Assembly: GCF_024223415.1 (NCBI RefSeq) | Contig: NZ_CP100500.1 | Length of the DNA stretch: 64,000 nt | Source: Escherichia coli | Lineage (GTDB): Bacteria; Pseudomonadota; Gammaproteobacteria; Enterobacterales; Enterobacteriaceae | Direction: 5' to 3' (one strand) | Part shown: piece after piece, positions 1 to 64,000 of the stretch | Position numbering within the stretch: the stretch's first letter is position 1 | Layout of the letters: each line of letters starts with the position of its first letter | Translations under genes and position numbers: made by a program | Notes under the pieces: model-generated | The model's database searches: none | What the model saw: the letters and a program-made list of their open reading frames with translations, nothing else | Told to the model about the DNA's origin: nothing

Positions 1-1
1 T

Positions 2-1555
2 AAAGTGTTCCTTGAAAAATACACCACCGGGTATCCGCAGTTTGAAGAATATCTGACAGGTAAGAGCGATAATACTCCGAAGAGCGCGGCCTGGGCGGCG
101 GAAATTACTGGCGTACCGGAAGCGCAGATAGTCAAACTCGCTGAACTGATGGCGGCGAATCGCACAATGCTGATGGCAGGCTGGGGAATTCAGCGCCAGC
201 AATATGGTGAACAGAAACACTGGATGCTGGTGACGCTGGCGGCGATGTTAGGGCAGATTGGTACACCGGGCGGCGGTTTTGGTTTCTCTTATCATTACTC
301 CAACGGTGGCAACCCGACGCGTGTTGGCGGCGTGCTGCCGGAAATGTCTGCGGCGATTGCCGGACAGGCCAGCGAGGCCGCTGATGATGGCGGAATGACG
401 GCGATTCCTGTTGCCCGTATCGTCGATGCGCTGGAAAATCCTGGCGGCAAATATCAGCATAACGGTAAAGAACAAACGTATCCGAATATCAAAATGATCT
501 GGTGGGCGGGTGGTGGTAACTTTACCCATCACCAGGATACTAATCGTCTGATCAAAGCATGGCAGAAACCGGAGATGATCGTCGTTTCTGAATGCTACTG
601 GACTGCAGCTGCTAAACATGCAGATATCGTATTACCGATCACCACATCGTTTGAGCGCAATGACTTGACGATGACCGGTGATTACAGCAACCAGCATATT
701 GTGCCGATGAAGCAGGCTGTCGCTCCGCAATTTGAAGCGCGTAACGATTTTGACGTGTTTGCCGATCTTGCTGAATTACTGAAACCTGGCGGAAAAGAGA
801 TCTATACCGAAGGTAAAGATGAAATGGCGTGGCTGAAATTTTTCTATGATGCCGCTCAGAAAGGTGCCCGTGCGCAACGCGTCACTATGCCAATGTTTAA
901 TGCCTTCTGGCAGCAAAATAAACTGATCGAAATGCGCCGCAGCGAGAAGAACGAACAGTATGTTCGTTATGGTGATTTCCGCGCCGATCCGGTGAAAAAT
1001 GCGCTGGGTACGCCAAGCGGCAAAATTGAGATTTACTCCAAAACGCTGGAAAAATTTGGCTATAAGGATTGCCCGGCACACCCAACCTGGCTTGCGCCTG
1101 ATGAGTGGAAGGGTACCGCCGACGAGAAGCAGTTGCAGCTTCTGACCGCACATCCGGCACACCGTTTACACAGTCAGCTTAACTATGCGGAACTGCGTAA
1201 AAAATATGCGGTTGCCGATCGTGAACCAATCACTATTCACACCGAAGATGCTGCTCGCTTTGGTATTGCGAATGGTGATCTGGTGCGTGTCTGGAACAAA
1301 CGTGGTCAGATTCTGACAGGTGCGGTGGTGACTGACGGGATCAAAAAAGGCGTGGTATGCGTGCATGAAGGTGCATGGCCAGATCTGGAAAATGGCTTGT
1401 GTAAAAACGGCAGTGCGAACGTGTTAACCGCGGATATCCCCAGCTCGCAGCTGGCAAATGCCTGTGCCGGTAACTCTGCGCTGGTGTATATCGAAAAATA
1501 TACGGGTAACGCACCGAAGTTAACGGCGTTTGATCAGCCAGCTGTTCAGGCGTAA
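2..1555 (+). CDS. torZ: trimethylamine-N-oxide reductase TorZ/BisZ, C-terminal part (5' end outside window)
   Basis: ORF 5..1555 translation reads as the C-terminal region of a molybdopterin oxidoreductase; sits next to cmoB-cmoA as in E. coli. Confidence 0.85.
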
Positions 1556-1599
1556 GACGTGAATAGCGCCCGGAAACGGGCGCAGAGGTTATGCAAACG

Positions 1600-1710
1600 T
1601 AAAGCTGCCTGATGCGCTATGCTTATCAGGCCTACATAGTCCCTGCAATATATTGAATTAGCAAGGTTTTGTAGGCCGGATAAGGCGTTCACGCCGCATC
1701 CGGCAGTAAT
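1600..1710. repeat. REP-like palindromic units in the torZ-cmoB convergent intergenic region
   Basis: Imperfect inverted repeats gcctgatgcgctatgcttatcaggcctaca and gtaggccggataaggcgttcacgccgcatccggca, typical of enterobacterial REP elements; coordinates approximate. Confidence 0.5.
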
Positions 1711-1719
1711 ACCAGACCT

Positions 1720-3867
<2,148 letters not shown>

Positions 3868-3919
3868 ACAAACTCCCTTTAAAATGGCCGATGGCACCTG
3901 TCTATGATAGGTGGCAAAT

Positions 3920-4678
3920 TCAGAAAAGAGAAGATTGCTGTGGAATAGCCGGAACTGCTCCGATCTCTGGAAGCGTTTTACGTAAGTCTTCCCACAGGGT
4001 ATGTACCAGTTCCGGTGCCTGGGCAATGTCTGGCGTATGTAAAAAAAGATAAGGCGTAGTGGTCTGATGCCACTGCGCTAATTTCTGTAACCAGACCTGA
4101 AATAATTCCCGGTTTTGCGTCATATCATCACTACCGATAAAACGGATCAGCGGATTTGTCGCCGTCAGTACAGCATGTACCGGAACTTTAGGTTTTTTTC
4201 GTTGAGCGTCGCGAATAGCTTCACTGTGTGGACGTGCTGCATGAACCGGGCGGCTGTCTAAAATCACCCGATTAACGCCGCGCTGATGTAAACCGCGATT
4301 AAGCGTTTGTTCCTCTTCCCCTTTGGCGAAAAACTGTGGATGGCGGACTTCCACACCATAATTAAATTCGCCAGGGAGAGAATCGAGAAAATGCCAAAGC
4401 GCAGGCAGCTCCCGTGGGCCGAATGTGGCAGGCAGTTGCAGCCAGTATTGCCCAATGCGCGGAGCCAACGGTGACATGCGGGTCAAAAATTCAGTCACTA
4501 AATCATCGCAATGTCGTAATGCTGCCTGATGCGAAATGGTCGCCGGAAACTTAAAACAGAAGCGGAAGTCATCTGTGGTCTGTTCACGCCAGCGCAGGAC
4601 AACCTCGGGTTTCGGCAGGGCGTAAAGCGTGGTGTTGCCCTCCACGCAGTTAACATGACGGGTATTGAAGGCTAACAC
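3920..4678 (-). CDS. yecE: DUF72 protein YecE with 5' end replaced by prophage sequence
   Basis: Body of the protein reads as YecE; the first ~10 codons (MLAFNTRHVN) differ from my recollection of the K-12 N-terminus, and the ORF overlaps the 3' end of the integrase gene. Confidence 0.75.
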   Translation of the reverse strand: MLAFNTRHVNCVEGNTTLYALPKPEVVLRWREQTTDDFRFCFKFPATISHQAALRHCDDLVTEFLTRMSPLAPRIGQYWLQLPATFGPRELPALWHFLDSLPGEFNYGVEVRHPQFFAKGEEEQTLNRGLHQRGVNRVILDSRPVHAARPHSEAIRDAQRKKPKVPVHAVLTATNPLIRFIGSDDMTQNRELFQVWLQKLAQWHQTTTPYLFLHTPDIAQAPELVHTLWEDLRKTLPEIGAVPAIPQQSSLF

Positions 4679-4690
4679 ACTGATTTTAAT
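4640..4690. other. putative prophage attachment junction (attL) within 5' end of yecE
   Basis: Point where YecE-like sequence ends and the integrase C-terminus overlaps; exact core not determinable without the other junction. Confidence 0.4.
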
Positions 4691-5985
4691 AAGTTTCTTG
4701 TGTCACTTTGGTGACCATGGGACATCATTGGGACATAATCTGCCAGCTTCTGATTCAGCATTGCGATCTGTTCTGCATTACTGTCAGTCATCCATGCTCC
4801 GTATACATTGAACACCATCTGGGCACTTGCATGGCCCATCTGGCTGGCAATGAAGCTTGGGTTTGCTCCGGCAGATAATGACCAGCACGCATAAGTGTGT
4901 CGTGACTGGTATGCTTTCCGGTGCCTGATGCCCGCACGCTTAATGGCTGTTTCCCATGAGTCGCCAATAGAATCTACCTTGTAGATAAAACCGACCTGTT
5001 TGCTTTTTCTAACCACCTGGGGGTTAAATACGAAAGTACATTCATGGTTCACTGTACGTCCATATTCACGTAGTTGAACCTTGATGTGGTGCTGCTTACC
5101 CAGTCTTGTCATTTCAGCCTGATTTTTCAGGACACTGATAGCGGGCTGGATAAGATGCACAACCCTGTTTGTACTTGCTTCAGTTTTAGGTAGAGTGAAC
5201 TCACCGAGTTTCGTATAATTGCGCCTGATAGTAATTGTTCCTGCTTTCAGATCGATATCTTCCCAGGCCAGGGAGACCAGTTCACCATGACGCATTCCTG
5301 TGTACACAGCCAATGACCACAGGTTTTTCGTCTGCTGATGTCGGCAAGCATCTATCAGGCGAATAAATTCGTCACGAGTTAGCGGATCTGGCTCTGCCCT
5401 GGCTCTTTTAAGAGGCTTAATTCCCTGGAAGGGATTTGCTTCTAAGTAACCGTGATCTGCAGCAAACTGAAACATTCCAGCGATTGTCGTCATGTAATAA
5501 TTTACAGTAACGACGCTCCGTCCTTTTGCTGCTGCTTTGTTTTTCGTTGAATTCTGGTACCCGGTCAGCAAATCTTTCCTGATATACAGCAATTCCTCTT
5601 TAGTTACCGATGACACCAGTCTGCTGCCTCCAATTTTCGGAACCATCGTTCTTGCAACGGATTCATAGCGATTGAATGCATTTGCAGAGATCTCCATTCG
5701 TTTCAGATCCAGCCACTTTTCTTCAAGTTCCTTCACCGTAATTTCTTTTTTACTTACCCCAAAAGCCTGAAGGTTAGGGGAGTCAGGGAACTGTGCAGCA
5801 TAATCAAAGCTTCCTGTGCGGATGGCAAAACATACCGATGTCCGCAGTTCCCCGGCGATCTTCCTGTTCTTGGCAGTGTCAGGGACACCAAGATTTTCCC
5901 TGACACGTTTACCTTTAAAATTAAACCAGATGCGTAATGTGCCGCCGTGGTTTTCGACGCCTGTTGGATATTTGACTTTATCCAT
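4672..5985 (-). CDS. int: phage integrase (tyrosine recombinase)
   Basis: 437 aa; N-terminal arm-binding-like region and C-terminal catalytic domain with conserved R..H..R..Y context (RHTYACW). Confidence 0.9.
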   Translation of the reverse strand: MDKVKYPTGVENHGGTLRIWFNFKGKRVRENLGVPDTAKNRKIAGELRTSVCFAIRTGSFDYAAQFPDSPNLQAFGVSKKEITVKELEEKWLDLKRMEISANAFNRYESVARTMVPKIGGSRLVSSVTKEELLYIRKDLLTGYQNSTKNKAAAKGRSVVTVNYYMTTIAGMFQFAADHGYLEANPFQGIKPLKRARAEPDPLTRDEFIRLIDACRHQQTKNLWSLAVYTGMRHGELVSLAWEDIDLKAGTITIRRNYTKLGEFTLPKTEASTNRVVHLIQPAISVLKNQAEMTRLGKQHHIKVQLREYGRTVNHECTFVFNPQVVRKSKQVGFIYKVDSIGDSWETAIKRAGIRHRKAYQSRHTYACWSLSAGANPSFIASQMGHASAQMVFNVYGAWMTDSNAEQIAMLNQKLADYVPMMSHGHQSDTRNLLKSVC

Positions 5986-6040
5986 TGATACCTCCAGACG
6001 CCCAAGAGCGATACGAGCTTACATACTTCATGGCATTAAA

Positions 6041-6277
6041 TCACCCAGGTTGTTTGTTTTTCATTGAAGCGACCCAGGCATCTATTGCTTTTCTGTTATA
6101 CATACATTCACTGGAAGGCTTTGGATTACCGTCTGGTGATACGTGAATATACTCTCTTCCAACCATCCAGCATTCTTTCCGGGCCCGAAGAATTGTGCCT
6201 GGTTTGAGCCCGGTAATTGCGATTAGAACGCTTTCACAAACCCATTCATTGGGAGCCAGTTGAATCACATTGCCCAT
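6041..6277 (-). CDS. xis: putative excisionase
   Basis: 78 aa basic protein immediately upstream of int in the same orientation. Confidence 0.55.
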   Translation of the reverse strand: MGNVIQLAPNEWVCESVLIAITGLKPGTILRARKECWMVGREYIHVSPDGNPKPSSECMYNRKAIDAWVASMKNKQPG

Positions 6278-6435
6278 GCATTACCTCACACAACACTCAG
6301 CCCACGGCAGTGGCACCACACTTCAAACATTCGTTTCACAATTTCACGACAGTAGAAACCGTCAACATCTCGTGTCAGGTCATAGCGATTGCCGTAACGC
6401 TGGTGGACCCATTGTTCAAATGCTTTATTCATTCT

Positions 6436-6678
6436 TTACTTCCTTTTCATGGCCCGTAATTTTTTCAGATGAGTTTCCTGTTCTGTTTCTGCCAGAATTT
6501 GTCGGTATTCCTGATGATCGAGCCGTTCAAACGTTTCATTAAAATCGTTTATTTTTACCGACTGTGTTCGCCCATCCATTCTTCTGTACAACACGGTGTT
6601 ATTTATGCAGCGAATAATTTTTACCGGGTAACCGGCACTGTCGGTATACAGTTGTCCCTGATTAATCAAAGCGAACAT
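6436..6678 (-). CDS. hypothetical phage protein
   Basis: ORF 6436..6801, most likely starting at internal Met (MFALINQ...); no recognisable domain. Confidence 0.35.
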   Translation of the reverse strand: MFALINQGQLYTDSAGYPVKIIRCINNTVLYRRMDGRTQSVKINDFNETFERLDHQEYRQILAETEQETHLKKLRAMKRK

Positions 6679-6709
6679 TTTTTCTCCTGCTCTCTGAATA
6701 GTGAGAACT

Positions 6710-7075
6710 TCAGAGTCGTATGTTTGTAGCGGGTTCAATGCTGATGATTTCTGCTGAGATAAGCATCCCGGCCAGCCAGAGCTCTCCGGACAGGTTTTCA
6801 TCCTTGCATTCCAGTCCGCCGATATTAATGGTGGCTATGATATCGCGCTTATCCTCGACTTCTTCATAAGGCAGCGTTGCGTACAGGCTTTCAATAGCGC
6901 AACTGATAACATCCAGTCCGGTCAGATTGCCGCCGACAGTGACTTCGAATGTTTCGCGGTATTCCCATAGCCCGAAAGTTAATCGAACGGTTTGTTTTGC
7001 CATGCGCCCGCATGACGTCAGATTCGGGTCATAGTTCATTATTTGCGGTTGAGTATTCTGGGCGTTCATCTGCAT
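6710..7075 (-). CDS. hypothetical phage protein
   Basis: ORF 6710..7141, likely start at internal Met (MQMNAQ...); no recognisable domain. Confidence 0.35.
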   Translation of the reverse strand: MQMNAQNTQPQIMNYDPNLTSCGRMAKQTVRLTFGLWEYRETFEVTVGGNLTGLDVISCAIESLYATLPYEEVEDKRDIIATINIGGLECKDENLSGELWLAGMLISAEIISIEPATNIRL

Positions 7076-7109
7076 TTCCCTTAGCCCGGCGGCCTGCCGG
7101 GCGTATAAG

Positions 7110-7937
7110 TTATTTAACCTGGATAAATGGTGTATTAGCACCGCTGGTCATGTATTGCGGCAGTGTGCCGTTCCATTTATTGATGGCTTCCAGCTCCATA
7201 ACGCCGGGGTTCTGACGCAGAGCTTCACCGCGTAAACGAATAGCATCAGCTTCGGCCTGGGCTTTTGTGCGAATCGCATCAGCCTGTCCGGCAGCTTCTG
7301 CGCGCAACATATTGGCTTCCGCTTCGCGCTGTTTTACTTCCTGCTCGCGCTGCAGTGTTTTCTGGTTCGCCGTGACTTTGGCATTAATGCTGTCGATAAC
7401 TGTTGGCGGGTACTCCGGCTTACCCACATATGAGAGGCTCATTACCTGAATACCGATAGGTGTCATCTCTGCCTGAATGTCTTTAAGAGCTTCATCCAGC
7501 AGCTCAGACTTGCCGCCGTCGATAAATTTGTCAGTGGTCATTTTGCTGGCCAGTCGGTTGAGTGCGTCGGCGATCTTCTGGCGCAGGTCAGTGTCGGTAA
7601 TGTCATCCACGCCTTTGCGGTAGGTCTGAAACACCGTGGTAACTTTGGATGGATCAACTTTGTAGGCCACGCCAATGTGATAGCCGATGGTTGTACCGTC
7701 ACTCATCTGGAAACTGAACGGTTCATCGTAGGTCTTCATTTGTTTGAAGGTGGGGAAGATATAAACTTCAGTATTCCAGCCAGTCCAGTAGCGACCAACA
7801 CCGACCACCTCACCGACGCCTTTGTCGTCGCCCAGTTTATTTACCTTGATGCCAACATTACCTGGTTCAACGCGATCGCAACCGACAAGGCCAATAGTCG
7901 GCAGAACAATGGCTAAAGCAAAAATAATTTTTTTCAT
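7110..7937 (-). CDS. SPFH/band-7 (prohibitin/stomatin-like) domain lipoprotein
   Basis: 275 aa; signal peptide with lipobox (LVGC); central SPFH-like region followed by Ala/Glu/Gln-rich coiled coil. Confidence 0.65.
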   Translation of the reverse strand: MKKIIFALAIVLPTIGLVGCDRVEPGNVGIKVNKLGDDKGVGEVVGVGRYWTGWNTEVYIFPTFKQMKTYDEPFSFQMSDGTTIGYHIGVAYKVDPSKVTTVFQTYRKGVDDITDTDLRQKIADALNRLASKMTTDKFIDGGKSELLDEALKDIQAEMTPIGIQVMSLSYVGKPEYPPTVIDSINAKVTANQKTLQREQEVKQREAEANMLRAEAAGQADAIRTKAQAEADAIRLRGEALRQNPGVMELEAINKWNGTLPQYMTSGANTPFIQVK

Positions 7938-8122
7938 CTTTTATCCTTAGTGAAAGAAAGACCCTTGTAAATGGCATAAATGCAGGGCGGGGTCAGAAAC
8001 GCCAGTGCAAAGCCAGAAATAACTGCTATCGTATCCTTCATGGATATAAGGAACGGAACGAGTAATCCGTAAATGCATGCGATAATTGCCAGTAAAATTA
8101 CTATTGTGAAATACAGTCTCAT
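7934..8122 (-). CDS. small two-helix membrane protein
   Basis: 62 aa, two hydrophobic helices; stop/start overlap (ATGA) with the SPFH gene downstream. Confidence 0.45.
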   Translation of the reverse strand: MRLYFTIVILLAIIACIYGLLVPFLISMKDTIAVISGFALAFLTPPCIYAIYKGLSFTKDKR

Positions 8123-8145
8123 TGGTCTGTGGTATCCCGATATTT

Positions 8146-8253
8146 TTAACCGACTGACAGCGCAATAAAGAGAATAATGATTTCTGTTAGTGTCAGCACT
8201 GTGGCAAGGATTAAAATCAGTTTTACTCTGTTTAATTCACGGTTGCTTTTCAT
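8146..8253 (-). CDS. small hydrophobic membrane peptide (35 aa)
   Basis: Hand-translated minus-strand ORF MKSNRELNRVKLILILATVLTLTEIIILFIALSVG upstream of the 62 aa gene; below the ORF-track size cutoff. Confidence 0.3.
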   Translation of the reverse strand: MKSNRELNRVKLILILATVLTLTEIIILFIALSVG

Positions 8254-8298
8254 ATAAACGGTTAGTAAAAAACGGAAGAATTATTTTCTTCTTAATAT

Positions 8299-8880
8299 TT
8301 AATGTGTCACTGGCGCTTCTGGCATACCATGAGTATTCAGGTCGTGAATCATTTCATCCAGAAGGAGTTCAAGCCCTTCGCGCCCCATAGCAGAGAGAAT
8401 GAAACCATTATCAGGATCTGCGATGAGCATTTTTTGATAGAGAAACAGAACTCGCCCCATGCCTTCAGTTTCGCCATATTTTTCAATAAATCCCCATTCG
8501 ACATGGTTTTGCAGGGCAATGCGAAGTGGTCCTGGGTATATACTTATGCAACCATGTTTCCCCTTGTAAATAACTGCGCGATCTGTCGTCCCGTTATCGT
8601 TAGGGATATCAATAGTGCCGTTCTTGTCTTCCTCTTCACTGATAAACTTCATCACATACAGCCAGCGCCACTGAGCAACCTTCAGATCGACTGAAAATCT
8701 TCCCAGCAATCCGGCATCATCAGCTTCGGCAAGACATTGCATGATTCTTAAACCGTGCCAGTATGGATTATCGAATTCGCCATCATTAAGCCGCTGTACG
8801 GCCTGAATATAATCAATGGTTGTATTACCAATTTTTATGCCATGTGGCGTTACTTCTGGTCGGAACTCTGAATGATTCAT
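8299..8880 (-). CDS. hypothetical protein (193 aa from internal Met)
   Basis: ORF 8299..8937; likely start MNHSEFRPEV overlapping the stop of the upstream 67 aa gene (ATGA); no recognisable domain. Confidence 0.45.
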   Translation of the reverse strand: MNHSEFRPEVTPHGIKIGNTTIDYIQAVQRLNDGEFDNPYWHGLRIMQCLAEADDAGLLGRFSVDLKVAQWRWLYVMKFISEEEDKNGTIDIPNDNGTTDRAVIYKGKHGCISIYPGPLRIALQNHVEWGFIEKYGETEGMGRVLFLYQKMLIADPDNGFILSAMGREGLELLLDEMIHDLNTHGMPEAPVTH

Positions 8881-9080
8881 AATATTTGCTCCTTTGCTGG
8901 TGGAATAATCGTGTAGCCAGCTCTTTTTGCCATCCACAGAAATGTATCCATGCAGCCAACGAATTCATTATCCAGCAGATGTTTTGAGTAAATTACTTCA
9001 CCATTTTCAATGGTTAGCAACACTCTTACTTTTTTATGTGTTATGTTTTGTTGTTTTTCTTCCATTGACTTATCTCCCAT
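8877..9080 (-). CDS. hypothetical small protein (67 aa)
   Basis: Translationally coupled to the 193 aa gene. Confidence 0.4.
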   Translation of the reverse strand: MGDKSMEEKQQNITHKKVRVLLTIENGEVIYSKHLLDNEFVGCMDTFLWMAKRAGYTIIPPAKEQIL

Positions 9081-9261
9081 ATGCTTTGCGCAAATACAGG
9101 TTGGCTATATGAAGATAAGAATCTCCATGTTGTGCAATGAGGCAGGCAGTTTTATACGATGCCTTATGTTTCAGGAAAGTCATAACATAATCTCCTGCGA
9201 ATAAAGGTTGCAACAATCCCCGGCGATAAAACCGTAATAAACATTCAGGGAATATTTATTG

Positions 9262-9627
9262 TTATTGCGCTAATTCTTTTTCGGCAGCAGATTTTGCATA
9301 TTCACATGCAAAATTCAGAATTTCGCTGCCAAGTGTTTTTGTTTCGTGATTACTGGACATATGTAATACCTGTGTTGCATGCAATAAATGATAAACATTT
9401 ACCGCAAATGAGTCCGGCTCCAGACAAATGCCTTCATAATCATCTTGTTGTGAGGTTGTTTCTGTCATTGCTCCTGAAGTGCATGCGAGCCTGTTTTTGA
9501 CAATTCTCTTTCCTCTAATCACTATATCGGCAACATCTATTGCCTTTACAACCTCCGGGAGAAGTTCCGGGTTTGTATAATCAAAGTCATCAACATGGAG
9601 AACAGTTATGTTTTCGAACTTTTTCAT
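9262..9627 (-). CDS. hypothetical protein (121 aa)
   Basis: ORF downstream of the HTH gene in the same orientation; no recognisable domain. Confidence 0.4.
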   Translation of the reverse strand: MKKFENITVLHVDDFDYTNPELLPEVVKAIDVADIVIRGKRIVKNRLACTSGAMTETTSQQDDYEGICLEPDSFAVNVYHLLHATQVLHMSSNHETKTLGSEILNFACEYAKSAAEKELAQ

Positions 9628-9755
9628 GGCTTCCTCAGCTGACTTATATGTTCTGCTATATAGCGAGTCTCAGAAGTGTTTTCATATTGAGACTGTTTCC
9701 GCAATGATTGATAAAAATGTTCGCATGTACCTTGAGGGGCGAAGCGGCGATTATG

Positions 9756-10304
9756 TCACCATTGGTATTGGTTCTTCCGTAGAAGAGCTTCGCGAGATAA
9801 GGAGCAAACTTGTTGAGATGCGTCATGGTGTTGCTGCTCCTCACTTTTTGGTTGCTCCGGAGGAGTAACCTCGCCAGTTAACAGCCACATCGGATCGCAG
9901 CCAAGAATATTTGCCAGTGGGGTAAGCATACTGATAGTTGGTTCATACTCTCCGCTCTCCCACTGGATGATGATTTCTTCATCGAGATCGAGCAGCCTGG
10001 CGAGTTCGGCGGTTGTTAAGCCGCAGGCTTCGCGTTGGGTGCGAAGGTTAACCAGCCAGCTTTTAGGGAAGGATTGTTTTTGTTGTGCAGGAGAAGCCGT
10101 AGATAGAGCATATTCATGGATAAATTCCATTACCTCAATGCCCAGTTCCTTTGAGCGAGCACAATCCAGAAGATGGAATGTGCGTACAGCACTTAGCAAA
10201 TTTGCAATATTTAATGCAAAGGAATCAAGTTCTAAGCCTTCAAGCGTAACACAGCCGCAGTTGATAAAATTAGTTGTTTCTGGAGTTGCTTTTAGTGTCT
10301 TCAT
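9756..10304 (-). CDS. protein with C-terminal XRE-type helix-turn-helix domain
   Basis: 182 aa; residues ~90-145 (LTTAELARLLDLDEEIIIQWESGEYEPTISMLTPLANILGCDPMWLL) look like an HTH_XRE domain; N-terminal ~85 aa unassigned. Confidence 0.5.
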   Translation of the reverse strand: MKTLKATPETTNFINCGCVTLEGLELDSFALNIANLLSAVRTFHLLDCARSKELGIEVMEFIHEYALSTASPAQQKQSFPKSWLVNLRTQREACGLTTAELARLLDLDEEIIIQWESGEYEPTISMLTPLANILGCDPMWLLTGEVTPPEQPKSEEQQHHDASQQVCSLSREALLRKNQYQW

Positions 10305-10357
10305 ATACCCACCAACAATTTTAAATTGAATTTAATCAAGTTATAATTGATGGTGCG

Positions 10358-10386
10358 ATATTATGCTTTGAGAAATAGGCTGTCAA
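10358..10386 (-). promoter_or_regulatory. strong sigma70-like promoter reading leftward (pL-like)
   Basis: Minus-strand TTGACA, 17-bp spacer, TAATAT, ~50 bp upstream of the HTH gene start; coordinates approximate. Confidence 0.45.
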
Positions 10387-10411
10387 GAAAAAATTGATAC
10401 CGTGTGTTTTA

Positions 10412-10436
10412 GGCAGAAAAAAACGGGCAAAGCCCG
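10412..10436 (-). terminator. hairpin plus T-run downstream of cI
   Basis: Minus strand reads aacgggctttgcccgttttttt just after the cI stop; coordinates approximate. Confidence 0.5.
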
Positions 10437-10449
10437 TTAAAATCAAAGA

Positions 10450-11145
10450 CTAACCAAATCTGTTTATATTGAATGGTACTGATGAGATCACTTTAGACTG
10501 GATATAAAGCAGAGCTAACCCCTCTTTTTCGATGCTCCATGGTTGATAATTGGGGTTATCAGATAACACCATGATTTTGCTTCCAATTTTTTGAAGTCTT
10601 TTCACGTAGCATTCTCCATCAAAACAAAATGCATAAATGCCATCGCCATCAAAATAAGTTACTGTCTTATCAAGAAAAAGAAGGTCGCCAGGTGAGATTG
10701 TGGGAGCCATACTGTCTCCTCTGGCGTTACCTATTTCTATATTTTTGAATGCCCGATTTCCAACAAGGCGTCGGGCATATTCAGGATCAAGTTCTATTGA
10801 GCGCACTACATCTATCAAGTCACCACGGACATGAGTTCCATCACCGCAACTAAACTCAACATCAAGGACATTAAACACGACGCTATCTGTTCTTGTCTGG
10901 TGTTTCTCTTGCGAGGAAAAGGTTGGTGAGGAGTCTTCACCTAAGAACCAGGATTGTGGATAACCGCTAATCTCGGATAAATGCGCGAGCTTATCACTCC
11001 GTGGAAATGTTTTTCCTGTTGTCCAGTACTGCACTGATTGCGCACTCACACCTAACTTGCGGGCCAGTTGAGCCTGAGTCCATCCTTTTGCTTTCAGCAT
11101 CGCGGCTATTCGATTTTCCGTGTTTTTGACGTTCTTCATGACCAA
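10450..11145 (-). CDS. cI: CI-like repressor (HTH plus S24 LexA-type autopeptidase domain)
   Basis: 231 aa; N-terminal HTH (KGWTQAQLARKLGVSAQSVQYW), C-terminal S24 peptidase motifs (GDSMAPT...KRL); divergent from cro. Confidence 0.88.
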   Translation of the reverse strand: MVMKNVKNTENRIAAMLKAKGWTQAQLARKLGVSAQSVQYWTTGKTFPRSDKLAHLSEISGYPQSWFLGEDSSPTFSSQEKHQTRTDSVVFNVLDVEFSCGDGTHVRGDLIDVVRSIELDPEYARRLVGNRAFKNIEIGNARGDSMAPTISPGDLLFLDKTVTYFDGDGIYAFCFDGECYVKRLQKIGSKIMVLSDNPNYQPWSIEKEGLALLYIQSKVISSVPFNINRFG

Positions 11146-11272
11146 ATCCTGTGGGTTTCTTTACAAGGATAAATCTTTACTTGATTTTAGTGTATTCGAT
11201 CCTTTTGCAACTTGCATGTTAATTTAAACTTGATGTATTCTTGATTCATAAAGTTAATGTTGGTGCTTTGTT
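11146..11272. promoter_or_regulatory. immunity-region operator/promoter (OR, pRM/pR-like)
   Basis: Divergent cI-cro intergenic region with repeated acttgat-type half-site motifs; the same motif (aatcaagtt) recurs near the leftward promoter at ~10340. Confidence 0.55.
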
Positions 11273-11572
11273 ATGAAAGGAAATGATTACGATAAACTTC
11301 GTGCATTAATTGCGCAAAATGCCATAGCGCGAAATCTTGGTGTGACGCCGCAAGCGGTGAATCAGTGGTTTTCAAAAAACACAATTCCTGCTCGTTTCGT
11401 TTTACGCGTATGTGAAGTAGTTGCATGGAAGGTCACGCCACATGGCTTAAGGCCAGATCTTTATCCTCACCCTGAAGATGGAATTCCTGATTCGTTACGC
11501 AAAATTTCAAATCCAAGCTTAGCGCGCACGGAAGATGGGCAGAGTGATTCATCAGAAATGTCCACGCGATGA
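11273..11572 (+). CDS. cro: Cro-like HTH regulator
   Basis: 99 aa with HTH (IARNLGVTPQAVNQWF), first gene rightward of the operator region. Confidence 0.7.
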   Translation: MKGNDYDKLRALIAQNAIARNLGVTPQAVNQWFSKNTIPARFVLRVCEVVAWKVTPHGLRPDLYPHPEDGIPDSLRKISNPSLARTEDGQSDSSEMSTR

Positions 11573-11648
11573 ACGGTTACTGAACGAAAAAAGAAAAGCC
11601 GGGCCGCACTCCATCAGCCCGACTTATTCTGATTAGTAAGGGGATTTC

Positions 11649-12494
11649 ATGATGATCAATAAACAAAAATTAGTCAACCCTGAAAACCTGCCAGTTATTG
11701 CTGGTGTAGAAATTTCAACTGATATGGTTGGGCGCTTTAATCTGAATGCATTGCATCGAGCCAGCGGTCTTGGCCCCAATAAAGCTCCGACGCAGTGGTT
11801 GCGTACTCAGTCAGCTAAACAACTTATTGAAGAGCTGGAAAAAGAAACTATGCAGAATTGCATAGTTTCACTGGAAGGGCGGAATGGCGGTACTTTTGCG
11901 CACGAACTGCTTGCTGTTGAATATGCAGGATGGATTTCTCCTGCGTTCCGGTTGCAGGTGAACCAGACTTTTATTGACTATCGTACTGGCAAACTTACAG
12001 CGGGCAATAATCAGTTGCCCAATTTTGACGATCCGATCGCTGCTGCTGAAGCGTGGATTGAAGCCAAAAAATCCGAACGCCTTGCTCTCGGGTATGCAGA
12101 GCGTCAGGCTCGCTACATCAGCAAACTCGAAAGCCATCTCGCCGATGGCATCACTCCTGTGCAGTTCTGCAAACAGCTCAACGGTGTAAACACTCGTCAG
12201 ATTAATGCGTTCCTTGAAGAGCGTAACTGGCTGTATGACGACCGTCCGGAGGCTATGTATCCGCGCTGGCGTGTAAAAGCGTATGCACGTGACCAATACC
12301 TGACTGAGCGTTCTGGGCAGGTTGAGCAGGAAAACGGGGAAATGCGCGAGATTTTCAAACCACTCCTGAAGAAAAAAGGTGCCGCCTGGTTATATCGCCA
12401 TTATCTGAACGGCGAACTACCGATGAAGAAAACATGGGATGGGCTGTTTACCCATAACACTGAGCTCGCGAATCTTTTACAGGAGAGCAAATGA
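11649..12494 (+). CDS. KilA-N domain antirepressor-like protein
   Basis: 281 aa; N-terminal KilA-N-like and C-terminal antirepressor-like regions. Confidence 0.65.
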   Translation: MMINKQKLVNPENLPVIAGVEISTDMVGRFNLNALHRASGLGPNKAPTQWLRTQSAKQLIEELEKETMQNCIVSLEGRNGGTFAHELLAVEYAGWISPAFRLQVNQTFIDYRTGKLTAGNNQLPNFDDPIAAAEAWIEAKKSERLALGYAERQARYISKLESHLADGITPVQFCKQLNGVNTRQINAFLEERNWLYDDRPEAMYPRWRVKAYARDQYLTERSGQVEQENGEMREIFKPLLKKKGAAWLYRHYLNGELPMKKTWDGLFTHNTELANLLQESK

Positions 12495-12703
12495 TGCAAA
12501 CCAAGACATGTGTAACTGGTGATGTCGATCTGAAACCTTGCCCGTTCTGCGGAAATCCGGAAGTACAACTCATTGAGGTGAAATATTTTCTGGATGGCGA
12601 TGATGGTTATTACGTCGCATGTACTTGCTGTAACGCAAACCAGATTCCTGATTCGAAAGAACGTGCTGTTCATGACTGGAACCAGCGCGAAAACGCGGAT
12701 TGA
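12491..12703 (+). CDS. lar: Lar-family restriction alleviation protein
   Basis: 70 aa Cys-rich protein with CPFCG...C.CC motif. Confidence 0.7.
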   Translation: MMQTKTCVTGDVDLKPCPFCGNPEVQLIEVKYFLDGDDGYYVACTCCNANQIPDSKERAVHDWNQRENAD

Positions 12704-13380
12704 CGGCGAGTAGGTACAAAATGATCCGCAACCAACATATTGATTCTGCAATTTCGGGACGTTACACTGTTCCAGCACCTTATAAAGCGGGTGCCGGGAT
12801 TGGAACCCCGGAATTGCATACGGCGATATACGACGCGCCAGCGTCTTTTTTATCGTCCGCGCTCACGCACGCCAGAATTATGGTGGGCTGGGCAGGGGAG
12901 CCGAAAGGCTCGCCGGTTTCCGTATGCGCCGGTAGTTCCAACCCTGTCCAGTTCACCACCAGTGAGATTGGAACCTCCGGTGGTGGAAGTTATCCATTGC
13001 ATACGGAGGCTGCCATCATGGCTACAGTCCCAACTTCCCCATACCTGAAAATCGAAGTCGTCAACGGCAAGGCCGTTATTTTCTCCCTGCATGTTGCCTG
13101 CCATTTCAAGCGCATGCACCAGAACATCGTCGACAAAATCGAGTATCTGAACTGCTCGCGCGAATTTTTTACCCGCAATTTCATACCGGGTACTTATCAC
13201 ATCTATGGTGACTCCCTGCGTGGTTATTACATCACCCTTGATGGTCTGATGATGCTTCAGCTTGGGTTAAGTCTACGCACAATGCGGTACTACGAGAGCT
13301 GCATTGAAGCATTCCAGGAGGCAGGGAACAGCCTGAATCTTACCGCTTTCCGCCGTAATCAGTGGGAGGCGCGTCCATGA
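12700..13380 (+). CDS. hypothetical protein (start uncertain; possibly internal Met at ~13018)
   Basis: ORF 12700..13380; the first ~100 codons are low-complexity and may be non-coding. Confidence 0.35.
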   Translation: MTASRYKMIRNQHIDSAISGRYTVPAPYKAGAGIGTPELHTAIYDAPASFLSSALTHARIMVGWAGEPKGSPVSVCAGSSNPVQFTTSEIGTSGGGSYPLHTEAAIMATVPTSPYLKIEVVNGKAVIFSLHVACHFKRMHQNIVDKIEYLNCSREFFTRNFIPGTYHIYGDSLRGYYITLDGLMMLQLGLSLRTMRYYESCIEAFQEAGNSLNLTAFRRNQWEARP

Positions 13381-13571
13381 TTAGTTACGAAATTATTATT
13401 TCCACAACTGAATACAGAAACGATGTATCAGTTAGCACGGATGTATCTGTCTGGCACCGTCGCTATAAATCCAGAAAAACGGCAGAACTGAAAGCGGCAG
13501 AGATGTGTGAAACCATCTCAATGAAAGGTAGCCCGGTTAAATACGTAACTACGGCGGAGGTGCGTCCATGA
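13377..13571 (+). CDS. hypothetical small phage protein
   Basis: ORF 13362..13571, start taken at internal Met (MISYEII...) with ATGA overlap to upstream gene. Confidence 0.35.
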   Translation: MISYEIIISTTEYRNDVSVSTDVSVWHRRYKSRKTAELKAAEMCETISMKGSPVKYVTTAEVRP

Positions 13572-13792
13572 TCCGCCACATCGTTAATTTCCGGTATCAC
13601 CGATACAACCATTGCCCCCGTGTGGGGCAGTGGTTCACCACCAGCAACGGCCACGTTCTGCGGGTTTGCCTGGTCAATACAGAAAGCCAGAAGGTTGTCT
13701 GCCAGGTTCAGGGACGTACTCATACCCTGAGTTATCCACTGGCAGTGTTTCAGTCCGGAAAAATGTTTAAACGCCTGGGAGGTGCCGTGTGA
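13568..13792 (+). CDS. hypothetical small phage protein
   Basis: 74 aa, translationally coupled in the early-right operon. Confidence 0.4.
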   Translation: MIRHIVNFRYHRYNHCPRVGQWFTTSNGHVLRVCLVNTESQKVVCQVQGRTHTLSYPLAVFQSGKMFKRLGGAV

Positions 13793-14781
13793 GTCGTTAC
13801 GCACCTACACCGGAAGTTATGGCTATTGGTCAAATTAATATTTCCGGCAATGTCACCCCCGCGAACTGGTGGAAACATATTCGGCTACCCAGTGGTCGTC
13901 CGGATGCGACTGCTATCGCCTTGCTTTCAGAAATTGTTTACTGGTACCGCCCGACAGAACTCCGGGATGAGCATACCGGGGCTTTGCTGGGATATCGCAA
14001 GCGTTTTCAGGGTGACAAACTGCAAAGAAGCTATCAGGCGTTTGCTGAGCAATTTGGCTTCGGGAAAAGGGAAACCGCAGATGCGCTGAAGCGTCTTCGC
14101 GATGCAGGGTTTATTACTCTGGATTTACGCACCGTAGAAATGCTCGATGGTGTGAAATGCAGCAATATTTTGTTTGTCGGGATCAACCCACAGGCAGTTG
14201 CTGCCATTACCACACCTTCTTCTGTTTCGCCAGAAAGTAACAGCAATAACGCAATCAGCGACACAGCTATTACGTTAAAACGGAACACCCCCCAACGTCA
14301 TAACGGAACAGGGGATACGCCGAATGTTGATACAAATACAGAGATTACTACAGAGATTACAACGGAGACTAAAAACACTATTGGCGCATCCGCTGACGCG
14401 TCTGCACCAGCGCGTTCCGCCCGACAGGAATATTCACCGGAATTTGAACAGGTCTGGCAGGAATATCCCAAACGTGCTGGTGGCAATTCCAAGTCAGCAG
14501 CCTTCAAAGCCTGGAAAGCCCGTCTCAGGGAGGGAATAAAACCGGAGACCATGCTTGATGGTGTGAGACGTTATGCCGCCTGGGTACGTGCTACAGGAAA
14601 TACCGGCACACAGTTCGTGAAGCAGGCGTCGACGTTCTTTGGCCCCGATCGGCACTTTGACGAATCCTGGCAACAGCCAGCCGCTCCCGGAGGTGGGCGA
14701 CAGCGACAGGTCGATGTCCTGGCTGGCCTGGGAGCCATGTCTGACAAATTCGGTAAATCCAGTGACAAATTGACATTCTGA
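13789..14781 (+). CDS. replication initiation protein (replisome organizer, lambda O-like)
   Basis: 330 aa; N-terminal replisome-organizer-like region; internal TEITTEITTE encoded by direct nucleotide repeats (possible iterons). Confidence 0.7.
   Translation: MSRYAPTPEVMAIGQINISGNVTPANWWKHIRLPSGRPDATAIALLSEIVYWYRPTELRDEHTGALLGYRKRFQGDKLQRSYQAFAEQFGFGKRETADALKRLRDAGFITLDLRTVEMLDGVKCSNILFVGINPQAVAAITTPSSVSPESNSNNAISDTAITLKRNTPQRHNGTGDTPNVDTNTEITTEITTETKNTIGASADASAPARSARQEYSPEFEQVWQEYPKRAGGNSKSAAFKAWKARLREGIKPETMLDGVRRYAAWVRATGNTGTQFVKQASTFFGPDRHFDESWQQPAAPGGGRQRQVDVLAGLGAMSDKFGKSSDKLTF
14335..14380. repeat. iteron-like direct repeats inside the replication initiator gene (candidate ori)
   Basis: acagagattac repeated in tandem; lambdoid origins lie within the O gene; coordinates approximate. 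Confidence 0.35.
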
Positions 14782-14782
14782 G

Positions 14783-15670
14783 GTGACAGCGATGATGACA
14801 CTTAACCTGCGTGAACAACAAACAAGACTACAGGCGCGGATGGATGAGTTACGGGCAGAGATTGCATTTGCTCAGAATGGCGAAAAGCCATGGCCTTATC
14901 GATCCTGCTGGATGCGTGAAGGGCGCGGGTGTTGCGAAAAACATGGCGAATACCACACACATATTCTGGTGTGGAGCGATCGTAATGGCGAGGATAGAGA
15001 AAAAATTTCATGCTGCCCTGACTGCTTGATAGCTGAGGCCAACGATTTGACCATGGAGCTGTCGTCCCTCAAGGCGGAAGAACTGACTGATAACGCCGGA
15101 ATTGCTCTGCGTTTTCGGGACTGCGAGTTTGATAATTATCTGGAGGTTAATCCTGACGCAGCCAGAAATCTTGCGGCCTGTCGCCGCTATGCGGAGAACT
15201 GGCCAGATATGCTGGAGAACGGTACCAGTCTTGTTATGACCGGCAGTTGCGGTACCGGGAAAAATCATCTGGCGGTATCAATGGCAAAACACATCATCCG
15301 TAACTATCTGGCCAGTGTGGAGATCACCGACGTGATGCGCCTTACCCGTGCTGTGAAAAACTGCTGGCGGAATGACAGTGAAAAAACAGCGGATGACGTC
15401 ATTGAGCATTATGCGTCACTGGATTTGCTGATCATCGACGAAGTCGGCGTTCAGTTTGGCAGTGCGGCTAAAATGGCCATTTTGCAGGAAATTATCAATG
15501 CCCGGTATGAGGGTATTTTGCCAACTATCTTGATCAGCAACCTTTCACCGGAAGAATTGTGGGCGTTCATCAGTCCCCGGATTGCCGACAGGATCACCGA
15601 TGGCGGGCGCAACTGGTTGTCGTTTAACTGGCCCAGCTACCGTTCTCGTATCGGAGGTGTTGCCGCATGA
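14783..15670 (+). CDS. DnaC-like helicase loader (IstB-type AAA+ ATPase)
   Basis: 295 aa; Walker A GSCGTGKNHLA and Walker B LLIIDEVG. Confidence 0.85.
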   Translation: MTAMMTLNLREQQTRLQARMDELRAEIAFAQNGEKPWPYRSCWMREGRGCCEKHGEYHTHILVWSDRNGEDREKISCCPDCLIAEANDLTMELSSLKAEELTDNAGIALRFRDCEFDNYLEVNPDAARNLAACRRYAENWPDMLENGTSLVMTGSCGTGKNHLAVSMAKHIIRNYLASVEITDVMRLTRAVKNCWRNDSEKTADDVIEHYASLDLLIIDEVGVQFGSAAKMAILQEIINARYEGILPTILISNLSPEELWAFISPRIADRITDGGRNWLSFNWPSYRSRIGGVAA

Positions 15671-17067
15671 CCAGCCAGAACACCCCGGCATGGCGTAACG
15701 ATGACCTGGAAGGTGCGGTGATTGGCGCGTTTTTTCTGCGTGGGGCAGATCCGGAAGTGATGGATATTCTGGCCACGCTTCCGGCGGATGTATTTTTCGT
15801 GCGTCAGTACCGGGATATTTACGCGGGGATTTGCAGACAGGCCCGCGTATCCGGCGTCATTGACCCCGTGCTGCTGTGCAATGAGATGCCGGAACTTGCC
15901 CCGGTGATTACCGACACCGGGCGCAAAACCTGGGTGAAGTCTTCACTGGAACACTATGTTGCAGCGCTGCGGCGAAATGCCGTACTGCGCGATGCAGAAA
16001 AAACACTGACCGAAGCATTACAGAATTTACGGGATGCACATACCTGCGAAGCAGCCGAGGATGCCCTGAAGGATGCGCAGAACATGATGGCCTCACTGTC
16101 GACCGGAAAGGGCGTCATTCAGCCGGTTCACATTGATGATGTCCTTCCGGAAGTGGTGGGCCGTGTTGAATGCCGGAATCAGGGACTGGAGAAATCCAGA
16201 ACGCTGATGACCGGTATTGATGAACTGGACGCAAAAACAGGGGGTATGGAGCCAGGCGACCTGGTATTCATTGCGGCTCGTCCTTCGATGGGGAAAACCG
16301 AACTGGCGCTGGACATCATCGACAAGGTGACTGAGCAGGGGCATGGCGTGCTTCTGTTCACCATGGAGATGGCGAACATCCAGATTGGTGAACGTATGGT
16401 GTCTTCTGCCGGTGGAATGCCGGTATCCCGTCTTAAGTCTGCTGCCCGTTTTGAAGACGAAGACTGGGCACGTTTCTCACAGGGTGTGGGACGAATGACG
16501 GGGCGTAATATCTGGATGGTGGACCAGGCAAATCTGACCATTGATGAGATATGTGCAACCACGAGGTACCACCGGATGAAGCATCCGGAAACGGCGCTGG
16601 TGGTGGTTGATTACCTCGGTCTGATTAAAACCCGCAGCACGGGGCGTCACGACCTTGCTGTGGGGGAAATCTCAAAGGGACTTAAAAGTCTGGCAAAATC
16701 CGGCGGTTTCCCGCTGATTGCACTGAGTCAGCTCTCCCGTGGTGTGGAATCCAGACCCAATAAACGCCCCATGAACTCGGATCTGAAAAATTCCGGGGAA
16801 ATAGAGGCGGATGCCGACATCATTCTGATGCTTTACAGGGATGAGGTGTATAACCCGGATACACAGGCCAGAGGCATAGCAGAAATCAACATCACGAAAC
16901 AGCGTAATGGCACTCTCGGGACCATTTACCGGCGTTTTCATAACGGGCATTTTCTGCCTGTGGATCAGGAAAGCGCTCAGGTTCTTTCCACACCCATGAC
17001 GCCGGGCAATCCGCGCAGATACAGCAATAACCGCATGTCGGGCAGTAAAGCGGAGCGTTTATTTTGA
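15667..17067 (+). CDS. DnaB-family replicative DNA helicase
   Basis: 466 aa; RecA-like C-terminal domain with Walker A (ARPSMGKTE) and DnaB-like motifs. Confidence 0.88.
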   Translation: MTSQNTPAWRNDDLEGAVIGAFFLRGADPEVMDILATLPADVFFVRQYRDIYAGICRQARVSGVIDPVLLCNEMPELAPVITDTGRKTWVKSSLEHYVAALRRNAVLRDAEKTLTEALQNLRDAHTCEAAEDALKDAQNMMASLSTGKGVIQPVHIDDVLPEVVGRVECRNQGLEKSRTLMTGIDELDAKTGGMEPGDLVFIAARPSMGKTELALDIIDKVTEQGHGVLLFTMEMANIQIGERMVSSAGGMPVSRLKSAARFEDEDWARFSQGVGRMTGRNIWMVDQANLTIDEICATTRYHRMKHPETALVVVDYLGLIKTRSTGRHDLAVGEISKGLKSLAKSGGFPLIALSQLSRGVESRPNKRPMNSDLKNSGEIEADADIILMLYRDEVYNPDTQARGIAEINITKQRNGTLGTIYRRFHNGHFLPVDQESAQVLSTPMTPGNPRRYSNNRMSGSKAERLF

Positions 17068-17321
17068 ATAACAGAACAGCCACTGTTTCACCGGAACAAC
17101 TTCGTCGCCAGGCGCAGGAGATGCTTCGTTGTGCTGAACAGATGGAAAAAATGAGCGTGGCAAAGGATACGCTCCGCAAGCAGCTTACTCCGGCGCTTCG
17201 TGATCTGCTGCAGGCAAAACACCGCACACAAAAGGCGGTGGATGAGCTGGTGGATTGCGTGGCGGAACTGGAAGGCAAGGTAAGCCAGTTTGAAACTCTG
17301 GTGAAGGAGTTTACTGCGTGA
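17064..17321 (+). CDS. hypothetical protein (coiled-coil)
   Basis: 85 aa, coupled to the helicase gene. Confidence 0.4.
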   Translation: MNNRTATVSPEQLRRQAQEMLRCAEQMEKMSVAKDTLRKQLTPALRDLLQAKHRTQKAVDELVDCVAELEGKVSQFETLVKEFTA

Positions 17322-17366
17322 TGGCTGAATTTTTTCTCCTGTGTTCATGCAATATCGTTCGCTGAG

Positions 17367-18362
17367 GTGACCGTGAGAGCACTACTGACCCCTGAAATTG
17401 CCCCGCGTATGGGGATCGTATTGTTCAGGCCAGGTTCAGAGCTGATGCCCCTGTTTATGCAGGGGCGTGTCCTGCTGGAGCCTGAGCCGGAACGTTATTC
17501 ATCTTTCGCCAGTGGTGCCGTTCCGGCGGCATCACAACCGCTGGCGGATGATCCTGCCGTACGGGCCGTGTTCCGCAATGAGGCAGTAATCCGTCGTGCT
17601 GGTGGCGTGGAATGTCTTGAAAGCTGGTTACTTCGTGAAAAAGGCTGCCAGTGGCCTCATTCCGACTGGCACAGCGAGAACATGACCACAATGCGACACG
17701 CTCCGGGTGCAATCCGTCTGTGCTGGCACTGCGATAACCAGCTGTGCGATCAGTTCACGGAACGGCTGGAATCAATGGCAACGGATAACTGTGCTCGCTG
17801 GGTGTTGTCTGTCGTGCGTCGGGATCTCGGTTTTGATGATAGTCATGTTGTGACAATGCCGGAACTGTGCTGGTGGCTGGTTCGTAATGACCTGGCGGAT
17901 ACCTTACCGGAAAGTGCAGCCCGTAAGGCACTGAGATTACCGAATCCTGTTGTGCCGTCTGTCACCCGGGAGAGTGACCTTGTTCCTTCGGTTCCTGCCA
18001 CCAGCATTATCCAGGATAAAGCGAAAAAGGTGCTGGCGCTGAAAGTGGATCCGGAGTCGCCGGAGTCTTTTATGTTACGCCCAAAACGTCGCCGCTGGGT
18101 TAATGAAAAGTACACGCGCTGGGTTAAGACACAGCCGTGTGCATGTTGTGGAAAGCCTGCTGATGATCCCCACCACCTGATAGGTCACGGTCAGGGGGGA
18201 ATGGGTACAAAAGCGCATGACCTCTTTGTGTTGCCTTTGTGCAGAAAGCATCACGACGAGCTGCATGCGGATACCGTGGCATTTGAAGTGAAGTATGGCT
18301 CCCAGCTGGAGCTGATATTTCGTTTTATCGATCGTGCGCTGGCAACTGGTGTGCTGGCCTGA
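17367..18362 (+). CDS. DUF968-like protein with C-terminal HNH-type Cys/His motif
   Basis: 331 aa; C-terminus CACCGK...HHLIGHG...CRKHHDELH resembles an HNH nuclease finger. Confidence 0.55.
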
Positions 18363-18364
18363 TT

Positions 18365-18802
18365 TTGTGGAGAAAGTTGATGCGTGATATTCAAATGGTT
18401 CTTGAACGTTGGGGGGCATGGGTCGCAAATAATCATGAAGACGTGGAATGGTCAGGCATTGCCGCCGGATTTAAGGGGCTGATACCGTCAAAAGTAAAAT
18501 CGCGATCGCAGTGTTCCGATGATGACGCGATGATTATATGTGGTTGTATGGCTCGCCTGAAAAAGAACAACGCCGATATGCATGACATGCTGGTTGATTA
18601 CTACGTATATGGGATGACGTTCATGAAGTTAGCAATGAAACATGGATGTTCGGATACGCATATTGGAAAGCGTTTGCAAAAAGCTGAAGGAGTGGTTGAT
18701 GGTATGTTGATGATGCTAGATGTTCGCCTTGAGATGGATCGATATGTGAGCACAAATTATTCGATACGTCGTAAAACTGCGTCCTCCAGGGCAGGGATAT
18801 AA
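18365..18802 (+). CDS. late gene antiterminator Q
   Basis: 145 aa; resembles the Q family of E. coli cryptic prophages ([14 protein letters not shown]...). Confidence 0.75.
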
Positions 18803-18805
18803 GGC

Positions 18806-18838
18806 GTACAAAATAAAAAATGGGCGCAAAGCGCCCAA
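18806..18838. terminator. hairpin with flanking A/T runs
   Basis: gggcgcaaagcgccc stem; on the minus strand it is followed by a T-run, downstream of the porin pseudogene; coordinates approximate. Confidence 0.45.
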
Positions 18839-18980
18839 GTATAAAAACCAAAAAGGTTAATAAATAACAGAAAGTTCGTTGGAAAAGTTAAGTACTGTCC
18901 AACGTTTTGCAGTGGCATGAGGGCACCACTTTATATGCCAGAAAAGTTCTCACTCCCCCGGCATATTCTTACAGAATAAA

Positions 18981-20087
18981 TCAGAACTGATAAACCAGAC
19001 CAACAGCGACAATATCGTCGGTTGATACTCCTGTTCTTTCAGTGAATTTATTTTTATCGAGCATATTGATTTTGTAATCTATGTATGTAGACATATTTTT
19101 GTTGAAGTAATAAGAAGCCCCTACTTCAACGAATTTTTCAATATATCCGTCATCATGTTTTTTACTAATATCAGTACTGGATGAAAGGTTTTTTGCTTTA
19201 GAGTGGGTATAAGCAAGAGACGGGCGTAATCCAAAGTCGAACTGGTATTGTGCCACAACAGTGAAATCTTCGGTTTTATTCGCCACTCCTGAAATATTAT
19301 CACCATACGATATTGCACGGGTATTATTTGTTTCACCATAACTGGCAGCCAGGTACAGATTATTTGCGTCATATTTTACCCCGGTGGCCCACTGTTCAGC
19401 TTTTTTCCCTTTACCAAGCTCAGCCTTTTTCTGATTTTTAGTACGATCAGCAGCGCCGTATGCTGCGACAAAACCAAATCCTTCATATTCATAGCTGACA
19501 GAGCCACCTACACCCTCTCCGTTTGAAGTATCTGGTTTATCCTTGCGTTCATTTTTTCCCAGATACTGAATTGCAAAGCTAAGCCCATCGACCAGTCCAA
19601 AAAAGTCAGTGTTGCGGTATGTGGCAACACCGCCTACACGACCAACGAAGAAGTTATCCTTTTGCGCTGCGGTAGGTCCAAACTCCGGGAAGACGTCAGT
19701 GTAGCTTAATGCGTCGTACACCACGCCGTAGTTACGACCATAATCAAGAGAGCCAGCATCTGCAAGCTTCAGACCAGCGTATGCCAGGCGAGTCTTGTTT
19801 CCAGTTTGAGCTCCATCCCCTTCAGGGTTGTTCCCCTGGAAATTATATTCCCACTGACCAAAACCAGTAATATAATTATTTATTTGGGTTTCACCTCTGA
19901 ATCCAAGGCGTGCGTAAGTCTGATCTCCGTTTTGGTCCTTATCAGAAGAAAAATAATGTAAACCAACTGCTTTACCGTATAAATCCACTTTGTTTGCATC
20001 TTTATTGTATATTTATGCTGCATTTGAAGACGTTGCCAGAAATACTGATGCTGCTACAGCAGAAAGTGCCACTGTTAAATTTTTCAT
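18981..20087 (-). pseudogene. OmpC/OmpF/NmpC-family porin gene interrupted by an in-frame TAA at codon 25
   Basis: Hand translation from the ATG at ~20087 gives signal peptide MKNLTVALSAVAASVFLATSSNAA, then TAA (20013..20015) where porins have Glu of AEIYNKD, then [15 protein letters not shown]... continuing as ORF 18981..19988. Confidence 0.75.
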
Positions 20088-20685
20088 TTTTTATCCTCTG
20101 GTGGGAGTTAATTGGACGACAAAATGCTATCAGGATGAAAATTTAATTTCTGTGTATAATGTATACAAGGAAAATTAAGGAGTCCGATTCTTTATATGTG
20201 ATCACTATCACAAAATAAGAAGTCATGCAAACTAATAAATAGATGGCTATCTTTCACTCAGAAAATTAAGATCAATCTTTTTTATTAGAAGTGCTAAATA
20301 TATTTAATTATTTGGGTTTATGAGTTATTTATATAACCTTAATAAAGACATTACTTTTGAAGAAAAATACGTGCATAGAAGAATGCATAATCTTTAATTG
20401 TATCTTGCCAAACGTCGCAACAATCCAGAGATTGTCTGTGGGGTGAATCATGCAGCATGCAGGGTATGAACAAACACTTTACGATCGTAAAAGTATGCAT
20501 ATCATGGTAAGAGTGGTTCCTACGCCACACAACTTAAACCCGCAGCCAGGCGGTTTTTTACATCGAAAATCTGCACCGGACATTAAGCTCTTTGGCGGAC
20601 CAGATAAGAGGTGCGCTTAGTTGGGTTTGTCGGGCTTTCTCTGAGATTTGCGGTATTAATCCCGTAACGTTATTATGCTGCTCGA

Positions 20686-20761
20686 GGCCCTTTAGCTCAG
20701 TGGTGAGAGCGAGCGACTCATAATCGCAAGGGCGCTGGTTCAAATTCAGCAAGGGCCACCA
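20686..20761 (+). tRNA. tRNA with CAU anticodon (Met, or Ile2 if lysidine-modified)
   Basis: Hand-folded cloverleaf: acceptor GGCCCTT/AAGGGCC, D-arm TAGCTCAGTGGTGAGAGC, anticodon loop CTCATAA, T-loop TTCAAAT, 3' CCA; coordinates approximate. Confidence 0.75.
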
Positions 20762-20762
20762 A

Positions 20763-20839
20763 CCGCTACTAGCTCATCAGGAAAGAGCGTCAACCCTTTA
20801 AGTTGAGTGCGCTAGGTTCGATTCCCCGCTGGCGGTCCA
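20763..20839 (+). tRNA. tRNA-like sequence, degenerate (possible tRNA or tRNA pseudogene)
   Basis: D-arm (GCTC...GAGC) and T-loop (GGTTCGATTCC) are tRNA-like and 3' ends in CCA, but T-stem has mismatches and anticodon loop CCTTTAA lacks U33. Confidence 0.35.
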
Positions 20840-20841
20840 GC

Positions 20842-20914
20842 GCCGACTTACCTCAGTCGGCAGAACAGTTTAGTTGTAACCATCAGGCCACCACTTCAAT
20901 TCCGGTAGTCGGCA
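20842..20914 (+). tRNA. tRNA-like sequence, degenerate
   Basis: 7-bp acceptor pairing GCCGACT/AGTCGGC and TTCAATT T-loop, but weak D and anticodon stems; no encoded CCA. Confidence 0.3.
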
Positions 20915-21254
20915 CTAAATTTCCAGGCTCGTGCTCACGGCCTGCTTCATATCCGCGCCAGGTCCGTCGCGATTAAACCACAGGGCTTTTCAGGAGGGGC
21001 CACAGAGAGCGTCACACTGACCATTCCCTGTGGCTTGTGCTGAGATCCGGTCAGTGAAATTGTGCAAAGGGAATCTTCGGGAGCTTTGGGCAGAATGTCA
21101 GTTATTGATGTTGACATCCTCCACACCCTGAAGGTCGGGGTTTTACGGCGCACTGGATAAAATACCTGAACAAACAGCCTCTTCGTGCGGCTTTTTTATA
21201 ACGAGATTCTGACTTGCTGCCGTCCGTAATGTCGGATGGCGGAGGTGAGGGACT

Positions 21255-21527
21255 ATGAGAATGGACGAACGATACAGTAACGCTGCATACGGCAGCGCAG
21301 GACTTGTTGCGTTCTTTGCCAGCCTGTCACTGCAGGATTGGGGATTTATTATCGGCGTGGCGTTCAGTATCATTCTTGGCGTTCTTACTTATCGCCTTAA
21401 CAAACGGGAGCAGGAAAAACGAACCCGCATATTGCTCGAAATTCTGGAACGAACTAATGCCGGTAATGTTCCGGCTACGGCACATGCTGTGGCTGAGATT
21501 GCGAAAAAGGCACCAAAAGAAATATGA
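21255..21527 (+). CDS. class II holin (pinholin-like) with MRM dual-start motif
   Basis: 90 aa; two hydrophobic helices (LVAFFASLSL..., FIIGVAFSIILGVLTY), charged C-terminus; Met1-Arg-Met3 resembles holin/antiholin dual starts. Confidence 0.6.
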   Translation: MRMDERYSNAAYGSAGLVAFFASLSLQDWGFIIGVAFSIILGVLTYRLNKREQEKRTRILLEILERTNAGNVPATAHAVAEIAKKAPKEI

Positions 21528-21683
21528 CGAATATCCCGGGAGTGAGGGGATAATATACCTTTTAACAAAATCCGGGAACATGAAACGCCCGGAACGTTTC
21601 ATGAGGCATGCCCCGTGGGGAGCAGGGCATAACTGTGCGGAATAGCTTTCATTGTGATATCAATAATCACGGTATTCAAAATA

Positions 21684-22061
21684 TTACGGGCCTGTGGGAT
21701 CAGGTTGTTTTTTGTCTGATTCCAGAGGGAAGGGACGCTGTTTCGGTTCTCTGAACTTTAGTGATAATGAATTGAAAATCCTCATTTTTTGCTGCCATGC
21801 ATAATGTCTGTCCCATGAACAGGGGGGGCTCAATTCTTCATTCACCCATGCGTTAATATCTTGTTTCAGGTGTTGAAGCATACGGGGTGTTAATGCACTC
21901 ATAATAATATCCAGCGTTTTATGCGAGAGTTTACCGTAAGGGTCTGCAAGGATGCTGCTCGTTGCTTCGTTATTATCCACCATAAGTGGAAGTAGCGCTG
22001 ATTTAACTTTTTCTGTCATTAGTTGCAAAAATCTACTGCGCAAATTTTCTTTACTGTTCAT
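21684..22061 (-). CDS. hypothetical protein between holin and endolysin (opposite strand)
   Basis: 125 aa ORF, no recognisable domain. Confidence 0.4.
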   Translation of the reverse strand: MNSKENLRSRFLQLMTEKVKSALLPLMVDNNEATSSILADPYGKLSHKTLDIIMSALTPRMLQHLKQDINAWVNEELSPPCSWDRHYAWQQKMRIFNSLSLKFREPKQRPFPLESDKKQPDPTGP

Positions 22062-22184
22062 TTCTGAAGCCTCATCTGTTGTCGTTTGGTTTTCCTGAAC
22101 GGGTATGTTTATGAGACATGCTGGTACTGGATTATATACCTGATATATCCAGGGTTATAAACCTTTAGATCCTGATAAATATAC

Positions 22185-22718
22185 ATGAACGCAAAAATCA
22201 GATACGGCCTGTCGGCTGCCGTTCTGGCGCTGATTGGTGCTGGCGCATCTGCTCCTCAGATACTTGATCAGTTTCTGGACGAAAAAGAGGGTAACCACAC
22301 AACGGCATACCGCGATGGGTCCGGCATCTGGACCATCTGTCGGGGTGCCACGATGGTGGATGGAAAACCCGTTTTTCCCGGAATGAAGCTGTCGAAGGAA
22401 AAATGCGACCAGGTTAACGCTATTGAACGTGATAAGGCACTGGCATGGGTGGAGCGCAATATTAAAGTACCTCTGACCGAACCACAGAAAGCGGGTATTG
22501 CGTCATTCTGTCCCTATAACATTGGCCCCGGTAAGTGTTTCCCGTCGACGTTTTATAAGCGGCTTAATGCCGGTGATCGAAAAGGCGCCTGCGAGGCGAT
22601 TCGCTGGTGGATAAAGGATGGTGGGCGCGATTGCCGCATACGTTCAAATAACTGCTATGGACAGGTTATTCGTCGTGACCAGGAAAGCGCATTAGCCTGT
22701 TGGGGGATAGATCAGTGA
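22185..22718 (+). CDS. SAR endolysin (T4-lysozyme-like, GH24)
   Basis: 177 aa; N-terminal signal-anchor-release helix ([15 protein letters not shown]), catalytic E..D..T triad context ([20 protein letters not shown]). Confidence 0.85.
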
Positions 22719-23182
22719 GCAGAGTCGCCGCGATTATTTATGCTCTGGTTATCTGCATCATCGTCTGCCTGTCGTGGGCGGTCAATCATTACCGTGATAA
22801 CGCCATCGCCTACAAAGAACAGCGAGATAAAAAAGTCAGTGAGCTGAAGCAGGCGACCGCCACCATTACTGACATGCAGCAACGCCAGCGTGCTGCTGAT
22901 GTACTCGATGCTAAATACACGAAGGAGTTAGCTGATGCGAAAGCTAAAAATGATGCTCTTCGGCGCAAGCTTGATAATGGTGGCAGGGTGCTCGTCAAAG
23001 GAAAATGCCCTGTGCCATCCTCAGCCGAAACCTCCAGCGCCTCCGGCATGGGCAATGATGCCACCGTCGAACTCTCTCCAGTTGCTGGACGAAACGTTCT
23101 CGGTGTCCGGGACGGAATTATCCGCGACCAAACAGCACTGAGAACGCTTCAGGAATACATCAGGACGCAATGCCTTCGATGA
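22700..23182 (+). CDS. i-spanin Rz
   Basis: 160 aa; N-terminal TM helix, coiled-coil periplasmic domain, overlaps endolysin 3' end. Confidence 0.75.
22935..23141 (+). CDS. o-spanin Rz1 (lipoprotein embedded in Rz in another frame)
   Basis: 68 aa; lipobox LIMVAGCSS, Pro-rich mature part; fully embedded in Rz. Confidence 0.7.
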
Positions 23183-23400
23183 TAGCGATAATTTTACTCA
23201 TCATCCTTCACATCTGGCTCTGTAGACAGGGTGGTGATCACTTCTGGAGTGAATCCAGATTAAACATCTCATTGCTGATTCTTGATATTGAGCATCTGGC
23301 GCGCGGTAAGGGGCTGCGTTGAGATAAGAGCCAGTCATCACAAACACCAGGATTTAGCCTCGCATTCGCGGGGCTTTTTATTGCAACAAAGGTAAAGACG

Positions 23401-23688
23401 ATGGATGAAGAATATCGTAAAAACCTGCAACTGTGGTTTGGTCTTACGCATGCGTCGTTCTGCGTGATGCCGCGAGTATTCATGGAGGCTATGCCACCAG
23501 AATGGCAAGAGAAGATGGCTCAGTTGCTTTTTGAGTATAGCGACACAATCAAAACGGATGTCTGCGGAGTTCACAGCTGTTTTGTTACTGCCAAAGACGG
23601 CAACAACCGCTTTATGAGGATGCCAGAAGATATTCTGAACTATCGTCATCCCCGACGTGAATTCATCGAATCATTTCTGAAGAAGTAG
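23401..23688 (+). CDS. hypothetical protein
   Basis: 95 aa ORF downstream of lysis cassette. Confidence 0.4.
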   Translation: MDEEYRKNLQLWFGLTHASFCVMPRVFMEAMPPEWQEKMAQLLFEYSDTIKTDVCGVHSCFVTAKDGNNRFMRMPEDILNYRHPRREFIESFLKK

Positions 23689-24309
23689 CCATTACAAAGC
23701 CTATCTACGGGTGGGCTTGATAATGAAACCAGAATTTATTCTGGGAAACCAGTTACGGCAGTACAGCGAAACAACCCAAGCCAGTAAGTGGGGAAATAAC
23801 ACTGGCAGCCACTGAAAGATGAACCTCCTGCCTTATGGCAAAAAAGATTCTTTGTGGTGGCGGACTGATGGAAAGACATCGGTTATTGCAGAGACCATTC
23901 AATGAGTGGTCTCGACAATGGCTTATACCCTACACGGGATAACTTAACTGATATCCCTTTTAACGGATAAAGGTATTCAAGCCTGACATATCATGCGCTG
24001 TATCGTCGCCGTATTCCCGTATTAACAGAGACCGTAGCCCGACGGGGAACTCCTTCTGCGCGAGTGTGCGGGAATAATCAAAAACGATGCACACCGGGTT
24101 TTTACCGCGTTTATGGTTCGCGGGTTTGTCCCTCATGCTCGCCAGTCCGGTGCGATGGTGGAAGAAACCGGAAGCTGTATTACAGAAAGTGCTACTACTG
24201 TATCCTGATGCGATGTATGTAATGTGAGTCAGATAATGGCACAGGATGTGGTGATGTGGCAGTCTGGAACACAGGATATATTGTCAGAATAAGACCCGTA
24301 GGAATAAAA

Positions 24310-24636
24310 ATGAAAAGACGCCTTTCACTACTTTTTCTGTTATCTGCCCTGGCAGTGGGATGCTCGCAGCAAAAAGCTGATGAGCCCCGGCAATTAGTGA
24401 CGGTGTATCCACGATATCCGGAATATGCTGCAGCAAATTATATCAAGGGGCTGGTTGAGGTTAAGTTCGATATTGGTGCTGACGGGACTGTGACACGGAT
24501 CGTTTTTCTCCGCTCAGAGCCTCATAATTTGTTTCGTGATGAAGTGGTGAAGGCCATGGCGAAATGGAGATTTGAAAAGAATAGTCCCCGTCAGGGAGTG
24601 AAGAGACAATTTATCTTTACGCCATCACGTCCCTGA
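24310..24636 (+). CDS. TonB C-terminal-domain-like lipoprotein
   Basis: Internal Met of ORF 24256..24636 gives MKRRLSLLFLLSALAVGCSQQK (lipobox), followed by a TonB-C-like region (YPRYPEYAAANYIKGLVEVKFDIGADGTV). Confidence 0.55.
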   Translation: MKRRLSLLFLLSALAVGCSQQKADEPRQLVTVYPRYPEYAAANYIKGLVEVKFDIGADGTVTRIVFLRSEPHNLFRDEVVKAMAKWRFEKNSPRQGVKRQFIFTPSRP

Positions 24637-25000
24637 TGCTTCCAGGTAGAGAGGGGCTGGAAGCAGGAGAAAAATGAAAGAGCCAGCGGTTATATTTTTG
24701 TCATGGCTGACGAGAAATGATGGAAGAAGGCGTTGTATGCCACACAACGCCTCACTGTTCATTTCTTCTTTTTCTCTGGTGTAACCCGATGAATAAGAGT
24801 TGCACTGGTTTCCGATGAGATGGCGATATGCTCGGGCAAAGTATGCTGGCAGTTTTCCAACTGGTCAAAAATACCTGCTCTCGTCTGTTGCAATGCCTGC
24901 AGCATGCGGCGGCAATGCGCCTTTGCTTTTGCTAACCATCTTTCCTTACTCTATCAGTCGCTGCGTGAACTCATCATGGAATACCAGGTAAATGCGGATG

Positions 25001-25252
25001 TTATCGGTTTTGGCTACGCAGCATAGTACAAAACGGACAGGTGCATCCCGGAATGGGGGAGGCGTCACATGTCCCTGTGATGGTTGTTCCGGGTAATGCA
25101 CTGTGTGGGGCATAAAAATGTCCGATAATTTTACTTTCTACCGCAGTTAGTTGATTCGTTGGTCCTGGTAGCACATTGGGCGAGGGTTTAAATGCCAGGC
25201 AACTGAAGGATGATGTTGCAAGGGAGATAGCGAGAATATTTCTGATTTTCAT
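25001..25252 (-). CDS. small secreted Cys-rich protein (hypothetical)
   Basis: ORF 25001..25318; likely start at MKIRNILAISLATSSFSCLA (signal peptide); start uncertain. Confidence 0.3.
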   Translation of the reverse strand: MKIRNILAISLATSSFSCLAFKPSPNVLPGPTNQLTAVESKIIGHFYAPHSALPGTTITGTCDASPIPGCTCPFCTMLRSQNR

Positions 25253-25399
25253 TTGATGATGCCTCTGTGTGAAATGACGGTAAACGACGCACTTGTGCCG
25301 GCACATAATAGCAAGCATCAGAATAGATCAGATTCGATTCTTGCTGTAAGTGATAATTATTCTCGTTTTTTTCGGGTCCTTTCCGGCGATCCAACAGGT

Positions 25400-25560
25400 T
25401 ACGGGGCGTCGACCTCGCGCGTTTTCGCTATTTATGAAAATTTTCCGGGATCCATGTCCGGTTTCTCTGCAAGTTAACTATATGAAAAATATAAAAACAT
25501 GCTTTCTGCGAACCGGACATGTGCAAAAAATGTACAAACAAACCGGACATATGCGTGCGT
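25400..25560. other. cos site: lambda-like cosN (gggcgtcgacct) plus cosB-like R repeats
   Basis: 25401-25446 matches my recollection of lambda cos (GGGCGGCGACCTCGCGGGTTTTCGCTATTTATGAAAATTTTCCGG) with few mismatches; downstream aaccggacat repeated three times (one inverted). Confidence 0.7.
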
Positions 25561-25627
25561 TTGCATAAAGTTGCTCGCAAGATGCATGTTTAAAACGCAT
25601 GAGGGGAGATTTTTTGCGAGGTGAACA

Positions 25628-26137
25628 GTGGCTACGCAGACTGAAGTTGCCAGGCATTTGAGTCTGACCGATCGCCAGCTTCGCAGACTGCAGAAATTGC
25701 CGGGTGCCCCGATATCGAATAAGCGAGGGCAACTGGATCTGGATGCCTGGCGTGATTTTTACATATCGTATCTGAGAAGAAGTAAAAACGATGTGCCTGA
25801 TGGCGATAGCGAAGACGACTATGAGGAGAAATTGCTTATTGCCAGATGGGAACTGACAGCAGAACAGGCTGTTACACAGCAGTTAAAAAATGAGGTGTCA
25901 AAAGGAAAACTTATTGACACCGGATTCTGTATTTTTGCCCTCAGCAAGCTGGCAATGGCGTTATCCAGTACGCTTGATTCCATCCCTTTATCCATGCAAC
26001 GACAGTTTCCTGATTTAACACCGCGCCATCTTGACCATCTGAAAACCCTTATTGCGAAGGGGGCAAATCAGTGTGCGCGGGCAGGGGATAAATTACCGGA
26101 TTTACTCGATGAATATATCAGAGCAACAACTGAATAA
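25628..26137 (+). CDS. nu1: terminase small subunit (Nu1-like)
   Basis: 169 aa with N-terminal HTH, immediately upstream of and overlapping the large terminase gene, just downstream of cos. Confidence 0.7.
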   Translation: MATQTEVARHLSLTDRQLRRLQKLPGAPISNKRGQLDLDAWRDFYISYLRRSKNDVPDGDSEDDYEEKLLIARWELTAEQAVTQQLKNEVSKGKLIDTGFCIFALSKLAMALSSTLDSIPLSMQRQFPDLTPRHLDHLKTLIAKGANQCARAGDKLPDLLDEYIRATTE

Positions 26138-28037
26138 TATGATGAGTGCTGTCACAACAGCATTACAGCCCCTGATAAGGGCATTGCCGGTGACGGCAGT
26201 TGAATGGGCTGATCAAAATTATTATCTGCCTAAAGAATCTTCATATGGTGAGGGAGAATGGAAAACGCTGCCGTTCCAGATCGCCATCATGAACTGTATG
26301 GGCAACGATCTGATTCGCACTGTTAACCTGATTAAATCTGCCCGTGTTGGTTATACAAAGATGTTGCTGGGGGTGGTCGGGTATTTTATTGAGCATAAAT
26401 CCCGAAACAGTCTGCTTTTTCAGCCCACGGATTCTGCCGCTGAAGATTTTATGAAGTCTCACGTGGAGACGACGATTAGGGACGTGCCATGCCTGAAAGA
26501 CCTTTCCCCATGGCTGGGTCGTAAACATCGTGATAATACCCTCACGCTGAAACGCTTTTCATCGGGCGTCGGTTTCTGGTGCCTGGGCGGCGCTGCCGCC
26601 AAAAACTACCGTGAAAAATCCGTGGACGTGGTCTGCTATGACGAACTCTCATCGTTTGAACCTGATGTTGAAAAAGAGGGCTCGCCAACCCTGCTGGGGG
26701 ATAAGCGTATTGAGGGCTCTGTATGGCCAAAATCCATTCGCGGCTCGACGCCTAAAATCAAAGGCTCCTGCCAGATCGAAAAAGCCGCTAACGAGTCGGC
26801 ACATTTCATGCGTTTTTATGTGCCCTGTCCGCACTGTGGGGAGGAGCAGTATCTGAAATTTGGTGATGATGCCTCGGCTTTCGGTCTTAAGTGGGAGAAG
26901 AATAAGCCAGAAAGTGTTTTCTACCTTTGTGAGCATCATGGCTGTGTGATCCATCAGTCTGAGCTTGACCAGAGTAACGGGCGGTGGATCTGTGAAAACA
27001 CGGGGATGTGGACCCGTGACGGTCTGACGTTTTTCAGCGCCCGGGGTGATGAAATTCCGCCGCCGCGCTCCATCACTTTCCATATCTGGACGGCGTACAG
27101 TCCGTTCACCACCTGGGTACAGATAGTCTATGACTGGCTGGATGCACTGAAAGATCCCAACGGCCTGAAAACCTTTGTGAACACCACGCTGGGCGAGACC
27201 TGGGAAGAGGCCGTGGGCGAAAAACTCGATCACCAGGTACTGATGGATAAGGTTGTGCGTTACACGGCGGCGGTGCCTGCCCGGGTGGTTTATCTGACGG
27301 CGGGCATTGACTCGCAGCGAAACCGTTTTGAGATGTATGTCTGGGGATGGGCTCCGGGAGAGGAAGCCTTTCTGGTGGATAAAATCATCATTATGGGACG
27401 TCCCGATGAGGAAGAGACGCTGTTACGTGTGGATGCGGCGATCAACAAAAAATACTGCCATGCAGACGGAACCGAAATGACCATTTCCCGTGTCTGCTGG
27501 GACATCGGGGGGATCGATGGCGAAATCGTTTATCAGAGGTCAAAAAAACACGGTGTTTTCCGGGTGCTGCCGGTAAAAGGCGCATCTGTCTATGGCAAGC
27601 CGGTGATCACCATGCCAAAAACCCGCAATCAGCGGGGCGTGTATCTGTGTGAAGTGGGGACGGACACCGCAAAAGAAATTCTCTATGCCCGTATGAAAGC
27701 CGCTCCCACGCCTGCGGATGAATCCACGTCGTATGCCATCCGTTTTCCTGATGATCCGGAGATTTTTTCGCAGACAGAGGCGCAGCAACTGGTCGCGGAA
27801 GAGCTTGTGGAGAAGTGGGAAAAAGGAAAGATGCGTCTGCTGTGGGATAACAAAAAGCGGCGTAACGAAGCGCTGGACTGCCTGGTGTATGCCTACGCGG
27901 CATTACGTGTGTCCGTGCAACGCTGGCAGCTTGATCTGGCTGTACTGGCAAAATCCCGGGAAGAAGAGACGACCCGGCCAACCCTTAAAGAACTGGCAGC
28001 GAAGCTGTCCGGAGGAGTGAATGGTTACAGTCGCTGA
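26109..28037 (+). CDS. A: terminase large subunit (lambda gpA-like)
   Basis: Start at internal Met of ORF 26052..28037 (MNISEQQLNN...); matches my recollection of lambda gpA along its length (e.g. KRFSSGVGFWCLGG, FYVPCPHCGEEQYLKFGD). Confidence 0.93.
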   Translation: MNISEQQLNNMMSAVTTALQPLIRALPVTAVEWADQNYYLPKESSYGEGEWKTLPFQIAIMNCMGNDLIRTVNLIKSARVGYTKMLLGVVGYFIEHKSRNSLLFQPTDSAAEDFMKSHVETTIRDVPCLKDLSPWLGRKHRDNTLTLKRFSSGVGFWCLGGAAAKNYREKSVDVVCYDELSSFEPDVEKEGSPTLLGDKRIEGSVWPKSIRGSTPKIKGSCQIEKAANESAHFMRFYVPCPHCGEEQYLKFGDDASAFGLKWEKNKPESVFYLCEHHGCVIHQSELDQSNGRWICENTGMWTRDGLTFFSARGDEIPPPRSITFHIWTAYSPFTTWVQIVYDWLDALKDPNGLKTFVNTTLGETWEEAVGEKLDHQVLMDKVVRYTAAVPARVVYLTAGIDSQRNRFEMYVWGWAPGEEAFLVDKIIIMGRPDEEETLLRVDAAINKKYCHADGTEMTISRVCWDIGGIDGEIVYQRSKKHGVFRVLPVKGASVYGKPVITMPKTRNQRGVYLCEVGTDTAKEILYARMKAAPTPADESTSYAIRFPDDPEIFSQTEAQQLVAEELVEKWEKGKMRLLWDNKKRRNEALDCLVYAYAALRVSVQRWQLDLAVLAKSREEETTRPTLKELAAKLSGGVNGYSR

Positions 28038-28227
28038 ACTGCAGGCGCTGCGTCAGGCGCGCCTTGATTTATTAACCGGTAAACGGGTGGTGTCTGTCCA
28101 GAAAGATGGTCGCAGAATTGAATATACGGCGGCTTCTCTGGATGAGCTTAACCGGGCGATCAATGATGCGGAGTCGGTACTGGGGACAACCCGACGTCGC
28201 CGTCGTCCGCTGGGAGTGAGGTTATGA
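28021..28227 (+). CDS. W: head-tail joining protein gpW
   Basis: 68 aa, resembles lambda gpW (LTGKRVVSVQKDGRRIEYTAAS). Confidence 0.85.
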   Translation: MVTVAELQALRQARLDLLTGKRVVSVQKDGRRIEYTAASLDELNRAINDAESVLGTTRRRRRPLGVRL

Positions 28228-29816
28228 AAAGAACGCCTGTCCTGATTGATGTGAACGGCGTTCCGCTTCGTGAGAGTCTCAGCTACAACGGGGGCGGCGC
28301 AGGATTTGGCGGGCAAATGGCGGAGTGGTTGCCACCGGCGCAGAGTGTCGATGCGGCCCTGCTGCCCGCGTTGCGTCTGGGGAATGCCCGGGCAGATGAT
28401 CTGGTGCGCAATAACGGAATAGCGGCTAATGCGGTGGCCCTGCATAAGGATCACATAGTCGGGCATATGTTTCTGATCAGCTACCGTCCGAACTGGCGCT
28501 GGCTGGGGATGCGGGAGACCGCAGCAAAAAGCTTTGTCGATGAGGTGGAGGCGGCCTGGTCGGAATACGCCGAAGGGATGTCTGGCGAGATCGACGTGGA
28601 AGGAAAACGCACGTTCACGGAATTTATCCGGGAAGGCGTGGGCGTTCATGCGTTTAACGGCGAAATCTTTGTGCAGCCGGTCTGGGATGCGGAGACTACG
28701 CAGCTGTTTCGTACGCGTTTTAAAGCCGTGAGTCCGAAACGGGTGGACACGCCAGGATACGGTTTGGGGAACCGCTTTCTGCGGGCCGGGGTGGAGGTCG
28801 ATCGGCATGGACGGGCCGTTGCGTACCATATCTGTGAGGATGATTTTCCGCTCTCTGGTAGTGGACGATGGGAACGGATCCCGCGTGAACTTCCCACCGG
28901 GCGTCCGGCCATGCTGCATATTTTCGAGCCGGTTGAGGACGGGCAGACCCGTGGGGCTAATCAGTTTTACAGCGTCATGGAACGGCTGAAAATGCTCGAT
29001 TCCCTGCAGGCAACACAGCTTCAGTCAGCCATAGTGAAGGCGATGTATGCAGCGACGATTGAAAGTGAACTTGATACCGAAAAGGCCTTTGAATATATCG
29101 CCGGTGCGCCGGAGGGGCAGAAGGATAATCCGCTTATTAATATTCTGGAGAAGTTCTCCAGCTGGTATGACACGAATAACGTGACACTGGGCGGTGTCAA
29201 AATTCCGCACCTTTTCCCCGGTGATGATCTGAAACTACAGACTGCGCAGGATTCAGACAATGGATTTTCTGCGCTTGAACAGGCGCTGCTGCGGTATATC
29301 GCCGCCGGTCTTGGCGTTTCCTACGAACAGTTGTCCCGTGATTACTCGAAGGTCAGCTATTCAAGTGCCCGCGCCTCCGCCAATGAGTCGTGGCGCTATT
29401 TTATGGGGCGGCGAAAATTTATTGCGGCCCGGCTGGCCACGCAGATGTTTTCCTGCTGGCTGGAAGAGGCTCTTCTGCGGGGGATTATTCGTCCGCCACG
29501 GGCGCGTTTTGATTTTTATCAGGCGCGTTCATCCTGGTCACGGGCAGAGTGGATTGGAGCCGGAAGAATGGCCATTGACGGGCTCAAGGAGGTCCAGGAA
29601 TCGGTGATGCGCATTGAGGCCGGACTGAGCACGTATGAGAAAGAGCTGGCGCTGATGGGTGAGGATTATCAGGACATTTTCCGCCAGCAGGTCAGGGAAT
29701 CTGCAGAGCGGGAAAAAGCCGGACTCTCACGTCCGGTGTGGATAGCGCAGGCGTATCAGCAGCAGATAGCGGCGAGTCGCAGGCCGGAAGAGGAGACAAC
29801 ACCACGTGAGACGTAA
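28224..29816 (+). CDS. B: portal protein gpB
   Basis: 530 aa, lambda gpB-like, position after W. Confidence 0.9.
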   Translation: MKRTPVLIDVNGVPLRESLSYNGGGAGFGGQMAEWLPPAQSVDAALLPALRLGNARADDLVRNNGIAANAVALHKDHIVGHMFLISYRPNWRWLGMRETAAKSFVDEVEAAWSEYAEGMSGEIDVEGKRTFTEFIREGVGVHAFNGEIFVQPVWDAETTQLFRTRFKAVSPKRVDTPGYGLGNRFLRAGVEVDRHGRAVAYHICEDDFPLSGSGRWERIPRELPTGRPAMLHIFEPVEDGQTRGANQFYSVMERLKMLDSLQATQLQSAIVKAMYAATIESELDTEKAFEYIAGAPEGQKDNPLINILEKFSSWYDTNNVTLGGVKIPHLFPGDDLKLQTAQDSDNGFSALEQALLRYIAAGLGVSYEQLSRDYSKVSYSSARASANESWRYFMGRRKFIAARLATQMFSCWLEEALLRGIIRPPRARFDFYQARSSWSRAEWIGAGRMAIDGLKEVQESVMRIEAGLSTYEKELALMGEDYQDIFRQQVRESAEREKAGLSRPVWIAQAYQQQIAASRRPEEETTPRET

Positions 29817-31311
29817 TCTTTCACACATTATTGCCGCAGCATTCAATGAACCGCTGCTTCTGGAGCCCGCCTATGCGCGGGTTTTCTTTTGCGCGCTCGG
29901 GCGCGAGATGGGGGCAGCAAGTCTTTCGGTACCACAACAGCAGGTACAGCTTGATGCTCCCGGAATGCTGGCTGAAACGGACGAGTACATGGCCGGAGGT
30001 AAACGACCGGCCCGTGTTTACCGGGTGGTGAACGGTATTGCTGTACTGCCGGTGACCGGCATGCTGGTGCACCGGCTGGGTGGTATGCGGCCATTTTCCG
30101 GAATGACAGGCTATGACGGCATTGTCGCCTGTCTTCAGCAGGCAATGGCGGACACCGCTGTCCGGGGCGTACTGCTGGACATTGACAGTCCGGGCGGGCA
30201 GGTCGCAGGCGCGTTTGACTGCGCTGACATGATTTACCGCCTCCGTCAGCAGAAGCCGGTCTGGGCACTGTGCAATGACACGGCCTGTTCTGCAGCCATG
30301 CTGCTGGCGTCGGCCTGCTCCCGACGGCTGGTTACCCAGACATCCCGTATCGGCTCCATTGGCGTGATGATGAGCCATCTCAGCTATGCCGGTCATCTGG
30401 CGCAGGCCGGTGTGGATATCACGCTGATTTATGCCGGGGCGCACAAGGTGGATGGCAATCAGTTTGAAGCCTTACCGGAAGAGGTGCGTCAGGACATGCA
30501 GCAGCGCATTGATGCGGCACACCGGATGTTTGCCGAAAAAGTGGCGATGTATACCGGGCTGTCTGTGGATGTGGTCACGGGAACAGAGGCCGCCGTTTTT
30601 GAAGGTCAGTCCGGCATTGAGGCCGGGCTGGCGGATGAATTAGTCAATGCGTCGGATGCCATCAGTGTGATGACCACGGCGCTGTACACACATGATACAG
30701 GAGGCACTATGCCGCAATTAACTGCAACGGAAGCCGCCGCGCAGGAGAACCAGCGAGTGATGGGGATCCTGACGAGTAAGGAAGCGAAAGGACGTGAACA
30801 GCTTGCCACGATGCTGGCGGGACAACAGGGCATGAGCGTTGAACAGGCCCGGGAGATCCTGGCCGCGGCGGCACCACAGCAGCCGGTGGCATCCGCGCAG
30901 AGTGAAGCCGATCGCATTATGGCGTGTGAAGAGGCGAAAGGTCGTGAACAACTGGCGGCAACGCTGGCGGCGATGCCGGAGATGACGGTGGAAAAAGCCC
31001 GCCCGATCCTGGCAGCTTCACCGCAGGCGGATGCCGGACCATCACTCCGTGATCAGATCATGGCCCTGGATGAGGCAAAAGGGGCTGAGGCGCAGGCTGA
31101 ACAGCTGGCTGCCTGCCCGGGAATGACCGTGGAGAACGCCCGGGCTGTGCTGGCTGCGGGATCAGGTAAGGCAGAACCGGTCTCTGCATCCACAACCGCC
31201 ATGTTTGAACATTTCATGGCGAACCATTCACCGGCAGCGGTACAGGGTGGCGTGCCACAGACGTCAGCAGACGGTGATGCGGACGTGAAAATGCTCATGG
31301 CCATGCCATGA
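29806..31311 (+). CDS. C: head maturation protease/scaffold (gpC with in-frame Nu3-like region, S49 peptidase family)
   Basis: 501 aa; ClpP/S49-like N-terminal half, Ala-rich scaffold-like C-terminal half with three tandem ~30 aa repeats. Confidence 0.85.
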   Translation: MRRNLSHIIAAAFNEPLLLEPAYARVFFCALGREMGAASLSVPQQQVQLDAPGMLAETDEYMAGGKRPARVYRVVNGIAVLPVTGMLVHRLGGMRPFSGMTGYDGIVACLQQAMADTAVRGVLLDIDSPGGQVAGAFDCADMIYRLRQQKPVWALCNDTACSAAMLLASACSRRLVTQTSRIGSIGVMMSHLSYAGHLAQAGVDITLIYAGAHKVDGNQFEALPEEVRQDMQQRIDAAHRMFAEKVAMYTGLSVDVVTGTEAAVFEGQSGIEAGLADELVNASDAISVMTTALYTHDTGGTMPQLTATEAAAQENQRVMGILTSKEAKGREQLATMLAGQQGMSVEQAREILAAAAPQQPVASAQSEADRIMACEEAKGREQLAATLAAMPEMTVEKARPILAASPQADAGPSLRDQIMALDEAKGAEAQAEQLAACPGMTVENARAVLAAGSGKAEPVSASTTAMFEHFMANHSPAAVQGGVPQTSADGDADVKMLMAMP

Positions 31312-31347
31312 AGCCAGTGCTGACCATCAATAGGAGGTTTTTACAAT

Positions 31348-31695
31348 ATGGTAACGAAAACCATCACTGAACAGCGTGCGGAAGTACGTATTTTTGCCGG
31401 TAATGATCCGGCTCATACCGCCACAGGCAGCAGCGGGATTTCCTCGCCAACACCGGCACTGACGCCCCTGATGCTGGATGAAGCCACCGGGAAACTGGTG
31501 GTCTGGGACGGACAGAAAGCCGGTAGTGCGGTTGGCATACTGGTACTGCCGCTTGAAGGCACAGAGACGGTGCTGACGTATTACAAGTCGGGAACCTTTG
31601 CGACGGAGGCAATCCGCTGGCCTGACAGTGTGGATGAACACAAAAAGGCCAACGCCTTTGCCGGTAGTGCCCTGAGTCACGCGGCGCTGCCGTAA
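31348..31695 (+). CDS. D: head decoration protein gpD
   Basis: 115 aa, lambda gpD-like (DPAHTAT...TPLMLD...YKSGTF). Confidence 0.88.
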   Translation: MVTKTITEQRAEVRIFAGNDPAHTATGSSGISSPTPALTPLMLDEATGKLVVWDGQKAGSAVGILVLPLEGTETVLTYYKSGTFATEAIRWPDSVDEHKKANAFAGSALSHAALP

Positions 31696-31752
31696 CACGT
31701 TATCAGGCCACCGCGGTGGCCTGACTGATTTCTGAATGAAAGGAACTGATTT

Positions 31753-32780
31753 ATGGGATTGTTTACGACCCGCCAGTTACTCGGTTATACCGAACAAAAA
31801 GTGAAATTTCGTGCGCTGTTTCTGGAGCTGTTTTTCCGTCGTACGGTGAATTTCCATACCGAAGAGGTGATGCTGGACAAAATTACCGGAAAAACGCCGG
31901 TGGCGGCCTATGTCTCCCCGGTTGTTGAAGGAAAAGTGCTGCGTCATCGTGGTGGTGAAACCCGCGTGTTGCGTCCGGGCTACGTCAAGCCGAAACACGA
32001 ATTTAATTCCCGGCAGGCGGTTGAGCGCCTTCCTGGTGAAGATCCGGCTCAACTGAACGATCCGGCTTACCGCCGTCTGCGTATCATTACCGATAACCTC
32101 AAACAGGAAGAGCACGCGATTGTCCAGGTGGAAGAAATGCAGGCGGTAAATGCCGTGCTGTATGGCAAATACACCATGGAAGGAGACCAGTTCGAGAAAA
32201 TTGAGGTCGATTTTGGCAGGTCGACGAAGAATAACATTACGCAGGCCAGTGGTAAAAAATGGTCTGAGCACGATCGTGACACGTTCGATCCTGCGCATGA
32301 TATTGACCTCTACTGCGACCAGGCCAGCGGCCTTGTGAATATTGCCATTATGGACGGTACCGTCTGGCGTCTGCTGAATGGTTTTAAGCTGTTCCGCGAA
32401 AAACTGGATACCCGTCGCGGTTCAAATTCGCAACTCGAAACGGCAGTGAAAGACCTGGGGGCGGTGGTGTCTTTCAAAGGGTATTACGGTGATCTGGCCA
32501 TTGTGGTGGCGAAAACGTCTTATGTGGCAGAGGACGGTACCGAAAAACGTTATCTGCCAGACGGCACGCTGGTCCTGGGGAATACTGCTGCAGATGGGAT
32601 CCGTTGTTACGGTGCCATTCAGGATGCACAGGCGTTGTCTGAAGGAGTGGTGCCTCTTCCCGTTATCCGAAACACTGGCTGACGGTGGGGGATCCCGCCC
32701 GTGAATTTACCATGACGCAGTCCGCGCCGCTGATGGTGTTGCCGGACCCGGATGAGTTTGTGGTGGTACAGGTGAAATAA
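31753..32780 (+). pseudogene. E: major capsid protein gpE with a +1/-1 frame break near 32660
   Basis: ORF 31753..32682 is lambda gpE-like but ends ...EGVVPLPVIRNTG*; the expected C-terminus (RYPKHWLTGGDPAREFTMTQSAPLMVLPDPDEFVVVQVK*) continues in another frame to 32780; break lies in a C-run (cttcccgtt). Confidence 0.7.
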
Positions 32781-32831
32781 TCCGTGAGCGGGGGCGAAAT
32801 GCCCCCGTGTCTTTTTTCACAGGGGGCTGAT

Positions 32832-33194
32832 ATGGCAACGAAAGAGCAAAATCTGAAACGGCTTGATGAACTGGCCCTGATTCTGGGGCGTGAGCCGGAT
32901 ATATCCGGGAGTGCCGCAGAGATAGCGCAGCGGGTGGCGGAATGGGAAGAGGAAGCAGAGGACAAAAACCAGGAGAGTGATGAGAACGAAAGGCATTTGA
33001 TGACGTATAGCCACTCCACTGGCGGGGATGAAATGAGCACTGTTCGTGTACTCAAAACCCTGCATGTGGCGGGAAAACATCCGCATGATGACAGTGATAT
33101 GGAGATTGTTGTTACAGGTATGACTGTCAGAGTTGATCCAGTGAATGTTGCGGAACTTGTCCTGGAGGGGCTTGTTACAGATGAAAGTTATTAA
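32832..33194 (+). CDS. FI: DNA packaging protein FI-like
   Basis: Internal Met of ORF 32784..33194 (MATKEQNLKRL...), acidic protein in the FI position. Confidence 0.65.
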   Translation: MATKEQNLKRLDELALILGREPDISGSAAEIAQRVAEWEEEAEDKNQESDENERHLMTYSHSTGGDEMSTVRVLKTLHVAGKHPHDDSDMEIVVTGMTVRVDPVNVAELVLEGLVTDESY

Positions 33195-33543
33195 TATCAG
33201 GGATAACGGTTTTGATACAGCCATTGCCCGGGCTGATGAAACGATACGCGGGCATATGGGAACGTCAGCCACCATTACATCCGGTGAGCAGCCCGGCGCA
33301 GTAATACGTGGTGTTTTTGATGACCCTGAAAATATCAGCTATGCCGGACAGGGCGTGCGCGTTGAAGGCTCCAGCCCGTCCCTGTTTGTCCGGACTGATG
33401 ATGTGCGGCAACTGCGGCGTGGAGACACGCTGACCATCGGTGAGGAAAACTTCTGGATAGACCGGGTTTCGCCGGATGATGGCGGAAGCTGTCATCTCTG
33501 GCTTGGGCGGGGCGTACCGCCTGCCGTTAATCGTCGCCGCTGA
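33181..33543 (+). CDS. FII: head-tail connector FII
   Basis: Internal Met of ORF 33145..33543; strongly resembles lambda FII (AIARADETIRG...SGEQPGAVIRGVFDDPENISYAGQGVRVEG). Confidence 0.88.
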   Translation: MKVINIRDNGFDTAIARADETIRGHMGTSATITSGEQPGAVIRGVFDDPENISYAGQGVRVEGSSPSLFVRTDDVRQLRRGDTLTIGEENFWIDRVSPDDGGSCHLWLGRGVPPAVNRRR

Positions 33544-33554
33544 AAGGGGGATGT

Positions 33555-34130
33555 ATGGCCATACAGGGTCTTGAGCAGGCCGTTGAAAACCTCAGCCGTA
33601 TCAGCAGAACGGCGGTGCCTGGTGCCGCCGCAATGGCCATTAACCGCGTGGCCACAACGGCGATTAATCAGTCTTCGTCTCAGGTCGCCCGTGAAACCCG
33701 GGTGCCGAGAAAACTTGTTAAAGAGCGATCCAGACTGAAACGGGCTACGGTCAGAAATCCGAACGCAAAAATTATCGTTAACCGCGGCGATCTTCCTGTG
33801 ATTAAGCTGGGGATCAGGATGCTGGGACGTCGCCCGAACAGCATACTCAAAGCCGGTCAGCATCGTTATCAGCGGGCATTCATCCAGCGACTGAATAATG
33901 GGCGCTGGCATGTTATGCAACGTCTGCCAGAAGCCAGGTATGCGAAGGGCAATGACGATAAGGGAAGGAAAAAGCGTAATCGTCTTCCCATTCAGGTGGT
34001 GAAAATTCCGATGTCGGCCCCACTGAAACAGGCTTTTGATGAGAACGTTAACCGTATCCGACGCGAACGTCTGCCAAAAGAACTGAGCTATGCGCTGAAA
34101 CAACAACTGAGGATTGTGATAAAGCGATGA
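33555..34130 (+). CDS. Z: minor tail protein gpZ
   Basis: 191 aa lambda gpZ-like. Confidence 0.85.
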   Translation: MAIQGLEQAVENLSRISRTAVPGAAAMAINRVATTAINQSSSQVARETRVPRKLVKERSRLKRATVRNPNAKIIVNRGDLPVIKLGIRMLGRRPNSILKAGQHRYQRAFIQRLNNGRWHVMQRLPEARYAKGNDDKGRKKRNRLPIQVVKIPMSAPLKQAFDENVNRIRRERLPKELSYALKQQLRIVIKR

Positions 34131-34522
34131 AAAATACTGATATCCGTACAGCCGTACTGGATGCACTGGAGAAGCATGACACCGGGGCGACGTTTTTTGA
34201 TGGTCGCCCCGCTGTTTTTGATGAGGCGGATTTTCCGGCAGTTGCCGTTTATCTCACCGGCGCTGAATACACGGGCGAAGAGCTGGACAGCGATACCTGG
34301 CAGGCGGAGCTGCATATTGAAGTTTTCCTGCCTGCTCAGGTGCCGGATTCAGAGCTGGATTCGTGGATGGAGTCCCGGATTTATCCGGTGATGAGCGATA
34401 TCCCGGCACTGTCAGATTTGATCACCAGTATGGTGGCCAGTGGCTATGACTACCGGCGCGACGATGATGCGGGCCTGTGGAGTTCAGCCGATCTGACTTA
34501 TGTCATTACCTATGAAATGTGA
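34127..34522 (+). CDS. U: tail terminator gpU
   Basis: 131 aa lambda gpU-like. Confidence 0.85.
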
Positions 34523-34529
34523 GGACGAT

Positions 34530-35270
34530 ATGCCAACACCAAATCCTCTGGCACCGGTGAAAGGGGCCGGGACCACCCTGTGGGTTTATAAGGGGAACGG
34601 TGACCCTTATGCGAACCCGCTTTCAGACAATGACTGGTCGCGTCTGGCTAAAGTTAAAGACCTGACGCCCGGCGAACTGACCGCAGATTTCTATGACGAC
34701 AGCTATCTCGATGATGAAGATGCGGACTGGGCCGCGACCGGACAGGGGCAGAAATCCGCCGGAGATACCAGCTTCACGCTGGCGTGGATGCCCGGAGAGC
34801 AGGGGCAGCAGGCGCTGCTGGCGTGGTTTAATGAAGGTGATACCCGTGCCTATAAAATCCGCTTCCCGAACGGCACGGTCGATGTGTTCCGCGGCTGGGT
34901 CAGCAGCATCGGTAAGGCGGTGACAGCGAAGGAAGTGATCACCCGCACGGTGAAAGTCACCAACGTGGGACGTCCGTCGATGGCAGAAGATCGCAGCACG
35001 CTAACAGCGGCAACCGGCATGACCGTGACGCCTGCCAGCACCTCGGTGGTGAAAGGGCAGAGCACCACGCTGACCGTGGCATTCCAGCCGGAAGGCGCAA
35101 CCGACAAGAGCTTCCGTGCGGTGTCTGCGGATAAAACAAAAGCCACCGTGTCGGTCAGTGGTATGACCATCACCGTGAAGGGCGTTGCTGCAGGCAGGGT
35201 CAACATTCCGGTCGTATCCGGTAATGGTGAACTTGCTGCGGTTGCAGAAATCAACGTCACCGCCAGTTAA
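34530..35270 (+). CDS. V: major tail tube protein gpV with C-terminal Ig-like domain
   Basis: Internal Met of ORF 34500..35270 ([22 protein letters not shown]...), lambda gpV-like. Confidence 0.88.
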
Positions 35271-35285
35271 TCCGGAGAGTCAGCG

Positions 35286-35708
35286 ATGTTCCTGAAAAAC
35301 GAATCATTTGAACATAACGGCGTGACCGTCACGCTTTCTGAACTGTCAGCCCTGCAGCGTATTGAGCATCTTGCCTGGTTGAAAGAGCAGGAAAAAAAGG
35401 CTGAATCCAGTGGCAACCTGCAGGTGTCTGTAGAGGATCTTATCAGAGGCGGGGCGTTTCTGGTGGCGATGTCTCTGTGGCATAACCATCCGCAGAAGAC
35501 AAAGCTGCTGCCCATGAATGAAGCCATTACGCAGATTGAGCAGGAAGTGCTTACCACCTGGCCCACGGAGGCAATTGCTCAGGCTGAAAACGTGGTGTTA
35601 CGTCTGTCCGGAATGTCTGAGTTTGTTGTGAATAATGCCCCTGAACAGGCAGATGACGCCGGGCCTGCAGAGCCTGTTTCTGCGGGAAAGTGTTCGACGG
35701 TGAGCTGA
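35286..35708 (+). CDS. G: tail assembly chaperone gpG
   Basis: 140 aa lambda gpG-like, ends just after a GGGAAAG slippery heptamer. Confidence 0.85.
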   Translation: MFLKNESFEHNGVTVTLSELSALQRIEHLAWLKEQEKKAESSGNLQVSVEDLIRGGAFLVAMSLWHNHPQKTKLLPMNEAITQIEQEVLTTWPTEAIAQAENVVLRLSGMSEFVVNNAPEQADDAGPAEPVSAGKCSTVS

Positions 35709-36124
35709 GTTTTGCCCTGAAACTGGCGCGTGAGATGGGGCGACCCGACTGGCGCGCCATGCTTGCCGGGATGTCATCCACGGAGTATGCCGACTGGCAC
35801 CGCTTTTACAGTACCCATTATTTTCATGATGTTCTGCTGGATATGCACTTTTCCGGGCTGACGTACACCGTGCTCAGCCTGTTTTTCAGCGATCCGGATA
35901 TGCATCCGCTGGATTTCAGTCTGCTGAACCGGCGCGAGGCTGACGAAGAGCCTGAAGATGATGTGCTGATGCAGAAAGCGGCAGGGCTTGCCGGAGGCGT
36001 CCGCTTTGGCCCGGACGGGAATGAAGTTATCCCTGCATCCCCGGATGTGGCGGACATGACGGAGGATGACGTAATGCTGATGACAGTATCAGAAGGGATC
36101 GCAGGAGGAGTCCGGTATGGCTGA
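35690..36124 (+). CDS. T: gpT region, expressed as G-T fusion by programmed -1 frameshift
   Basis: ORF in the -1 frame relative to G, overlapping G's 3' end; slippery site gggaaag at ~35683-35689. Confidence 0.75.
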   Translation: MFDGELSFALKLAREMGRPDWRAMLAGMSSTEYADWHRFYSTHYFHDVLLDMHFSGLTYTVLSLFFSDPDMHPLDFSLLNRREADEEPEDDVLMQKAAGLAGGVRFGPDGNEVIPASPDVADMTEDDVMLMTVSEGIAGGVRYG

Positions 36125-38696
36125 ACCGGTAGGCGATCTGGTCGTTGATTTAAGTCTGGATGCGGCCAGGTTTGACGAGCAGATGGCCAGAGTCAGGCGT
36201 CATTTTTCCGGTACGGAAAGTGATGCGAAAAAAACAGCGGCAGTCGTTGAACAGTCAATGAACCGGCAGGCGCTGGCTGCACAGAAAGCGGGGATTTCCG
36301 TCGGACAGTATAAAGCCGCCATGCGTATGCTGCCTGCACAGTTCACCGACGTGGCCACACAGCTTGCAGGCGGGCAGAGTCCGTGGCTGATCCTGCTGCA
36401 ACAGGGTGGTCAGGTGAAGGACTCCTTCGGCGGGATGATCCCCATGTTCAGGGGGCTTGCCGGTGCGATCACCCTGCCGATGGTCGGGGCCACCTCGCTG
36501 GCGGTGGCGACCGGTGCGCTGGCGTATGCCTGGTATCAGGGCAACTCAACCCTGTCCGATTTCAACAAAACGCTGGTCCTTTCCGGCAATCAGGCGGGAC
36601 TGACGGCAGATCGTATGCTGGTCCTGTCCAGAGCCGGGCAGGCGGCAGGGCTGACGTTTAACCAGACCAGCGAGTCACTCAGCGCACTGGTTAAGGCGGG
36701 GGTAAGCGGTGAGGCTCAGATTGCGTCCATCAGCCAGAGTGTGGCGCGTTTCTCCTCTGCATCCGGCGTGGAGGTGGACAAGGTCGCTGAAGCCTTCGGG
36801 AAGCTGACCACAGACCCGACGTCGGGGCTGACGGCGATGGCGCGCCAGTTCCATAACGTGACGGCGGAGCAGATTGCGTATGTTGCTCAGTTGCAGCGTT
36901 CCGGCGATGAGGCAGGGGCATTGCAGGCGGCGAACGAGGCCGCAACGAAAGGGTTTGATGACCAGACCCGCCGCCTGAAAGAGAACATGGGCACGCTGGA
37001 GACCTGGGCAGACAGGACAGCGCGGGCATTCAAATCCATGTGGGATTCGGTGCTGGATATTGGTCTCCCGGACACTGCCCGGGAAATGCTGGAGAAAGCA
37101 GAAAAGGCTTTTGATGAGGCGGACAAAAAATGGCAGTGGTATCAGAGCCGGAGCCACCGGCGCGGTAAAACCTCAGCATTTCTTGCCAATCTCCGGGGAG
37201 CATGGGAGGACAGAGCGAATGCGCAACTTGGGCTTTCAGCCGCCACGTTGCAGGCCGATCTTGAAAAGGCCAGAGAGATGGCAGCAAAGGACTGGGCCGA
37301 CTCTGAGGCATCACGGCTGAAATATACCGAAGAGGCGCAGAAGGCTTACGAACGCCTGCAGACACCGCTGGAGAAATATACCGCCCGTCAGGAAGAACTG
37401 AACAAGGCACTGAAAGACGGAAAAATCCTGCAGGCAGATTACAACACGCTGATGGCGGCGGCGAAAAAGGATTATGAAGCGACGCTGAAAAAGCCGAAAC
37501 AGTCCGGCGTGAAGGTGTCTGCGGGCGATCGTCAGGAAGACAGTGCTCATGCCGCCCTGCTGACGCTTCAGGCAGAACTCCGGACGCTGGAGAAGCATGC
37601 CGGAGCAAATGAGAAAATCAGCCAGCAGCGCCGGGATTTGTGGAAGGCGGAGAGTCAGTTCGCGGTACTGGAGGAGGCGGCGCAACGTCGCCAGCTGTCT
37701 GCACAGGAGAAATCCCTGCTGGCGCATAAAGATGAGACGCTGGAGTACAAACGCCAGCTGGCTGCACTTGGCGACAAGGTTACGTATCAGGAGCGCCTGA
37801 ACGCGCTGGCGCAGCAGGCGGATAAATTCGCACAGCAGCAACGGGCAAAACGGGCCGCCATTGATGCGAAAAGCCGGGGGCTGACTGACCGGCAGACAGA
37901 ACGGGAAGCCACGGAACAGCGCCTGAAGGAACAGTATGGCGATAATCCGCTGGCGCTGAATAACGTCATGTCAGAGCAGAAAAAGACCTGGGCGGCTGAA
38001 GACCAGCTTCGCGGGAACTGGATGGCAGGCCTGAAGTCCGGCTGGAGTGAGTGGGAAGAGAGCGCCACGGACAGTATGTCGCAGGTAAAAAGTGCAGCCA
38101 CGCAGACCTTTGATGGAATTGCACAGAATATGGCGGCGATGCTGACCGGCAGTGAGCAGAACTGGCGCAGCTTCACCCGTTCCGTGCTGTCCATGATGAC
38201 AGAAATTCTGCTTAAGCAGGCAATGGTGGGGATTGTCGGGAGTATCGGCAGCGTCATTGGCGGTGCTGCCGGTGGTGGCGCATCAGTGTCAGGCGGTACA
38301 GCCATTCAGGCTGCTGCGGCAAAATTCCATTTTGCGACCGGGGGATTTACGGGAACCGGCGGCAAATATGAGCCAGCGGGGATTGTTCACCGTGGTGAAT
38401 TTGTCTTCACGAAGGAGGCAACCAGCCGGATTGGTGTCGGCAACCTGTACCGCCTGATGCGGGGCTATGCGGAAGGTGGTTATGTGGGCGGTGCCGGAAG
38501 TCCGGCGCAGATGCGGCGGGCTGAAGGCATTAATTTTAATCAGAACAATCACGTGGTGATTCAGAACGACGGTACGAATGGTCTGCCAGGTCCACAGATG
38601 ATGAAGGCAGTGTATGACATGGCCCGCAAGGGTGCCCGTGATGAAATTCAGGCACAGATGCGCGATGGTGGTCTGTTCTCCGGAGGTGGACGATGA
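36117..38696 (+). CDS. H: tail tape measure protein gpH
   Basis: 859 aa, Ala/Gln-rich helical protein in the H position. Confidence 0.9.
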   Translation: MAEPVGDLVVDLSLDAARFDEQMARVRRHFSGTESDAKKTAAVVEQSMNRQALAAQKAGISVGQYKAAMRMLPAQFTDVATQLAGGQSPWLILLQQGGQVKDSFGGMIPMFRGLAGAITLPMVGATSLAVATGALAYAWYQGNSTLSDFNKTLVLSGNQAGLTADRMLVLSRAGQAAGLTFNQTSESLSALVKAGVSGEAQIASISQSVARFSSASGVEVDKVAEAFGKLTTDPTSGLTAMARQFHNVTAEQIAYVAQLQRSGDEAGALQAANEAATKGFDDQTRRLKENMGTLETWADRTARAFKSMWDSVLDIGLPDTAREMLEKAEKAFDEADKKWQWYQSRSHRRGKTSAFLANLRGAWEDRANAQLGLSAATLQADLEKAREMAAKDWADSEASRLKYTEEAQKAYERLQTPLEKYTARQEELNKALKDGKILQADYNTLMAAAKKDYEATLKKPKQSGVKVSAGDRQEDSAHAALLTLQAELRTLEKHAGANEKISQQRRDLWKAESQFAVLEEAAQRRQLSAQEKSLLAHKDETLEYKRQLAALGDKVTYQERLNALAQQADKFAQQQRAKRAAIDAKSRGLTDRQTEREATEQRLKEQYGDNPLALNNVMSEQKKTWAAEDQLRGNWMAGLKSGWSEWEESATDSMSQVKSAATQTFDGIAQNMAAMLTGSEQNWRSFTRSVLSMMTEILLKQAMVGIVGSIGSVIGGAAGGGASVSGGTAIQAAAAKFHFATGGFTGTGGKYEPAGIVHRGEFVFTKEATSRIGVGNLYRLMRGYAEGGYVGGAGSPAQMRRAEGINFNQNNHVVIQNDGTNGLPGPQMMKAVYDMARKGARDEIQAQMRDGGLFSGGGR

Positions 38697-39022
38697 AAAC
38701 CTTCCGCTGGAAAGTGAAACCCGGTATGGATGTGGCTTCGGCCCCTTCCGTAAGAAAGGTGCGCTTTGGTGATGGCTATTCCCAGCGAGCGCCTGCCGGG
38801 CTGAACGCTGACCTGAAAACGTACAGCGTGACGCTTTCTGTTCCCCGTTGGGAGGCCACGGCGCTGGAGTCGTTTCTGGCTGAGCACGGGGGCTGGAAGG
38901 CCTTTCTGTGGACGCCGCCTTATGAGTGGCGGCAGATAAAGGTGACCTGCGCAAAATGGTCGTCGCGGGTCAGTATGCTGCGTGTTGAGTTCAGCGCAGA
39001 GTTTGAACAGGTGGTGAACTGA
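38693..39022 (+). CDS. M: minor tail protein gpM
   Basis: 109 aa lambda gpM-like. Confidence 0.85.
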   Translation: MKTFRWKVKPGMDVASAPSVRKVRFGDGYSQRAPAGLNADLKTYSVTLSVPRWEATALESFLAEHGGWKAFLWTPPYEWRQIKVTCAKWSSRVSMLRVEFSAEFEQVVN

Positions 39023-39720
39023 TGCAGGATATCCGGCAGGAAACACTGAATGAATGCACCCGTGCGGAGCAGTCGGCCAGCGTGGTGCTCTGGGAAATCG
39101 ATCTGACAGAGGTCGGTGGCGAACGTTATTTTTTCTGTAATGAGCAGAACGAAAAAGGTGAGCCGGTCACCTGGCAGGAGCGGCAGTATCAGCCGTATCC
39201 CATTCAGGGGAGTGGTTTTGAACTGAATGGCAAAGGCACCAGTACGCGCCCCACGCTGACGGTTTCTAACCTGTACGGTATGGTCACCGGTATGGTGGAA
39301 GATATGCAGAGTCTGGTCGGCGGAACGGTGGTCCGGCGTAAAGTTTATGCCCGTTTTCTGGATGCGGTGAACTTCGTCAACGGAAACAGTGACGCCGATC
39401 CGGAGCAGGAGGTTATCAGCCGCTGGCGCATCGAGCAGTGCAGTGATTTGACAGCGGTCAGCGCGACCTTTGTACTGGCCACGCCGACGGAAACGGACGG
39501 CGCTGTTTTTCCGGGACGTATCATGCTGGCCAACACCTGCACCTGGACCTATCGCGGCGATGAGTGCGGTTATAGCGGTCCGGCGGTCGCGGATGAATAT
39601 GATCAGTCGACGTCCGATATCACGAAGGATAAATGCAGCAAATGCCTGAGCGGCTGTAAGTTCCGCAATAACGTCGGCAACTTTGGCGGTTTTCTTTCCA
39701 TTAACAAACTTTCGCAGTAA
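39022..39720 (+). CDS. L: minor tail protein gpL
   Basis: 232 aa lambda gpL-like with C-terminal Cys cluster. Confidence 0.85.
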   Translation: MQDIRQETLNECTRAEQSASVVLWEIDLTEVGGERYFFCNEQNEKGEPVTWQERQYQPYPIQGSGFELNGKGTSTRPTLTVSNLYGMVTGMVEDMQSLVGGTVVRRKVYARFLDAVNFVNGNSDADPEQEVISRWRIEQCSDLTAVSATFVLATPTETDGAVFPGRIMLANTCTWTYRGDECGYSGPAVADEYDQSTSDITKDKCSKCLSGCKFRNNVGNFGGFLSINKLSQ

Positions 39721-39725
39721 ATCCC

Positions 39726-40469
39726 ATGACACAGACAGAATCAGCGATTCTGGCGCACGCCCGGCGATGTGCGCCAGCGGAGTCGTGCGGCTTCGTGGTA
39801 AGCACGCCGGAGGGGGAAAGATATTTTCCCTGCGTGAATATCTCCGGTGAGCCGGAGGCGTATTTCCGTATGTCGCCGGAGGACTGGCTGCAGGCAGAGA
39901 TGCAGGGTGAGATTGTGGCACTGGTCCACAGTCACCCCGGTGGTCTGCCCTGGCTGAGTGAGGCCGACCGGCGGCTGCAGGTGCAGAGTGATTTGCCGTG
40001 GTGGCTGGTCTGCCGGGGGGCGATTCACAAGTTCCGCTGTGTGCCGCATCTCACCGGGCGGTGCTTTGAGCACGGGGTGACGGACTGTTACACGCTGTTC
40101 CGGGATGCTTACCATCTGGCGGGAATTGAGATGCCGGATTTTCATCGCGGGGATGACTGGTGGCGTAACGGTCAGAATCTCTATCTTGACAATATGGAGG
40201 CGACTGGTTTTTACCGTGTCGCACTGACAGAGGCGCAGCCCGGCGACGTGCTGCTGTGCTGTTTTGGTTCATCGGTGCCGAATCATGCCGCCATTTACTG
40301 CGGCGACGGCGGGCTGCTGCACCATATTCCTGAACAACTGAGCAAACGAGAGAGGTATACCGACAAATGGCAGCGACGCACACACTCCCTCTGGCGTCAC
40401 CGGGCATGGCACGCATCTGCCTTTACGGGGATTTGCAACGATTTGGCCGCCGCATCGACCTTCGTGTGA
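39726..40469 (+). CDS. K: tail assembly protein gpK (JAB/MPN plus NlpC/P60 domains)
   Basis: 247 aa; HSHP motif (JAB) and Cys-His catalytic context of NlpC/P60. Confidence 0.85.
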   Translation: MTQTESAILAHARRCAPAESCGFVVSTPEGERYFPCVNISGEPEAYFRMSPEDWLQAEMQGEIVALVHSHPGGLPWLSEADRRLQVQSDLPWWLVCRGAIHKFRCVPHLTGRCFEHGVTDCYTLFRDAYHLAGIEMPDFHRGDDWWRNGQNLYLDNMEATGFYRVALTEAQPGDVLLCCFGSSVPNHAAIYCGDGGLLHHIPEQLSKRERYTDKWQRRTHSLWRHRAWHASAFTGICNDLAAASTFV

Positions 40470-41014
40470 AAACGGGAGCCGAAGCCATCCGGGCGCTGGC
40501 CACGCAGCTCCCTGCGTTTCGTCAGAAACTGAGCGACGGCTGGTATCAGGTGCGTATTGCCGGGCGTGATACAGGCGAAAACGAATTATCAGCCCGTCTT
40601 AATGAACCGCTGGCAAATGGTGCCGTGATCCACATCGTGCCGCGTCTGGCGGGAGCCAAACGTGGTGGTGTGTTTCAGGCAGTGCTGGGCGCGGCGCTGA
40701 TTGCGGTGGCATGGTGGAACCCTGCAGGCTGGCTGGGGGCTGCGGCTTTATCGGGCATGTATGCGGCAGGGGCCAGTATGGTGCTCGGTGGTGTGGCGCA
40801 GATGCTGGCACCGAAAGCCAGAATGCCCGGAGTATCAGCCACGGATAACGGCAAACAGAACACCTATTTCTCCTCACTGGAAAACATGGTTGCCCAGGGG
40901 AATGCTCTGCCCGTTCTGTACGGTGAAATGCGCGTGGGGTCACGGGTAATTTCGCAGGAGATCAGCACAGCGGATGAGGGGGATGGCGTCCGGGTTGTGG
41001 TGATTGGTCGCTGA
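40367..41014 (+). CDS. I: tail assembly protein gpI
   Basis: 215 aa lambda gpI-like (start may be the internal MARICLYG Met). Confidence 0.8.
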   Translation: MAATHTLPLASPGMARICLYGDLQRFGRRIDLRVKTGAEAIRALATQLPAFRQKLSDGWYQVRIAGRDTGENELSARLNEPLANGAVIHIVPRLAGAKRGGVFQAVLGAALIAVAWWNPAGWLGAAALSGMYAAGASMVLGGVAQMLAPKARMPGVSATDNGKQNTYFSSLENMVAQGNALPVLYGEMRVGSRVISQEISTADEGDGVRVVVIGR

Positions 41015-41074
41015 TGCAAAATGTTTTATGTGAAACCGCCTCCGGGCGGTTTTGTCGTTTATGGAGCGTGAGGA

Positions 41075-64000: not shown

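What the first reader, a model, noticed from the sequence alone, without database searches (positions are those of the whole stretch)
6436..10386. Accessory block of seven or eight uncharacterised minus-strand genes occupies the xis-to-cI region where lambdoid phages usually carry recombination/exclusion genes
Between excisionase and cI there is no exo/bet/gam, kil, N or rex-like gene that I can recognise. Instead the region holds three apparent modules: an SPFH lipoprotein with small membrane peptides; a translationally coupled 67 aa + 193 aa pair; and a 182 aa C-terminal-HTH protein with a 121 aa partner. None matches a family I can name. This slot is a known hot-spot for exclusion and anti-phage cargo in temperate phages, so these are the best candidates in the window for an undescribed system.
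Basis: partly seen in the sequence, partly recalled or inferred. Interest (0 to 1): 0.75.

Follow-up and report, generated by a model that had tools for sequence, protein, structure and literature searches.

The report
Early-left operon of a phiP27-type prophage
The flagged block is the repressor-controlled early operon of a well-known type of E. coli prophage (phiP27 family): real genes of unknown function, half conserved backbone and half swappable cargo, with nothing linking them to a known anti-phage defence system.

Summary
The genes are real. Window 6436-10386 is 97.5% identical to genes L03-L10 of phage phiP27, and 53 complete E. coli genomes hold at least 80% of the block. It is one minus-strand unit running from a cI-side promoter (10386-10358, bracketed by two TCAA-N7-TTGA palindromes) down to xis and int.

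I count nine solid genes and one doubtful ORF:
- L10, an XRE-type HTH regulator.
- L08, a copy of L10's N-terminal domain without the HTH.
- TM35, the doubtful ORF.
- TM62 plus a Band_7/SPFH inner-membrane lipoprotein.
- DUF5406.
- DUF4222, the family that includes RgdR.

No Red, Gam, Kil, N or Rex homologue is present, and PADLOC finds no defence model.

In 63 related viral loci, L08, p37, p62 and DUF4222 are always present and p193 is in 53. Only TM62+SPFH and DUF5406 vary, at about half. The two-TM + SPFH pair recurs in P2-like, P1-like, N4-like, Pseudomonas and Burkholderia phages, at early-operon positions where the context is readable, which points to a lytic-cycle membrane role. Structure models of p193 and DUF5406 match no solved fold.

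Verdict: an ordinary mosaic early operon of orphan genes. The defence reading is not supported but is not excluded for the SPFH cassette.

The parts
10358..10386 (-). pL-like sigma-70 promoter (TTGACA-17-TAATAT) that heads the block
   Evidence: Best promoter-like site in 5900-11700, 10 of 12 matches. It lies just downstream of the cI terminator-like hairpin at 10438-10422.
10336..10397 (.). Two TCAA-N7-TTGA palindromes (10336-10350 and 10383-10397) that bracket the promoter; candidate cI operators
   Evidence: Two of only three exact matches in the 64-kb window. One-mismatch versions lie in the cI/cro intergenic region 11160-11250. The operator role is inferred.
9756..10304 (-). L10: 182-aa XRE-type regulator, first gene after the promoter. 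It has a variable N-terminal helical domain, a near-invariant HTH_3 core and a tail.
   Evidence: HTH_3 E 3.9e-9. phrog_4836 E 1.5e-77. Family architecture. The breakpoint against phiP27 falls inside the gene at ~10046.
9262..9627 (-). L08: the conserved core is the C-terminal 68 aa (9262-9468), a copy of L10's N-terminal domain without an HTH. The upstream 53 codons are of uncertain status.
   Evidence: 45% identity over 47 aa to L10 residues 24-70, E 4e-10. PHROG cross-hits. RefSeq annotates the 68-aa form. Relatives have 66-aa forms. Present in 63 of 63 loci.
It has an AGGAG ribosome-binding site and its stop abuts the p62 start.
   Evidence: Sequence. Conserved down to Klebsiella and CharmingMan phages. 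16-17 of 26-31 differences fall at third codon positions. Present in 63 of 63 loci.
8877..9080 (-). p62 (62 aa from 9065, or 67 aa from 9080); its stop overlaps the p193 start
   Evidence: phrog_340 E 6.5e-24. RefSeq annotates the 62-aa form. Present in 63 of 63 loci. No relative in the PDB.
8299..8880 (-). p193: 193-aa orphan protein of Enterobacterales prophages
8146..8253 (-). TM35: 35-aa hydrophobic ORF, doubtful gene
   Evidence: One hydrophobic stretch. No PHROG hit. Not annotated in RefSeq. No codon-position bias, though few differences are available. Present in 20 of 63 loci.
7934..8122 (-). TM62: two-TM hairpin protein whose stop overlaps the SPFH start
   Evidence: phrog_1130 E 2.5e-23. 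Hydropathy, and equivalent small ORFs upstream of SPFH in P88, Klebsiella, N4-like, Pseudomonas, Burkholderia and P1-like phages.
7110..7937 (-). SPFH/Band_7 lipoprotein, 275 aa, lipobox LVGC with Asp at +2 (predicted inner-membrane retention, facing the periplasm)
   Evidence: Band_7 E 3e-31. phrog_200 E 2.7e-114. HflC/HflK hits lie far below the curated cut-offs. Found in 737 phage records and 569 E. coli genomes.
6710..7051 (-). DUF5406 protein (113 aa by RefSeq start; 121 aa from the in-frame ATG at 7075 was the form modelled)
6436..6678 (-). DUF4222 protein, 80 aa (family of the regulator RgdR)
   Evidence: PF13973 E 2.4e-14. phrog_285. The 121-aa extension is rejected. Present in 63 of 63 loci. 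RgdR link from PMC10877973 and PMC3378721.
6286..6432 (-). 48-aa ORF just outside the flagged range, between DUF4222 and xis; part of the same operon
   Evidence: phrog_3871 E 3.5e-35. Annotated in RefSeq. Present in 62 of 63 loci.
4672..6277 (-). xis (6041-6277) and int (4672-5985), the distal end of the transcription unit; int overlaps the 3' end of yecE
10422..11145 (-). cI-type repressor (10450-11145) and its terminator-like hairpin (10438-10422), the upstream boundary of the block

Best explanation
The block is the repressor-controlled early-left (pL-type) operon of a long-tailed, yecE-integrating prophage of the phiP27 / L-Stx-phage family. It is not one system. It is a mosaic string of separately exchangeable cassettes, transcribed from the promoter at 10386-10358 towards xis and int once cI is inactivated.

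(1) L10 is a DNA-binding regulator with a near-invariant HTH and a fast-changing N-terminal helical domain. L08 is a free-standing copy of that domain. I infer that L08 modulates L10 or a shared partner by protein-protein contact.

(2) p37, p62 and p193 are a translationally coupled set of backbone early genes found in temperate phages of Enterobacterales. They probably act as a complex on a host target. The target is unknown.

(3) TM62 plus the Band_7 lipoprotein is a membrane module shared by many phages. By analogy with other SPFH proteins, I infer that the lipoprotein assembles into a ring or cage on the periplasmic face of the inner membrane, around or next to the co-translated hairpin protein. 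This would remodel or shield a membrane patch during lytic growth.

(4) DUF5406 is cargo that often travels with the SPFH cassette.

(5) DUF4222 and the 48-aa ORF are small backbone proteins next to xis, of the RgdR type of small regulator.

Shown: gene content, homologies, mosaic structure, the core-versus-cargo split, and absence from known defence models. Inferred: operon control by cI, timing of expression, and all molecular roles.
For: - Identity with phiP27 L03-L10: 97.5% over 86% of the query. At least 80% of the block is present in 53 E. coli genomes.
- All genes lie on one strand, with overlaps or short gaps between them.
- The best promoter-like site sits right after the cI terminator. 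No minus-strand terminator-like site lies between it and int.
- Two of the three TCAA-N7-TTGA palindromes in 64 kb bracket that promoter.
- HTH_3, the variable N-domains and the L08 paralogy are documented.
- Core-versus-cargo counts come from 63 loci. Independent module counts in E. coli come.
- The two-TM + Band_7 pair with overlapping stop and start occurs in six unrelated phage backgrounds. Where the context is readable the position is an early operon: between cox and the replication endonuclease in P88, between cI and int in the Klebsiella phage, and downstream of the C1-controlled Pban position in P1-like plasmids. The other three contexts were not resolved.
- No PADLOC model is hit, and the alternative cargo of the sub-slot also has none.
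Against: - No expression data exist. The operator assignment rests on a short palindrome whose window-wide count is not significant on its own (3 observed, 1.6 expected).
- A weak hairpin with a T-run after p193 (-4.3 kcal/mol, z -1.1) and weak promoter-like sites near 8310 and 8110 leave room for separate expression of the SPFH cassette.
- No function has been tested for any of these proteins. Models of p193 and DUF5406 match no solved fold, so their roles are guesses.
- The 63 loci are redundant and were all anchored on L10, so the counts are descriptive only.
Confidence: 0.65

Rival explanations
1. The TM62 + SPFH lipoprotein cassette, with or without TM35 and p193, is a superinfection-exclusion or anti-phage module. 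It would block genome entry or membrane events of incoming phages at the inner membrane, in the manner of T4 Imm, P22 SieA or HK97 gp15.
For: - It is true cargo: present in about half of related loci and spread across P2-like, P1-like and lambdoid elements. It is in 569 E. coli genomes, with 239 places on plasmids.
- Its G+C is higher than that of its neighbours: 0.52 against about 0.39-0.46.
- It is predicted to sit at the inner membrane facing the periplasm.
- In N4-like Moo19 it lies next to a gene annotated as a P22 gp17-like exclusion protein.
- SPFH and p193 are adjacent in two distant lineages despite a swapped gene order.
Against: - No PADLOC hit.
- Where the context is readable the cassette lies inside repressor-controlled or early lytic operons, with no promoter of its own. 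In P88 and the Klebsiella phage its start overlaps the preceding gene.
- It is common in strictly virulent phages such as N4-like phages, Kayvirus and jumbo phages.
- No published phenotype was found.
Confidence: 0.2
2. The SPFH lipoprotein mimics or competes with HflK/HflC. It would retune the FtsH protease and so shift the stability of phage regulators and the choice between lysis and lysogeny.
For: - The best NCBIfam similarities are to HflC and HflK, over residues 105-239.
- It would have the same periplasmic topology as HflK/C. HflK/C cage FtsH and influence lambda lysogenisation (established knowledge; structures in PMC11326279, seen).
- One depositor annotates a homologue as 'high frequency of lysogenization C protein'.
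Against: - The scores are far below the curated cut-offs: 25.9 against 134 bits.
- It is anchored by a lipid, not by an N-terminal TM helix.
- The family is frequent in virulent phages and in phages of Gram-positive and archaeal hosts, where a lysogeny role makes no sense.
Confidence: 0.12
3. Some of the orphans (p37-p62-p193, DUF5406) are counter-defence or host-takeover proteins made early to disarm host immunity or host functions, as accessory early genes do in many phages.
For: - They are placed early in a lytic operon.
- They are small proteins with no enzyme domain and folds of their own.
- DUF5406 is spread across phages of Proteobacteria and Firmicutes, including virulent jumbo phages.
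- The p193 family is confined to prophages of Enterobacterales.
Against: There is no similarity to any solved anti-defence protein. The argument is purely positional. The near-universal presence of p37 and p62 in the lineage fits a phage-internal function equally well.
Confidence: 0.2
4. L10 + L08, or p62 + p193, is a toxin-antitoxin or abortive-infection pair carried by the prophage.
For: - Each is a small gene followed by a larger, coupled gene.
- L10's HTH resembles HTH antitoxins and RmrA/CapH-type models.
Against: - The HTH similarity is generic XRE similarity.
- L08 is a copy of L10's own N-terminal domain, not a toxin.
- These are backbone genes of the phage lineage, sitting behind pL.
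Confidence: 0.05

Closest known systems
Early-left region of Stx2e phage phiP27 (genes L03-L10; NC_003356 / AJ298298)
   Same: Same genes in the same order, 97.5% nucleotide identity over 86% of 6000-10500. The SPFH protein is 100% identical.
   Different: The immunity end differs. cI and the first ~86 residues of L10 are replaced, with the breakpoint near 10046. The phiP27 genes are annotated only as 'unknown', so the match gives identity, not function.
Lambda pL operon and its accessory (exo-xis / b-region-like) genes
   Same: Same position and orientation, running from cI to xis and int. The promoter lies next to the repressor gene and carries operator-like palindromes. The region is a mosaic of small non-essential orphan genes, and Ea22-like and EaA-like genes occupy the same sub-slot in relatives.
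   Different: No N, cIII, kil, gam, bet, exo, ral, sieB or rex homologue was detected. The first gene is an HTH regulator, not an antiterminator.
SPFH/Band_7 cage-forming proteins (HflK/HflC, QmcA, YqiK, flotillins)
   Same: Band_7 domain at E 3e-31, followed by an Ala/Glu-rich segment that aligns with HflC/HflK and flotillin regions. The protein is membrane-anchored and paired with a small membrane protein gene.
   Different: The anchor is a lipid with Asp at +2, not a TM helix. Scores lie far below the HflK/HflC cut-offs. The partner is a 62-aa hairpin with no NfeD domain. The gene is phage-encoded.
Small-ORF + SPFH pairs of other phages (N4 gp19-gp20 by depositor's note, P88 gp11-gp12, Klebsiella ST11-VIM1phi8.3, vB_Pae_U2, PhiBt-E264.1)
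   Same: A 49-84-aa two-TM ORF whose stop overlaps the start of a ~275-aa lipoprotein with the conserved N-terminus GC-x-VEPGNVG. SPFH identity ranges from 38% to 93%.
   Different: None of these has a tested function either. The flanking genes differ in every case. The tie to N4 rests on an annotation note, not on an alignment made here.
RgdR (ECs1581), DUF4222 regulator of LEE/T3SS and motility in EHEC
   Same: The DUF4222 domain. Both are small proteins encoded by mobile elements (PMC3378721, PMC10877973).
   Different: The RGD motif is absent from this protein. It is 80 aa against 99 aa. RgdR was not aligned here, and the host of this window has no shown LEE.
Inner-membrane superinfection-exclusion proteins (T4 Imm, P22 SieA, HK97 gp15)
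   Same: Phage-encoded inner-membrane proteins. This is a functional analogy only, drawn from my own knowledge.
   Different: No sequence similarity was found by PHROGs or PADLOC. Prophage examples of this class are expressed in the lysogen, whereas this cassette sits in an early lytic operon.

Membership tests
phiP27-type early-left region (L03-L10) | Same genes in the same order with high nucleotide identity | tested here: met
   97.5% identity over 86% of 6000-10500. Gene-by-gene tblastn gives 88-100%.
phiP27-type early-left region (L03-L10) | Same immunity module (cI plus the promoter-proximal part of L10) | tested here: not met
   The match stops at query position 4047, which is window 10046. 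The L10 N-domain and cI differ.
Lambdoid pL early-left operon | Lies between the repressor gene and xis/int on the same strand, headed by a promoter with repressor operators | tested here: inconclusive
   Position and strand are met. A promoter-like site and two palindromes are present. Operator function and cI binding cannot be tested here.
Lambdoid pL early-left operon | N-type antiterminator as first gene; Red/Gam, kil and cIII functions | tested here: not met
   No PHROG, Pfam or NCBIfam hit to any of these. The first gene is an HTH_3 protein.
SPFH / Band_7 superfamily | Band_7 (PF01145) domain | tested here: met
   E 3e-31, residues 22-208, model positions 2-176 of 176.
SPFH / Band_7 superfamily | Assembly into a membrane-bound oligomeric ring or cage | not testable with these tools
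   Only a monomer sequence is available.
HflK / HflC (FtsH modulators) | Score above the NCBIfam equivalog cut-off | tested here: not met
   HflC 25.9 bits against a cut-off of 134.4. HflK 23.1 bits against 159.4.
NfeD-SPFH operon | Partner gene encodes an NfeD-domain membrane protein | tested here: not met
   The partner is a 62-aa two-TM protein with no Pfam hit. NfeD was not detected in the concatenated scan.
Phage P1 Upl-Plp pair | Sequence similarity to P1 Plp (125 aa) and Upl (63 aa) | tested here: not met
   BLASTP finds no alignment. SPFH-bearing P1-like plasmids carry the module in the same dmt-ban interval, in place of plp/upl.
Known or candidate anti-phage defence systems (PADLOC-DB v2.0.0) | A hit to a system-specific protein model | tested here: not met
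   Nine of the ten proteins have no hit. L10 hits only through its generic HTH (RmrA, HTH_VI, CapH).
RgdR family (DUF4222 regulators) | DUF4222 domain | tested here: met
   PF13973, E 2.4e-14.
RgdR family (DUF4222 regulators) | RGD motif at residues 20-22 and activation of LEE1 | tested here: not met
   There is no RGD tripeptide in the 80-aa sequence (motif described in PMC3378721). Activation cannot be tested here.
XRE-family phage regulators ('CII-like', phrog_4836) | HTH_3 DNA-binding domain | tested here: met
   HTH_3 E 3.9e-9. Similarity to P22 C2, 434 repressor and Cro HTH domains. phrog_4836 E 1.5e-77.
XRE-family phage regulators ('CII-like', phrog_4836) | CII-like activation of lysogeny promoters | not testable with these tools
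   The PHROG name is an annotation label only. No target sites were identified.
Type II toxin-antitoxin pair | A recognisable toxin domain next to an antitoxin | tested here: not met

The most novel reading that the evidence does not exclude
The overlapping two-TM hairpin + Band_7 lipoprotein gene pair is conserved from temperate coliphages to N4-like, Pseudomonas and Burkholderia phages. It may be an undescribed phage membrane device: an SPFH cage built on the periplasmic face of the inner membrane early in infection. Such a cage could exclude superinfecting phages or protect the infected cell's membrane from defence effectors that kill by disrupting it. In some lineages p193 would work with it.
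Probability: 0.2. Interest if true: 0.6.

Novelty: already known. Interest (0 to 1): 0.27.

Why it matters
The block shows what fills the Red/kil/N position in the phiP27 / long-tailed Stx-phage lineage, whose early regions have been linked to Stx2 production levels (PMC11333237). It separates a conserved backbone (L10, L08, p37, p62, mostly p193, DUF4222) from true cargo (TM62+SPFH, DUF5406). That tells an experimenter which genes to test for phage-internal roles and which for exclusion or host effects.

The most useful lead is the widespread, uncharacterised hairpin + SPFH lipoprotein pair, found in 737 phage records. The L10/L08 pattern of an invariant HTH with a hypervariable N-terminal domain is a second small puzzle. 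Nothing here is a new kind of system.

Tried and rejected
- **P1 Upl-Plp equivalence.** I assumed from gene position and a CRISPRi table that the SPFH pair was P1 upl-plp. Reference P1 Plp is 125 aa, lies on the other strand and is unrelated. Rejected.
- **PDB sequence searches.** Searches with p193, DUF5406, p62, DUF4222 and L08 gave nothing significant.
- **Known defence systems.** PADLOC gave nothing for the block or for ten alternative cargo proteins of the same sub-slot.
- **Non-coding RNA.** Rfam at permissive E-values gave only a chance snoRNA hit.
- **The 121-aa form of the DUF4222 ORF.** Rejected on codon-position evidence.
- **TM35 as a gene.** Unresolved.
- **Hairpin after p193 as a terminator.** -4.3 kcal/mol, z -1.1: weak.
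- **Literature.** Searches for a tested function of phage SPFH proteins, DUF5406 or the phiP27 early genes found none.
- **L10 whole-library search.** It was dominated by the generic HTH and added little beyond the family architecture.

Full report
**Setting.** The window starts in the E. coli chromosome (cmoA, yecN, yecE). At 4672 it enters a prophage whose integrase overlaps the 3' end of yecE, followed by an excisionase at 6041-6277. The flagged interval 6436-10386 lies between xis and a cI-type repressor at 10450-11145.

- Megablast of 6000-10500 finds Stx2e phage phiP27 at 97.5% identity over 86% of the query.
- The same query matches 943 of 5,426 complete E. coli genomes, 53 of them over at least 80%.
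- The ORFs coincide with phiP27 genes L03-L10 and with RefSeq CDSs.
- All but the 35-aa ORF hit PHROG families, with E-values from 1e-23 to 1e-114.
- The lipoprotein has the lipobox LVGC followed by Asp and a Band_7 domain at E 3e-31.
- PHROGs, Pfam and NCBIfam give no hit to exo, bet, gam, kil, N, cIII or rex.

**Corrections to the gene list.**
- A 37-aa gene (9070-9183) with a good ribosome-binding site sits directly upstream of p62. It is conserved down to Klebsiella phages.
- The 35-aa hydrophobic ORF (8146-8253) shows no such bias and is unannotated, so it is doubtful.
- The 121-aa reading of 6436-6801 is probably wrong. Its first 41 codons differ from relatives mostly at second positions and overlap the DUF5406 gene. 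The 80-aa DUF4222 protein is the gene.
- The conserved part of L08 is its last 66-68 residues.

**Transcription unit.**
- All genes are on the minus strand, with overlaps or gaps of 3-128 nt.
- The best sigma-70-like site of the region (TTGACA-17-TAATAT, 10386-10358) lies just after the cI terminator-like hairpin. No minus-strand terminator-like site is reported between it and int.
- Two of the three exact TCAA-N7-TTGA palindromes in the whole window bracket this promoter. One-mismatch versions lie in the cI/cro intergenic region.
- I read this as a cI-repressed pL-type operon. That is an inference. The palindrome count alone is not significant, and a weak hairpin follows p193.

**The regulator module.**
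- L10 carries an HTH_3 domain related to P22 C2, 434 repressor and Cro.
- Its relatives share an almost invariant HTH core. They have at least four N-terminal domains that do not align with one another, and either a tail or a second HTH.
- The breakpoint with phiP27 falls inside the gene, so the N-domain travels with the immunity region.
- L08 is 45% identical over 47 residues to this L10's N-domain. It is present in all 63 related loci, whatever N-domain L10 has there.
- This looks like regulation by protein-protein contact. It does not look like a defence pair.

**The p37-p62-p193 set.**
- p193 has 60 homologues, all named hypothetical, from Escherichia and Citrobacter.
- Its family occurs in 36 phage records, including Klebsiella, Aeromonas and Elizabethkingia phages.
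- p37 and p62 homologues accompany p193 in the distant Klebsiella and CharmingMan phages. These are backbone genes.

**The SPFH module.**
- The lipoprotein family occurs in 737 phage records, many of them virulent: Kayvirus, N4-like, jumbo and haloarchaeal viruses.
- In every context inspected, a 49-84-aa two-TM ORF ends by overlapping the lipoprotein's start. The contexts are P2-like P88, Klebsiella ST11-VIM1phi8.3, N4-like Moo19, Pseudomonas vB_Pae_U2, Burkholderia PhiBt-E264.1 and P1-like plasmids.
- Where the context is readable, the position is an early or repressor-controlled operon. The N4-like, Pseudomonas and Burkholderia contexts could not be judged from annotation.
- I first equated the pair with P1 upl-plp. 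Direct comparison refuted that.
- HflC/HflK similarity is far below the family cut-offs, and the partner has no NfeD domain.
- No publication with a tested function was found.

**DUF5406 and DUF4222.**
- DUF4222 is the family of RgdR, a small regulator of LEE and motility encoded on a mobile element. This copy lacks the RGD motif.

**Core or cargo?** I fetched 80 viral loci anchored on L10 and scored all genes of the block by tblastn. Of these, 63 loci span L10 to the xis side.

| Gene | Loci with the gene (of 63) |
|---|---|
| L08 | 63 |
| p37 | 63 |
| p62 | 63 |
| DUF4222 | 63 |
| 48-aa ORF | 62 |
| p193 | 53 |
| DUF5406 | 35 |
| TM62 | 34 |
| SPFH | 32 |
| TM35 | 20 |

- There are eight presence/absence patterns.
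- The variable sub-slot lies between p62/p193 and DUF4222.
- Its alternative contents include Ea22-like proteins, a MarR-type protein and small membrane proteins. They are almost all PHROG 'unknown function' and hit no specific PADLOC model.
- In E. coli genomes the SPFH module is in 569 genomes (239 places on plasmids), the p193 cassette in 160 and L08-L10 in 313.
- The sample is redundant and anchored on L10, so the numbers are descriptive.

**Verdict.** This is the early-left operon of a known phage family: a mosaic of orphan genes with a conserved backbone and one truly mobile membrane cassette. The 'defence hot-spot' part has no positive support. For most genes it is contradicted by their conservation and by their position behind the repressor-controlled promoter. 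The SPFH pair remains a reasonable candidate for a lytic-phase membrane or exclusion function that nobody has tested.

Noticed in passing
window 9756-10304 (L10) and 9262-9468 (L08); loci L002-L005, L015-L094: L10 relatives keep an almost invariant HTH core but carry at least four unalignable N-terminal domains of about 50 aa. The recombination breakpoint with phiP27 lies inside the gene (~10046), so the N-domain travels with cI. L08, a free-standing copy of one N-domain type, is present in 63 of 63 loci regardless of which N-domain L10 has.
   Followed up: partly
window 9070-9183 (minus strand): A 37-aa gene that is unannotated in the closest RefSeq genome. It is conserved down to Klebsiella phages, shows third-position-biased divergence, and its stop abuts the p62 start.
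   Followed up: yes
window 7110-8122; L006, L007, L008, L010, L011, L012: A two-TM hairpin ORF overlapping the start of a Band_7 lipoprotein is a gene pair conserved across temperate and virulent phages of several bacterial genera. In P1-like plasmids it occupies the dmt-ban interval that holds plp/upl/tciABC in reference P1, but it is unrelated to Plp and Upl.
   Followed up: yes
L008 (Klebsiella phage ST11-VIM1phi8.3) 3938-5579 versus window 7110-8880: SPFH and the p193 homologue are adjacent in both phages but in opposite order, and in the Klebsiella phage they overlap. Each gene also occurs without the other in other lineages. A possible functional link was not resolved.
   Followed up: partly
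window about 8265-8296 (minus strand): An AT-rich hairpin GAAGAA-aataa-TTCTTC followed by CGTTTTTT lies directly after the p193 stop, upstream of the TM35/TM62/SPFH cassette. It folds at -4.3 kcal/mol (z -1.1), so at best it is a leaky terminator.
   Followed up: partly
window 9608-9868 (plus strand): An 86-aa plus-strand ORF overlaps the 3' end of L10 and the L10-L08 gap. phiP27 annotates a plus-strand L09 in the equivalent gap. Coding status was not examined.
   Followed up: no
window 3920-5985: The integrase ORF (4672-5985) overlaps the last codons of yecE (3920-4678). This is the yecE insertion site also used by Stx phages of the same early-region family. Locus L015 (IMGVR_UViG_2579778622_000015) is 100% identical in all 14 proteins compared, so it is probably the same prophage.
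   Followed up: partly
window 7001-8000 versus 8001-10500: The SPFH gene has a higher G+C (0.48-0.52) than the genes upstream of it in the operon (0.38-0.45), which fits separate acquisition of the cassette.
   Followed up: no

What the first reader, a model, noticed from the sequence alone, without database searches (positions are those of the whole stretch)
7110..8253. SPFH/band-7 lipoprotein co-encoded with two tiny membrane peptides
A 275 aa lipoprotein with an SPFH-like domain and a long Ala/Gln/Glu coiled-coil tail is translationally coupled (ATGA overlap) to a 62 aa two-helix membrane protein, with a further 35 aa hydrophobic peptide upstream. SPFH proteins normally partner with NfeD-type membrane proteins; a phage-borne SPFH lipoprotein with miniature membrane partners is unusual and could act as a membrane-level exclusion or abortive-infection module.
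Basis: inference. Interest (0 to 1): 0.7.

Follow-up and report, generated by a model that had tools for sequence, protein, structure and literature searches.

The report
Phage SPFH lipoprotein with hairpin partner
A prophage gene pair, a small two-helix inner-membrane protein and a lipid-anchored SPFH scaffold protein, is real and occurs in hundreds of phages, including strictly lytic ones such as N4; its function is untested, and it looks like an early-infection membrane device rather than a prophage defence module.

Summary
ORF 7110-7937(-) is a 275-aa SPFH/Band_7 lipoprotein (Pfam E=3e-31, lipobox LVGC, Asp at +2). Its model (pLDDT 92) resembles the cage-forming SPFH proteins HflK/C, prohibitin, erlin and stomatin.

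ORF 7934-8122(-) is a 62-aa two-helix protein joined to it by an ATGA overlap, and it is a real gene. It is under purifying selection. A homologue lies just upstream of the SPFH gene in 23 of about 27 lipoprotein-type phage lineages examined. In 18 of the 150 best representative homologues it is fused in frame to the SPFH protein (hhalign probability 98%).

The 35-aa ORF 8146-8253(-) is doubtful. It is confined to phiP27-like left arms, absent from about a third of them, and shows no coding signature.

The pair is not rare: 413 of 50,697 phage records and about 10% of complete E. coli genomes carry the SPFH gene. Carriers include the lytic phage N4 (gp19/gp20), rV5-like, FelixO1-like, crAss-like, jumbo and Lak phages, all with diderm (two-membrane) hosts, usually among early genes.

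The partner is not NfeD, and the pair matches no known defence system. The best reading is a periplasm-facing SPFH cage with a separate membrane hairpin, used early in lytic growth. The target is unknown, so the exclusion or abortive-infection idea is neither supported nor excluded.

The parts
7110..7937 (-). SPFH/Band_7 lipoprotein precursor, 275 aa. Signal peptide residues 1-19, lipidated Cys20, Asp21 at +2, SPFH domains about 22-176, long helix 178-242, short helix 244-254, C-terminal tail with invariant W255.
   Evidence: Pfam PF01145 E=3e-31. phrog_200 E=2.7e-114. AF2 model pLDDT 92.3. Foldseek top hits are HflC/HflK 7vhq at E about 1e-14, then prohibitin, erlin, stomatin, flotillin and QmcA. 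pN/pS 0.03.
7878..7937 (-). Signal peptide and lipobox (L-V-G-C; the Cys20 codon is 7878-7880). The recombination boundary between the variable hairpin/signal-peptide part and the conserved mature part lies about here.
   Evidence: Seen directly in the sequence. Cys is present in 85 of 86 diverse homologues and is invariant in the alignment that includes all 18 fusions (C82). The DNA match to P88 and P1-like phages starts at about residue 17.
7934..8122 (-). 62-aa inner-membrane helical hairpin (TM1 about residues 2-26, periplasmic turn S-M-K-D, TM2 about 31-55, basic C-terminal tail). It is the conserved partner of the SPFH lipoprotein. Conserved positions are P23, S27 and G37.
   Evidence: phrog_1130 E=2.5e-23. 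Alignment A1. Free hairpins against fusion N-termini by hhalign: probability 98.1%, E=8e-14; reversed control 1.1%. AF2 of the concatenated pair gives hairpin pLDDT about 90. pN/pS 0.23.
7934..7937 (-). ATGA overlap: the hairpin stop codon overlaps the SPFH start codon, which implies translational coupling.
   Evidence: Overlaps of 4 to 20 nt recur in P88, phiE125, Pacha, OLIVR5, BcepF1, N4 and the P1-like phage.
8146..8253 (-). 35-aa hydrophobic ORF. Doubtful gene, probably not part of the module.
   Evidence: No family hits. Not annotated by PGAP. Absent from about a third of close loci and from all distant ones. pN/pS 0.52 with no third-position bias.
10358..10386 (-). Promoter-like site (TTGACA-17-TAATAT), just downstream of the cI-like repressor gene and a terminator-like hairpin. 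It is a candidate early-left promoter for the operon that contains the pair. This is a pattern match only.
   Evidence: Promoter-like matches in this region are not more frequent than in shuffled sequence, so this is weak evidence.

Best explanation
The 62-aa and 275-aa genes form a two-part phage membrane-scaffold module. Shown: the 275-aa protein belongs to the SPFH family and has the architecture of the cage-forming members. Its precursor carries a lipoprotein signal with Asp at +2. The 62-aa protein is a conserved helical hairpin whose conserved residues cluster at the turn between the helices. The two genes are adjacent, translationally coupled, or fused in frame, across very distant phages. 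Inferred: the SPFH protein is exported, lipidated and retained in the outer leaflet of the inner membrane. There it would oligomerise through its long helix into a ring or cage on the periplasmic face, like HflK/C. The hairpin, made in roughly 1:1 amounts, would supply the membrane-spanning part and dock at its periplasmic turn under the SPFH1 domain. Together they would fence off a patch of inner membrane. In fused versions the invariant lipobox Cys suggests that signal peptidase II (LspA) cuts the two parts apart after lipidation. Because the pair sits among early genes of many virulent phages of diderm hosts, I infer that it acts early in lytic growth. My best guess for its purpose is insulating or protecting the infected cell's inner membrane at its periplasmic face: blocking secondary DNA injection, or resisting envelope damage. 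Capture of a host inner-membrane protein such as FtsH is the main alternative.
For: SPFH identity and fold. Lipobox, Asp +2 and conserved Cys. Asp at +2 as an inner-membrane retention signal in E. coli is established knowledge. Hairpin family with a conserved turn motif. A hairpin gene lies upstream on the same strand in 23 of about 27 lipoprotein-type lineages. Ten were used to build the HMM. Thirteen are independent detections: SSE121 3e-15, Teru 2e-9, crAss Bcn3 4e-5, MM7 3e-3, L097 8e-6, L098 6e-4, fENko-Kae01 4e-11, pEa_SNUABM_56 6.5e-14, DLP_6 5e-14, Pokken 6e-11, PHB09 2e-9, Lak-B3 2e-9 and bajarodcaudo 7.5e-5. Eighteen of the top 150 representatives are in-frame fusions. Three of these reads were confirmed on phage-like contigs. 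Homology of the free hairpin to the fused one: hhalign probability 98.1% against 1.1% for the reversed control. Spread among virulent phages of diderm hosts. Early-gene neighbourhoods. Here the pair is 14 kb from the lysis cassette, on the other strand, in the leftward operon.
Against: No experiment bears on the localisation, oligomeric state, hairpin-SPFH contact or phenotype, and no functional study was found. Some lineages have the SPFH lipoprotein without a detectable hairpin: phiCbK and the L099-L106 clade. Mature SPFH is 95-98% identical among phiP27, P88 and P1-like phages, while their hairpins are only 25-46% identical. A tight, specific interface would therefore have to rest on a few conserved residues. 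Alternatively, the hairpin may work with the signal peptide or with something else. The specific purpose (membrane insulation or exclusion) is a guess.
Confidence: 0.55

Rival explanations
1. HflK/C mimic. The phage cage captures or modulates the host protease FtsH, or another inner-membrane enzyme. This would alter turnover of phage or host proteins such as CII-type regulators, LpxC or SecY.
For: The closest solved structures and the closest sequence relatives are HflK/HflC in complex with FtsH. Like HflK/C, the SPFH part faces the periplasm. One phage paper speculates along these lines (PMC10269572).
Against: Scores are far below the HflC/HflK family cut-offs: 25.9 against 134.4 bits and 23.1 against 159.4 bits. 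There is one SPFH gene, not a K/C pair, and the anchor is a lipid, not a transmembrane helix. The pair occurs in obligately lytic phages that make no lysogeny decision. No feature tested here links it to FtsH.
Confidence: 0.2
2. One reading: a prophage-expressed exclusion or abortive-infection module that protects the lysogen against other phages.
For: The pair is an accessory cargo gene exchanged among lambdoid, P2-like and P1-like temperate phages. The hairpin diverges fast while the SPFH part stays constant, as a specificity subunit might. Small inner-membrane proteins do mediate exclusion in other phages, for example T4 Imm (my own knowledge).
Against: No PADLOC hit. The pair lies inside early lytic operons with no convincing promoter of its own. 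It is widespread in virulent phages, which have no lysogen to protect. A self-killing abortive function would be odd as an early gene of a lytic phage.
Confidence: 0.12
3. Lysis-timing device. The hairpin is a holin- or antiholin-like protein (two helices, basic tail) whose assembly the SPFH cage restrains.
For: Its size, two helices and charged C-terminus resemble class II holins. One family member has a faint holin Pfam hit at E=0.04. SPFH proteins do regulate channels such as stomatin's partners (established knowledge).
Against: The pair lies 14 kb from this prophage's holin, lysozyme and Rz genes, on the other strand, and among early genes elsewhere. The conserved residues sit at the periplasmic turn, not along a pore-lining face. 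No holin family matched significantly.
Confidence: 0.08
4. Lysogenic-conversion lipoprotein that acts on the animal host, as reported for the prophage HflK/C-like protein PM0222 of Pasteurella multocida.
For: PM0222 is prophage-borne, HflK/C-like, released in outer-membrane vesicles, and signals through TLR1/2 as triacylated lipoproteins do (PMC9872710).
Against: The family is common in lytic phages of environmental and plant bacteria. TLR2 stimulation is a generic property of lipoproteins.
Confidence: 0.05

Closest known systems
HflK/HflC-FtsH complex of E. coli (PDB 7vhp, 7vhq, 7wi3, 9cz2)
   Same: SPFH1/2 domains, one long wall-forming helix and a C-terminal cap segment. The bulk of the protein lies on the periplasmic side of the inner membrane. 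These are the best structural and sequence matches among solved structures.
   Different: Identity is only about 17-18%, and scores are far below the family cut-offs. The anchor is a lipid rather than an N-terminal transmembrane helix. There is a single SPFH gene, not a K/C heteromer, and a separate or fused two-helix hairpin partner. No link to FtsH has been shown.
SPFH-NfeD operons, for example QmcA-YbbJ (PDB 8z5g) and YqiK-YqiJ
   Same: An SPFH scaffold is co-transcribed with a small membrane protein partner. QmcA is a structural match (rank 32).
   Different: The partner has no NfeD OB-fold domain and no Pfam family at all. The partner gene lies upstream and is translationally coupled or fused. 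The SPFH part faces the periplasm, not the cytoplasm.
Eukaryotic stomatin
   Same: A hydrophobic hairpin, a lipidated cysteine, an SPFH domain and an oligomerising helix build a membrane-attached cage (PMC5456319 abstract, seen; structural match). The fused phage versions have the same order of parts.
   Different: In the phage system the hairpin is a true two-helix transmembrane hairpin, usually a separate polypeptide. Lipidation would go through the bacterial lipoprotein pathway. The cage sits on the extracytoplasmic face.
Phage N4 gp19/gp20 and PHROG families 1130 and 200
   Same: Direct homologues of the pair. gp20 is 62% identical over its full length. gp19 is a 68-aa hairpin that overlaps the gp20 start.
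   Different: These are catalogue entries only ('gp19', 'gp20', 'lipoprotein', 'membrane protein'). I found no described function and no description of them as a pair.
T4 Imm and Sp superinfection-exclusion proteins (recalled from my own knowledge, not tested here)
   Same: Small early-expressed inner-membrane or periplasmic proteins of a lytic phage that act at the periplasmic face of the inner membrane.
   Different: No sequence or fold relationship was tested or is expected. This is an analogy for one candidate function only.

Membership tests
SPFH / Band 7 superfamily (PF01145) | Significant match to the Band_7 profile | tested here: met
   E=3e-31 over residues 22-208, covering the full model 2-176/176.
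SPFH / Band 7 superfamily (PF01145) | Alpha/beta SPFH fold followed by a long oligomerising helix, as in the cage-forming members | tested here: met
   AF2 pLDDT 92.3. Strands 20-94 and 163-175, helix 178-242. Foldseek probability 1.00 to HflK/C, prohibitin, erlin, stomatin, flotillin and QmcA.
SPFH / Band 7 superfamily (PF01145) | Assembly into a homo-oligomeric ring or cage on a membrane | not testable with these tools
   Only monomer prediction was available. This needs AF-multimer, cryo-EM or native PAGE.
HflK / HflC (FtsH modulators) | Score at or above the curated NCBIfam equivalog cut-off | tested here: not met
   HflC 25.9 bits against a cut-off of 134.4. HflK 23.1 bits against 159.4.
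HflK / HflC (FtsH modulators) | N-terminal transmembrane anchor and a paired K plus C paralogue arrangement | tested here: not met
   The protein has a lipobox signal peptide instead of a transmembrane anchor. There is a single SPFH gene, flanked by the hairpin gene and a DUF5406 gene.
HflK / HflC (FtsH modulators) | Binds and encloses FtsH | not testable with these tools
   Needs a pull-down or a structure.
SPFH-NfeD two-gene operon | Partner carries an NfeD (PF01957) OB-fold domain | tested here: not met
   No Pfam family reaches E<=0.001 in any of the 28 hairpin sequences, and NfeD is not in the list. The partner is only 49-84 aa, with room for nothing but two helices.
SPFH-NfeD two-gene operon | SPFH gene and a membrane-protein partner adjacent and co-transcribed | tested here: met
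   ATGA overlap here. The arrangement is adjacent, near or fused in 23 of about 27 lineages and in 18 fusions.
Bacterial lipoproteins (Lgt/LspA/Lnt pathway) | Signal peptide ending in a lipobox [LVI][ASTVI][GAS]C | tested here: met
   MKKIIFALAIVLPTIG-LVGC. Cys is present in 85 of 86 homologues.
Bacterial lipoproteins (Lgt/LspA/Lnt pathway) | Actual lipidation, and inner-membrane retention through Asp at +2 | not testable with these tools
   Asp21 is present. The +2 rule is established for E. coli, but localisation needs fractionation and globomycin.
Known anti-phage defence systems (PADLOC-DB v2) | Match to any defence-system protein model | tested here: not met
   No hit at E<=0.01 for the SPFH protein, the hairpin, the 35-aa ORF or three neighbouring proteins.
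Holins (class II) | Match to a holin family and a position in the lysis cassette | tested here: not met
   Best holin Pfam hit is E=0.04 in 1 of 28 members. The lysis cassette lies at 21255-23182(+), 14 kb away.
PHROG 200 (lipoprotein) and PHROG 1130 (membrane protein) | Significant match to the family profile | tested here: met
   E=2.7e-114 and E=2.5e-23. The phrog_200 profile has about 80 extra N-terminal positions, consistent with fused members.

The most novel reading that the evidence does not exclude
Phages of diderm bacteria widely encode their own periplasm-facing SPFH cage, built from a lipoprotein and a detachable transmembrane hairpin. The cage would wall off patches of the infected cell's inner membrane early in infection. 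Its purpose would be to block entry of competing phage DNA, seal or shield the membrane against envelope-acting defences, or trap a host membrane enzyme. That would be a previously undescribed class of viral membrane-organising takeover device. It would also be the first SPFH system with a split anchor, and it can be tested directly in phage N4 (gp19/gp20).
Probability: 0.3. Interest if true: 0.75.

Novelty: new variant of a known kind. Interest (0 to 1): 0.5.

Why it matters
SPFH scaffolds (HflK/C, prohibitin, stomatin, flotillin, erlin) now have a run of cage structures, but their bacterial functions remain unclear. Phage versions have only been noted in annotation tables.

This work shows that the phage SPFH lipoprotein almost always travels with a conserved two-helix partner, and is sometimes fused to it. 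That defines a compact two-gene module with a non-NfeD partner, and a clear hypothesis about a split membrane anchor.

The module is present in model phages such as N4 and P1-like plasmids, in Stx-converting prophages, and in about a tenth of complete E. coli genomes. Simple genetics could therefore reveal what a periplasmic SPFH cage does for a virus.

This particular locus is an ordinary copy of a widespread module, not a rarity.

Tried and rejected
- **Defence systems:** PADLOC gave no hits for the three ORFs or their neighbours.
- **Hairpin family:** Pfam and PDB sequence searches found no NfeD, no YbbJ and nothing significant. All database homologues are named 'hypothetical'.
- **The 'serine protease' label** on phiP27 L05 and Stx-phage homologues is rejected as a propagated misannotation, because no protease domain was found. 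The weak phrog_11227 'protease' hit falls in the coiled-coil region.
- **Own promoter or terminator for the pair:** promoter-like and terminator-like sites are no more frequent than in shuffled sequence. Only a weak 9/12 match lies upstream of the 35-aa ORF.
- **GC content:** it gives no clean island boundary.
- **Structured RNA:** Rfam finds no RNA family within or between the three ORFs (7110-8298).
- **35-aa ORF against P88's 37-aa membrane protein gp07:** no similarity.
- **Wider locus sampling:** single-sequence scans with P0190 and P0229 returned only 1 and 10 loci. Diversity was sampled from the phage collection instead.
- **Literature:** six searches found no functional study of phage SPFH lipoproteins or of N4 gp19/gp20.
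- **The 35-aa peptide:** I ran no further search on it.

Full report
**Observation.** The window carries the left arm of a phiP27-like lambdoid prophage. The integrase is at 4672-5985(-) and the excisionase at 6041-6277(-). Region 6700-8400 is 97% identical to phage phiP27 and 93% identical to a set of Stx2-converting phages.

ORFs of 275, 62 and 35 aa lie at the stated coordinates on the minus strand. The 62-aa and 275-aa ORFs share the bases ATGA at 7934-7937. An AAGGA ribosome-binding site for the 275-aa gene lies six bases before its ATG, inside the 62-aa ORF. Neither of the two small ORFs has a clear ribosome-binding site of its own.

**The 275-aa protein.**
- It has a full-length Band_7/SPFH domain (PF01145, E=3e-31) and belongs to PHROG 200, 'lipoprotein' (E=2.7e-114).
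- It starts with a signal peptide ending in the lipobox LVGC, followed by Asp.
- In an alignment of 86 homologues sharing 31-62% identity, the Cys is present in 85.
- Asp at +2 is the classical E. coli signal for retention in the inner membrane (established knowledge). The mature protein should therefore hang from the outer leaflet of the inner membrane, in the periplasm.
- AlphaFold2 gives a confident model (pLDDT 92.3): a beta-rich SPFH region begins two residues after the Cys, followed by one 65-residue helix (178-242), a short helix and a tail.
- Foldseek against the PDB places it with the cage-forming SPFH proteins. HflC/HflK rank first (E about 1e-14), then prohibitin, erlin, stomatin, flotillin and QmcA.
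- By sequence it is not an HflK or HflC orthologue: 23-26 bits against cut-offs of 134-159.
- It is under strong purifying selection (pN/pS 0.03).

**The 62-aa protein.**
- It has two hydrophobic helices joined by a four-residue turn, and a basic C-terminal tail. By the positive-inside rule both ends should be cytoplasmic.
- It matches PHROG 1130. PGAP annotates it in a near-identical E. coli prophage.
- It is kept in 79 of 79 informative IMG/VR loci.
- It evolves under purifying selection: pN/pS 0.23, with variable sites mostly at third codon positions.

- The same SPFH gene, 95-98% identical in its mature part, also sits in the P2-like phage P88 and in P1-like phage-plasmids. Each time a two-helix ORF of 67 or 78 aa precedes it and overlaps its start.
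- A tblastn search of 50,697 phage records finds the SPFH protein in 413.
- These include obligately lytic phages: N4 (gp20, 62% identical), rV5-like, FelixO1-like and LUZ24-like phages, jumbo phages, phiCbK, Mx1, crAss-like phages and Lak megaphages.
- All 60 evenly spaced rows of that search are phages of diderm hosts.
- I read 23 such loci and 11 metagenomic ones.
- An HMM built from ten free hairpins and 18 fusion N-termini finds a hairpin ORF upstream on the same strand in 13 further lineages that were not used to build it. E-values run from 3e-15 to 3e-3. Several of these ORFs are unannotated.
- In total, 23 of about 27 lipoprotein-type lineages have the hairpin, next to the SPFH gene or one or two genes upstream of it.
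- phiCbK and one distant gut-phage clade (L099-L106) do not.
- Skarpretter carries a different, transmembrane-anchored SPFH protein without a hairpin. I did not count it among the lipoprotein-type lineages.
- The conserved positions of the hairpin (P23, S27, G37, and a D/S-T pair) cluster at the periplasmic turn.

**Fusions.**
- A search of 1.84 billion representative proteins gives 228 clusters at E<=1e-30.
- Eighteen of the best 150 are 322-392 aa long. They carry, in frame, an N-terminal two-helix hairpin with the same turn motif, a basic linker, a signal-peptide-like helix, a lipobox Cys and the SPFH protein.
- A profile-profile comparison of free hairpins with these N-termini gives probability 98.1% (E=8e-14), against 1.1% for reversed sequences.
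- Three fusion reads were confirmed on phage-like contigs.
- The Cys is invariant across the fusions. This suggests, as an inference, that the fusion is lipidated and then cut by signal peptidase II into the same two parts.

**The 35-aa ORF.**
- It occurs only in phiP27-like left arms. In about 25 of 78 close loci a 130-aa gene takes its place. It is absent from all distant versions.
- It has no family, no ribosome-binding site and no PGAP annotation.
- Its variation shows no coding signature.
- I treat it as doubtful and as not part of the module.

**Context and expression.**
- In this prophage the pair lies in the leftward operon. Upstream are the cI-like repressor gene (10450-11145), a terminator-like hairpin and a good promoter-like site at 10386-10358. 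These are pattern matches only.
- The holin, lysozyme and Rz genes lie at 21255-23182 on the other strand.
- In P88 the pair is in the early operon, before the replication gene.
- In N4 it follows the RNAP2 genes.
- Elsewhere it sits among nucleotide-metabolism and replication genes.
- I infer early lytic expression, not lysogen-specific expression.

**What it most likely is.** The pair is a two-part SPFH membrane scaffold. The lipoprotein would form a ring or cage on the periplasmic face of the inner membrane. The hairpin would supply the membrane-spanning fence, in roughly equal amounts because of the coupling or fusion.

The identity of the parts and their linkage are shown. Localisation, oligomerisation and contact between the two proteins are inferred.

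What the enclosed membrane patch is for is unknown. I lean towards insulation of the infected cell's inner membrane, either exclusion of secondary DNA entry or resistance to envelope insults. The reasons are the early timing, the periplasmic face, and the restriction to diderm hosts.

An HflK/C-like capture of FtsH or another membrane enzyme is the main rival. The abortive-infection or defence reading has no positive support: PADLOC is empty, and many carriers are lytic phages.

One observation complicates a tight-interface model. Among E. coli phages the mature SPFH part is nearly identical, while the hairpin and signal peptide differ strongly (25-46% identity). The recombination boundary lies at the lipobox.

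**Comparison with known systems.**
- It works like HflK/C in fold and in membrane face.
- It resembles SPFH-NfeD operons in having a scaffold plus a small membrane partner.
- It resembles stomatin in the order hairpin, lipidated Cys, SPFH, helix.
- It fails the membership tests for HflK/C and for NfeD partnership.
- The family is already catalogued (PHROGs 200 and 1130, N4 gp19/gp20, RefSeq 'SPFH domain-containing protein').
- In the paper library I found only annotation-level remarks, one speculation about lysogeny, and one Pasteurella prophage protein studied as a virulence factor.
- I found no description of the hairpin partnership or of the fusions.

**Verdict.** This is a real and widespread two-gene phage module, and this locus is an ordinary copy of it. 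The module is a new variant of the SPFH-plus-partner theme, with unknown function. The third ORF should be dropped. Interest is moderate (0.5): this copy is not surprising, but the module is a well-defined and easily testable open question.

Noticed in passing
window 7878-8122 compared with L002 (P88) and L003 (P1-like): There is a sharp mosaic boundary at the lipobox. Mature SPFH is 95-98% identical between lambdoid, P2-like and P1-like phages. The signal peptide (40-46%) and the hairpin (25-46%) are different alleles. Two hairpin types, about 62-65 aa and about 67-70 aa, circulate in E. coli.
   Followed up: partly
window 12775-12963 (+) and 51426-51614 (-): Two copies of an isrK sRNA plus C4 antisense RNA pair (P1/P7-type immunity RNA) lie in inverted orientation about 38 kb apart. 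The second copy may mark a second prophage or the other end of this one.
   Followed up: no
window 60270-60363 (-): A tryptophan operon leader (93 bits) shows chromosomal DNA at the right end of the window. An ES036/CssrF sRNA match lies at 1628-1670(-) at the left end.
   Followed up: no
window 20686-20839 (+): Phage-borne tRNA-Met(CAT) and tRNA-Lys(TTT) lie just upstream of the lysis cassette. The related prophage in E. coli A36 carries tRNA-Thr and tRNA-Gly at the same place.
   Followed up: no
window 24256-24636 (+): A 126-aa ORF with a lipoprotein signal (LSALAVGC) lies downstream of the Rz-like gene. It may be a second phage-borne lipoprotein cargo gene. It was not characterised.
   Followed up: no
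window 6710-7141 (-): The longest form of the downstream DUF5406 ORF (143 aa, GTG start) would overlap the 3' end of the SPFH gene by 32 nt. The PHROG match starts at residue 25, and PGAP calls a 119-aa product, so the true start is probably internal.
   Followed up: partly
L001 (phiP27 RefSeq), L003 (P1-like MH422554), L091 (PhiCrAssBcn3), L115 (Pokken), L118 (Lak-B3): The hairpin gene is unannotated in several deposited phage genomes. The SPFH gene carries misleading names in others: 'serine protease', 'transposase' in DLP_6, and 'RIIB lysis inhibitor' or 'Dda-like helicase' in some Klebsiella phage records.
   Followed up: partly
L110 218-1807: In one metagenomic phage contig the fused hairpin-SPFH gene lies two genes downstream of an Acb2/Tad1-hairpin family gene (an anti-CBASS/Thoeris sponge). 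This places it in an early counter-defence or accessory region. It is a single observation.
   Followed up: no
E. coli genome collection: Of the places matching this 1.27-kb locus in 569 of 5,426 complete E. coli genomes, 239 are on plasmids, presumably P1-like and SSU5-like phage-plasmids.
   Followed up: no

Follow-up and report, generated by a model that had tools for sequence, protein, structure and literature searches.

An uncharacterised gene cassette behind the predicted early-left promoter of a phiP27-like Escherichia coli prophage

Within the window analysed in this study (one stretch of 64,000 nucleotides of Escherichia coli DNA), the locus downstream of the prophage cI gene is, judging by its sequence, the leftward early promoter of a phiP27-like prophage, predicted to be under repressor control. 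The promoter is followed by an uncharacterised cassette that is conserved in enterobacterial prophages. The first gene of the cassette (gene 1) very probably encodes an XRE-type DNA-binding protein. The N-terminal domain of this protein and the best-conserved part of the small protein encoded by gene 2 were identified by BLASTP as paralogous, and both segments are modelled as a two-helix hairpin. Our best reading, which is argued by analogy and to which we assign a probability of roughly 40%, is that the cassette specifies an oligomeric early regulator together with hairpin-only competitors, which would act in the manner of SinR and SinI. A functional coupling of the two proteins through the shared hairpin is likewise proposed tentatively.

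Early-left promoter and CI-type operators

The open reading frames (ORFs), the promoter, the cI terminator and the helix-turn-helix (HTH) described in the initial annotation of this region are all present where it had placed them. The cI repressor gene (10450..11145, minus strand; HTH plus S24 autopeptidase; recognised from the ORF list, PHROG 4 and PHROG 6201, “CI-like repressor”) encodes a protein with 93% identity to the annotated CI of Stx2_14040, and its likely start is at 11139, because the homologues begin at the residues MKNVKN. Just past the cI stop (10450) there is an intrinsic-terminator-like hairpin with a T-run (10422..10438, minus strand; 7-bp stem with five G-C pairs, tail TTTTTCTGCC), which is not kept in the Stx2_14040 variant. 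Next to cI lies the near-consensus leftward sigma-70 promoter recognised initially, a pL analogue (10358..10386, minus strand), composed of TTGACA at 10386-10381, a 17-nt spacer and TAATAT at 10363-10358 (10/12 consensus positions). A generic promoter scan over 3 kb gave five sites against 6.8 expected, i.e. no enrichment. The promoter at 10386..10358 is nevertheless credible, because phylogenetic footprinting in Stx2_14040 (same immunity type, 75% identity over the matched stretch) supports that site: the two hexamers are kept at the same distance, and so are the operators on either side, whereas the DNA between these elements diverges, as does the terminator.

The operator-like acttgat motifs, reported earlier as common to this region and the cI-cro region and taken as pointing to CI control, could be refined to a putative 17-bp operator pattern, ATCAAG-N6-TTGAT. 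With at most one mismatch, this pattern occurs at three sites in 64 kb. OL-a (10382..10398, unstranded; GTCAAGAAAAAATTGAT, one mismatch) overlaps the -35 hexamer, and OL-b (10335..10351, unstranded; ATCAAGTTATAATTGAT, no mismatches) covers the expected transcription start; these are the two operators conserved in Stx2_14040. The third site (11169..11185, unstranded as a feature, with the match on the minus strand; ATAAATCTTTACTTGAT, one mismatch) is located in the cI-cro spacer, and a weaker operator-like site with two mismatches is found on the same side at 11218-11234. Six of the ten ACTTGAT heptamers of the window fall in 10224-11234. Since operators are present at the promoter and their sole other copy with at most one mismatch is in the cI-cro spacer, the region can be regarded as a putative pL/OL analogue, and the promoter is quite probably a CI-controlled early promoter. 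Its position between two CI-type operators leads to the prediction that it is silent in the lysogen and fires upon loss of CI. An exact longest-common-substring test of OL/OR sharing in the other immunity types, which is of low sensitivity, was significant for type 2 alone (13-mer CTATAGCGATTGA).

The other border of the immunity region is formed by a cro-like gene divergent from cI (11273..11572, plus strand; PHROG 35, ORF list). The position of the leftward promoter is that of lambda pL and, as noted at the outset, it is associated with neither an N-like nor a Rex-like gene; no N-family match was found in Pfam or PHROGs. The operon runs toward xis and int. A gene for an SPFH/Band-7 lipoprotein, of the family of the FtsH partners HflK/C, sits in the same operon.

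Genes 1 and 2 are separated by a spacer of 128 nt (9628..9755, minus strand), which contains the inverted repeat AGTCTCA-N15-TGAGACT at 9666-9694. The repeat is present as a single close copy in the window (the runner-up has three mismatches), and the spacer is missing in variants whose genes overlap or are separated by a 5-nt gap. No stable RNA fold was predicted for the spacer (z = 0.04), and an Rfam scan of 8000-12500 yielded nothing credible. Past gene 2, conservation is poor for an AT-rich hairpin at 9236-9260, which is of marginal stability (z = -1.9). A conserved block lies at 9216-9227 (ATCGCCGGGGAT); the rest of the window contains only two sequences that differ from it by one mismatch, and the block is missing in non-Escherichia loci.

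The hairpin, its carriers and their distribution

Gene 1 (9756..10304, minus strand; 182 aa; ORF list, PHROG 4836 and Pfam) encodes the predicted hairpin-HTH regulator and is the counterpart of phiP27 L10. Residues 87-141 (9882..10046, minus strand) form a single XRE HTH, matched by Pfam HTH_3 over positions 1-55 of 55 (E = 3.1e-10). Pfam gives nothing for residues 1-86, in agreement with the unassigned N-terminal part of ~85 aa described initially. The HTH had been placed at the C-terminus; it is not at the very end of the protein, being followed by a 40-residue tail modelled by AlphaFold as disordered (residues 145-182; 9759..9872, minus strand; pLDDT below 50). The dN/dS of the tail is 0.37 in frame versus 0.87 and 1.84 in the other two frames. 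The tail recurs after HTH2 in the homologue P0046 and is common to the ends of some two-HTH homologues; the regulator of the window would most simply be a single-HTH deletion derivative of the more frequent form, in which two HTHs stand in tandem. Among solved structures, those closest to one such two-HTH homologue (P0005, 230 aa) are the DNA-binding domains of the 434 and P22 C2 repressors. The initial annotation had missed both this derivation and the domain common to the two proteins.

The helical hairpin of gene 1 (residues 24-70; 10095..10235, minus strand; family 1, type A) was recognised from its paralogy to gene 2 and from the AlphaFold helices at residues 26-45 and 49-70, for which the pLDDT is about 70-75. 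It aligns with residues 69-115 of gene 2 (BLASTP, 45% identity, E = 4e-10). When regulator N-domains and small proteins are aligned, the core contains no gaps and a Tyr is invariant, and the polar residues Asn and Tyr are conserved in fused and free hairpins, which suggests a common binding function.

Gene 2 (9262..9627, minus strand; 121 aa; PHROG 5451, AlphaFold) encodes a protein that is 100% identical to phiP27 L08. It consists of a small alpha/beta domain (residues 1-48; 9484..9627, minus strand; pLDDT about 80), a linker and the hairpin paralogous to the N-domain of gene 1 (residues 66-120; 9268..9432, minus strand; pLDDT 92-96; dN/dS 0.41), and it has no DNA-binding domain. There was no Pfam match even at E <= 10, no PADLOC match and no meaningful NCBIfam match. 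In RefSeq, gene 2 is annotated with only 68 aa and a start at Met54. We accepted the 121-aa ORF because of its AlphaFold model and its conservation across genera (the alpha/beta domain is kept in a 121-aa Salmonella homologue and is a separate ORF in Pantoea) rather than on the basis of dN/dS, which for the N-terminal domain in close E. coli copies is uninformative (0.75 versus 0.5-0.6 off-frame). The start codon of the 121-aa form is also supported by an ATGA stop/start overlap of gene 1 and gene 2 in the 153-aa variants.

A profile of the hairpin family found 64 clusters among 1.84 billion representatives, distributed over five genera of Enterobacterales. Sixteen longer members were read and all but one fragment contained an XRE HTH; most of the remaining members are 60-90 aa in length, and the 24 of these that were read were all hairpin-only. 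The domain occurs either alone (60-70 aa; PHROG 4587 is the hairpin domain alone) or N-terminal to one to three XRE HTH domains. Two unrelated hairpin families occur fused to the same HTH; profile-profile comparison detected no relatedness between families 1 and 2, so a single hairpin superfamily is not supported. No solved homologue was found. We infer that the hairpin may be a mobile protein-protein interaction module.

The cassette was found directly downstream of cI in 121 unique loci and in nine more distant loci examined with their upstream DNA, with a single gene inserted in one case, and the preceding cI is of the autoproteolytic type. The order cI, hairpin-HTH gene, gene for a small hairpin protein is common to Escherichia, Salmonella, Enterobacter, Pantoea and Yokenella, and in these five genera a gene for a hairpin-only protein is found no further than three genes past the regulator, usually as its immediate neighbour. 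The HTH-coding segment of gene 1 is present in 399 of 5,426 complete E. coli genomes (about 7%), and a plasmid screen for the pair gave one match in 72,556 records. The N-less lambdoid prophage group with the cassette includes Stx1, Stx2a, Stx2d and Stx2e converting phages.

The HTH protein was initially considered open to identification as a conventional early regulator with known homologues. Homologues are indeed abundant (PHROG 4836, 4739, 5451 and 4587), but in the sources searched they bear only generic or putative labels (“hypothetical”, “HTH domain”, an unreferenced “CII-like”); the label of PHROG 4836 is “CII-like regulator”, and one phage record names a homologue “putative CII repressor”. 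We found no work on the function of either protein in four protein-family libraries, the annotations of related phages and genomes, or the literature on phiP27, tandem HTHs and early-left XRE genes.

The two halves of the regulator have different relationships with immunity. The type of the N-domain matches the type of cI one to one, with no exception in the 121 unique loci, and this match persists from E. coli to Salmonella relatives. The hairpin domain of gene 1, which lies within about 180 bp of cI, is on these sequence comparisons part of the immunity module, and a mosaic breakpoint at ~10046 splits it from the recombination-prone conserved HTH just past it. In the alignment the HTH hardly varies at the protein level from one of the six immunity types to another; the dN/dS of gene 1 is 0.12 in the HTH (pS 0.35, pN 0.04) and 0.20 in the N-domain. 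The cI types 3 and 4 have similar HTH domains, yet they are paired with unrelated hairpin families. A comparison of six promoter regions preceding the same HTH revealed no inverted repeat present in at least three regions and no 7-mer in at least four, and none of the non-coding inverted repeats around the window is kept in all six types. These promoter-region and inverted-repeat scans yielded no DNA target for gene 1, and in particular no candidate site of the pRE or pI type.

No co-variation was detected between the hairpin of the regulator and its own downstream hairpin (permutation test, 13 independent type combinations, P = 0.42); the own-partner mean score was 59.2 versus a permuted mean of 58.4, and the ranks look uniform. 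In the window, the best match of the regulator hairpin among the 13 tested partners was its own gene 2, while in about half of the tested combinations the free hairpin matches other immunity types better than its own. Regulators with family-2 hairpins precede family-1 small proteins, and within immunity type A the subtypes of gene 1 and gene 2 mix freely. A cognate SinI-like pairing was sought as co-variation and found no support. Phage L207 has four or five hairpin-only proteins arrayed directly after cI and no HTH regulator, so hairpin-only proteins need no resident regulator. Arrays of several unrelated hairpin families open the early-left operon, with or without an HTH.

Possible functions of the cassette

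In the mechanism that we favour, the promoter at the start of the leftward early operon would be switched on after loss of CI, and the regulator encoded by gene 1 would oligomerise via its hairpin and bind a DNA site common to heteroimmune phages; a common site is suggested because the HTH is nearly invariant. In related enterobacterial prophages the hairpin is found as 60-70-aa proteins, single or arrayed directly after cI, the first copy often being fused to one to three HTH domains. Gene 2 and the other hairpin-only proteins would use the same interface as non-DNA-binding competitors, as SinI does on SinR. As mutual best matches, the hairpins of the window could allow gene 2 to act on its own regulator. 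In other phages, where the types are mismatched, any such action would be directed at regulators belonging to different phages or at a third partner that is shared. Another reading, which we consider improbable, is that the free hairpins are trans-dominant decoys in warfare between prophages. The early-left regulators of related lambdoid prophages, with their nearly identical DNA-binding heads, would then be kept apart by immunity-type-specific oligomerisation hairpins, and free hairpins would poison the regulators of competing phages that are co-induced or superinfect the cell. L207-like phages, whose array comprises only free hairpins from several families and which lack a regulator, would serve solely for attack.

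Possible, though on balance unlikely, is a role of the cassette in host takeover or counter-defence, in which the hairpins would be fast-diversifying early effectors acting on host or defence targets, the HTH a tethered regulator and gene 2 another effector. Fusion of an effector to an HTH is exemplified by AcrIIA1. This explanation would account for the arrays of unrelated hairpin families that open the early-left operon, whether or not an HTH is present, in a location typical for early accessory genes, for the random assortment of hairpin types relative to the regulator, and for types that differ strongly between phages while being under purifying selection within a type (dN/dS 0.2-0.4). However, outside the HTH there is no PADLOC, Pfam or NCBIfam family match, Aca-style autorepression is unsupported since no conserved operator for the HTH was found in its own promoter, and the near-invariance of the HTH over six immunity types (dN/dS 0.12) looks like that of a regulator with a conserved target rather than an accessory tether.

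It is distinctly less probable that the cassette is an analogue of CII/CIII, with gene 1 as an unstable activator of lysogeny establishment that the small helical proteins shield by protease competition. The CII names in PHROG 4836 and the phage record agree with this, although they are annotations without references. Lambda CIII, a product of the pL operon, is a small amphipathic helical protein that forms oligomers and is both a substrate and a competitive inhibitor of FtsH (PMC1838920); a decoy of this kind needs no matched hairpin types, which fits the absent co-variation, and the SPFH/Band-7 lipoprotein gene of the operon belongs to a family of FtsH partners. Of the ORFs that separate cro from the replication gene, the five clearest (a set without the questionable 226-aa ORF at 12700-13380) gave no cII-type PHROG match. 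Against this explanation, there is no sequence similarity to CII or CIII families in Pfam or PHROG, gene 1 is located on the pL side and not between cro and the replication genes, the scans found no candidate pRE- or pI-type target site, and the hairpin proteins of L207 have no regulator to shield.

An equally low probability is given to shared ancestry as the only link between the two proteins, whereby the N-domain would derive from fusion with a neighbouring hairpin gene and now serve mere dimerisation, and gene 2 would have an unrelated role. The attachment of two unrelated hairpin families to the same HTH suggests that fusion happened more than once, each time with the hairpin gene that then came first after cI, and the lack of hairpin co-variation and the occurrence of regulator-free arrays also point in this direction. 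The highly consistent synteny over five genera, the translational coupling in variants with overlapping genes and the Asn and Tyr kept in fused and free forms argue for a functional connection instead.

Another arrangement, in which the HTH protein activates a small CI-inactivating protein, or the cI-matched N-domain itself binds CI, appears very improbable. An XRE transcription factor and a small protein beside an autoproteolytic cI do recall the published TF-smORF modules, and the exceptionless match of N-domain and cI types is consistent with direct binding. Those modules are, however, divergent and have to be expressible in the lysogen (PMC10432266), whereas the genes studied here are co-directional behind a promoter with CI-type operators. 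Physical linkage (some 180 bp from cI, with a recombination-prone HTH beyond) explains the one-to-one match equally well, and the pairing of cI types 3 and 4 with unrelated hairpin families also speaks against it.

A type II toxin-antitoxin system, suggested initially on account of two small adjacent co-directional genes with an XRE HTH in the first (which weakly and below threshold resembles the HipB and MqsA antitoxin models), with the HTH protein as antitoxin and the 121-aa protein as toxin, is rejected as extremely unlikely: no toxin or defence family is matched (Pfam, NCBIfam, PADLOC), the part of the supposed toxin that is conserved is a paralogue of the “antitoxin” N-domain, proteins of 60-70 aa made up of the hairpin alone are found in arrays that sometimes lack an HTH gene altogether, the cassette is fixed after cI rather than dispersed and nearly absent from plasmids, and the promoter has CI-type operators, while the six promoter regions of the same HTH have no common candidate antitoxin operator. 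The accompanying term “regulator-effector pair” is too broad to be refuted.

The shared hairpin provides a testable idea, that of a portable interaction module, free or fused to a DNA-binding head. Cross-talk between co-resident prophages, of which there are few molecular examples so far (PMC10432266), is a question raised by DNA-binding heads that are identical, combined with hairpins that are linked to immunity and free hairpins that assort at random. If gene 1 is an early regulator of Stx phages, it would be a candidate control point for induction and for the spread of toxin phages.

Relation to known systems

The preferred reading takes its model from SinR and SinI of Bacillus subtilis, a repressor and its anti-repressor, whose structure was reportedly described by Lewis et al. 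in J Mol Biol in 1998. Both systems combine an XRE (434/Cro-type) HTH with a short helical domain for oligomerisation (here a putative one), and a small adjacent gene encodes a paralogue of the helical domain without a DNA-binding domain. The order is reversed here (hairpin, then HTH), there is no SinI-family sequence match (no Pfam match at all outside the HTH of gene 1), many of the hairpin regulators have one to three tandem HTHs, and hairpin types show no co-variation with their cognate regulator, which can be lacking altogether.

The promoter region resembles lambda pL/OL, being a strong leftward promoter on the side of cI away from cro, having operators with the cI-cro consensus and heading an operon that runs toward xis and int. 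In contrast to lambda, where the first gene is that of the RNA-binding antiterminator N, the first gene here encodes a predicted XRE DNA-binding protein; two operators are recognisable instead of three, and cI is followed by a terminator and no rex genes. With lambda CII/CIII (PMC1838920) the cassette shares the combination of an early transcription regulator and small helical early-left proteins; there is no homology, the position differs, and the protector of lambda is unlike its regulator, whereas here both share a domain.

The TF-smORF modules of linear plasmid-like phages (Silpe et al. 2023) are divergent, independent of SOS and CI, and located between repA and telN, and their smORFs have no homologues or domains (PMC10432266). 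Like the present cassette, they combine an XRE-family factor with a small-protein gene beside an autoproteolytic cI, and both may bear on the competition of co-resident prophages. The two genes described here differ in forming one operon with CI-type operators, in being co-directional and 128 nt apart, and in sharing a domain. Direct homologues are L10 and L08 of phiP27: gene 1 has the HTH half in common with L10, which carries an N-domain of the unrelated family 2, type B, and lies next to a different cI.

Immunity region and early-left promoter

Judged from its sequence, the DNA around the two genes is the immunity region of a phiP27-like lambdoid E. coli prophage. It shares 99.6% identity with a prophage of strain TUM1881 and 95.6% with phage PhiR49_2, and L08, the phiP27 counterpart of the 121-aa protein, is identical to it (100%) at the protein level. 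The initial annotation had described an HTH protein with a 121-aa partner behind a leftward promoter next to cI, and all of these elements were found in place. On the minus strand, the leftward order is cI (HTH plus S24 peptidase, 10450-11145), followed by a terminator-like hairpin 3' of it (10438-10422), the promoter TTGACA-17-TAATAT (10386-10358), the 182-aa ORF of the regulator (gene 1, 9756-10304) and, after a spacer of 128 nt, the 121-aa ORF (gene 2, 9262-9627). The two ORFs head the early-left operon, probably under CI control, of a lambdoid prophage that lacks N; as had been claimed, the first of them is not N-like (Pfam recognises an XRE HTH, and there was no N-type match).

Matches to the promoter consensus are not enriched in the scanned region (5 observed vs 6.8 expected). 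This particular promoter is supported by two independent lines of evidence, namely the confinement of an operator pattern to the flanks of cI and conservation in Stx2_14040, a diverged phage variant of the same immunity type. The heptamer acttgat, previously noted as operator-like, has 6 of its 10 window copies within 1 kb around cI; the motif is real and could be refined to the 17-bp pattern ATCAAG-N6-TTGAT, which occurs, with at most one mismatch, only three times in 64 kb. One copy (10382-10398) overlaps the -35 hexamer, another (10335-10351) spans the expected start site, and the third (11169-11185) lies in the cI-cro spacer. Stx2_14040, whose CI is 93% identical and whose DNA is 75% identical across the matched stretch, keeps both hexamers, their spacing and both operators, and has diverged in the terminator and the remaining spacer. 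The suggested CI control of a near-consensus promoter is thus upheld, and we conclude that this region is probably the functional equivalent of lambda pL/OL (the leftward early promoter and operators), to which we infer that CI binds.

Neither an inverted repeat nor any other motif is common to the six promoter regions preceding the nearly invariant HTH, so nothing points to the regulator controlling its own gene via a conserved operator, and no candidate regulator target site conserved in all types was found. A palindrome seen only in immunity types 0 and 2, CAATTTTAAATTG (10316-10328), sits between the gene 1 ribosome-binding site and the downstream operator. The region matched no known RNA family and yielded no stable RNA structure.

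Several neighbouring features were recorded. The leftward operon also encodes a 275-aa SPFH/Band-7 lipoprotein (7110-7937, minus strand; phiP27 L05, PHROG 200), for which PADLOC gave no match and whose gene is preceded by that of a 62-aa membrane protein (7934-8122). The FtsH partners HflK/C belong among the SPFH proteins. The genes 3' of cro (11649-12703) encode an Ant/KilA-N-type regulator of 281 aa and a 70-aa Lar-like restriction-alleviation protein rather than a cII-type protein; when the five clearest ORFs from cro to the replication gene (at 13789) were compared with PHROGs, none matched a cII homologue. The stretch also has a questionable 226-aa ORF (12700-13380) outside that set. The interval from cro to the Ant-like gene has a promoter-like site on the minus strand (TTGACT-17-CATCAT, 11677..11649) and, some 25 nt downstream of it, a strong terminator-like hairpin on the same strand (11625..11596; T-run and an 11-bp stem with 7 G-C pairs). 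Together (11596-11677) they could specify a short leftward antisense RNA like lambda oop, and the hairpin could also terminate plus-strand cro transcripts.

A helical hairpin common to both proteins

The main new finding is a domain common to the two proteins: residues 24-70 of gene 1 align with residues 69-115 of gene 2 (45% identity, E = 4e-10). Pfam places the XRE HTH of gene 1 at residues 87-141 and has no family for residues 1-86, nor any match to gene 2; PHROGs lists the hairpin domain separately as a 66-aa family. In the AlphaFold model of gene 1, a two-helix hairpin (residues 26-45 and 49-70) is joined by a disordered linker to the HTH, after which comes a disordered tail; in that of gene 2, a linker connects a small alpha/beta domain (residues 9-45, pLDDT about 80) to a very confident hairpin (helices 71-89 and 94-120, pLDDT 92-96). 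Fold searches returned generic helical hairpins only; some of the top Foldseek hits dimerise, and none was significant.

Regulator N-domains and small proteins, which align with a gap-free core and an invariant Tyr, were combined into a profile that retrieved only 64 clusters among 1.84 billion representative proteins. All but one fragment of the 16 longer sequences read carry an XRE HTH with a CDP-WLLTG signature; the remaining members are mostly of 60-90 aa, and 24 of 24 read consist of the hairpin only. Named members come from Escherichia, Salmonella, Enterobacter, Pantoea and Yokenella, annotated solely as "helix-turn-helix domain-containing protein". Every examined context with upstream DNA has, in this order, a divergent cro, cI with S24 peptidase, a hairpin-HTH regulator and at least one small hairpin protein. 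Both proteins represent a compact, uncharacterised family, so far only in Enterobacterales. A second hairpin family, with no detectable relationship to the first, forms the N-domain of regulator types B and G, also occurs as free small proteins, and behaves likewise. The hairpin arrays of related prophages comprise at least three sequence families; in one locus (L207, 2501-4276) free hairpin proteins from several families, four or five in number, follow cI, and there is no HTH regulator. Arrays of 3-5 small predicted helical-hairpin proteins directly 3' of cI or the regulator were seen in L207, L199, L200, L202 and L205. The Salmonella prophage locus L202 also has, between cI and its regulator, an opposite-strand gene for a 293-aa protein with a weak BRCT hit (1962-2843), which may be an accessory or defence insertion.

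RefSeq/PGAP annotates only the last 68 aa of gene 2, from Met54, and phage records the full 121 aa. The longer form is favoured by the AlphaFold model, by conservation across genera, the N-terminal domain being conserved in a Salmonella homologue and the two domains being separate overlapping ORFs in Pantoea (L203, 3699-3908 and 3905-4108), and by variants with a 153-aa regulator, in which the gene 2 ATG overlaps the regulator stop codon as ATGA. The dN/dS of this N-terminal part among close E. coli copies is uninformative. A three-HTH Salmonella regulator (P0188; L202, 3001-4002) carries ADVVIVDGKVVKNR in its HTH1-HTH2 linker, a match to ADIVIRGKRIVKNR, the beta-hairpin motif in the N-terminal domain of gene 2; this small domain therefore also seems to shuffle between regulator and neighbours.

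The 128-nt spacer, wholly missing from variants in which the two genes overlap, contains a perfect inverted repeat, AGTCTCA-N15-TGAGACT (9666-9694), 40-70 nt before gene 2 begins; no other sequence in the window comes close to it (next best, 3 mismatches), and it does not behave like a stable RNA structure. Relative to the window, phiP27 has about 450 bp more between L08 and L10 (L002, 4997-5575 in record coordinates), with an 80-aa minus-strand ORF (MKNCDAYHICLIGELLDCIQ...) that immediately follows L10 and is missing from the annotation; the record has L09 on the opposite strand instead. Beyond gene 2, a short minus-strand ORF (9070-9227) could be read as 37 aa from an ATG at 9183 with an AGGAG Shine-Dalgarno sequence, or as 48 aa from a TTG at 9216; its end overlaps the beginning of the following gene (phiP27 L07), and in PhiR49_2 a 37-aa ORF is annotated at this position. 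Just upstream, the near-palindromic block ATCGCCGGGGAT (9216-9227) is kept between cassette variants whose adjoining coding sequences for small proteins share only about 50% identity; in the rest of the window it has just two relatives with one mismatch, and non-Escherichia loci lack it.

Mosaic regulators and possible roles of the free hairpins

BLAST breakpoints fall at about 10046, the junction of hairpin domain and HTH. Among 125 unique related loci, 121 were typable, and each of the six regulator N-domain types (61, 34, 10, 9, 6 and 1 loci) occurs with one cI cluster, without exception. This pairing also persists between E. coli and Salmonella or metagenomic relatives with differing HTH parts. 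We therefore assign the hairpin domain to the immunity module and place the HTH in the conserved left arm. The pairing may reflect physical linkage alone, the domain lying within about 180 bp of cI, or an immunity-type-specific function.

The commonest E. coli homologues of gene 1 are of 230 aa with two tandem XRE HTHs, and Salmonella and Enterobacter relatives have two or three. Gene 1 has one, whose end, with the tail, aligns with the end of HTH2 in two-HTH relatives; most simply, it would have arisen by deletion between the two repeats. The HTH1 coding segment is present in 399 of 5,426 complete E. coli genomes, at up to three copies per genome. Its protein sequence is nearly invariant over all E. 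coli variants despite substantial synonymous divergence (pS 0.35, dN/dS 0.12), which indicates probable selection for a conserved DNA target. An alternative-frame ORF of 62 aa (9656-9844, minus strand) overlaps the gene 1 tail; this region is frameshift-fused to the regulator in some genomes (215-aa P0004) and forms a separate 56-aa ORF elsewhere (L081). The dN/dS of the tail, based on few substitutions, favours the annotated frame (0.37 vs 0.87 and 1.84 in the others).

Antagonism of each regulator by its own small protein predicts co-variation of their hairpin types. None was seen: over 13 independent combinations the mean alignment score of own partners was 59.2 vs 58.4 for permuted ones (P = 0.42), own-partner ranks look uniform, and in E. 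coli the type-A-like small protein is found after regulators of each of the six N-domain types. Own-regulator antagonism is thereby ruled out as a general rule. Self-directed action is possible in the window, because gene 2 ranks first among the 13 small hairpins as a match for its own regulator. Three readings fit the data better than the own-regulator rule: free hairpins may act on hairpin-HTH regulators of any origin, those of other prophages included; a common third partner may be bound by fused and free hairpins alike; or the two forms may share only ancestry. The mechanism that we tentatively prefer (probability roughly 0.4) is one in which the regulator would oligomerise via its hairpin and hairpin-only proteins would compete in this oligomerisation. 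That free hairpins serve as decoys against regulators of competing prophages we consider improbable.

Comparison with known systems

The suggested toxin-antitoxin pair found no support, as neither gene 2 nor its neighbours matched a toxin or defence family and plasmids almost never carry the gene pair. The present pair differs from the TF-smORF modules of Silpe et al. (PMC10432266) in how its genes are oriented, in having putative CI operators at the promoter and in its shared domain. With CII/CIII the sole likeness is that small helical early-left proteins accompany an early regulator (PMC1838920); the window pair has no homology to them, and the PHROG label "CII-like" is unreferenced. SinR/SinI has a similar architecture, in which the regulator carries a helical oligomerisation domain and a small protein is its paralogue, but the window pair shows neither sequence membership nor co-variation. 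Lambda pL/OL resembles the present locus in the probable working of its control region, and differs in having N, which this locus lacks.

Follow-up and report, generated by a model that had tools for sequence, protein, structure and literature searches.

Does an Escherichia coli prophage that encodes its own helicase loader and its own replicative helicase still depend on DnaB and DnaC of its host? The question is raised by three genes in a row in the window, the 64,000-nucleotide stretch of E. coli DNA analysed here. Their products are an initiator of the origin-binding type, a helicase loader resembling DnaC and a DnaB-like helicase that is complete. All three ORFs are located on the plus strand and are co-directional. 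An earlier note had placed an initiator, an IstB/DnaC-type ATPase and a DnaB-family helicase side by side at these positions, and this arrangement is borne out by the located ORFs and by matches in Pfam, PHROG and the PDB. The best explanation overall, with a probability of about 0.75, is a phiP27-type early-operon replication module of an E. coli prophage with lambdoid organization, which would work by the steps set out below.

Gene order, context and distribution

Start and stop codons overlap at the gene junctions of the module (GTGA at 13789, ATGA at 15667 and TTGA at 17064). Shine-Dalgarno sequences are present before the first two of these junctions. The overlaps and the Shine-Dalgarno sequences indicate a single translationally coupled operon. 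On one side, the module is flanked by genes for a CI-like repressor, Cro, an antirepressor and Rha, on the other side by the gene of the Q antiterminator. Since no primase or polymerase gene is present within or adjoining the module, replication would continue to need the primase, polymerase III and SSB of the host.

The stop codon of the helicase gene overlaps the start of an 85-aa ORF (17064–17321, plus strand; PHROG 2565). It is an accessory gene with unassigned function, found in 31 of 62 trio loci, all of them from the E. coli-type subgroup. This ORF and a flanking 74-aa ORF were rejected as core members because they are missing from more distant trio loci. The late region of the prophage was searched for stx genes and none was found; it contains only a porin gene, tRNA genes, lysis genes and a terminase gene.

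The gene trio is already known in public annotation. It is ordinary rather than new, since the same three-gene module has been annotated in phiP27 and in many Shiga-toxin (Stx) phages. The module is 90–96% identical to phiP27 and ~25 phage records, and 479 of 5426 complete E. coli genomes contain a match to it. The initiator type of this window recurs with 90–97% identity in further genomes of E. coli as well as in Shigella and Citrobacter. In a survey of 120 Stx phages, only nine are of the lambda O/P type (PMC8951638). Two other groups of that survey, Eru2 (57 phages) and Eru3 (18), encode helicases with DnaB domains (PMC8044961). A further group, Eru7, comprises 20 phages, and its reference phage carries the trio. 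Thus, the premise that most lambdoid phages encode O and a P-type loader and recruit host DnaB, from which the earlier note started, overstates the rarity of the trio.

As E. coli prophages, many Stx phages among them, commonly carry the trio, its discovery value is small, but it has some practical value. The typing of Eru7 rests on genes beside cI (Rha protein), and DnaC and DnaB are unmentioned in the available portion of the article (PMC8951638). To that extent, the group is defined in the published Eru typing by its regulatory genes and not by the genes for replication. Several GenBank records are mislabelled, with the loader named 'DNA helicase' and the helicase named 'replication protein'. 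The literature search (the 2002 phiP27 genome paper lay outside it) retrieved no experiments on phiP27 replication or on the module, and the replication genes of these phages appear never to have been studied experimentally. If these Stx phages do replicate without host DnaB and DnaC, this would bear on the way in which both induction and the amplification of toxin genes depend on host physiology.

The initiator and the repeats within its gene

The initiator (330 aa; 13789–14781, plus strand) matches PHROG 270 'replication initiation protein' with an E-value of 7.6e-79. It has 1641 homologues, for which the NCBI name is 'replication protein', and no match in sequence searches of Pfam, NCBIfam or the PDB. 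According to domain boundaries from an AlphaFold2 model, it is composed of a winged-helix N-terminal domain (aa 1–144, 13789–14220; block pLDDT 72–92), a disordered linker (aa 145–212, 14221–14424; pLDDT <50), a helical C-terminal domain, here termed iniC (aa 213–297, 14425–14679), and a disordered tail (aa 298–330, 14680–14778). In relatives, this tail is swapped together with the N-terminus of the loader.

The N-terminal domain is presumably the origin-binding and specificity domain. In relatives it is replaced by four unrelated alternatives, while aa 198–330 stay nearly identical. A Foldseek search with the full model yielded generic winged-helix folds only (best E-value 1e-2). Among the Foldseek matches of the N-terminal domain, DnaD-N (2v79) ranks 17th (E 0.2). 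The domain has a faint match to HTH_36 (E 0.02), and relatives with other N-terminal domains match DnaD_N with E-values of 6e-5 and 1e-2. iniC presumably acts as an adaptor to the loader or helicase. The C-terminal domain matches PHROG 1701, labelled 'DnaD-like', with an E-value of 1.7e-39. iniC has no match in Pfam, and a search of the PDB with a profile of 33 diverse iniC domains retrieved nothing. This small helical domain resembles DnaD only weakly.

The earlier description of the protein as 'O-like' stands for its architecture and presumed role and fails for its family. Phage_rep_O (PF04492) is matched neither by the whole initiator (E up to 0.01) nor by the N-terminal domain (E up to 10), whereas P22 gp18 matches it at ~1e-36, as do the N7 and Klebsiella phage 6 initiators. 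Membership of the lambda O family was therefore rejected. Matches to PHROGs labelled 'O-like' are weak (1.3e-6 and 1.2e-4), and there is no similarity to P22 gp18.

All repeats of the initiator gene are located in the DNA coding for the disordered linker (14221–14424), the putative replication origin. A pair of 16-nt direct repeats (ACGT[TC]A[AT]AACGGAACA; 14272–14287 and 14295–14310, 23 nt apart) represents candidate initiator-binding iterons. No other exact match exists in the window, and allowing up to two mismatches gave no further copies in it. Downstream of the pair, a tandem 12-mer (TACAGAGATTAC, 2.7 copies; 14337–14368, TRF score 50) encodes TEITTEITTE. It is contained in the most AT-rich stretch of the gene (14320–14380, 65–68% AT) and is a candidate unwinding element. 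The origin of lambda has four iterons; the two 16-nt repeats and the 2.7 copies of the 12-mer are fewer, which was counted against the best explanation. The putative origin lacks a DnaA box; in the module and its vicinity, matches to this box are confined to 10955 and 15352.

Several observations support the earlier claim that iteron-like repeats lie within the initiator gene. Eight qualifying 16-mer pairs are observed in the gene, whereas 300 shuffles that preserved the dinucleotides averaged 0.04 and never reached eight. Each of the four N-domain types has its own set of repeats at the same position, changing with the DNA-binding domain. Similar 12-mers recur beside several unrelated N-domain types. 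In comparison with the related locus L061, the zone 14266–14380 is the best-conserved DNA of the gene (90%, folded domains 71–79%). Both copies of the 16-nt repeat in L061 read ACGCCAAAACGGAACA, a change common to both. Relative to a second locus (L043), the repeat zone is also more conserved than either folded domain.

That the linker repeats merely result from the coding of a low-complexity peptide (TEITTEITTE or the like), with the origin located elsewhere, is improbable, although the 12-mers code for a repetitive disordered peptide and the TEIT motif is kept across genera. The linker DNA exceeds the folded domains in conservation, though disordered linkers are rarely conserved, and the repeat families switch along with the N-domain type. 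Furthermore, the copy number varies, with three peptide repeats in the Yersinia protein P0065. The lambda origin is likewise located in the initiator gene. The same applies to the origin of phage SPP1 (PMC5499656). In the preferred reading, with the origin inside the gene, the winged-helix domain of the initiator would bind the direct repeats and the duplex would open at the adjacent AT-rich 12-mer run.

The loader, the helicase and their co-inheritance

The mechanical ORF of the loader begins with GTG at 14783 (295 aa). ATG at 14792 is more likely the true start, as it is preceded by the ribosome-binding site GAGGTG and the RefSeq homologue has 292 aa. The resulting AAA+ protein (292 aa; 14792–15670, plus strand) matches PHROG 50 'DnaC-like helicase loader' with an E-value of 4.6e-88 and Pfam IstB_IS21 (PF01695) with 5.6e-14 (52.6 bits, cut-off 24.1). 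In the PDB, residues 90–292 align to residues 45–242 of E. coli DnaC (6qel, E 1.3e-28); the first ~90 residues differ from DnaC. Walker A (GTGKNH) and Walker B (DLLIIDE) are intact. Gly154, Gly157–Lys160, Asp219, Glu220, Asn253, Asp269–Arg270 and Arg287 are invariant in ten aligned sequences, among them that of E. coli DnaC. The loader shows the AAA+ core of the DnaC/DnaI/IstB clade with its Walker A/B, sensor and arginine-finger positions. With 124.7 bits it scores below the cut-off (357) of the equivalog model for E. coli-type DnaC (NF005931).

The N-terminal region contains a zinc-ribbon-like cluster of Cys51, His54, Cys78 and Cys81 (C-x2-H ... C-P-x-C; 14933–15025, plus strand). It is at least 90% conserved among loaders of Escherichia, Klebsiella, Vibrio, Pseudomonas and Ralstonia phages. 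Judged from these residues, the cluster may bind metal. It is presumably missing from E. coli DnaC.

IstB_IS21 is the best Pfam match of this second ORF, which might suggest a transposition helper of an IS21-like element. The prophage is also flanked by chromosomal regions that are far apart in K-12; this hints at a rearrangement and would suit a decayed, non-functional remnant. Both readings are very improbable. The IstB interpretation was rejected since no gene for the IstA transposase adjoins the ORF and the DnaC model scores higher than the IS21 helper model (4.2e-36 and 5.8e-18, respectively). Furthermore, E. coli DnaC ranks first among its matches in the PDB. A remnant is hardly compatible with three full-length ORFs that are 95–98% identical to deposited records of complete Stx phage genomes, nor with intact ATPase motifs.

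The third gene encodes a full-length replicative helicase of the DnaB family (466 aa; 15667–17067, plus strand). DnaB_C (PF03796) is matched almost completely (E 2.7e-74, 250 bits, cut-off 27; profile positions 2–248 of 255) and the N-terminal domain (PF00772) is recognized in residues 12–90 (E 1e-5, 26.0 bits, cut-off 23). The earlier proposal of a full helicase, which an incomplete helicase domain would have contradicted, is thus upheld by the domain check. Residues 15–430 align to residues 34–458 of the 471 residues of E. coli DnaB (E 4.7e-66). In this alignment, the stretches of Walker A, Walker B, H3 and H4 correspond to each other and are largely identical (ARPSMGKT, VVVDYLGL, SQLSR, NSDLKNSGEIEADAD, KQRNG). 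The scores are below the equivalog cut-offs for cellular DnaB (TIGR00665, 314 and 385.25 bits, respectively) and for 'phage_DnaB' (TIGR03600, 280 and 498.65 bits). By sequence, the protein is a member of the DnaB family and an equivalog of neither curated group.

Loader and helicase are inherited together. Where loaders are at least 50% identical, the helicase gene is directly downstream and iniC directly upstream (56 of 56 IMG/VR loci and 6 of 6 GenBank/RefSeq loci). Neither is near loaders with 32–46% identity (24 of 24 IMG/VR loci with flanks of 5 kb, 5 of 5 GenBank phages with flanks of 2.5 kb). Pairwise identities of loaders and helicases correlate with r = 0.78, kinship being ignored. 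Linkage alone could explain the co-inheritance of neighbouring genes, and this was counted against the best explanation.

At six loci (L006, L047, L049, L051, L052 and L059), the initiator tail (20–27% identity) and the loader N-terminus (25–29%) are exchanged, while iniC (89–96%) and DnaB (91–98%) are conserved. The two loader alleles are 55% identical and adjoin helicases with 89–99% identity. Hence, the specificity between loader and helicase is either broad or resides outside the differences between the alleles. Strict co-inheritance and the exchange of cassettes at domain boundaries suggest that iniC and the initiator tail recruit the loader. Homology to E. coli DnaC and DnaB suggests that the loader would place the hexameric phage helicase onto the opened strands. 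Such a role on a DnaB-type hexamer is to be seen together with the adjacency, the stop/start overlap and the strict co-occurrence of the two genes.

Alternatively, the DnaC-like protein might load or sequester host DnaB, comparable to lambda P, leaving the phage helicase redundant or loaded directly by the initiator. This proposal leans on the presumed role of related Zn-motif loaders that occur with an initiator and without a phage helicase (Escherichia phage N7, Klebsiella phage 6 LV-2017, Vibrio phage X29, Pseudomonas phage vB_Pae_U9 and Ralstonia phage Eline) and on the assumption that P22, which has an initiator and a helicase (gp18/gp12) and no loader, loads its helicase directly through the initiator. 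The two divergent loader alleles beside the same helicase fit as well. However, the loader subclade with at least 50% identity is accompanied by the helicase in all 62 loci, and the ATGA overlap of loader stop and helicase start suggests stoichiometric co-expression. We consider this alternative unlikely. With loading of the phage helicase by the phage loader as the preferred reading, independence from host DnaB and DnaC is plausible by analogy with P22 gp12: host DnaB would be dispensable and host DnaC probably as well.

A wider reading is tentative and rather doubtful. iniC, the Zn-motif loader and the DnaB-like helicase may constitute a self-contained helicase-delivery cassette, to which exchangeable winged-helix domains are joined, each bringing iterons of its own. 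Unwinding and loading might then both take place at the AT-rich 12-mer run (TEIT repeats) that the modules share, the initiator tail might touch the N-terminal region of the loader, and these phages might be indifferent to host DnaB and DnaC across Enterobacterales.

Comparison with known replication modules

The closest relative is the module of the Stx2e phage phiP27 (NC_003356). Its genes L17, L18 and L19 correspond to the trio in identity and order, and the 85-aa ORF comes next as well. RefSeq names two of their products 'DnaC-like helicase loader' and 'replicative DNA helicase'. DNA identity to phiP27-type phages is 90–96% over a stretch that starts midway in the initiator gene and ends with the helicase gene. 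The window differs in the type of the first ~185–195 residues of the initiator and of the repeats ahead of the conserved part. The trio and the 85-aa ORF are also present in Stx1a and Stx2a phages (LC567818–LC567842), ASU11 and PhiR49_2. In the Eru7 reference phage Stx2_14040 (LC567818), cI is separated from the initiator gene by Rha-type and antirepressor genes, as observed here. This phage differs in carrying the second loader allele (55% identical) with a different initiator tail.

The two-gene modules of N7, Klebsiella phage 6 and the other phages named with them above have homologous loaders (32–43% identity) that share the C-x2-H ... C-P-x-C motif. They differ in lacking a helicase gene within the 2.5 kb flank and an iniC domain. 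Unlike the initiator described here, those of N7 and Klebsiella phage 6 truly belong to the O family.

In the lambdoid Salmonella phage P22, the gene of the DnaB-family helicase gp12 directly follows that of the initiator gp18; a phage-encoded helicase is thus shared with the present module. Over its full length, gp12 has 40% identity to the helicase described here (E 5e-111). A loader gene is absent from P22, and gp18 belongs to Phage_rep_O and is unrelated to the present initiator.

Lambda O has an N-terminal specificity domain, origin repeats in its own gene at the linker and a C-terminal part that faces the next protein, P. The initiator described here has a comparable layout. In contrast to lambda, it has no PF04492 match, an AAA+ loader of the DnaC type takes the place of P, and the helicase is encoded by the phage instead of the host.

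The Bacillus phage SPP1 combines an origin embedded in the initiator gene with a phage loader and a DnaB-type phage helicase (G38P/G39P/G40P; PMC5499656). G39P is not an AAA+ protein and the host is Gram-positive, but SPP1 is the best-studied functional analogue of the three-gene module.

Gene order and prophage setting

Three plus-strand genes form the replication module (13789-17067), encoding an initiator (ORF 1, 13789-14781), a loader (ORF 2, 14783-15670) and a helicase (ORF 3, 15667-17067). ORF 1 starts in an overlap (GTGA at 13789) with the Shine-Dalgarno sequence GGGAGGTG ahead. ORF 2 and ORF 3 overlap at 15667 (ATGA, preceded by the Shine-Dalgarno sequence GGAGGTG), and ORF 3 overlaps an 85-aa ORF at 17064 (TTGA). 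Most likely, the loader starts at ATG 14792, because this codon sits six bases past GAGGTG and gives the same length as the RefSeq homologue (292 aa).

An E. coli or Shigella prophage is present in the window. It is flanked by torZ-cmoB-cmoA-yecN-yecE on the left (1-5000) and by the trp operon (trpE/D/C) and yciQ on the right (56000-64000). In E. coli K-12, several hundred kb separate these loci; therefore, the prophage may lie where inversion or recombination joined two prophages, or may be a chimera. The 437-aa ORF adjoining yecE (4672-5985, minus strand) is, judged by its position, probably the integrase. The gene for a CI-like repressor (10450-11145, minus strand) is followed by those for a Cro/YdaS-like protein, a KilA-N/Ant antirepressor and an Ash/Rha regulator, two small ORFs and the replication module. 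Placed between cro and the replication module, the antirepressor and regulator genes (11649-13380) occupy the position used, according to passages of PMC8951638, in the published Eru typing of Stx phages.

Past the module, the 85-aa ORF (start 17064, plus strand) precedes a gene for a DUF968/HNH-type nuclease (17367-18362; YdfU-like, PHROG 96), found in 15 of 62 loci with the three genes, and the Q antiterminator gene (18365-18802). A porin gene (18981-19988) is located just past Q on the opposite, minus strand; tRNA-Met and tRNA-Lys genes (20686-20839) come next, before the lysis genes. No stx genes were found in the prophage, the late region of which was checked.

Helicase and loader

The 466-aa ORF 3 product had been described as a full DnaB-family helicase, and an incomplete helicase domain would contradict this. 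Its DnaB_C domain is complete (Pfam, 250 bits, profile positions 2-248 of 255), and the DnaB N-terminal domain scores just over the Pfam cut-off. At E 4.7e-66, the alignment with E. coli DnaB spans DnaB residues 34-458 of 471, with conserved ATPase motifs. P22 gp12 is 40% identical over the full length. The protein reaches neither of the NCBIfam equivalog cut-offs (cellular DnaB and 'phage_DnaB').

The loader matches Pfam IstB_IS21, PHROG 50 ('DnaC-like helicase loader', 4.6e-88) and E. coli DnaC in the PDB (1.3e-28). It also matches the DnaC NCBIfam model (4.2e-36), yet below the equivalog cut-off. The similarity to DnaC is confined to residues 90-292. The first ~90 residues contain C51, H54, C78 and C81 in the pattern C-x2-H ... 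C-P-x-C (14933-15025). At these positions, conservation is 90% or more among loaders from phages of Escherichia, Klebsiella, Vibrio, Pseudomonas and Ralstonia, and the pattern is missing in the E. coli DnaC sequence used for comparison. From its residue pattern, the motif would be a zinc ribbon, recalling the zinc-binding N-terminal domain of Bacillus DnaI.

Initiator and internal repeats

The initiator matches PHROG 270 ('replication initiation protein', 7.6e-79); no sequence match was found in Pfam, NCBIfam or the PDB. Domain limits were taken from the block pLDDT of an AlphaFold2 model, in which four parts are distinguished. Residues 1-144 form a confident domain (72-92), residues 145-212 a predicted disordered linker (<50), residues 213-297 a helical domain (iniC, 14425-14679; 70-86) and residues 298-330 a predicted disordered tail (<50). 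Winged-helix folds, DnaD-N included, are the sole Foldseek matches of the N-terminal domain model, none of them significant. Modelled on its own, iniC has a mean pLDDT of 85. It is found in 5078 representatives of 50% clusters (E <=1e-3) and, among the matches listed, is located at or near the C-terminus of proteins of ~250-400 aa. Pfam has no model for it, and by sequence no relative with a solved structure was found. As a domain of phage and prophage replication proteins, iniC is widespread and uncurated.

Every direct repeat of the initiator gene is located in the DNA encoding the disordered linker. Two 16-mers (14272 and 14295) and a 12-mer tandem (14337-14368) both adjoin the part of the gene with the highest AT content. 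The iteron-like repeats described in the earlier note are borne out: none of 300 dinucleotide-preserving shuffles reached the number of repeat pairs, and in the relatives, where four unrelated N-terminal domains are joined to a near-identical C-terminal half, every type comes with distinct repeat families in the corresponding place. In phiP27, a 25-nt unit occurs five times, with some copies overlapping at a spacing of 15 nt, together with two 20-mers; PhiR49_2 has four repeats of 21-24 nt and three 11-mers; EH2201 has 13-mers and 12-mers. In L061, a relative's locus with the window-type N-terminal domain, this domain is 71% identical in protein and DNA alike, and both 16-mers carry the identical change. 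Between L061 and the window, the repeat zone is 90% identical in DNA whereas the folded domains are 71-79% identical. A gene with a putative internal origin corresponds to the lambda O/ori architecture, and the earlier label 'O-like' holds by this analogy only. Membership in the lambda O family, on the other hand, was rejected, since there is no PF04492 match, whereas P22 gp18 and the initiators of N7 and Klebsiella phage 6 match this family at ~1e-36.

The module is itself mosaic: in six relatives' loci (L006, L047, L049, L051, L052 and L059) a second allele stands in place of the initiator tail and the entire loader (window 14680-15067). The loader of this allele is 55% identical overall and 25-29% at its N-terminus; identity remains at 89-99% for iniC and the helicase. 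Linkage alone could account for the joint exchange. The exchange boundary falls at the junction of iniC and the tail, which suggests that initiator tail and loader N-terminus work together and hints at a contact between tail and loader.

Distribution and known systems

IMG/VR was searched with the loader alignment, followed by phmmer over all ORFs of the loci found, and each locus was scored for a DnaB-like gene immediately after the loader and iniC immediately before it. Both flank the loader in 56 of 56 IMG/VR loci with at least 50% loader identity and in all six GenBank/RefSeq loci (55-98%). Neither is found in any of 24 IMG/VR loci at 39-46% (within 5 kb) or in any of five GenBank phages at 32-43%, which were checked by annotation (2.5-kb flank). 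The 85-aa and 74-aa neighbour ORFs occur only in the E. coli-type subgroup.

By megablast, loader, helicase and the C-terminal half of the initiator are 90-96% identical in phiP27 (an Stx2e phage, NC_003356) and 10 Stx2 phage records, and ~88% identical in further records. In RefSeq, the loader and helicase genes of phiP27 are entered as 'DnaC-like helicase loader' and 'replicative DNA helicase'. The three genes have a match in 479 of 5426 complete E. coli genomes, in 282 of them over at least 80% of the query; the best match is full length with 95.3% identity. The earlier note correctly observed initiator, DnaC-like loader and DnaB-like helicase in a row, with sound annotation. Its assumption that the arrangement is unusual goes too far: the module is known and common.

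Public annotations are swapped or wrong in L003, L004 and L006 (relatives' loci, LC5678xx) and in ASU11 (ON416862). There, the DnaC-like gene appears as 'DNA helicase' or 'putative transcriptional regulator', the DnaB-like gene as 'replication protein' or 'DNA primase/helicase', and the non-O initiator as 'replication protein O' or 'primosomal protein I'.

Independence from host DnaB and DnaC is a fair prediction, drawn by analogy with P22 gp12. The Eru7 reference phage Stx2_14040 carries the three genes; in the passages of PMC8951638 concerned, the Eru7 region is typed by the Rha gene beside cI, and lambda-type O/P is present in only 9 of 120 surveyed Stx phages. Among the surveyed phages, the types Eru2 (57 phages) and Eru3 (18) encode DnaB-domain helicases (PMC8044961). 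The well-studied phage SPP1 encodes an initiator, a loader and a helicase, the three roles also assigned to the present module, and its origin is located within the initiator gene (PMC5499656).

Follow-up and report, generated by a model that had tools for sequence, protein, structure and literature searches.

An OmpF-like porin gene carried by a lambdoid prophage of Escherichia coli is interrupted at codon 25 by a TAA codon, which is very probably a genuine nonsense mutation that has turned the gene into a null allele. The gene lies in a 64,000-nucleotide stretch of an E. coli chromosome (contig NZ_CP100500.1; hereafter the window) that contains the prophage. As originally predicted, it is situated between the gene for the late antiterminator Q (18380-18802) and the lysis genes encoding holin, endolysin and spanin (21255-23182), all of which were identified by PHROG matches (Table 1). 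The porin gene is on the strand opposite Q and the lysis genes and is convergent with Q. A GAGGA motif lies 6 nt 5' of its ATG, with a calculated anti-Shine-Dalgarno duplex of -5.8 kcal/mol. Translation of the minus strand from this ATG gives the peptide MKNLTVALSAVAASVFLATSSNAA, followed by TAA and then by 343 sense codons that end in VGLVYQF and a TGA. The substitution is G>T at position 20015 on the coding strand (the plus strand letter is A), and apart from the TAA no decay is visible elsewhere in the gene. The hand translation and coordinates on which the original prediction was based were exact, as were the T that it placed at about 20015 and its description of an intact remainder of the frame. 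In the list of open reading frames the gene appears as a 335-aa GTG-started frame at 18981..19988 on the minus strand. A porin frame with one internal stop does not look like a chance pattern, because the frame with Glu25 restored is 100% identical to a 368-aa porin found on 551 contigs in a large protein collection, where the truncated 335-aa product is found on 1 contig.

Table 1. Features of the porin cassette and of the neighbouring prophage genes in the window.
Feature	Coordinates	Strand	Basis
DnaB-like helicase	15667-17067	+	PHROG
DUF968/HNH protein	17367-18362	+	PHROG
Q-like late antiterminator	18380-18802	+	PHROG 79, E 9e-52; PF06530 in related loci
Structured 3'UTR of the porin gene, homologue of the nmpC 3'UTR (ipeX region)	18811..18980	-	nhmmer, fold, terminator scan
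Natural stop codon TGA of the porin gene	18983-18981	-	script-checked coordinates
OmpF-like prophage porin gene, 368 codons + TGA, now very probably a pseudogene	18981..20087	-	minus-strand translation, Pfam, homologues
In-frame GTG, codon 34, opening the 335-aa ORF called by gene callers	19986..19988	-	ORF list
Premature TAA, codon 25 (Glu2 of the mature protein)	20013..20015	-	GAA in relatives
Predicted signal peptide, codons 1-23 (MKNLTVALSAVAASVFLATSSNA)	20019..20087	-	alignment with OmpF precursor
Porin start codon ATG	20087-20085	-	script-checked coordinates
Shine-Dalgarno GAGGA of the porin gene	20098-20094	-	script-checked coordinates
AT-rich (29% GC) region 5' of the porin gene, presumed promoter and 5'UTR	20088..20450	-	GC content, conservation
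Three tRNA-like genes	20686-20914	+	ARAGORN; Rfam tRNA 67.8, 31.2 and 19.8 bits
Holin	21255-21527	+	PHROG
Endolysin	22185-22718	+	PHROG
Rz spanin	22700-23182	+	PHROG (Rz-like spanin)
Rz1, embedded in Rz	22935-23141	+	lipoprotein-like sequence

The hydrophobic leader, 23 residues long, ends in SNA and aligns with the end of the OmpF precursor leader (...TANA/AEIYNK, where the slash marks cleavage). Signal peptidase is predicted to cleave after residue 23 (SNA/AE), and in structure-sequence alignments the mature chains of solved OmpF structures begin at query residue 24, an alanine. The stop therefore replaces residue 2 of the mature protein, not residue 1. The original prediction had put it exactly at the cleavage site; there is indeed a nonsense codon, but it lies one codon past the predicted site. 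A true start downstream of the stop was considered and rejected: annotations of the relatives start at the upstream ATG, the leader can be aligned to that of the OmpF precursor, and the mature OmpF N-terminus aligns ahead of the stop.

Intact relatives of the gene are few among complete genomes. It is present in four of 5,426 complete E. coli genomes, each with an intact CDS that RefSeq names only 'porin' (1107 nt in Ch1, TUM1886 and ECCNB12-2; a 1104-nt allele in GF60), and alignment and codon table give GAA at codon 25 in all four. Further loci were found through the neighbouring helicase, which yielded ten loci with the same prophage backbone (among them L010-L016, L018 and L019), whose porins are 368 aa long in eight cases, 367 aa in one (GF60-type) and 359 aa in one. 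Codon 25 is GAA at all 12 loci where it was read (the four RefSeq genomes and eight further loci), and a 13th, the GF60-type L017, has a full-length 367-aa porin. Since the TAA is the sole lesion relative to the GAA codon or full-length porin of these four RefSeq and nine further loci, the single GAA-to-TAA change that had been proposed is directly shown. The 359-aa product (L018, GCA_964252025.1) was considered as a second independent 5' lesion and rejected as an assembly artefact, the 5' end of its porin gene (locus positions 10380-10508) being replaced by Illumina Nextera adapter/index sequence of the CAAGCAGAAGACGGCATACGAGAT...CTGTCTCTTATACACATCT type.

The porin gene in the window differs from those of Ch1 and ECCNB12-2 at 3 of 1,107 positions, the nonsense change included. 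The restored protein (P0121), one of the intact prophage alleles that also include WP_096986151.1 in Ch1, is identical to the window porin except at codon 25. Over 11,706 bases, two positions (15470 and 20015) separate the window from a sister prophage, L019. The lesion is thus one G:C to T:A transversion, and a very recent one, because the rest of the prophage is nearly identical to that of sisters with an intact gene. What has happened to the porin is unremarkable: an accessory gene was recently lost in one lineage. The change at 15470, the only other difference from L019, is an E230K substitution in a DnaC/IstB-like helicase loader. K230 is shared with the assembly GCA_900482235.1 and with the Logan (SRA-derived) assemblies of runs ERR3437215, SRR19977205 and SRR19977217, and is therefore a useful lineage marker.

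The same TAA is present in a second public record, GCA_900482235.1 (contig UDHK01000011.1; locus L005), which was reached via its truncated product. The two records differ by a single base between window positions 7402 and 17766. The prophage arrangement in GCA_900482235.1 is unlike that of the window, and there are ten SNPs in the 235 bp 5' of the porin gene, where its sequence is of the GF60 type. Because GCA_900482235.1 is a second record of the lineage and not a copy of the window, a one-off consensus error is less likely, although the record is not fully independent: it belongs to the same prophage lineage and may come from a close relative or from the same strain. Its contig also carries another porin copy, of the GF60 type, at a distance of about 3 kb (within positions 1-7008). 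Judged by the coding types of the two copies, their 235-bp upstream regions seem to have been swapped, and the DUF968-Q modules are repeated. This arrangement reflects either recombination between prophages or assembly problems.

An error of sequencing or consensus building, with GAA and an intact porin in the real genome, is on this evidence unlikely. Such an error would fit the rarity of the T, which occurs in the window and a single other record whereas the exact intact protein is on 551 contigs, and its presence in a prophage that is otherwise 2 nt away from an intact sister. The truncated product is also absent from the Logan assemblies of the three K230-bearing runs. The Logan contigs of ERR3437215 and SRR19977205 are 100% identical to the replication module of the window and that of SRR19977217 has one gap, and all three end at the repeat boundary ahead of the porin gene; either the porin repeat interrupts the contigs or the stop arose after K230. 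Against an error, the T recurs in a record that was deposited separately and differs in prophage arrangement and upstream SNPs, and it is a substitution that lies in no homopolymer (AGCA-T-AAAT). Most errors in long-read consensus sequences are indels. A real nonsense mutation at codon 25 is the reading that we favour.

The porin had been predicted to be of the OmpC/NmpC type. That it is a general porin is borne out by Pfam, with PF00267 (Porin_1) and PF13609 matching the 335-aa product and its homologues, but the subtype is not. Among solved structures, E. coli OmpF is matched best (E 8.7e-151 for the precursor and 1e-146 to 1e-151 for OmpF structures), with weaker structure matches to OmpC (about 1e-117 to 1e-120) and PhoE (3e-108). 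Query residues 24-368 align to mature OmpF residues 1-340, up to the C-terminal ...VYQF. The NCBIfam OmpF, OmpC and PhoE models match at E values from 1e-162 to 1e-125, with OmpF first, and the OmpF equivalog NF007446 scores 540.4 bits, short of its cutoff of 583. We interpret the protein as OmpF-like and not as an OmpF orthologue. The gene lies in a prophage and not at the ompF locus. Compared with chromosomal E. coli OmpF, the mature N-terminus is almost the same (AEIYNKD(G/A)) and the alignment runs residue for residue from mature Ala1 to the C-terminal Phe, whereas identity to proteins named OmpF is about 66% and the signal peptide and loop regions diverge. The nearest non-allelic protein is the GF60-type sister allele (79% identity, 203 contigs), followed by proteins named OmpF or PhoE at 63-69% identity.

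Porins annotated as NmpC, OmpD or OmpC are encoded in 42 phage records. Alignment to nmpC/ompD-family porins had been suggested as a check, and the identity to these phage-record porins is at most 60%. At the DNA level, the phages collection contains nothing near-identical to the porin gene, and its protein-level matches are likewise limited to 60% or less. Because phage porins of the NmpC/OmpD type stay at or below 60%, beneath the identity to OmpF, the window porin is OmpF-like and not NmpC-like, and it is a separate lineage in the cassette slot that the NmpC/OmpD type also uses. When intact, it would be a Sec-exported, 16-stranded general-diffusion porin, with a predicted channel and trimer.

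The position of the gene is nonetheless that of a known prophage cassette. In the DLP12 (qsr') prophage of K-12, nmpC occupies the slot between Q and the holin and is encoded on the strand opposite to them; the porin genes of phages Perceval, Turner and PhiR30_1 have the same slot and orientation. NmpC of DLP12 belongs to the same protein family as the window porin, and the pre-terminator 3'UTRs of the two genes are homologous. The window prophage differs from DLP12 in its Q family (PF06530), in having DUF968/HNH instead of rusA-ylcG and in its tRNA array; in addition, the phage porins of the NmpC/OmpD type share only about 60% protein identity with the window porin. Quiescent prophage porin genes have been known since the 1980s. 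K-12 nmpC too is quiescent through a lesion (PMC3333887), which is an IS5 insertion at the 3' end and not, as in the window, a point nonsense mutation at the 5' end. Intact counterparts of DLP12 nmpC are annotated as NmpC, OmpD or porin in phages Perceval, Turner, PhiR30_1 and ev017. A further intact counterpart in lambdoid phages is Lc of PA-2. The NmpC/OmpD-type porin of PhiR30_1 (locus L009, 2374-3532) is annotated as two overlapping CDS, which suggests a frameshift close to the 5' end, and phage 3W is likewise listed with two porin features. The window repeats the case of nmpC, with another porin lineage and another lesion.

We infer that the intact prophage would carry the porin as a stand-alone cargo gene, with transcription starting in an AT-rich upstream region of its own and running counter to the late operon, and that the intact cassette would end at its own terminator after an ipeX-like 3'UTR. 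The G:C to T:A transversion converts codon 25 from GAA to TAA. Ribosomes would then release a 24-residue peptide, consisting of the signal peptide and one Ala, as the sole expected product, and with translation ending there no porin would reach the outer membrane. Both RF1 and RF2 act on UAA, at which termination is more efficient than at any other codon. An absence of porin protein is suggested by where the stop falls, by the missing Shine-Dalgarno at the restart codon and by a set of tRNAs in the window that includes no suppressor. Downstream of the stop, about 1 kb of mRNA would be left untranslated, including a C-rich, G-poor stretch near 19150-19270, and this RNA would probably be less stable and exposed to Rho-dependent termination. 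The output of the 3'UTR would thereby presumably be lowered through polarity.

Two routes by which the gene might still be expressed were considered: re-initiation at the GTG at 19988, and read-through of the UAA with the help of a tRNA, either a suppressor or a near-cognate one, that might come from the neighbouring array. The GTG is in frame, a mere 24 nt after the stop, and is the sole in-frame start candidate in codons 26-120, so restart was possible in principle, as the original prediction had noted together with the loss of the signal peptide that it would entail. No Shine-Dalgarno precedes it (-0.9 kcal/mol for the anti-SD duplex, against -5.8 kcal/mol at the native start). Started at the GTG, the product would be missing its signal peptide together with mature residues 1-10. 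No porin can be exported if it has no signal peptide, and since the product would lack these N-terminal barrel residues as well, it is predicted to be neither exported nor assembled and to remain a cytoplasmic, N-terminally clipped barrel. Restart at this codon was therefore rejected as a route to a functional porin.

Read-through has in its favour that the tRNA array, 600 bp away, includes a TTT anticodon, which is near-cognate to UAA. Among the window tRNAs, ARAGORN, at default and relaxed settings, and Rfam detected the anticodons CAT and TTT as well as a degenerate GTT, with no TTA. The TTT tRNA scores 31 bits and has a broken T stem, and an identical tRNA is present in Ch1 and GF60, both of which have GAA at codon 25; because it accompanies GAA there, it is not an adaptation to the stop. 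A phage-encoded ochre suppressor was rejected for the same reasons, namely that no TTA anticodon is present and that the same tRNAs accompany intact GAA alleles. Continued expression by either route is extremely improbable. In the array itself, the first gene, with anticodon CAT, is a good tRNA. The second and third tRNA-like genes (20763-20914) look degenerate: ECCNB12-2 has a well-formed tRNA-Arg(TCT) where the window has the TTT-anticodon gene with its broken T stem, and 11 positions distinguish the two, and the third gene, at 19.8 bits, is under the Rfam tRNA gathering score. The tRNAs are the only Rfam matches between 18700 and 21400.

The 3'UTR of the porin gene is about 170 nt long and folds far better than shuffled sequences (z = -6.7). 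A terminator scan placed the intrinsic terminator of the gene just ahead of the Q stop codon (stem 18837-18821 followed by a T run). An nhmmer search with the K-12 nmpC 3'UTR gave a sole match in the window, at the syntenic place (E 5.4e-7), and three hairpins are kept by compensatory changes, with 9 pairs altered on both sides. The 3' region of K-12 nmpC reportedly constitutes ipeX and lowers OmpC and OmpF, a result said to come from Castillo-Keller et al. (2006, J Bacteriol). IpeX is counted among the sRNAs that target ompC mRNA, and NmpC is unexpressed in K-12 owing to an insertion element (PMC3333887). The prophage sRNA svsR was considered as a candidate mapping to the porin locus and rejected, as svsR lies in the cI gene (PMC12247714).

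The stop might have uncoupled the two outputs of the cassette, such that no phage porin is made while the ipeX-like 3'UTR is still transcribed and the prophage acts as a pure post-transcriptional repressor of OmpC and OmpF. If true, the consequence would be a lower-permeability envelope rather than the swap of one porin for another. Such uncoupling requires either transcription to the 3'UTR past about 1 kb of untranslated RNA or a promoter of the 3'UTR's own, and it also requires that the diverged ipeX homologue, a putative regulator, be active; we regard it as very unlikely. The association of an OmpF-like porin lineage (about 60% identity to NmpC) with an ipeX-like 3'UTR is a lead on 3'UTR-derived porin regulators, and this side observation may prove more useful than the stop codon.

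The AT-rich region 5' of the porin gene is conserved along with the gene in Ch1, TUM1886, GF60 and L005. A promoter scan of the porin strand in the upstream region gave no consensus sigma-70 promoter, and with the promoter thus not located the intact gene might itself be silent in lysogens. On the plus strand, a promoter-like TTTACG-16-TATCAT and, directly after it, a short hairpin of GC pairs with a T6 run were found just 5' of the tRNAs (20478-20565), and this site is conserved even in TUM1886, although the DNA around it is different there. The site is a candidate for the late promoter PR' and its terminator; PR' would be expected between the porin start and the tRNAs or holin. If the site is PR', the porin cassette lies between Q and PR'. 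In ECCNB12-2 (locus L003, 2873-4148) the interval that separates the tRNAs from the intact porin gene contains an IS5-like element, ISKpn26, about 100-300 bp 5' of the latter. The element, reminiscent of the IS5 in K-12 nmpC, may switch the cassette off or on.

The ends of the prophage offer two further observations. The left flank (window positions 1-5985) has torZ-cmoB-cmoA-yecE and an integrase, which corresponds to the yecE attachment site, and the right flank (49300-60248) has yciE/yciF and the trp operon, which corresponds to the ompW-side site. The yecE-side and trp/ompW-side host regions are widely separated on the K-12 map, by about 0.6 Mb. These flanks suggest either a chromosomal inversion via recombination of two lambdoid prophages or a misassembly. 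At the right end of the prophage, positions 47876-49285 encode a 469-aa protein whose C-terminus matches the anchor of YadA-type trimeric autotransporters (E 1.3e-18). It is a second surface-protein cargo gene, for which the prophage-borne Eib proteins are the comparison.

Instead of neutral decay, the loss might be an adaptation, the null allele having been selected because an extra porin is a liability as a receptor for phages or colicins, as an entry route for antibiotics or as a burden on the envelope. Selection for the null allele would agree with the disruption of other phage porin genes, such as by IS5 in K-12 nmpC (PMC3333887), with ISKpn26 just 5' of the porin in ECCNB12-2 and the split OmpD annotation in PhiR30_1, and with the position of the stop at the earliest place that abolishes the mature protein. 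It is set against one mutation in one lineage, while the identical intact allele is kept on 551 contigs. Within the porin's own cluster no parallel nonsense or frameshift alleles were seen: the shorter members examined are contig-end fragments or lack the N-terminal part, and the 359-aa product of L018 is the adapter artefact. A single event looks the same under selection and under drift, and we consider an adaptive loss conceivable but doubtful.

The TAA allele is already in GenBank as SRA09280.1, where it is misnamed 'outer membrane protein F'. The correct annotation is a porin pseudogene (nonsense, codon 25) and not a 335-aa outer membrane protein, and the strain should not be assumed to express a lysogenic-conversion porin. 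Beyond correct annotation the significance is small; the allele adds one more case to the phage-borne porin genes that are easily lost or silenced in lysogens.

Follow-up and report, generated by a model that had tools for sequence, protein, structure and literature searches.

An eroding lambdoid tRNA cluster with an empty cargo slot in an Escherichia coli prophage

The closest described relatives of the locus analyzed here are tRNA clusters in the late region of lambdoid phages. In the ileZ-argN-argO cluster of Shiga toxin (Stx) phages (Stx2a_WGPS8; 933W/Sakai Sp5 type), the tRNA genes lie after a Q933-type Q gene, pR', and tR', and before the late genes; the gene names reportedly go back to Plunkett et al. 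1999 and were also taken from GenBank annotations. A second cluster, Ile(CAU)-Lys(UUU)-Thr(UGU)-Gly(UCC), is found in PhiR47_1, vB_EcoM-606R7, and a prophage of E. coli AR_0089, where it consists of four intact tRNAs (72.5, 44.4, 73.8, and 64.9 bits against Rfam RF00005, gathering score 29 bits) and is separated from the holin gene by only ~290 bp. The intact Thr and Gly genes of these prophage relatives are 100% identical to thrU and glyT of the K-12 thrU-tyrU-glyT-thrT operon, the prophage version lacking tyrU and thrT. The same Lys and Thr anticodons occur in phage tRNAs engaged in counter-defence: tRNA-Lys(UUU) and tRNA-Thr(UGU) of phage T5 counter PARIS AriB, and tRNA-Thr(UGU) of phage 21, the lambdoid precedent, counters P2 OLD (PMC12409363, PMC12445682).

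Here, we analyzed a 64,000-nucleotide stretch of E. coli DNA (the window; NCBI RefSeq assembly GCF_024223415.1, contig NZ_CP100500.1) containing a prophage that adjoins the trp operon. Three head-to-tail tRNA-sized units in its late region constitute an ordinary, eroding form of the well-known lambdoid phage tRNA cluster. We consider it very probable that this is a partly eroded lambdoid cluster, composed of an ileZ-type tRNA-Ile2, a marginal second unit, a dead thrU copy, and a cargo-less slot, and shaped by patchwise recombination and mutational loss. The features of the locus, in 5' to 3' order, are the following.

18380–18802, plus strand: late antiterminator Q of the Q933/phrog_79 type (phrog_79, E=9e-52; 79% identity to Q of Stx2a phage WGPS8)
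18981–20087, minus strand: phage porin pseudogene between Q and pR' (in-frame stop at codon 25; phrog_410, E=2e-137)
20478–20505, plus strand: pR'-like late promoter, TTTACG-16-TATCAT, aligning with DNA just 3' of Q in the Stx2a phage
20539–20559, plus strand: tR'-like hairpin and T-run, CCGC AGCCAG GCGG TTTTTT, aligning with CCCGC..GCGGG TTTTTTT of Stx2a, AR_0089, and Evi
20648–20676, plus strand: promoter-like element of the tRNA cluster, TTGCGG-N17-TATTAT, ending 9 nt 5' of the tRNA
20686–20761, plus strand: unit 1, tRNA-Ile2, anticodon CAU, ileZ homologue (ARAGORN; RefSeq tRNA-Ile)
20763–20839, plus strand: unit 2, tRNA on an argN scaffold with UUU and C33, damaged allele (ARAGORN Lys(ttt))
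20842–20917, plus strand: unit 3, tRNA-Thr(UGU) pseudogene, decayed copy of host thrU (no ARAGORN or RefSeq call)
20923–20974, plus strand: relic of the post-tRNA hairpin, its T-run lost, and the ATATCCGCGCC... block found ahead of stx2A in Stx2 phages (aligned to Stx2a WGPS8 and Evi)
20975–21254, no strand assigned: non-coding spacer, the 'empty slot', with no ORF that has homologues
21255–21527, plus strand: holin, first gene of the lysis cassette, ATG from 21255 (phrog_1350, E=3e-29; 'phage holin family protein' in several RefSeq records)
22185–23182, plus strand: endolysin (22185–22718; phrog_7, E=7e-64) and Rz spanin (22700–23182; phrog_13, E=2e-71)

All three units lie on the late-operon strand, 3' of Q, pR', and tR' and 5' of the lysis genes, which is the position of a lambdoid late-region cluster. 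A sequence-only reading of this DNA had likened the Q-tRNA-lysis layout to that of Stx phages, and the two prove to be homologous, not merely similar. Beyond Q, the homology to Stx2 phages spans pR', tR', the tRNA promoter, the tRNAs, and the sequence immediately 5' of stx2A, with unit 1 aligning to ileZ and the scaffold of unit 2 to argN. The same reading had the cluster downstream of Q, which is correct as to order; the two are not adjacent, as the porin pseudogene and pR'/tR' intervene. The pseudogene itself sets the window apart from the Stx cluster. Its stop codon falls after the signal peptide in the translation, and the porin is intact in strain Ch1, which has 18380–23384 in common with the window at 99.2% identity (local BLAST), with a stretch of 901 bp at 100%.

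The pR'-like element is the sole sigma-70-like site found in a scan of 20050–21300. The tR'-like hairpin is weaker than tR' of Stx phages and was missed by a terminator scan whose minimum stem length is 5 bp; the ~250-bp insert with a second terminator that Stx phages carry between tR' and the tRNAs is missing from the window. The promoter-like motif preceding unit 1 is the same as in the Stx cluster and is kept in ~120 of 126 lambdoid loci despite a variable spacer. By analogy with Stx phages, the tRNAs would be transcribed from this promoter of their own in the lysogen, and, after induction, Q-modified polymerase starting at pR' would read through and transcribe them as well. A transcription start site driving the tRNAs has been reported for the Sakai Stx2a phage (PMC7547250).

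Downstream of the units, the window shares the post-tRNA block with the Stx cluster, and homology to Stx2a stops ~30–40 bp 5' of the position of the stx2A start codon. What follows at the stx position of toxin phages is scar sequence alone. The end of unit 3 and the holin ATG are separated by 337 nt (20918–21254), first put at ~300 bp, and, in agreement with the initial inspection, this gap contains neither a stx-like nor any other supported ORF. Unlike the Stx cluster, the window is devoid of stx, nanS-p-type cargo, and STnc100, and no cargo precedes the holin. In most sampled loci with a detectable holin homologue, the holin lies at least 3 kb past ileZ; a spacer of ~290–340 bp without cargo is normal in non-Stx relatives, for example PhiR47_1 and AR_0089. 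A structured RNA or sRNA in the 337-nt spacer was considered and rejected, its fold being unexceptional (z=-1.2), and Rfam returned only weak sub-threshold matches in the spacer, including a 16-bit isrK-like match at a weak terminator. An 8-bp hairpin (21219–21240) abuts the holin ribosome binding site GGAGG (21241–21245).

The three units differ markedly in integrity. ARAGORN called two tRNAs, with anticodons CAU (unit 1) and UUU (unit 2), and the RF00005 scores of units 1, 2, and 3 are 67.8, 31.2, and 19.8 bits, versus 72.5 bits for intact ileZ, 44.4 for the intact UUU type, 56.7 for the UCU type, and 73.8 for the intact Thr gene. RefSeq records with identical DNA annotate solely a tRNA-Ile and a tRNA-Lys at the cluster. 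The sequence-only reading had described one canonical CAU tRNA and two degenerate tRNA-like sequences with mismatched stems by hand folding; our stem counts agree, with non-standard pairs at 3 of 21 positions in unit 2 and 7 of 21 in unit 3, and the ARAGORN search gave neither of the results that reading had named as contrary to it, three sound tRNAs or none.

Unit 1 is 73/76 identical (three substitutions) to the consensus ileZ allele common to 118 of the 125 relatives compared, which are loci from IMG/VR together with fetched records. Pairs 4:69 and 5:68 of host tRNA-Ile2 are both C:G, and unit 1 combines C4:G69 and C5:G68 with the CAU anticodon, which identifies it as a tRNA-Ile2 of the ileZ type; a tRNA-Met assignment was rejected. 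E. coli TilS relies on these two pairs (PMC11947777). Unit 1 scores above the gathering score, encodes CCA, and has a single mismatch, A27·A43, of a type usual for the ileZ family at this position. A G53·U61 wobble replaces the near-universal G53-C61 and might lower its function. Judged from its sequence, unit 1 is probably functional and the sole one of the three likely to work. After lysidine modification by host TilS, it would read the rare AUA codon. ATA occurs at 9.5 per 1000 codons in the prophage late genes versus 2.7 in host genes (~3.5-fold, with the neighbouring genes as the host set), and AGA+AGG at 13.5 versus 3.7.

Unit 2 carries its UUU anticodon on an argN scaffold, whereas argN itself reads UCG, and encodes CCA. 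The argN-scaffold phage tRNA family has members with UCG, UCU, or UUU anticodons, and its UUU/C33 form is present in hundreds of E. coli prophages. The family is under selection for structure: 97% of pair cells are standard, five pairs show double-sided changes, none of 500 shuffles matches the observed values, and slid controls are 30–54% paired. The anticodon loop of unit 2, CCUUUAA with C33, is atypical, as originally remarked, and pairs 7-66, 50-64, and 51-63 are non-standard. Its weak score is partly a family trait, because the intact UUU allele already has an A51·C63 mismatch and C33, and intact relatives of unit 2 reach 44–57 bits. Beside that mismatch, lineage-private substitutions disrupt 7-66 and one T-stem pair in the window allele, and its cloverleaf energy is -13.4 versus -22.3 kcal/mol for the intact allele. 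With three broken pairs, it is among the worst two of 39 alleles and occurs in ~4 of 5,426 genomes. The private substitutions open the acceptor and T stems, and unit 2 is therefore predicted to be marginal at best, or non-functional. It may keep some activity, since it passes ARAGORN, the Rfam gathering score, and the RefSeq pipeline; with three tools still calling a tRNA, 'degenerate' is a matter of degree for this unit. Four private substitutions fall inside 20 nt of unit 2 while the surrounding DNA is otherwise identical, a pattern that simple neutral drift does not explain and that could stem from conversion by an unsampled allele. A second decayed UUU allele, unannotated, is present in EHEC strains.

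Over a search space of 1 kb, RF00005 matches unit 3 below threshold (20842–20914, E=0.32). Related prophages have an intact tRNA-Thr(UGU) at this position, next to the same neighbours; unit 3 aligns with it in register and is identical to host thrU at 61 of 76 positions (80%). The thrU acceptor stem and the UGU anticodon are kept in full. The 15 substitutions break the D stem (2/4 pairs), the T stem (2/5 pairs), and the anticodon stem, remove both CNG motifs, replace the near-universal G53 with C, and turn the encoded CCA into CTA. The cloverleaf is predicted at -5.6 kcal/mol, whereas a competing fold, in which the 5' acceptor strand would be sequestered, reaches -19.2. At the level of sequence, unit 3 is a dead copy of host thrU. 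The first inspection had offered pseudogenes or unusual tRNAs as alternatives for the last two units, and both apply: unit 3 is a pseudogene, and unit 2 is unusual (UUU on an Arg scaffold, C33) as well as damaged.

The window resembles the Ile-Lys-Thr-Gly cluster of PhiR47_1, vB_EcoM-606R7, and AR_0089 in the order of the first three genes, in spacers of 1–3 nt, in the UUU/C33 tRNA, and in the short holin gap; it differs in having a damaged unit 2, a dead unit 3, and no Gly gene. From the Stx cluster it departs at the second unit, UUU instead of UCG, and at the third, which derives from thrU whereas argO reads UCU, and neither qualifies as a tRNA-Arg. Units 2 and 3 are not degenerate argN and argO but relics of a cluster of the Lys(UUU)-Thr(UGU)(-Gly) type. 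Comparison with strain GF4 revealed eight differences in units 1–2 and none in the following 1,786 bp, with a sharp boundary at 20841. We considered and set aside a recent in-place origin of the unit 1–2 substitutions relative to GF4, since this boundary favours recombination with a diverged allele instead. Likewise, the window and strain ECCNB12-2 have 12 differences inside 47 nt of unit 2 and one over the following 1.4 kb. Slot 2 is truncated in 31 of the 125 loci. Together with the stem damage, these patterns are consistent with a cluster that would have been assembled by patchwise recombination among alleles and would now be eroding by mutation.

AAA is not a rare codon, and codon compensation therefore does not account for a tRNA of the Lys(UUU) type. 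One speculative reading, to which we attach perhaps a minority chance, is that the UUU/C33 family is a phage tool and not a codon supply, serving as a nuclease-proof substitute for tRNA-Lys (PARIS/PrrC type) or as an ambiguously charged Arg/Lys tRNA, with the window copy recently disabled. If true, the window would capture one stage in a history in which such tRNAs rapidly arise, switch anticodon through patch recombination, and die out. The UUU/C33 family offers a modest lead. More generally, since PARIS and P2 OLD attack UUU and UGU anticodons, the intact forms of these cluster tRNAs can reasonably be proposed as counter-defence genes of temperate coliphages.

It is improbable that units 2 and 3 of the window are themselves functional but highly derived tRNAs that evade nucleases (PARIS AriB, PrrC, P2 OLD, HepS) of the host or of rival prophages. 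AriB and P2 OLD mainly target the anticodons UUU and UGU (PMC12409363, PMC12445682), with PrrC also among the nucleases, and the UUU tRNA has G39-U40-U41 versus U39-C40-A41 at the host AriB cleavage site, which is cut between C40 and A41. Phage tRNAs can gain nuclease resistance by a shortened anticodon stem (PMC12445682), so stem mismatches are not automatically decay; phage tRNA-Thr resists OLD through such a stem and altered CNG motifs, and neither motif survives in unit 3. However, the damage to unit 3 extends beyond the anticodon arm to the D and T stems, G53, and CCA, and its cloverleaf is outcompeted by the alternative fold. In unit 2, the private changes affect the T stem and acceptor pair 7-66, distant from known cleavage sites, in an allele that is rare among the genomes surveyed. 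Furthermore, the lambdoid Thr(UGU) copy can be ruled out as a nuclease-resistant variant because its intact form has the sequence of host thrU, the nuclease target itself. The window therefore shares its anticodons with the T5 and phage 21 counter-defence tRNAs, but its copies are degraded.

Slightly less probable still is the co-option of unit 3 as a non-tRNA RNA, either a processing signal for RNase P or RNase E in the late transcript or a hairpin affecting 3' maturation of unit 2 or holin read-through. Through two substitutions, the former D loop has become perfectly complementary to the 5' acceptor strand over 7 bp, giving the hairpin GCCGACU/AGUCGGC (20842–20861), and the acceptor stem is wholly kept despite 15 substitutions elsewhere in the unit. 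The fold of unit 3 has z=-2.3 (4 of 200 shuffles as good), a value unremarkable for a 76-nt former tRNA, because intact thrU gives -2.0. Unit 3 is also identical in the fetched relatives that have the same holin module (ECCNB12-2, GF4, and strain 135; 19.8 bits in GF4 and strain 135), but this identity is uninformative because the entire 1.8-kb segment is identical in those genomes. No T-run follows the hairpin. That intergenic DNA resembles tRNAs by chance at units 2 and 3, as the E-value of unit 3 taken by itself would allow, can be dismissed, because unit 3 aligns in register with tRNA-Thr(UGU) and is 80% identical to thrU over all 76 nt, and both units are in register with intact prophage tRNAs at the same position, with the same neighbours and 1–2 nt spacers.

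A partly eroded lambdoid cluster thus accounts best for this locus. At the classic slot, the prophage has neither Shiga toxin nor any other cargo, and of its three tRNA units, two are either impaired or dead. In RefSeq records with the same DNA, unit 2 appears as a normal tRNA-Lys and the thrU pseudogene is unmarked. For the phage family, the late-region tRNA cluster of lambdoid phages emerges as a fast-turnover locus, in which one scaffold has carried three anticodons, thrU and glyT were taken over from the host without change, alleles recombine in patches smaller than one tRNA gene, and decayed copies are common.

A head-to-tail cluster of three tRNA-sized units, separated by spacers of 1 and 2 nt, lies upstream of the prophage lysis genes. 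ARAGORN identified two tRNA genes in the entire 64-kb window (units 1 and 2), both above the gathering score of 29 bits of the Rfam tRNA model, and a third match (unit 3, E = 0.32) emerged from a 1-kb search with the same model at a relaxed threshold.

Features of the Q-to-holin region
18380–18802, Q (phrog_79)
18981–20087, minus strand (opposite to the tRNAs), porin gene between Q and the tRNAs
20648–20676, promoter-like motif TTGCRG-N17-TATTAT
20686–20761, tRNA with anticodon CAU (unit 1; ARAGORN, Rfam 67.8 bits)
20763–20839, tRNA with anticodon UUU (unit 2; ARAGORN, Rfam 31.2 bits)
20842–20914, tRNA-like match (unit 3; Rfam 19.8 bits)
21255–21527, holin (phrog_1350), followed by endolysin and then Rz spanin

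Across the 337 nt between unit 3 and the holin, no ORF has a homologue and the RNA fold is not significant (z = −1.2). The three units and this gap confirm as written the sequence-only reading of a three-unit tRNA cluster with no toxin ORF before the holin. The cluster is downstream of Q, as that reading had it, but not adjacent: Q ends 1.9 kb upstream, and the porin gene and late promoter region intervene. An in-frame stop at codon 25, right after the signal peptide, interrupts the porin gene, which is a recent pseudogene, since the copy in the chicken isolate E. coli Ch1 is intact. A phrog_1853 gene fragment (21684–22061, minus strand), a partial pseudogene in RefSeq relatives, sits between holin and endolysin.

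Unit 1 is named tRNA-Ile by RefSeq. We compared 125 unit-1 copies, 120 of them IMG/VR loci retrieved with the first 42 nt of the unit and the others from fetched records; 118 are mutually identical, and the window differs from this consensus at three positions (C43A, one variable-loop base, and C61U), an allele otherwise found only in ECCNB12-2. All stems are paired save the 27–43 mismatch, a family trait, and a G53·U61 wobble, and the score drops only from 72.5 bits (consensus) to 67.8 bits. The acceptor pairs 4:69 and 5:68, by which E. coli TilS tells tRNA-Ile2 from tRNA-Met (PMC11947777), are both C:G. ATA is used 8.8–9.5 times per 1000 codons in the prophage genes versus 2.7 in flanking host genes, an enrichment that fits the classical role of rare-codon supply, and unit 1 is probably functional.

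The second position of the cluster (slot 2) is occupied by a very polymorphic scaffold, with 39 alleles in the sample and anticodon UCG (argN of Stx phages), UCU, or UUU. Across 38 alleles, 97% of pair cells are standard and five pairs have substitutions on each side; the observed values were reached in 0 of 500 shuffles, and slid controls were 30–54% paired, which points clearly to a maintained cloverleaf in this family. The position preceding the anticodon triplet, residue 33, is a near-universal U in tRNAs, and every UUU allele has C33, within the loop CCUUUAA or UCUUUAA. The intact UUU version scores 44.4 bits. The window copy has five substitutions that are absent from the other UUU alleles: C5U, shared with ECCNB12-2, by which a C-G pair becomes a wobble; a variable-loop change; G59U in the T loop; G66C, which breaks pair 7–66; and G50U, which breaks pair 50–64, beside the A51·C63 mismatch of the family. 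With 3 of 21 pairs non-standard, it ranks among the worst two of the 39 alleles; its cloverleaf energy is −13.4 kcal/mol versus −22.3 for an intact allele, and its minimum-energy fold is not better than those of shuffles. Unit 2 is thus predicted to be crippled, either marginal or non-functional. It keeps A20, an identity element for ArgRS, and has U35, which favours LysRS. A prophage ‘tRNA-Lys(UUU)’ on the argN (tRNA-Arg) scaffold with C33 is also seen in L003 (3127–3203), in GF4 (L129, 1601–1677), and in 18 IMG/VR copies; among the 5,426 complete E. coli genomes, 536 or more have a Lys-Thr pair of this kind.

The origin of unit 3 is apparent from relatives that do not carry stx. tRNA-Thr(UGU) and tRNA-Gly(UCC) occupy places three and four of the cluster in the E. 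coli prophage AR_0089, phage PhiR47_1, and other phages. They are 100% identical to thrU and glyT of the K-12 thrU-tyrU-glyT-thrT operon and therefore captured host genes; the capture took in operon genes without tyrU. Host-identical copies occur in many lambdoid prophages (L003 3206–3359, L005 2705–2858, L133 702–1061). Of the 76 positions of unit 3, 15 no longer match thrU. The acceptor stem and the UGU triplet are all that remains intact: the D, anticodon, and T stems keep 2/4, 2/5, and 3/5 pairs, G53 is replaced by C, and the encoded CCA reads CTA. Its score is 19.8 bits versus 73.8 for the intact gene, and its cloverleaf reaches −5.6 kcal/mol versus −19.2 for the best fold, in which what was the D loop is base-paired to the 5′ acceptor strand. 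Judged by its sequence, unit 3 is a pseudogene, and the description of both units 2 and 3 as degenerate is borne out. The same dead copy is found in GF4, strain 135, and ECCNB12-2, where slot 2 next to it is an intact gene of the Lys or Arg(UCU) type. In the IMG/VR locus L030, the third tRNA has a thrU scaffold with the anticodon changed from UGU to UUU, which would be a second, independent origin of a UUU anticodon within this cluster.

Stx phages have the order ileZ-argN-argO with stx behind, and several parts of the window align with them. Its Q is 79% identical to that of the Stx2a phage WGPS8. The only sigma-70-like site in 20050–21300, TTTACG-16-TATCAT (20478–20505), aligns with Stx-phage sequence immediately downstream of Q, as does a hairpin with a T-run (20539–20559); by alignment, the two are the predicted counterparts of pR′ and tR′. 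The Stx phage has ~250 bp between tR′ and the tRNAs that the window lacks, and its ileZ and argN align with units 1 and 2, respectively. On the 3′ side of unit 3, a degraded hairpin and an ATATC(C/T)GCGCC block occur as upstream of stx2A in Stx2 phage, and the alignment stops roughly 30–40 bp before the stx2A start codon. Because homology runs up to this point, the empty slot is real at the sequence level, and the interpretation of a Stx-phage-like arrangement was essentially correct. Most sampled lambdoid loci with a detected holin homologue have the holin start at least 3 kb after ileZ, a distance that leaves space for stx or other genes. In non-Stx relatives such as PhiR47_1 and the AR_0089 prophage, the gap is only ~290 bp, as in the window, so the empty slot is one ordinary state.

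The TTGCRG-N17-TATTAT motif ends 9 nt before unit 1 and is retained in ~120 of 126 lambdoid loci despite variation in the spacer, which suggests tRNA expression independent of Q. For the Sakai Stx2a phage, a transcription start site that drives the tRNAs is reported (PMC7547250). The tRNAs are probably made in the lysogen, and levels would rise after Q-dependent read-through from pR′.

Comparison with close relatives revealed how the cluster was assembled. Versus GF4, the window has eight differences in units 1–2, one in the spacer, and none over the following 1,786 bp (20842–22627). Versus ECCNB12-2, it is identical from unit 1 up to nucleotide 20 of unit 2, then has 12 differences in 47 nt (20783–20829), which convert Arg(UCU) to UUU, and thereafter one in 1.4 kb. 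Such clustering between near-identical flanks argues for allele exchange in patches smaller than a tRNA gene. Four private unit-2 substitutions fall within 20 nt (20810–20829), with no donor among the sampled loci. Decay is also common elsewhere: slot 2 is truncated in 31 sampled loci, EHEC O145:H28 RM13514 (L134, 1201–1277) has a RefSeq-unannotated UUU allele with a 1-nt D-stem deletion between annotated tRNA-Ile and tRNA-Arg, and many other genomes have similar unannotated slot-2 matches.

The module itself is mobile. Positions 20400–21300 are 100% identical to strain Ch1, where RefSeq annotates tRNA-Ile and tRNA-Lys and leaves unit 3 unannotated. The stretch in common spans only 18380–23384 (99.2%); outside it, the window holds a different lambdoid prophage (about 4.6–51.6 kb) adjoining the trp operon, and the Q-to-lysis module is hence a mobile mosaic segment. 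Among 5,426 complete E. coli genomes, about 50 match the region at ≥95% identity in their best hit; coverage of ≥80% is reached in just three, so most carry the tRNA–holin part alone. Two isrK + C4 antisense RNA pairs, of the kind that serves P1-type immunity and antirepressor control, are inverted relative to each other (12775–12963, plus strand; 51426–51614, minus strand; 81% identical over 190 nt); the second, which lies no more than ~600 bp from the trp-side end of the prophage, could be left over from another prophage. BLAST against the Ch1 tail-fibre gene gives multiple overlapping hits in the tail-fibre gene of the window (45500–46600), the mark of many diverged internal tandem repeats. 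Rfam matches in the host flanks, the ES036 (CssrF) sRNA (1628–1670, minus strand) and the trp operon leader (60270–60363, minus strand), belong to the ordinary chromosome and locate the prophage beside trp.

Codon supply fails to explain the UUU tRNA, because AAA is not rare (31–36 per 1000 codons in host and prophage genes alike). A counter-defence role would explain it, though this is only a lead and concerns intact alleles, not the damaged copy in the window. At positions 39–41, the lambdoid UUU tRNA reads G-U-U versus U-C|A at the host site cut by the PARIS nuclease AriB (PMC12409363). The target destroyed by P2 OLD is tRNA-ThrU, and lambdoid phage 21 has a protective tRNA-Thr(UGU) of its own (PMC12445682); the lambdoid Thr copy at most adds gene dosage, as it is identical to the host target. 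The cluster is a decayed example of a class already known, the lambdoid late-region tRNA cluster, with one probably working tRNA-Ile2, one crippled UUU tRNA, one thrU pseudogene, and an empty toxin slot. It is itself of little note; the UUU/C33 tRNA family and its patchwise anticodon switching offer a modest lead.

Follow-up and report, generated by a model that had tools for sequence, protein, structure and literature searches.

Pinholins form holes of about 2 nm that depolarise the membrane but retain cytoplasmic endolysin within the cell. In phage 21, the genes for the pinholin (S) and for the SAR endolysin (R) are contiguous, and this cassette works without an additional gene such as the one that is described below. 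In the Qin prophage of E. coli K-12, the slot between S and R is occupied by ydfR (DUF1327), which lies on the late strand, and in a cassette of the Qin type this slot carries the PGAP label "YdfR family protein". The lysis regions of Stx2 phage 86 and of CP-933O have the gene order S, a YdfR-like gene, orf6, R, ant and Rz/Rz1.

The lysis cassette studied here occupies positions 21255–23182 of the window, a stretch of 64,000 nucleotides from an Escherichia coli contig (NZ_CP100500.1). An earlier note on this DNA had described five elements, a dual-start holin, an antisense ORF of 125 aa, a SAR endolysin, Rz and an embedded Rz1, and family matches confirm each of them at its position. We interpret the region as a phage-21-style lysis cassette that belongs to a mosaic, lambdoid prophage of E. 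coli, and in which the antisense gene is genuine and most likely a moron-like accessory, a reading to which we assign a probability of roughly 0.7. The Q antiterminator (18365–18802) is encoded upstream of the cassette, and Q-dependent late transcription would read through the entire region. The same late operon contains a second antisense moron, a porin gene on the opposite strand (18981–19988), 1.3 kb upstream of the cassette. Apart from two tRNAs, no Rfam family was detected in positions 20000–24000. The cassette is mostly of the standard lambdoid pinholin/SAR type, and the antisense ORF has already been catalogued as a hypothetical gene.

The holin (90 aa, 21255–21527, plus strand) matches phrog_1350, annotated as "holin", with an E-value of 3.1e-29. 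Its sequence shows a dual start, M1-R2-M3, with ATG codons at 21255 and 21261, and is preceded by two overlapping Shine-Dalgarno motifs (GGAGG at 21241–21245 and GAGGG at 21247–21251), each 9 nt away from its ATG. In an alignment of phage homologues, all four members of the holin family have the M-[K/R]-M start, which would give two products, the longer one, with an extra positive charge, being the antiholin and the shorter one the holin. The first predicted transmembrane domain (TMD1; aa 10–26, nt 21282–21332) is SAR-like, with a Kyte-Doolittle (KD) value of about 1.5 and 59% Gly/Ala/Ser by hand calculation, while the second (TMD2; aa 29–48, nt 21339–21398; KD 1.93 for aa 30–48 by hydropathy) carries the motif G34xxxS38xxxG42. 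The C-terminal tail of 40 residues is basic and charged, and the predicted topology is N-in/C-in with two TMDs.

A relationship to S21 was detected by BLASTP (38% identity over 53 aa, E-value 3e-5), with M3 of the holin paired with M4 of S21, and M1, M3, G34, S38 and G42 are invariant when the phage homologues and S21 are aligned. The holin scores below the Pfam gathering cut-offs of both PF04971 (P21 holin S; 19.6 bits, cut-off 26) and PF16080 (HP1 holin; 22.4 bits, cut-off 28.8). Judged by these comparisons, it is a distant relative of S21 and no formal member of PF04971. In the phages PhiR46_1, UPF_BP1 and PSTCR3, the phrog_1350 holin is immediately followed by an R21-like SAR lysozyme, and the antisense ORF is absent.

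The endolysin (177 aa, 22185–22718, plus strand) is a SAR endolysin of family GH24 and of the RrrQ/R21 type (PF00959, 1.4e-24, 87.3 bits, cut-off 22.3; phrog_7 endolysin, 7.4e-64). It aligns over its full length, including the N-terminus with the SAR region, to R21 (3HDE) and RrrD (4ZPU), is 90–93% identical to the lysozymes of Stx2 phage 86 and of the related locus L007, and shares 33–37% identity with R21-like lysozymes encoded after phrog_1350 holins in other phages. The catalytic triad E35-D44-T50 (E-8aa-D-5aa-T) is shared by all R21-like lysozymes in the alignment, and a Cys-rich insertion is found in the C-terminal part. The predicted SAR domain (aa 7–27, nt 22203–22265; KD 1.67 and 53% Gly/Ala/Ser/Thr for aa 9–27 in the hydropathy analysis) is devoid of Cys, which therefore points to regulation of the R21 type and not of the disulfide type known from P1 Lyz. 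The enzyme would be exported by Sec and would then be tethered to the membrane in an inactive state via its N-terminal SAR domain. Triggering of the holin would cause depolarisation, upon which the SAR domain would exit the bilayer and the enzyme would refold into its active form.

The i-spanin Rz (155 aa, 22715–23182, plus strand; PF03245, 5e-28, 98.3 bits; phrog_13, 1.7e-71) starts with a GTG at 22715 that overlaps the endolysin stop codon (GTGA), a start that PGAP also selects in loci L001 and L002. This GTG, and not a TTG at 22700, is the real start. Hydropathy indicates an N-terminal TMD in Rz (aa 4–23, KD 2.73). The o-spanin lipoprotein Rz1 (68 aa, 22935–23141, plus strand; PF06085, 3.8e-21, 75 bits; phrog_3198, 7.5e-26) is encoded wholly within Rz, at an offset of 220 nt and thus in the +1 frame; it has the lipobox V-A-G-C19 and a Pro-rich mature part, and AAGGAG occurs 7 nt before its ATG. 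Rz and Rz1 would act last, disrupting the outer membrane.

The earlier note had also proposed a lysis strategy of the phage 21 type. The alignment with S21, the GxxxSxxxG motif, the alignment of the endolysin with R21 and RrrD, and the embedded Rz1 all speak for this proposal at the level of sequence. Its holin part has to be worded more cautiously, given the scores below the PF04971 and PF16080 cut-offs: we infer the label "pinholin" from distant homology and from the SAR endolysin as partner, and pinhole formation is a prediction of this reading. The topology prediction that had been suggested as a check agrees with the proposal, as hydropathy indicates two TMDs in the holin and a weakly hydrophobic SAR segment in the endolysin.

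Between holin and endolysin, the minus strand carries the antisense ORF (125 aa, 21684–22061), which belongs to PHROG 1853 (phrog_1853, 4.8e-41, with aa 1–102 aligned to positions 57–158 of the 159-position profile). Its canonical part comprises 104 codons (21750–22061), all of them intact, and both the start codon and the ribosome-binding site, a GAGG 8 nt ahead of the ATG, are preserved. There are 15 close homologues, and the homologue from Stx phages matches phrog_1853 as well (1.3e-42). Pairwise dN/dS values against five homologues at 46–80% amino acid identity range from 0.11 to 0.37, and a frame of 104–106 aa is kept in homologues down to 46% identity.

A spurious ORF is ruled out by these dN/dS values and by the conservation of the frame. 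The earlier note would have regarded the ORF as spurious if it lacked conservation in related cassettes, and the homology search found the opposite. We also considered that the conservation is owed to a gene on the plus strand and rejected this, as the plus strand holds only ORFs of 36–48 aa in this region. By sequence criteria, the antisense ORF is a real protein-coding gene under purifying selection.

PHROG 1853 is a small, E. coli-centred family whose members are often paired with a gene of PHROG 1085. When 1.84 billion representatives were searched exhaustively with an HMM, just 20 PHROG 1853 clusters were returned, mostly fragments, while homologues occur in about one in eight complete E. 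coli genomes (673 of 5426, 12%). The usual length of the protein is 104 aa, and exactly this length was found in 67 of 80 loci from IMG/VR. In all 80 of these loci the gene is antisense to the lysis genes and adjoins them, and in 77 it lies between a holin and an RrrQ-type lysozyme. It occupies the same position in CP-933O of O157:H7, in Stx2 phage 86 and in the Stx2a phage 12E129. Its homologues span three holin families (phrog_1350, P21-S class II and Phage_holin_3_1 / 2_3) and two endolysin types. The layout, which the earlier note had considered unusual, is therefore recurrent, being the same in the IMG/VR loci, CP-933O and Stx2 phage 86. What is rare is that a phrog_1350 holin is joined to the ORF module, and that the junction lies exactly at the stop codon of the ORF: the full arrangement of phrog_1350 holin, antisense ORF and endolysin module was found in 19 of the 5426 complete E. 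coli genomes. A total of 5314 E. coli genomes match the cassette query, and the antisense ORF is absent from most of them. Two papers on Stx-phage genomics (PMC8136144 and PMC10462455) describe the pinholin/SAR cassette, and the antisense gene goes unmentioned there. The literature search found no paper on DUF1327 together with a holin, nor on the accession of the O157 protein.

At the mosaic junction, DNA homology to loci L005, L006 and L007 ends at about position 21750, and the lineage-specific spacer between the holin stop codon and the canonical end of the ORF (21528–21749) shares no homology with its counterparts in other cassettes. The canonical stop codon, which is TAG in the relatives, is GAA here, and a read-through tail of 21 codons (21687–21749) follows; the ORF has this tail because the recombination junction falls on its stop codon. 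Recombination would have joined the phrog_1350 holin to a module consisting of ORF, endolysin and Rz. A tblastn search of positions 21500–21800 found no remnant of an R21-type lysozyme. The cassette is thus a clean example of mosaic recombination hitting a stop codon.

With its stop codon lost, 21 unrelated codons gained and its PHROG 1085 partner missing, the copy in this cassette could be a decaying orphan, or a non-functional remnant. In L001 and L002, where the copies are near-identical, PGAP annotates partial pseudogenes ("incomplete, missing C-terminus"). Frameshift variants are also known. A G7 run on the plus strand (21822–21828), which is C7 in the coding sense and encodes Ser-Pro-Pro in the antisense ORF, is exactly the site at which the database variants P0004 and P0005 are frameshifted, diverging after ...ELSPP. 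However, the canonical codons, the start and the ribosome-binding site have all survived, the extra tail is predicted by AlphaFold2 (AF2) to be disordered and to leave the fold undisturbed, several independent genomes carry the 125-aa form with few or no differences, and purifying selection acts on the family in general. We consider it very unlikely that the copy is a pseudogene; an ORF to which PGAP gives that name is, by its pattern of substitution, a selected coding gene.

Our preferred reading is that the antisense ORF is most likely a moron, which would be transcribed on its own, divergently from the endolysin gene and in antisense to the late genes, as in the cases of lambda bor and of nmpC from DLP12. 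The GC content is 35–44% over the ORF and its upstream region, compared to 50–56% in holin and endolysin. The gene shows presence/absence polymorphism, as cassettes with the same holin family lack it (the three phages named above), and it travels with the RrrQ-type endolysin module in E. coli prophages. A candidate −10 box (TATAAT, 22131–22136, minus strand), read from the sequence, lies about 70 nt before the ATG and has no convincing −35 element; it is kept in four sublineages and replaced in the Stx-phage sublineage. A consensus promoter scan returned no promoter for the ORF. Two candidate terminator hairpins of the antisense transcript (21607–21631 and 21579–21603, minus strand) have a fold z-score of −1.56, which is not significant on its own. 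As an independent transcription unit antisense to the late operon, the gene would be expressed when the late genes are silent.

The AF2 model of the antisense ORF (pLDDT 81) shows five helices within aa 3–103, followed by a tail with a pLDDT of about 57, and the product is most likely, according to this model, a soluble five-helix bundle of about 12 kDa that resides in the cytoplasm. It has neither a signal peptide nor a membrane segment, so that it is no surface or envelope factor, and has no similarity to known antiholins. Searches against Pfam, NCBIfam and PADLOC gave no match, PHROGs gave only "unknown function", and the structural comparison gave no informative fold match.

A different view of the gene arises from its neighbour in other cassettes. 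In 29 of the 80 IMG/VR loci, and next to most of the distant PHROG 1853 homologues, a PHROG 1085 gene, whose C-terminal domain of about 125 aa is conserved, is encoded on the late strand, converging on the antisense gene and overlapping its 3' end. This tail-to-tail arrangement is found in Stx2 phage 86, in 12E129, in L006 and in the distant metagenomic loci L008–L011, and the latter keep the pair together though its position relative to the holin differs. The two genes might constitute an ancestral module in which the PHROG 1853 protein or the antisense transcript counteracts or regulates the PHROG 1085 gene, acting for instance as inhibitor or antitoxin against leaky late expression, and the copy in this cassette would be an orphan whose partner has been lost. 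A degenerate trace of the partner is still present in L005 and L007, which are otherwise partnerless (tblastn, E-value 0.002–0.003). No such remnant was found by tblastn in positions 21000–22300 of the window. Against such a module, the ORF is intact where the partner is absent, that is in 51 of the 80 IMG/VR loci (one of which ends right after the ORF), in the cassette analysed here and in the O157 copies, and dN/dS between two partnerless copies is still 0.15–0.22. Also, when the ORF was fused via a linker to the PHROG 1085 C-terminal domain, AF2 gave no confident joint fold (pTM 0.44, with the pLDDT of the partner mostly below 70), and neither protein matches PADLOC. We regard this explanation as unlikely.

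All homologues found are antisense and lie inside or next to lysis cassettes, across the three holin families and both endolysin types, and the start of the ORF is divergent from that of the endolysin at a distance of just 123 bp. This could indicate a dedicated regulator of lysis, whose protein holds back holin or SAR endolysin in the lysogen or whose antisense transcription stops leaky read-through from the holin into the endolysin gene, as a safety device against a SAR endolysin that is dangerous when leaked. However, most pinholin/SAR cassettes manage without the ORF, among them those of phage 21, of the three phages with phrog_1350 holins and of the majority of the 5314 E. coli genomes matching the cassette query, and the protein has no membrane segment and does not resemble known antiholins. 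The location may reflect just a permissive insertion slot, which in cassettes of the Qin type is the ydfR slot. It is very unlikely that the gene has this dedicated role. A more general proposal is that PHROG 1853 represents an unrecognised regulator specific for lysis cassettes, be it a factor that the lysogen makes or an antisense transcription unit, which would curb a leaky SAR endolysin, holin or PHROG 1085 protein for as long as Q-driven transcription has not overridden it; this we consider quite unlikely. If true, some pinholin/SAR cassettes, among them those of Stx phages, would have PHROG 1853 as a fifth functional component. The release of toxin by Shiga-toxin phages depends on when lysis occurs, and the gene, being lodged in their lysis cassettes too, is a candidate for a knockout test.

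With the moron reading preferred, the antisense gene resembles lambda bor and the nmpC/lc porin genes of DLP12 and PA-2 in being an accessory gene in opposite orientation within a Q-dependent late operon, with a lower GC content and presence/absence polymorphism. Promoter, expression in the lysogen and function are known for bor and the porins, and the antisense ORF is likened to them by these gene features; unlike theirs, its product has neither a signal peptide nor a membrane segment.

The cassette shares with phage 21 the two-TMD class II holin with a dual start, a TMD1 rich in Gly/Ala/Ser and a GxxxSxxxG motif in TMD2, the GH24 endolysin with a Cys-free SAR domain and the E35-D44-T50 triad, and an Rz1 in the +1 frame of Rz. 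It differs from phage 21 in its 90-aa holin, which has a charged tail of 40 residues and scores below the PF04971 cut-off, in its 177-aa endolysin of the RrrQ type with the Cys-rich C-terminal insertion, and in the gap of 657 bp between S and R, in which the antisense gene resides. As in the Qin prophage (essQ, ydfR, rrrQ, rzpQ), an accessory gene occupies the slot between S and R and the endolysin is of the same type, with PGAP naming its close relatives rrrQ, but the gene in the slot is here an unrelated one, encoded on the opposite strand. Stx2 phage 86 and CP-933O have a 71-aa holin of the P21-S type and an ORF of 104 aa with its own stop codon, and Stx2 phage 86 has, in addition, a convergent phrog_1085/DUF1327 gene and ant between R and Rz, both of which are absent from the cassette analysed here. 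However, all three have an antisense PHROG 1853 gene immediately upstream of, and divergent from, an RrrQ-type endolysin, which in the other two is 90–93% identical to the one described here.

The region 21255-23182 carries four plus-strand lysis genes and one minus-strand ORF. The earlier note had read it as a dual-start holin, an opposite-strand ORF, a SAR-type endolysin and an embedded Rz1; all of these are present, and family matches, alignments and sequence features of the five genes confirm that observation. The holin (21255-21527, 90 aa) matches PHROG 1350 ('holin', 3.1e-29) but misses the Pfam gathering scores of two holin families, HP1 (22.4 bits against 28.8) and P21 S (19.6 against 26). 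Its N-terminus is M-R-M, and an overlapping Shine-Dalgarno pair (GGAGG/GAGGG) provides one site per ATG at a spacing of 9 nt. Hydropathy, computed and calculated by hand, shows a Gly/Ala/Ser-rich segment 1 (aa 10-26), a strongly hydrophobic segment 2 (aa 29-48) and a basic tail. BLASTP aligned it to S21 with 38% identity over 53 aa and holin M3 on S21 M4; when it is aligned with S21, three homologues from phages and a class II holin from a prophage, M1, M3, G34, S38 and G42 are invariant.

The endolysin (22185-22718, 177 aa, PF00959 lysozyme) aligns over its full length, including the N-terminus, to phage 21 lysozyme (3HDE, a solved full-length structure) and RrrD (4ZPU), with an invariant catalytic triad E35-D44-T50; its residues 9-27 have moderate hydrophobicity, 53% Gly/Ala/Ser/Thr and no Cys. 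Rz (PF03245) starts with GTG at 22715, overlapping the endolysin stop, and wholly inside it, in the +1 frame, lies Rz1 (22935-23141; PF06085) with a VAGC lipobox and a strong AAGGAG upstream. Further downstream, a 95-aa ORF (23401-23688, +) matches only the C-terminal part of PHROG 3527 (139-230 of 233) and looks truncated, while a 126-aa protein (24256-24636, +) has a TonB C-terminal domain (PF03544, 3.8e-13), the 'Rz-like spanin' label of its family PHROG 1267 being an apparent library mislabel.

The phage 21 lysis paradigm was established by work of the Young laboratory on S21 and R21, and the lysis genes of the window appear, from their sequences, consistent with it. The dual-start gene would yield an antiholin and a holin, and the SAR endolysin would be exported and then tethered as an inactive form until holin triggering depolarises the membrane and so releases the SAR domain. 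Since this domain contains no Cys, activation is more likely of the conformational R21 type than of the P1 type, which relies on a disulfide. Rz and Rz1 would complete the outer-membrane step. The same mechanism has been predicted for the RrrQ-type endolysin in Stx-phage genomics papers (PMC8136144; PMC10462455).

The antisense ORF (21684-22061, -, 125 aa) is a real gene. It matches PHROG 1853, a family of unknown function (4.8e-41), and nothing in Pfam, NCBIfam or PADLOC. The earlier note had allowed for a spurious ORF lacking conservation in related cassettes; homologues occur in 673 of 5426 complete E. coli genomes, are mostly 104-106 aa long and share a common start and end, and the reading frame is under purifying selection (dN/dS 0.11-0.37, pairwise Nei-Gojobori, against five homologues of 46-80% amino-acid identity). 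The family is nevertheless narrow: searched exhaustively with a profile, 1.84 billion representative proteins yielded just 20 clusters. The O157:H7 copy has been labelled 'unknown protein encoded within prophage CP-933O' since the EDL933 genome. The product is predicted to be soluble and helical, the AlphaFold2 model having five helices at residues 3-103 (overall pLDDT 81, with low confidence for the added tail); fold comparison gave no informative structural neighbour.

The view that the arrangement is unusual was not borne out. A scan of IMG/VR yielded 80 loci with the ORF, their neighbours being typed by a tblastn panel; it is antisense to them in every case and flanked by an RrrQ-type lysozyme, a holin or both, with the lysozyme on one side and the holin on the other in 77. 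O157:H7 and an E. coli isolate from a rodent have the antisense ORF between a class II holin and the lysozyme; in Stx2-converting phage 86 and Stx2a phage 12E129, a PHROG 1085 gene stands between the holin and the antisense ORF, which is followed by lysozyme, (ant) and Rz. An IS3-family insertion splits the class II holin in the CP-933O-type cassette of O157:H7 strain 9234 (L005, 4071-5590), leaving ORF and lysozyme intact. The window-type holin was found in only one of the 80 loci, and in PhiR46_1, UPF_BP1 and PSTCR3, which carry this holin family, it directly abuts an R21-like SAR lysozyme. Overall, this is an ordinary cassette, whose antisense gene is an already known but uncharacterised hypothetical gene in a position that recurs.

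PHROG 1085 genes accompany the ORF in 29 of the 80 loci. In L003 (4292-5098), L004 (4327-4968) and the distant metagenomic loci L008 (1710-2264) and L011 (793-963), the 3' ends of such genes overlap that of the ORF or lie within ~10 bp of it. The proteins, DUF1327/YdfR in phage 86, have variable N-termini and a conserved ~125-aa C-terminal domain (RIGRCM..LQ.AAEIE...PPFK..W..PG..YLKG). The genes of two distant metagenomic homologues of the ORF (P0022, P0032) sit shortly upstream of a holin of lambda-S or HP1 type, to which they run antisense, and each is again paired tail-to-tail with a PHROG 1085-like gene. Conservation of this pairing over distant lineages could indicate a two-gene module of which the window copy is an orphan; however, numerous partnerless copies are intact, and an AlphaFold2 model of an ORF-partner fusion did not yield a confident joint fold. 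The partner is missing altogether from the window, and only a faint trace of it is left in O157-type cassettes.

The complete arrangement of the window occurs in only 19 of the 5426 genomes. DNA homology with other ORF-bearing cassettes stops exactly at the canonical stop codon (~21750), where the TAG of relatives is GAA, so that the ORF extends 21 codons into unrelated sequence. This loss of the stop codon would suit a pseudogene, as would PGAP, which calls the near-identical copies in two E. coli loci (L001, L002) partial pseudogenes; yet the 125-aa frame is intact in both, and the 104 canonical codons are undamaged and subject to selection. A C7 tract (coding sense, 21822-21828) is the frameshift point of database variants.

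Elsewhere in the window, the isrK sRNA and C4 antisense RNA pair (RF01394, RF01695) occurs in two inverted copies ~38.5 kb apart (12775-12963, +; 51426-51614, -), all above gathering score, one adjoining a KilA-N/ANT antirepressor gene (11649-12494). The host trp operon (53718-60363, -; trpEDCBA-sized ORFs, Trp_leader RF00513 at 60270-60363) is found on the right-hand side of the prophage, placing the latter near trp on an E. coli-like chromosome. Just ahead of the holin are two phage-borne tRNA genes: the first (20686-20761, +; anticodon CAT) is called Met by ARAGORN and its equivalent in relatives Ile by PGAP, and is therefore probably tRNA-Ile2; the second (20763-20839, +) is tRNA-Lys (TTT), where the relative L002 has tRNA-Arg.

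Exclusive location in lysis cassettes, with three holin families, might point to a regulator devoted to lysis or to a safety device acting through transcription, and this strict, unexplained tie of PHROG 1853, whether or not PHROG 1085 is present and in Stx phages too, is the residual interest of the gene. The evidence best supports a moron-like accessory unit: presence of the ORF varies between conserved neighbours, and its GC content is 35-44% vs 50-56% at the neighbouring holin and endolysin. It has a GAGG ribosome-binding site and, ~70 nt upstream of the ATG, a perfect TATAAT as a candidate promoter, with no -35 beside it and none reported by the promoter scan. Two hairpins downstream of the ORF are not statistically unusual. 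The TATAAT stretch is not kept in a Stx-phage sublineage (L074, L091, L088-L092), where, ~60-90 nt upstream of the start, it is swapped for a strong hairpin and T-run (CGCCAGTG-GTGGG-CACTGGCG-TTTTAT) that, being oriented in the ORF sense, resembles a terminator just before the gene.

A full-length OmpC/NmpC-like porin gene (18981-19988, -; PF00267, 4.8e-123) has the Q antiterminator (18365-18802) on one side and the tRNAs and holin on the other, with a region of 24-33% GC upstream of it (20000-20400). Like lambda bor, both the ORF and this porin gene are oriented against the late operon, and the porin gene is a second antisense moron of the same operon, comparable to nmpC in DLP12.
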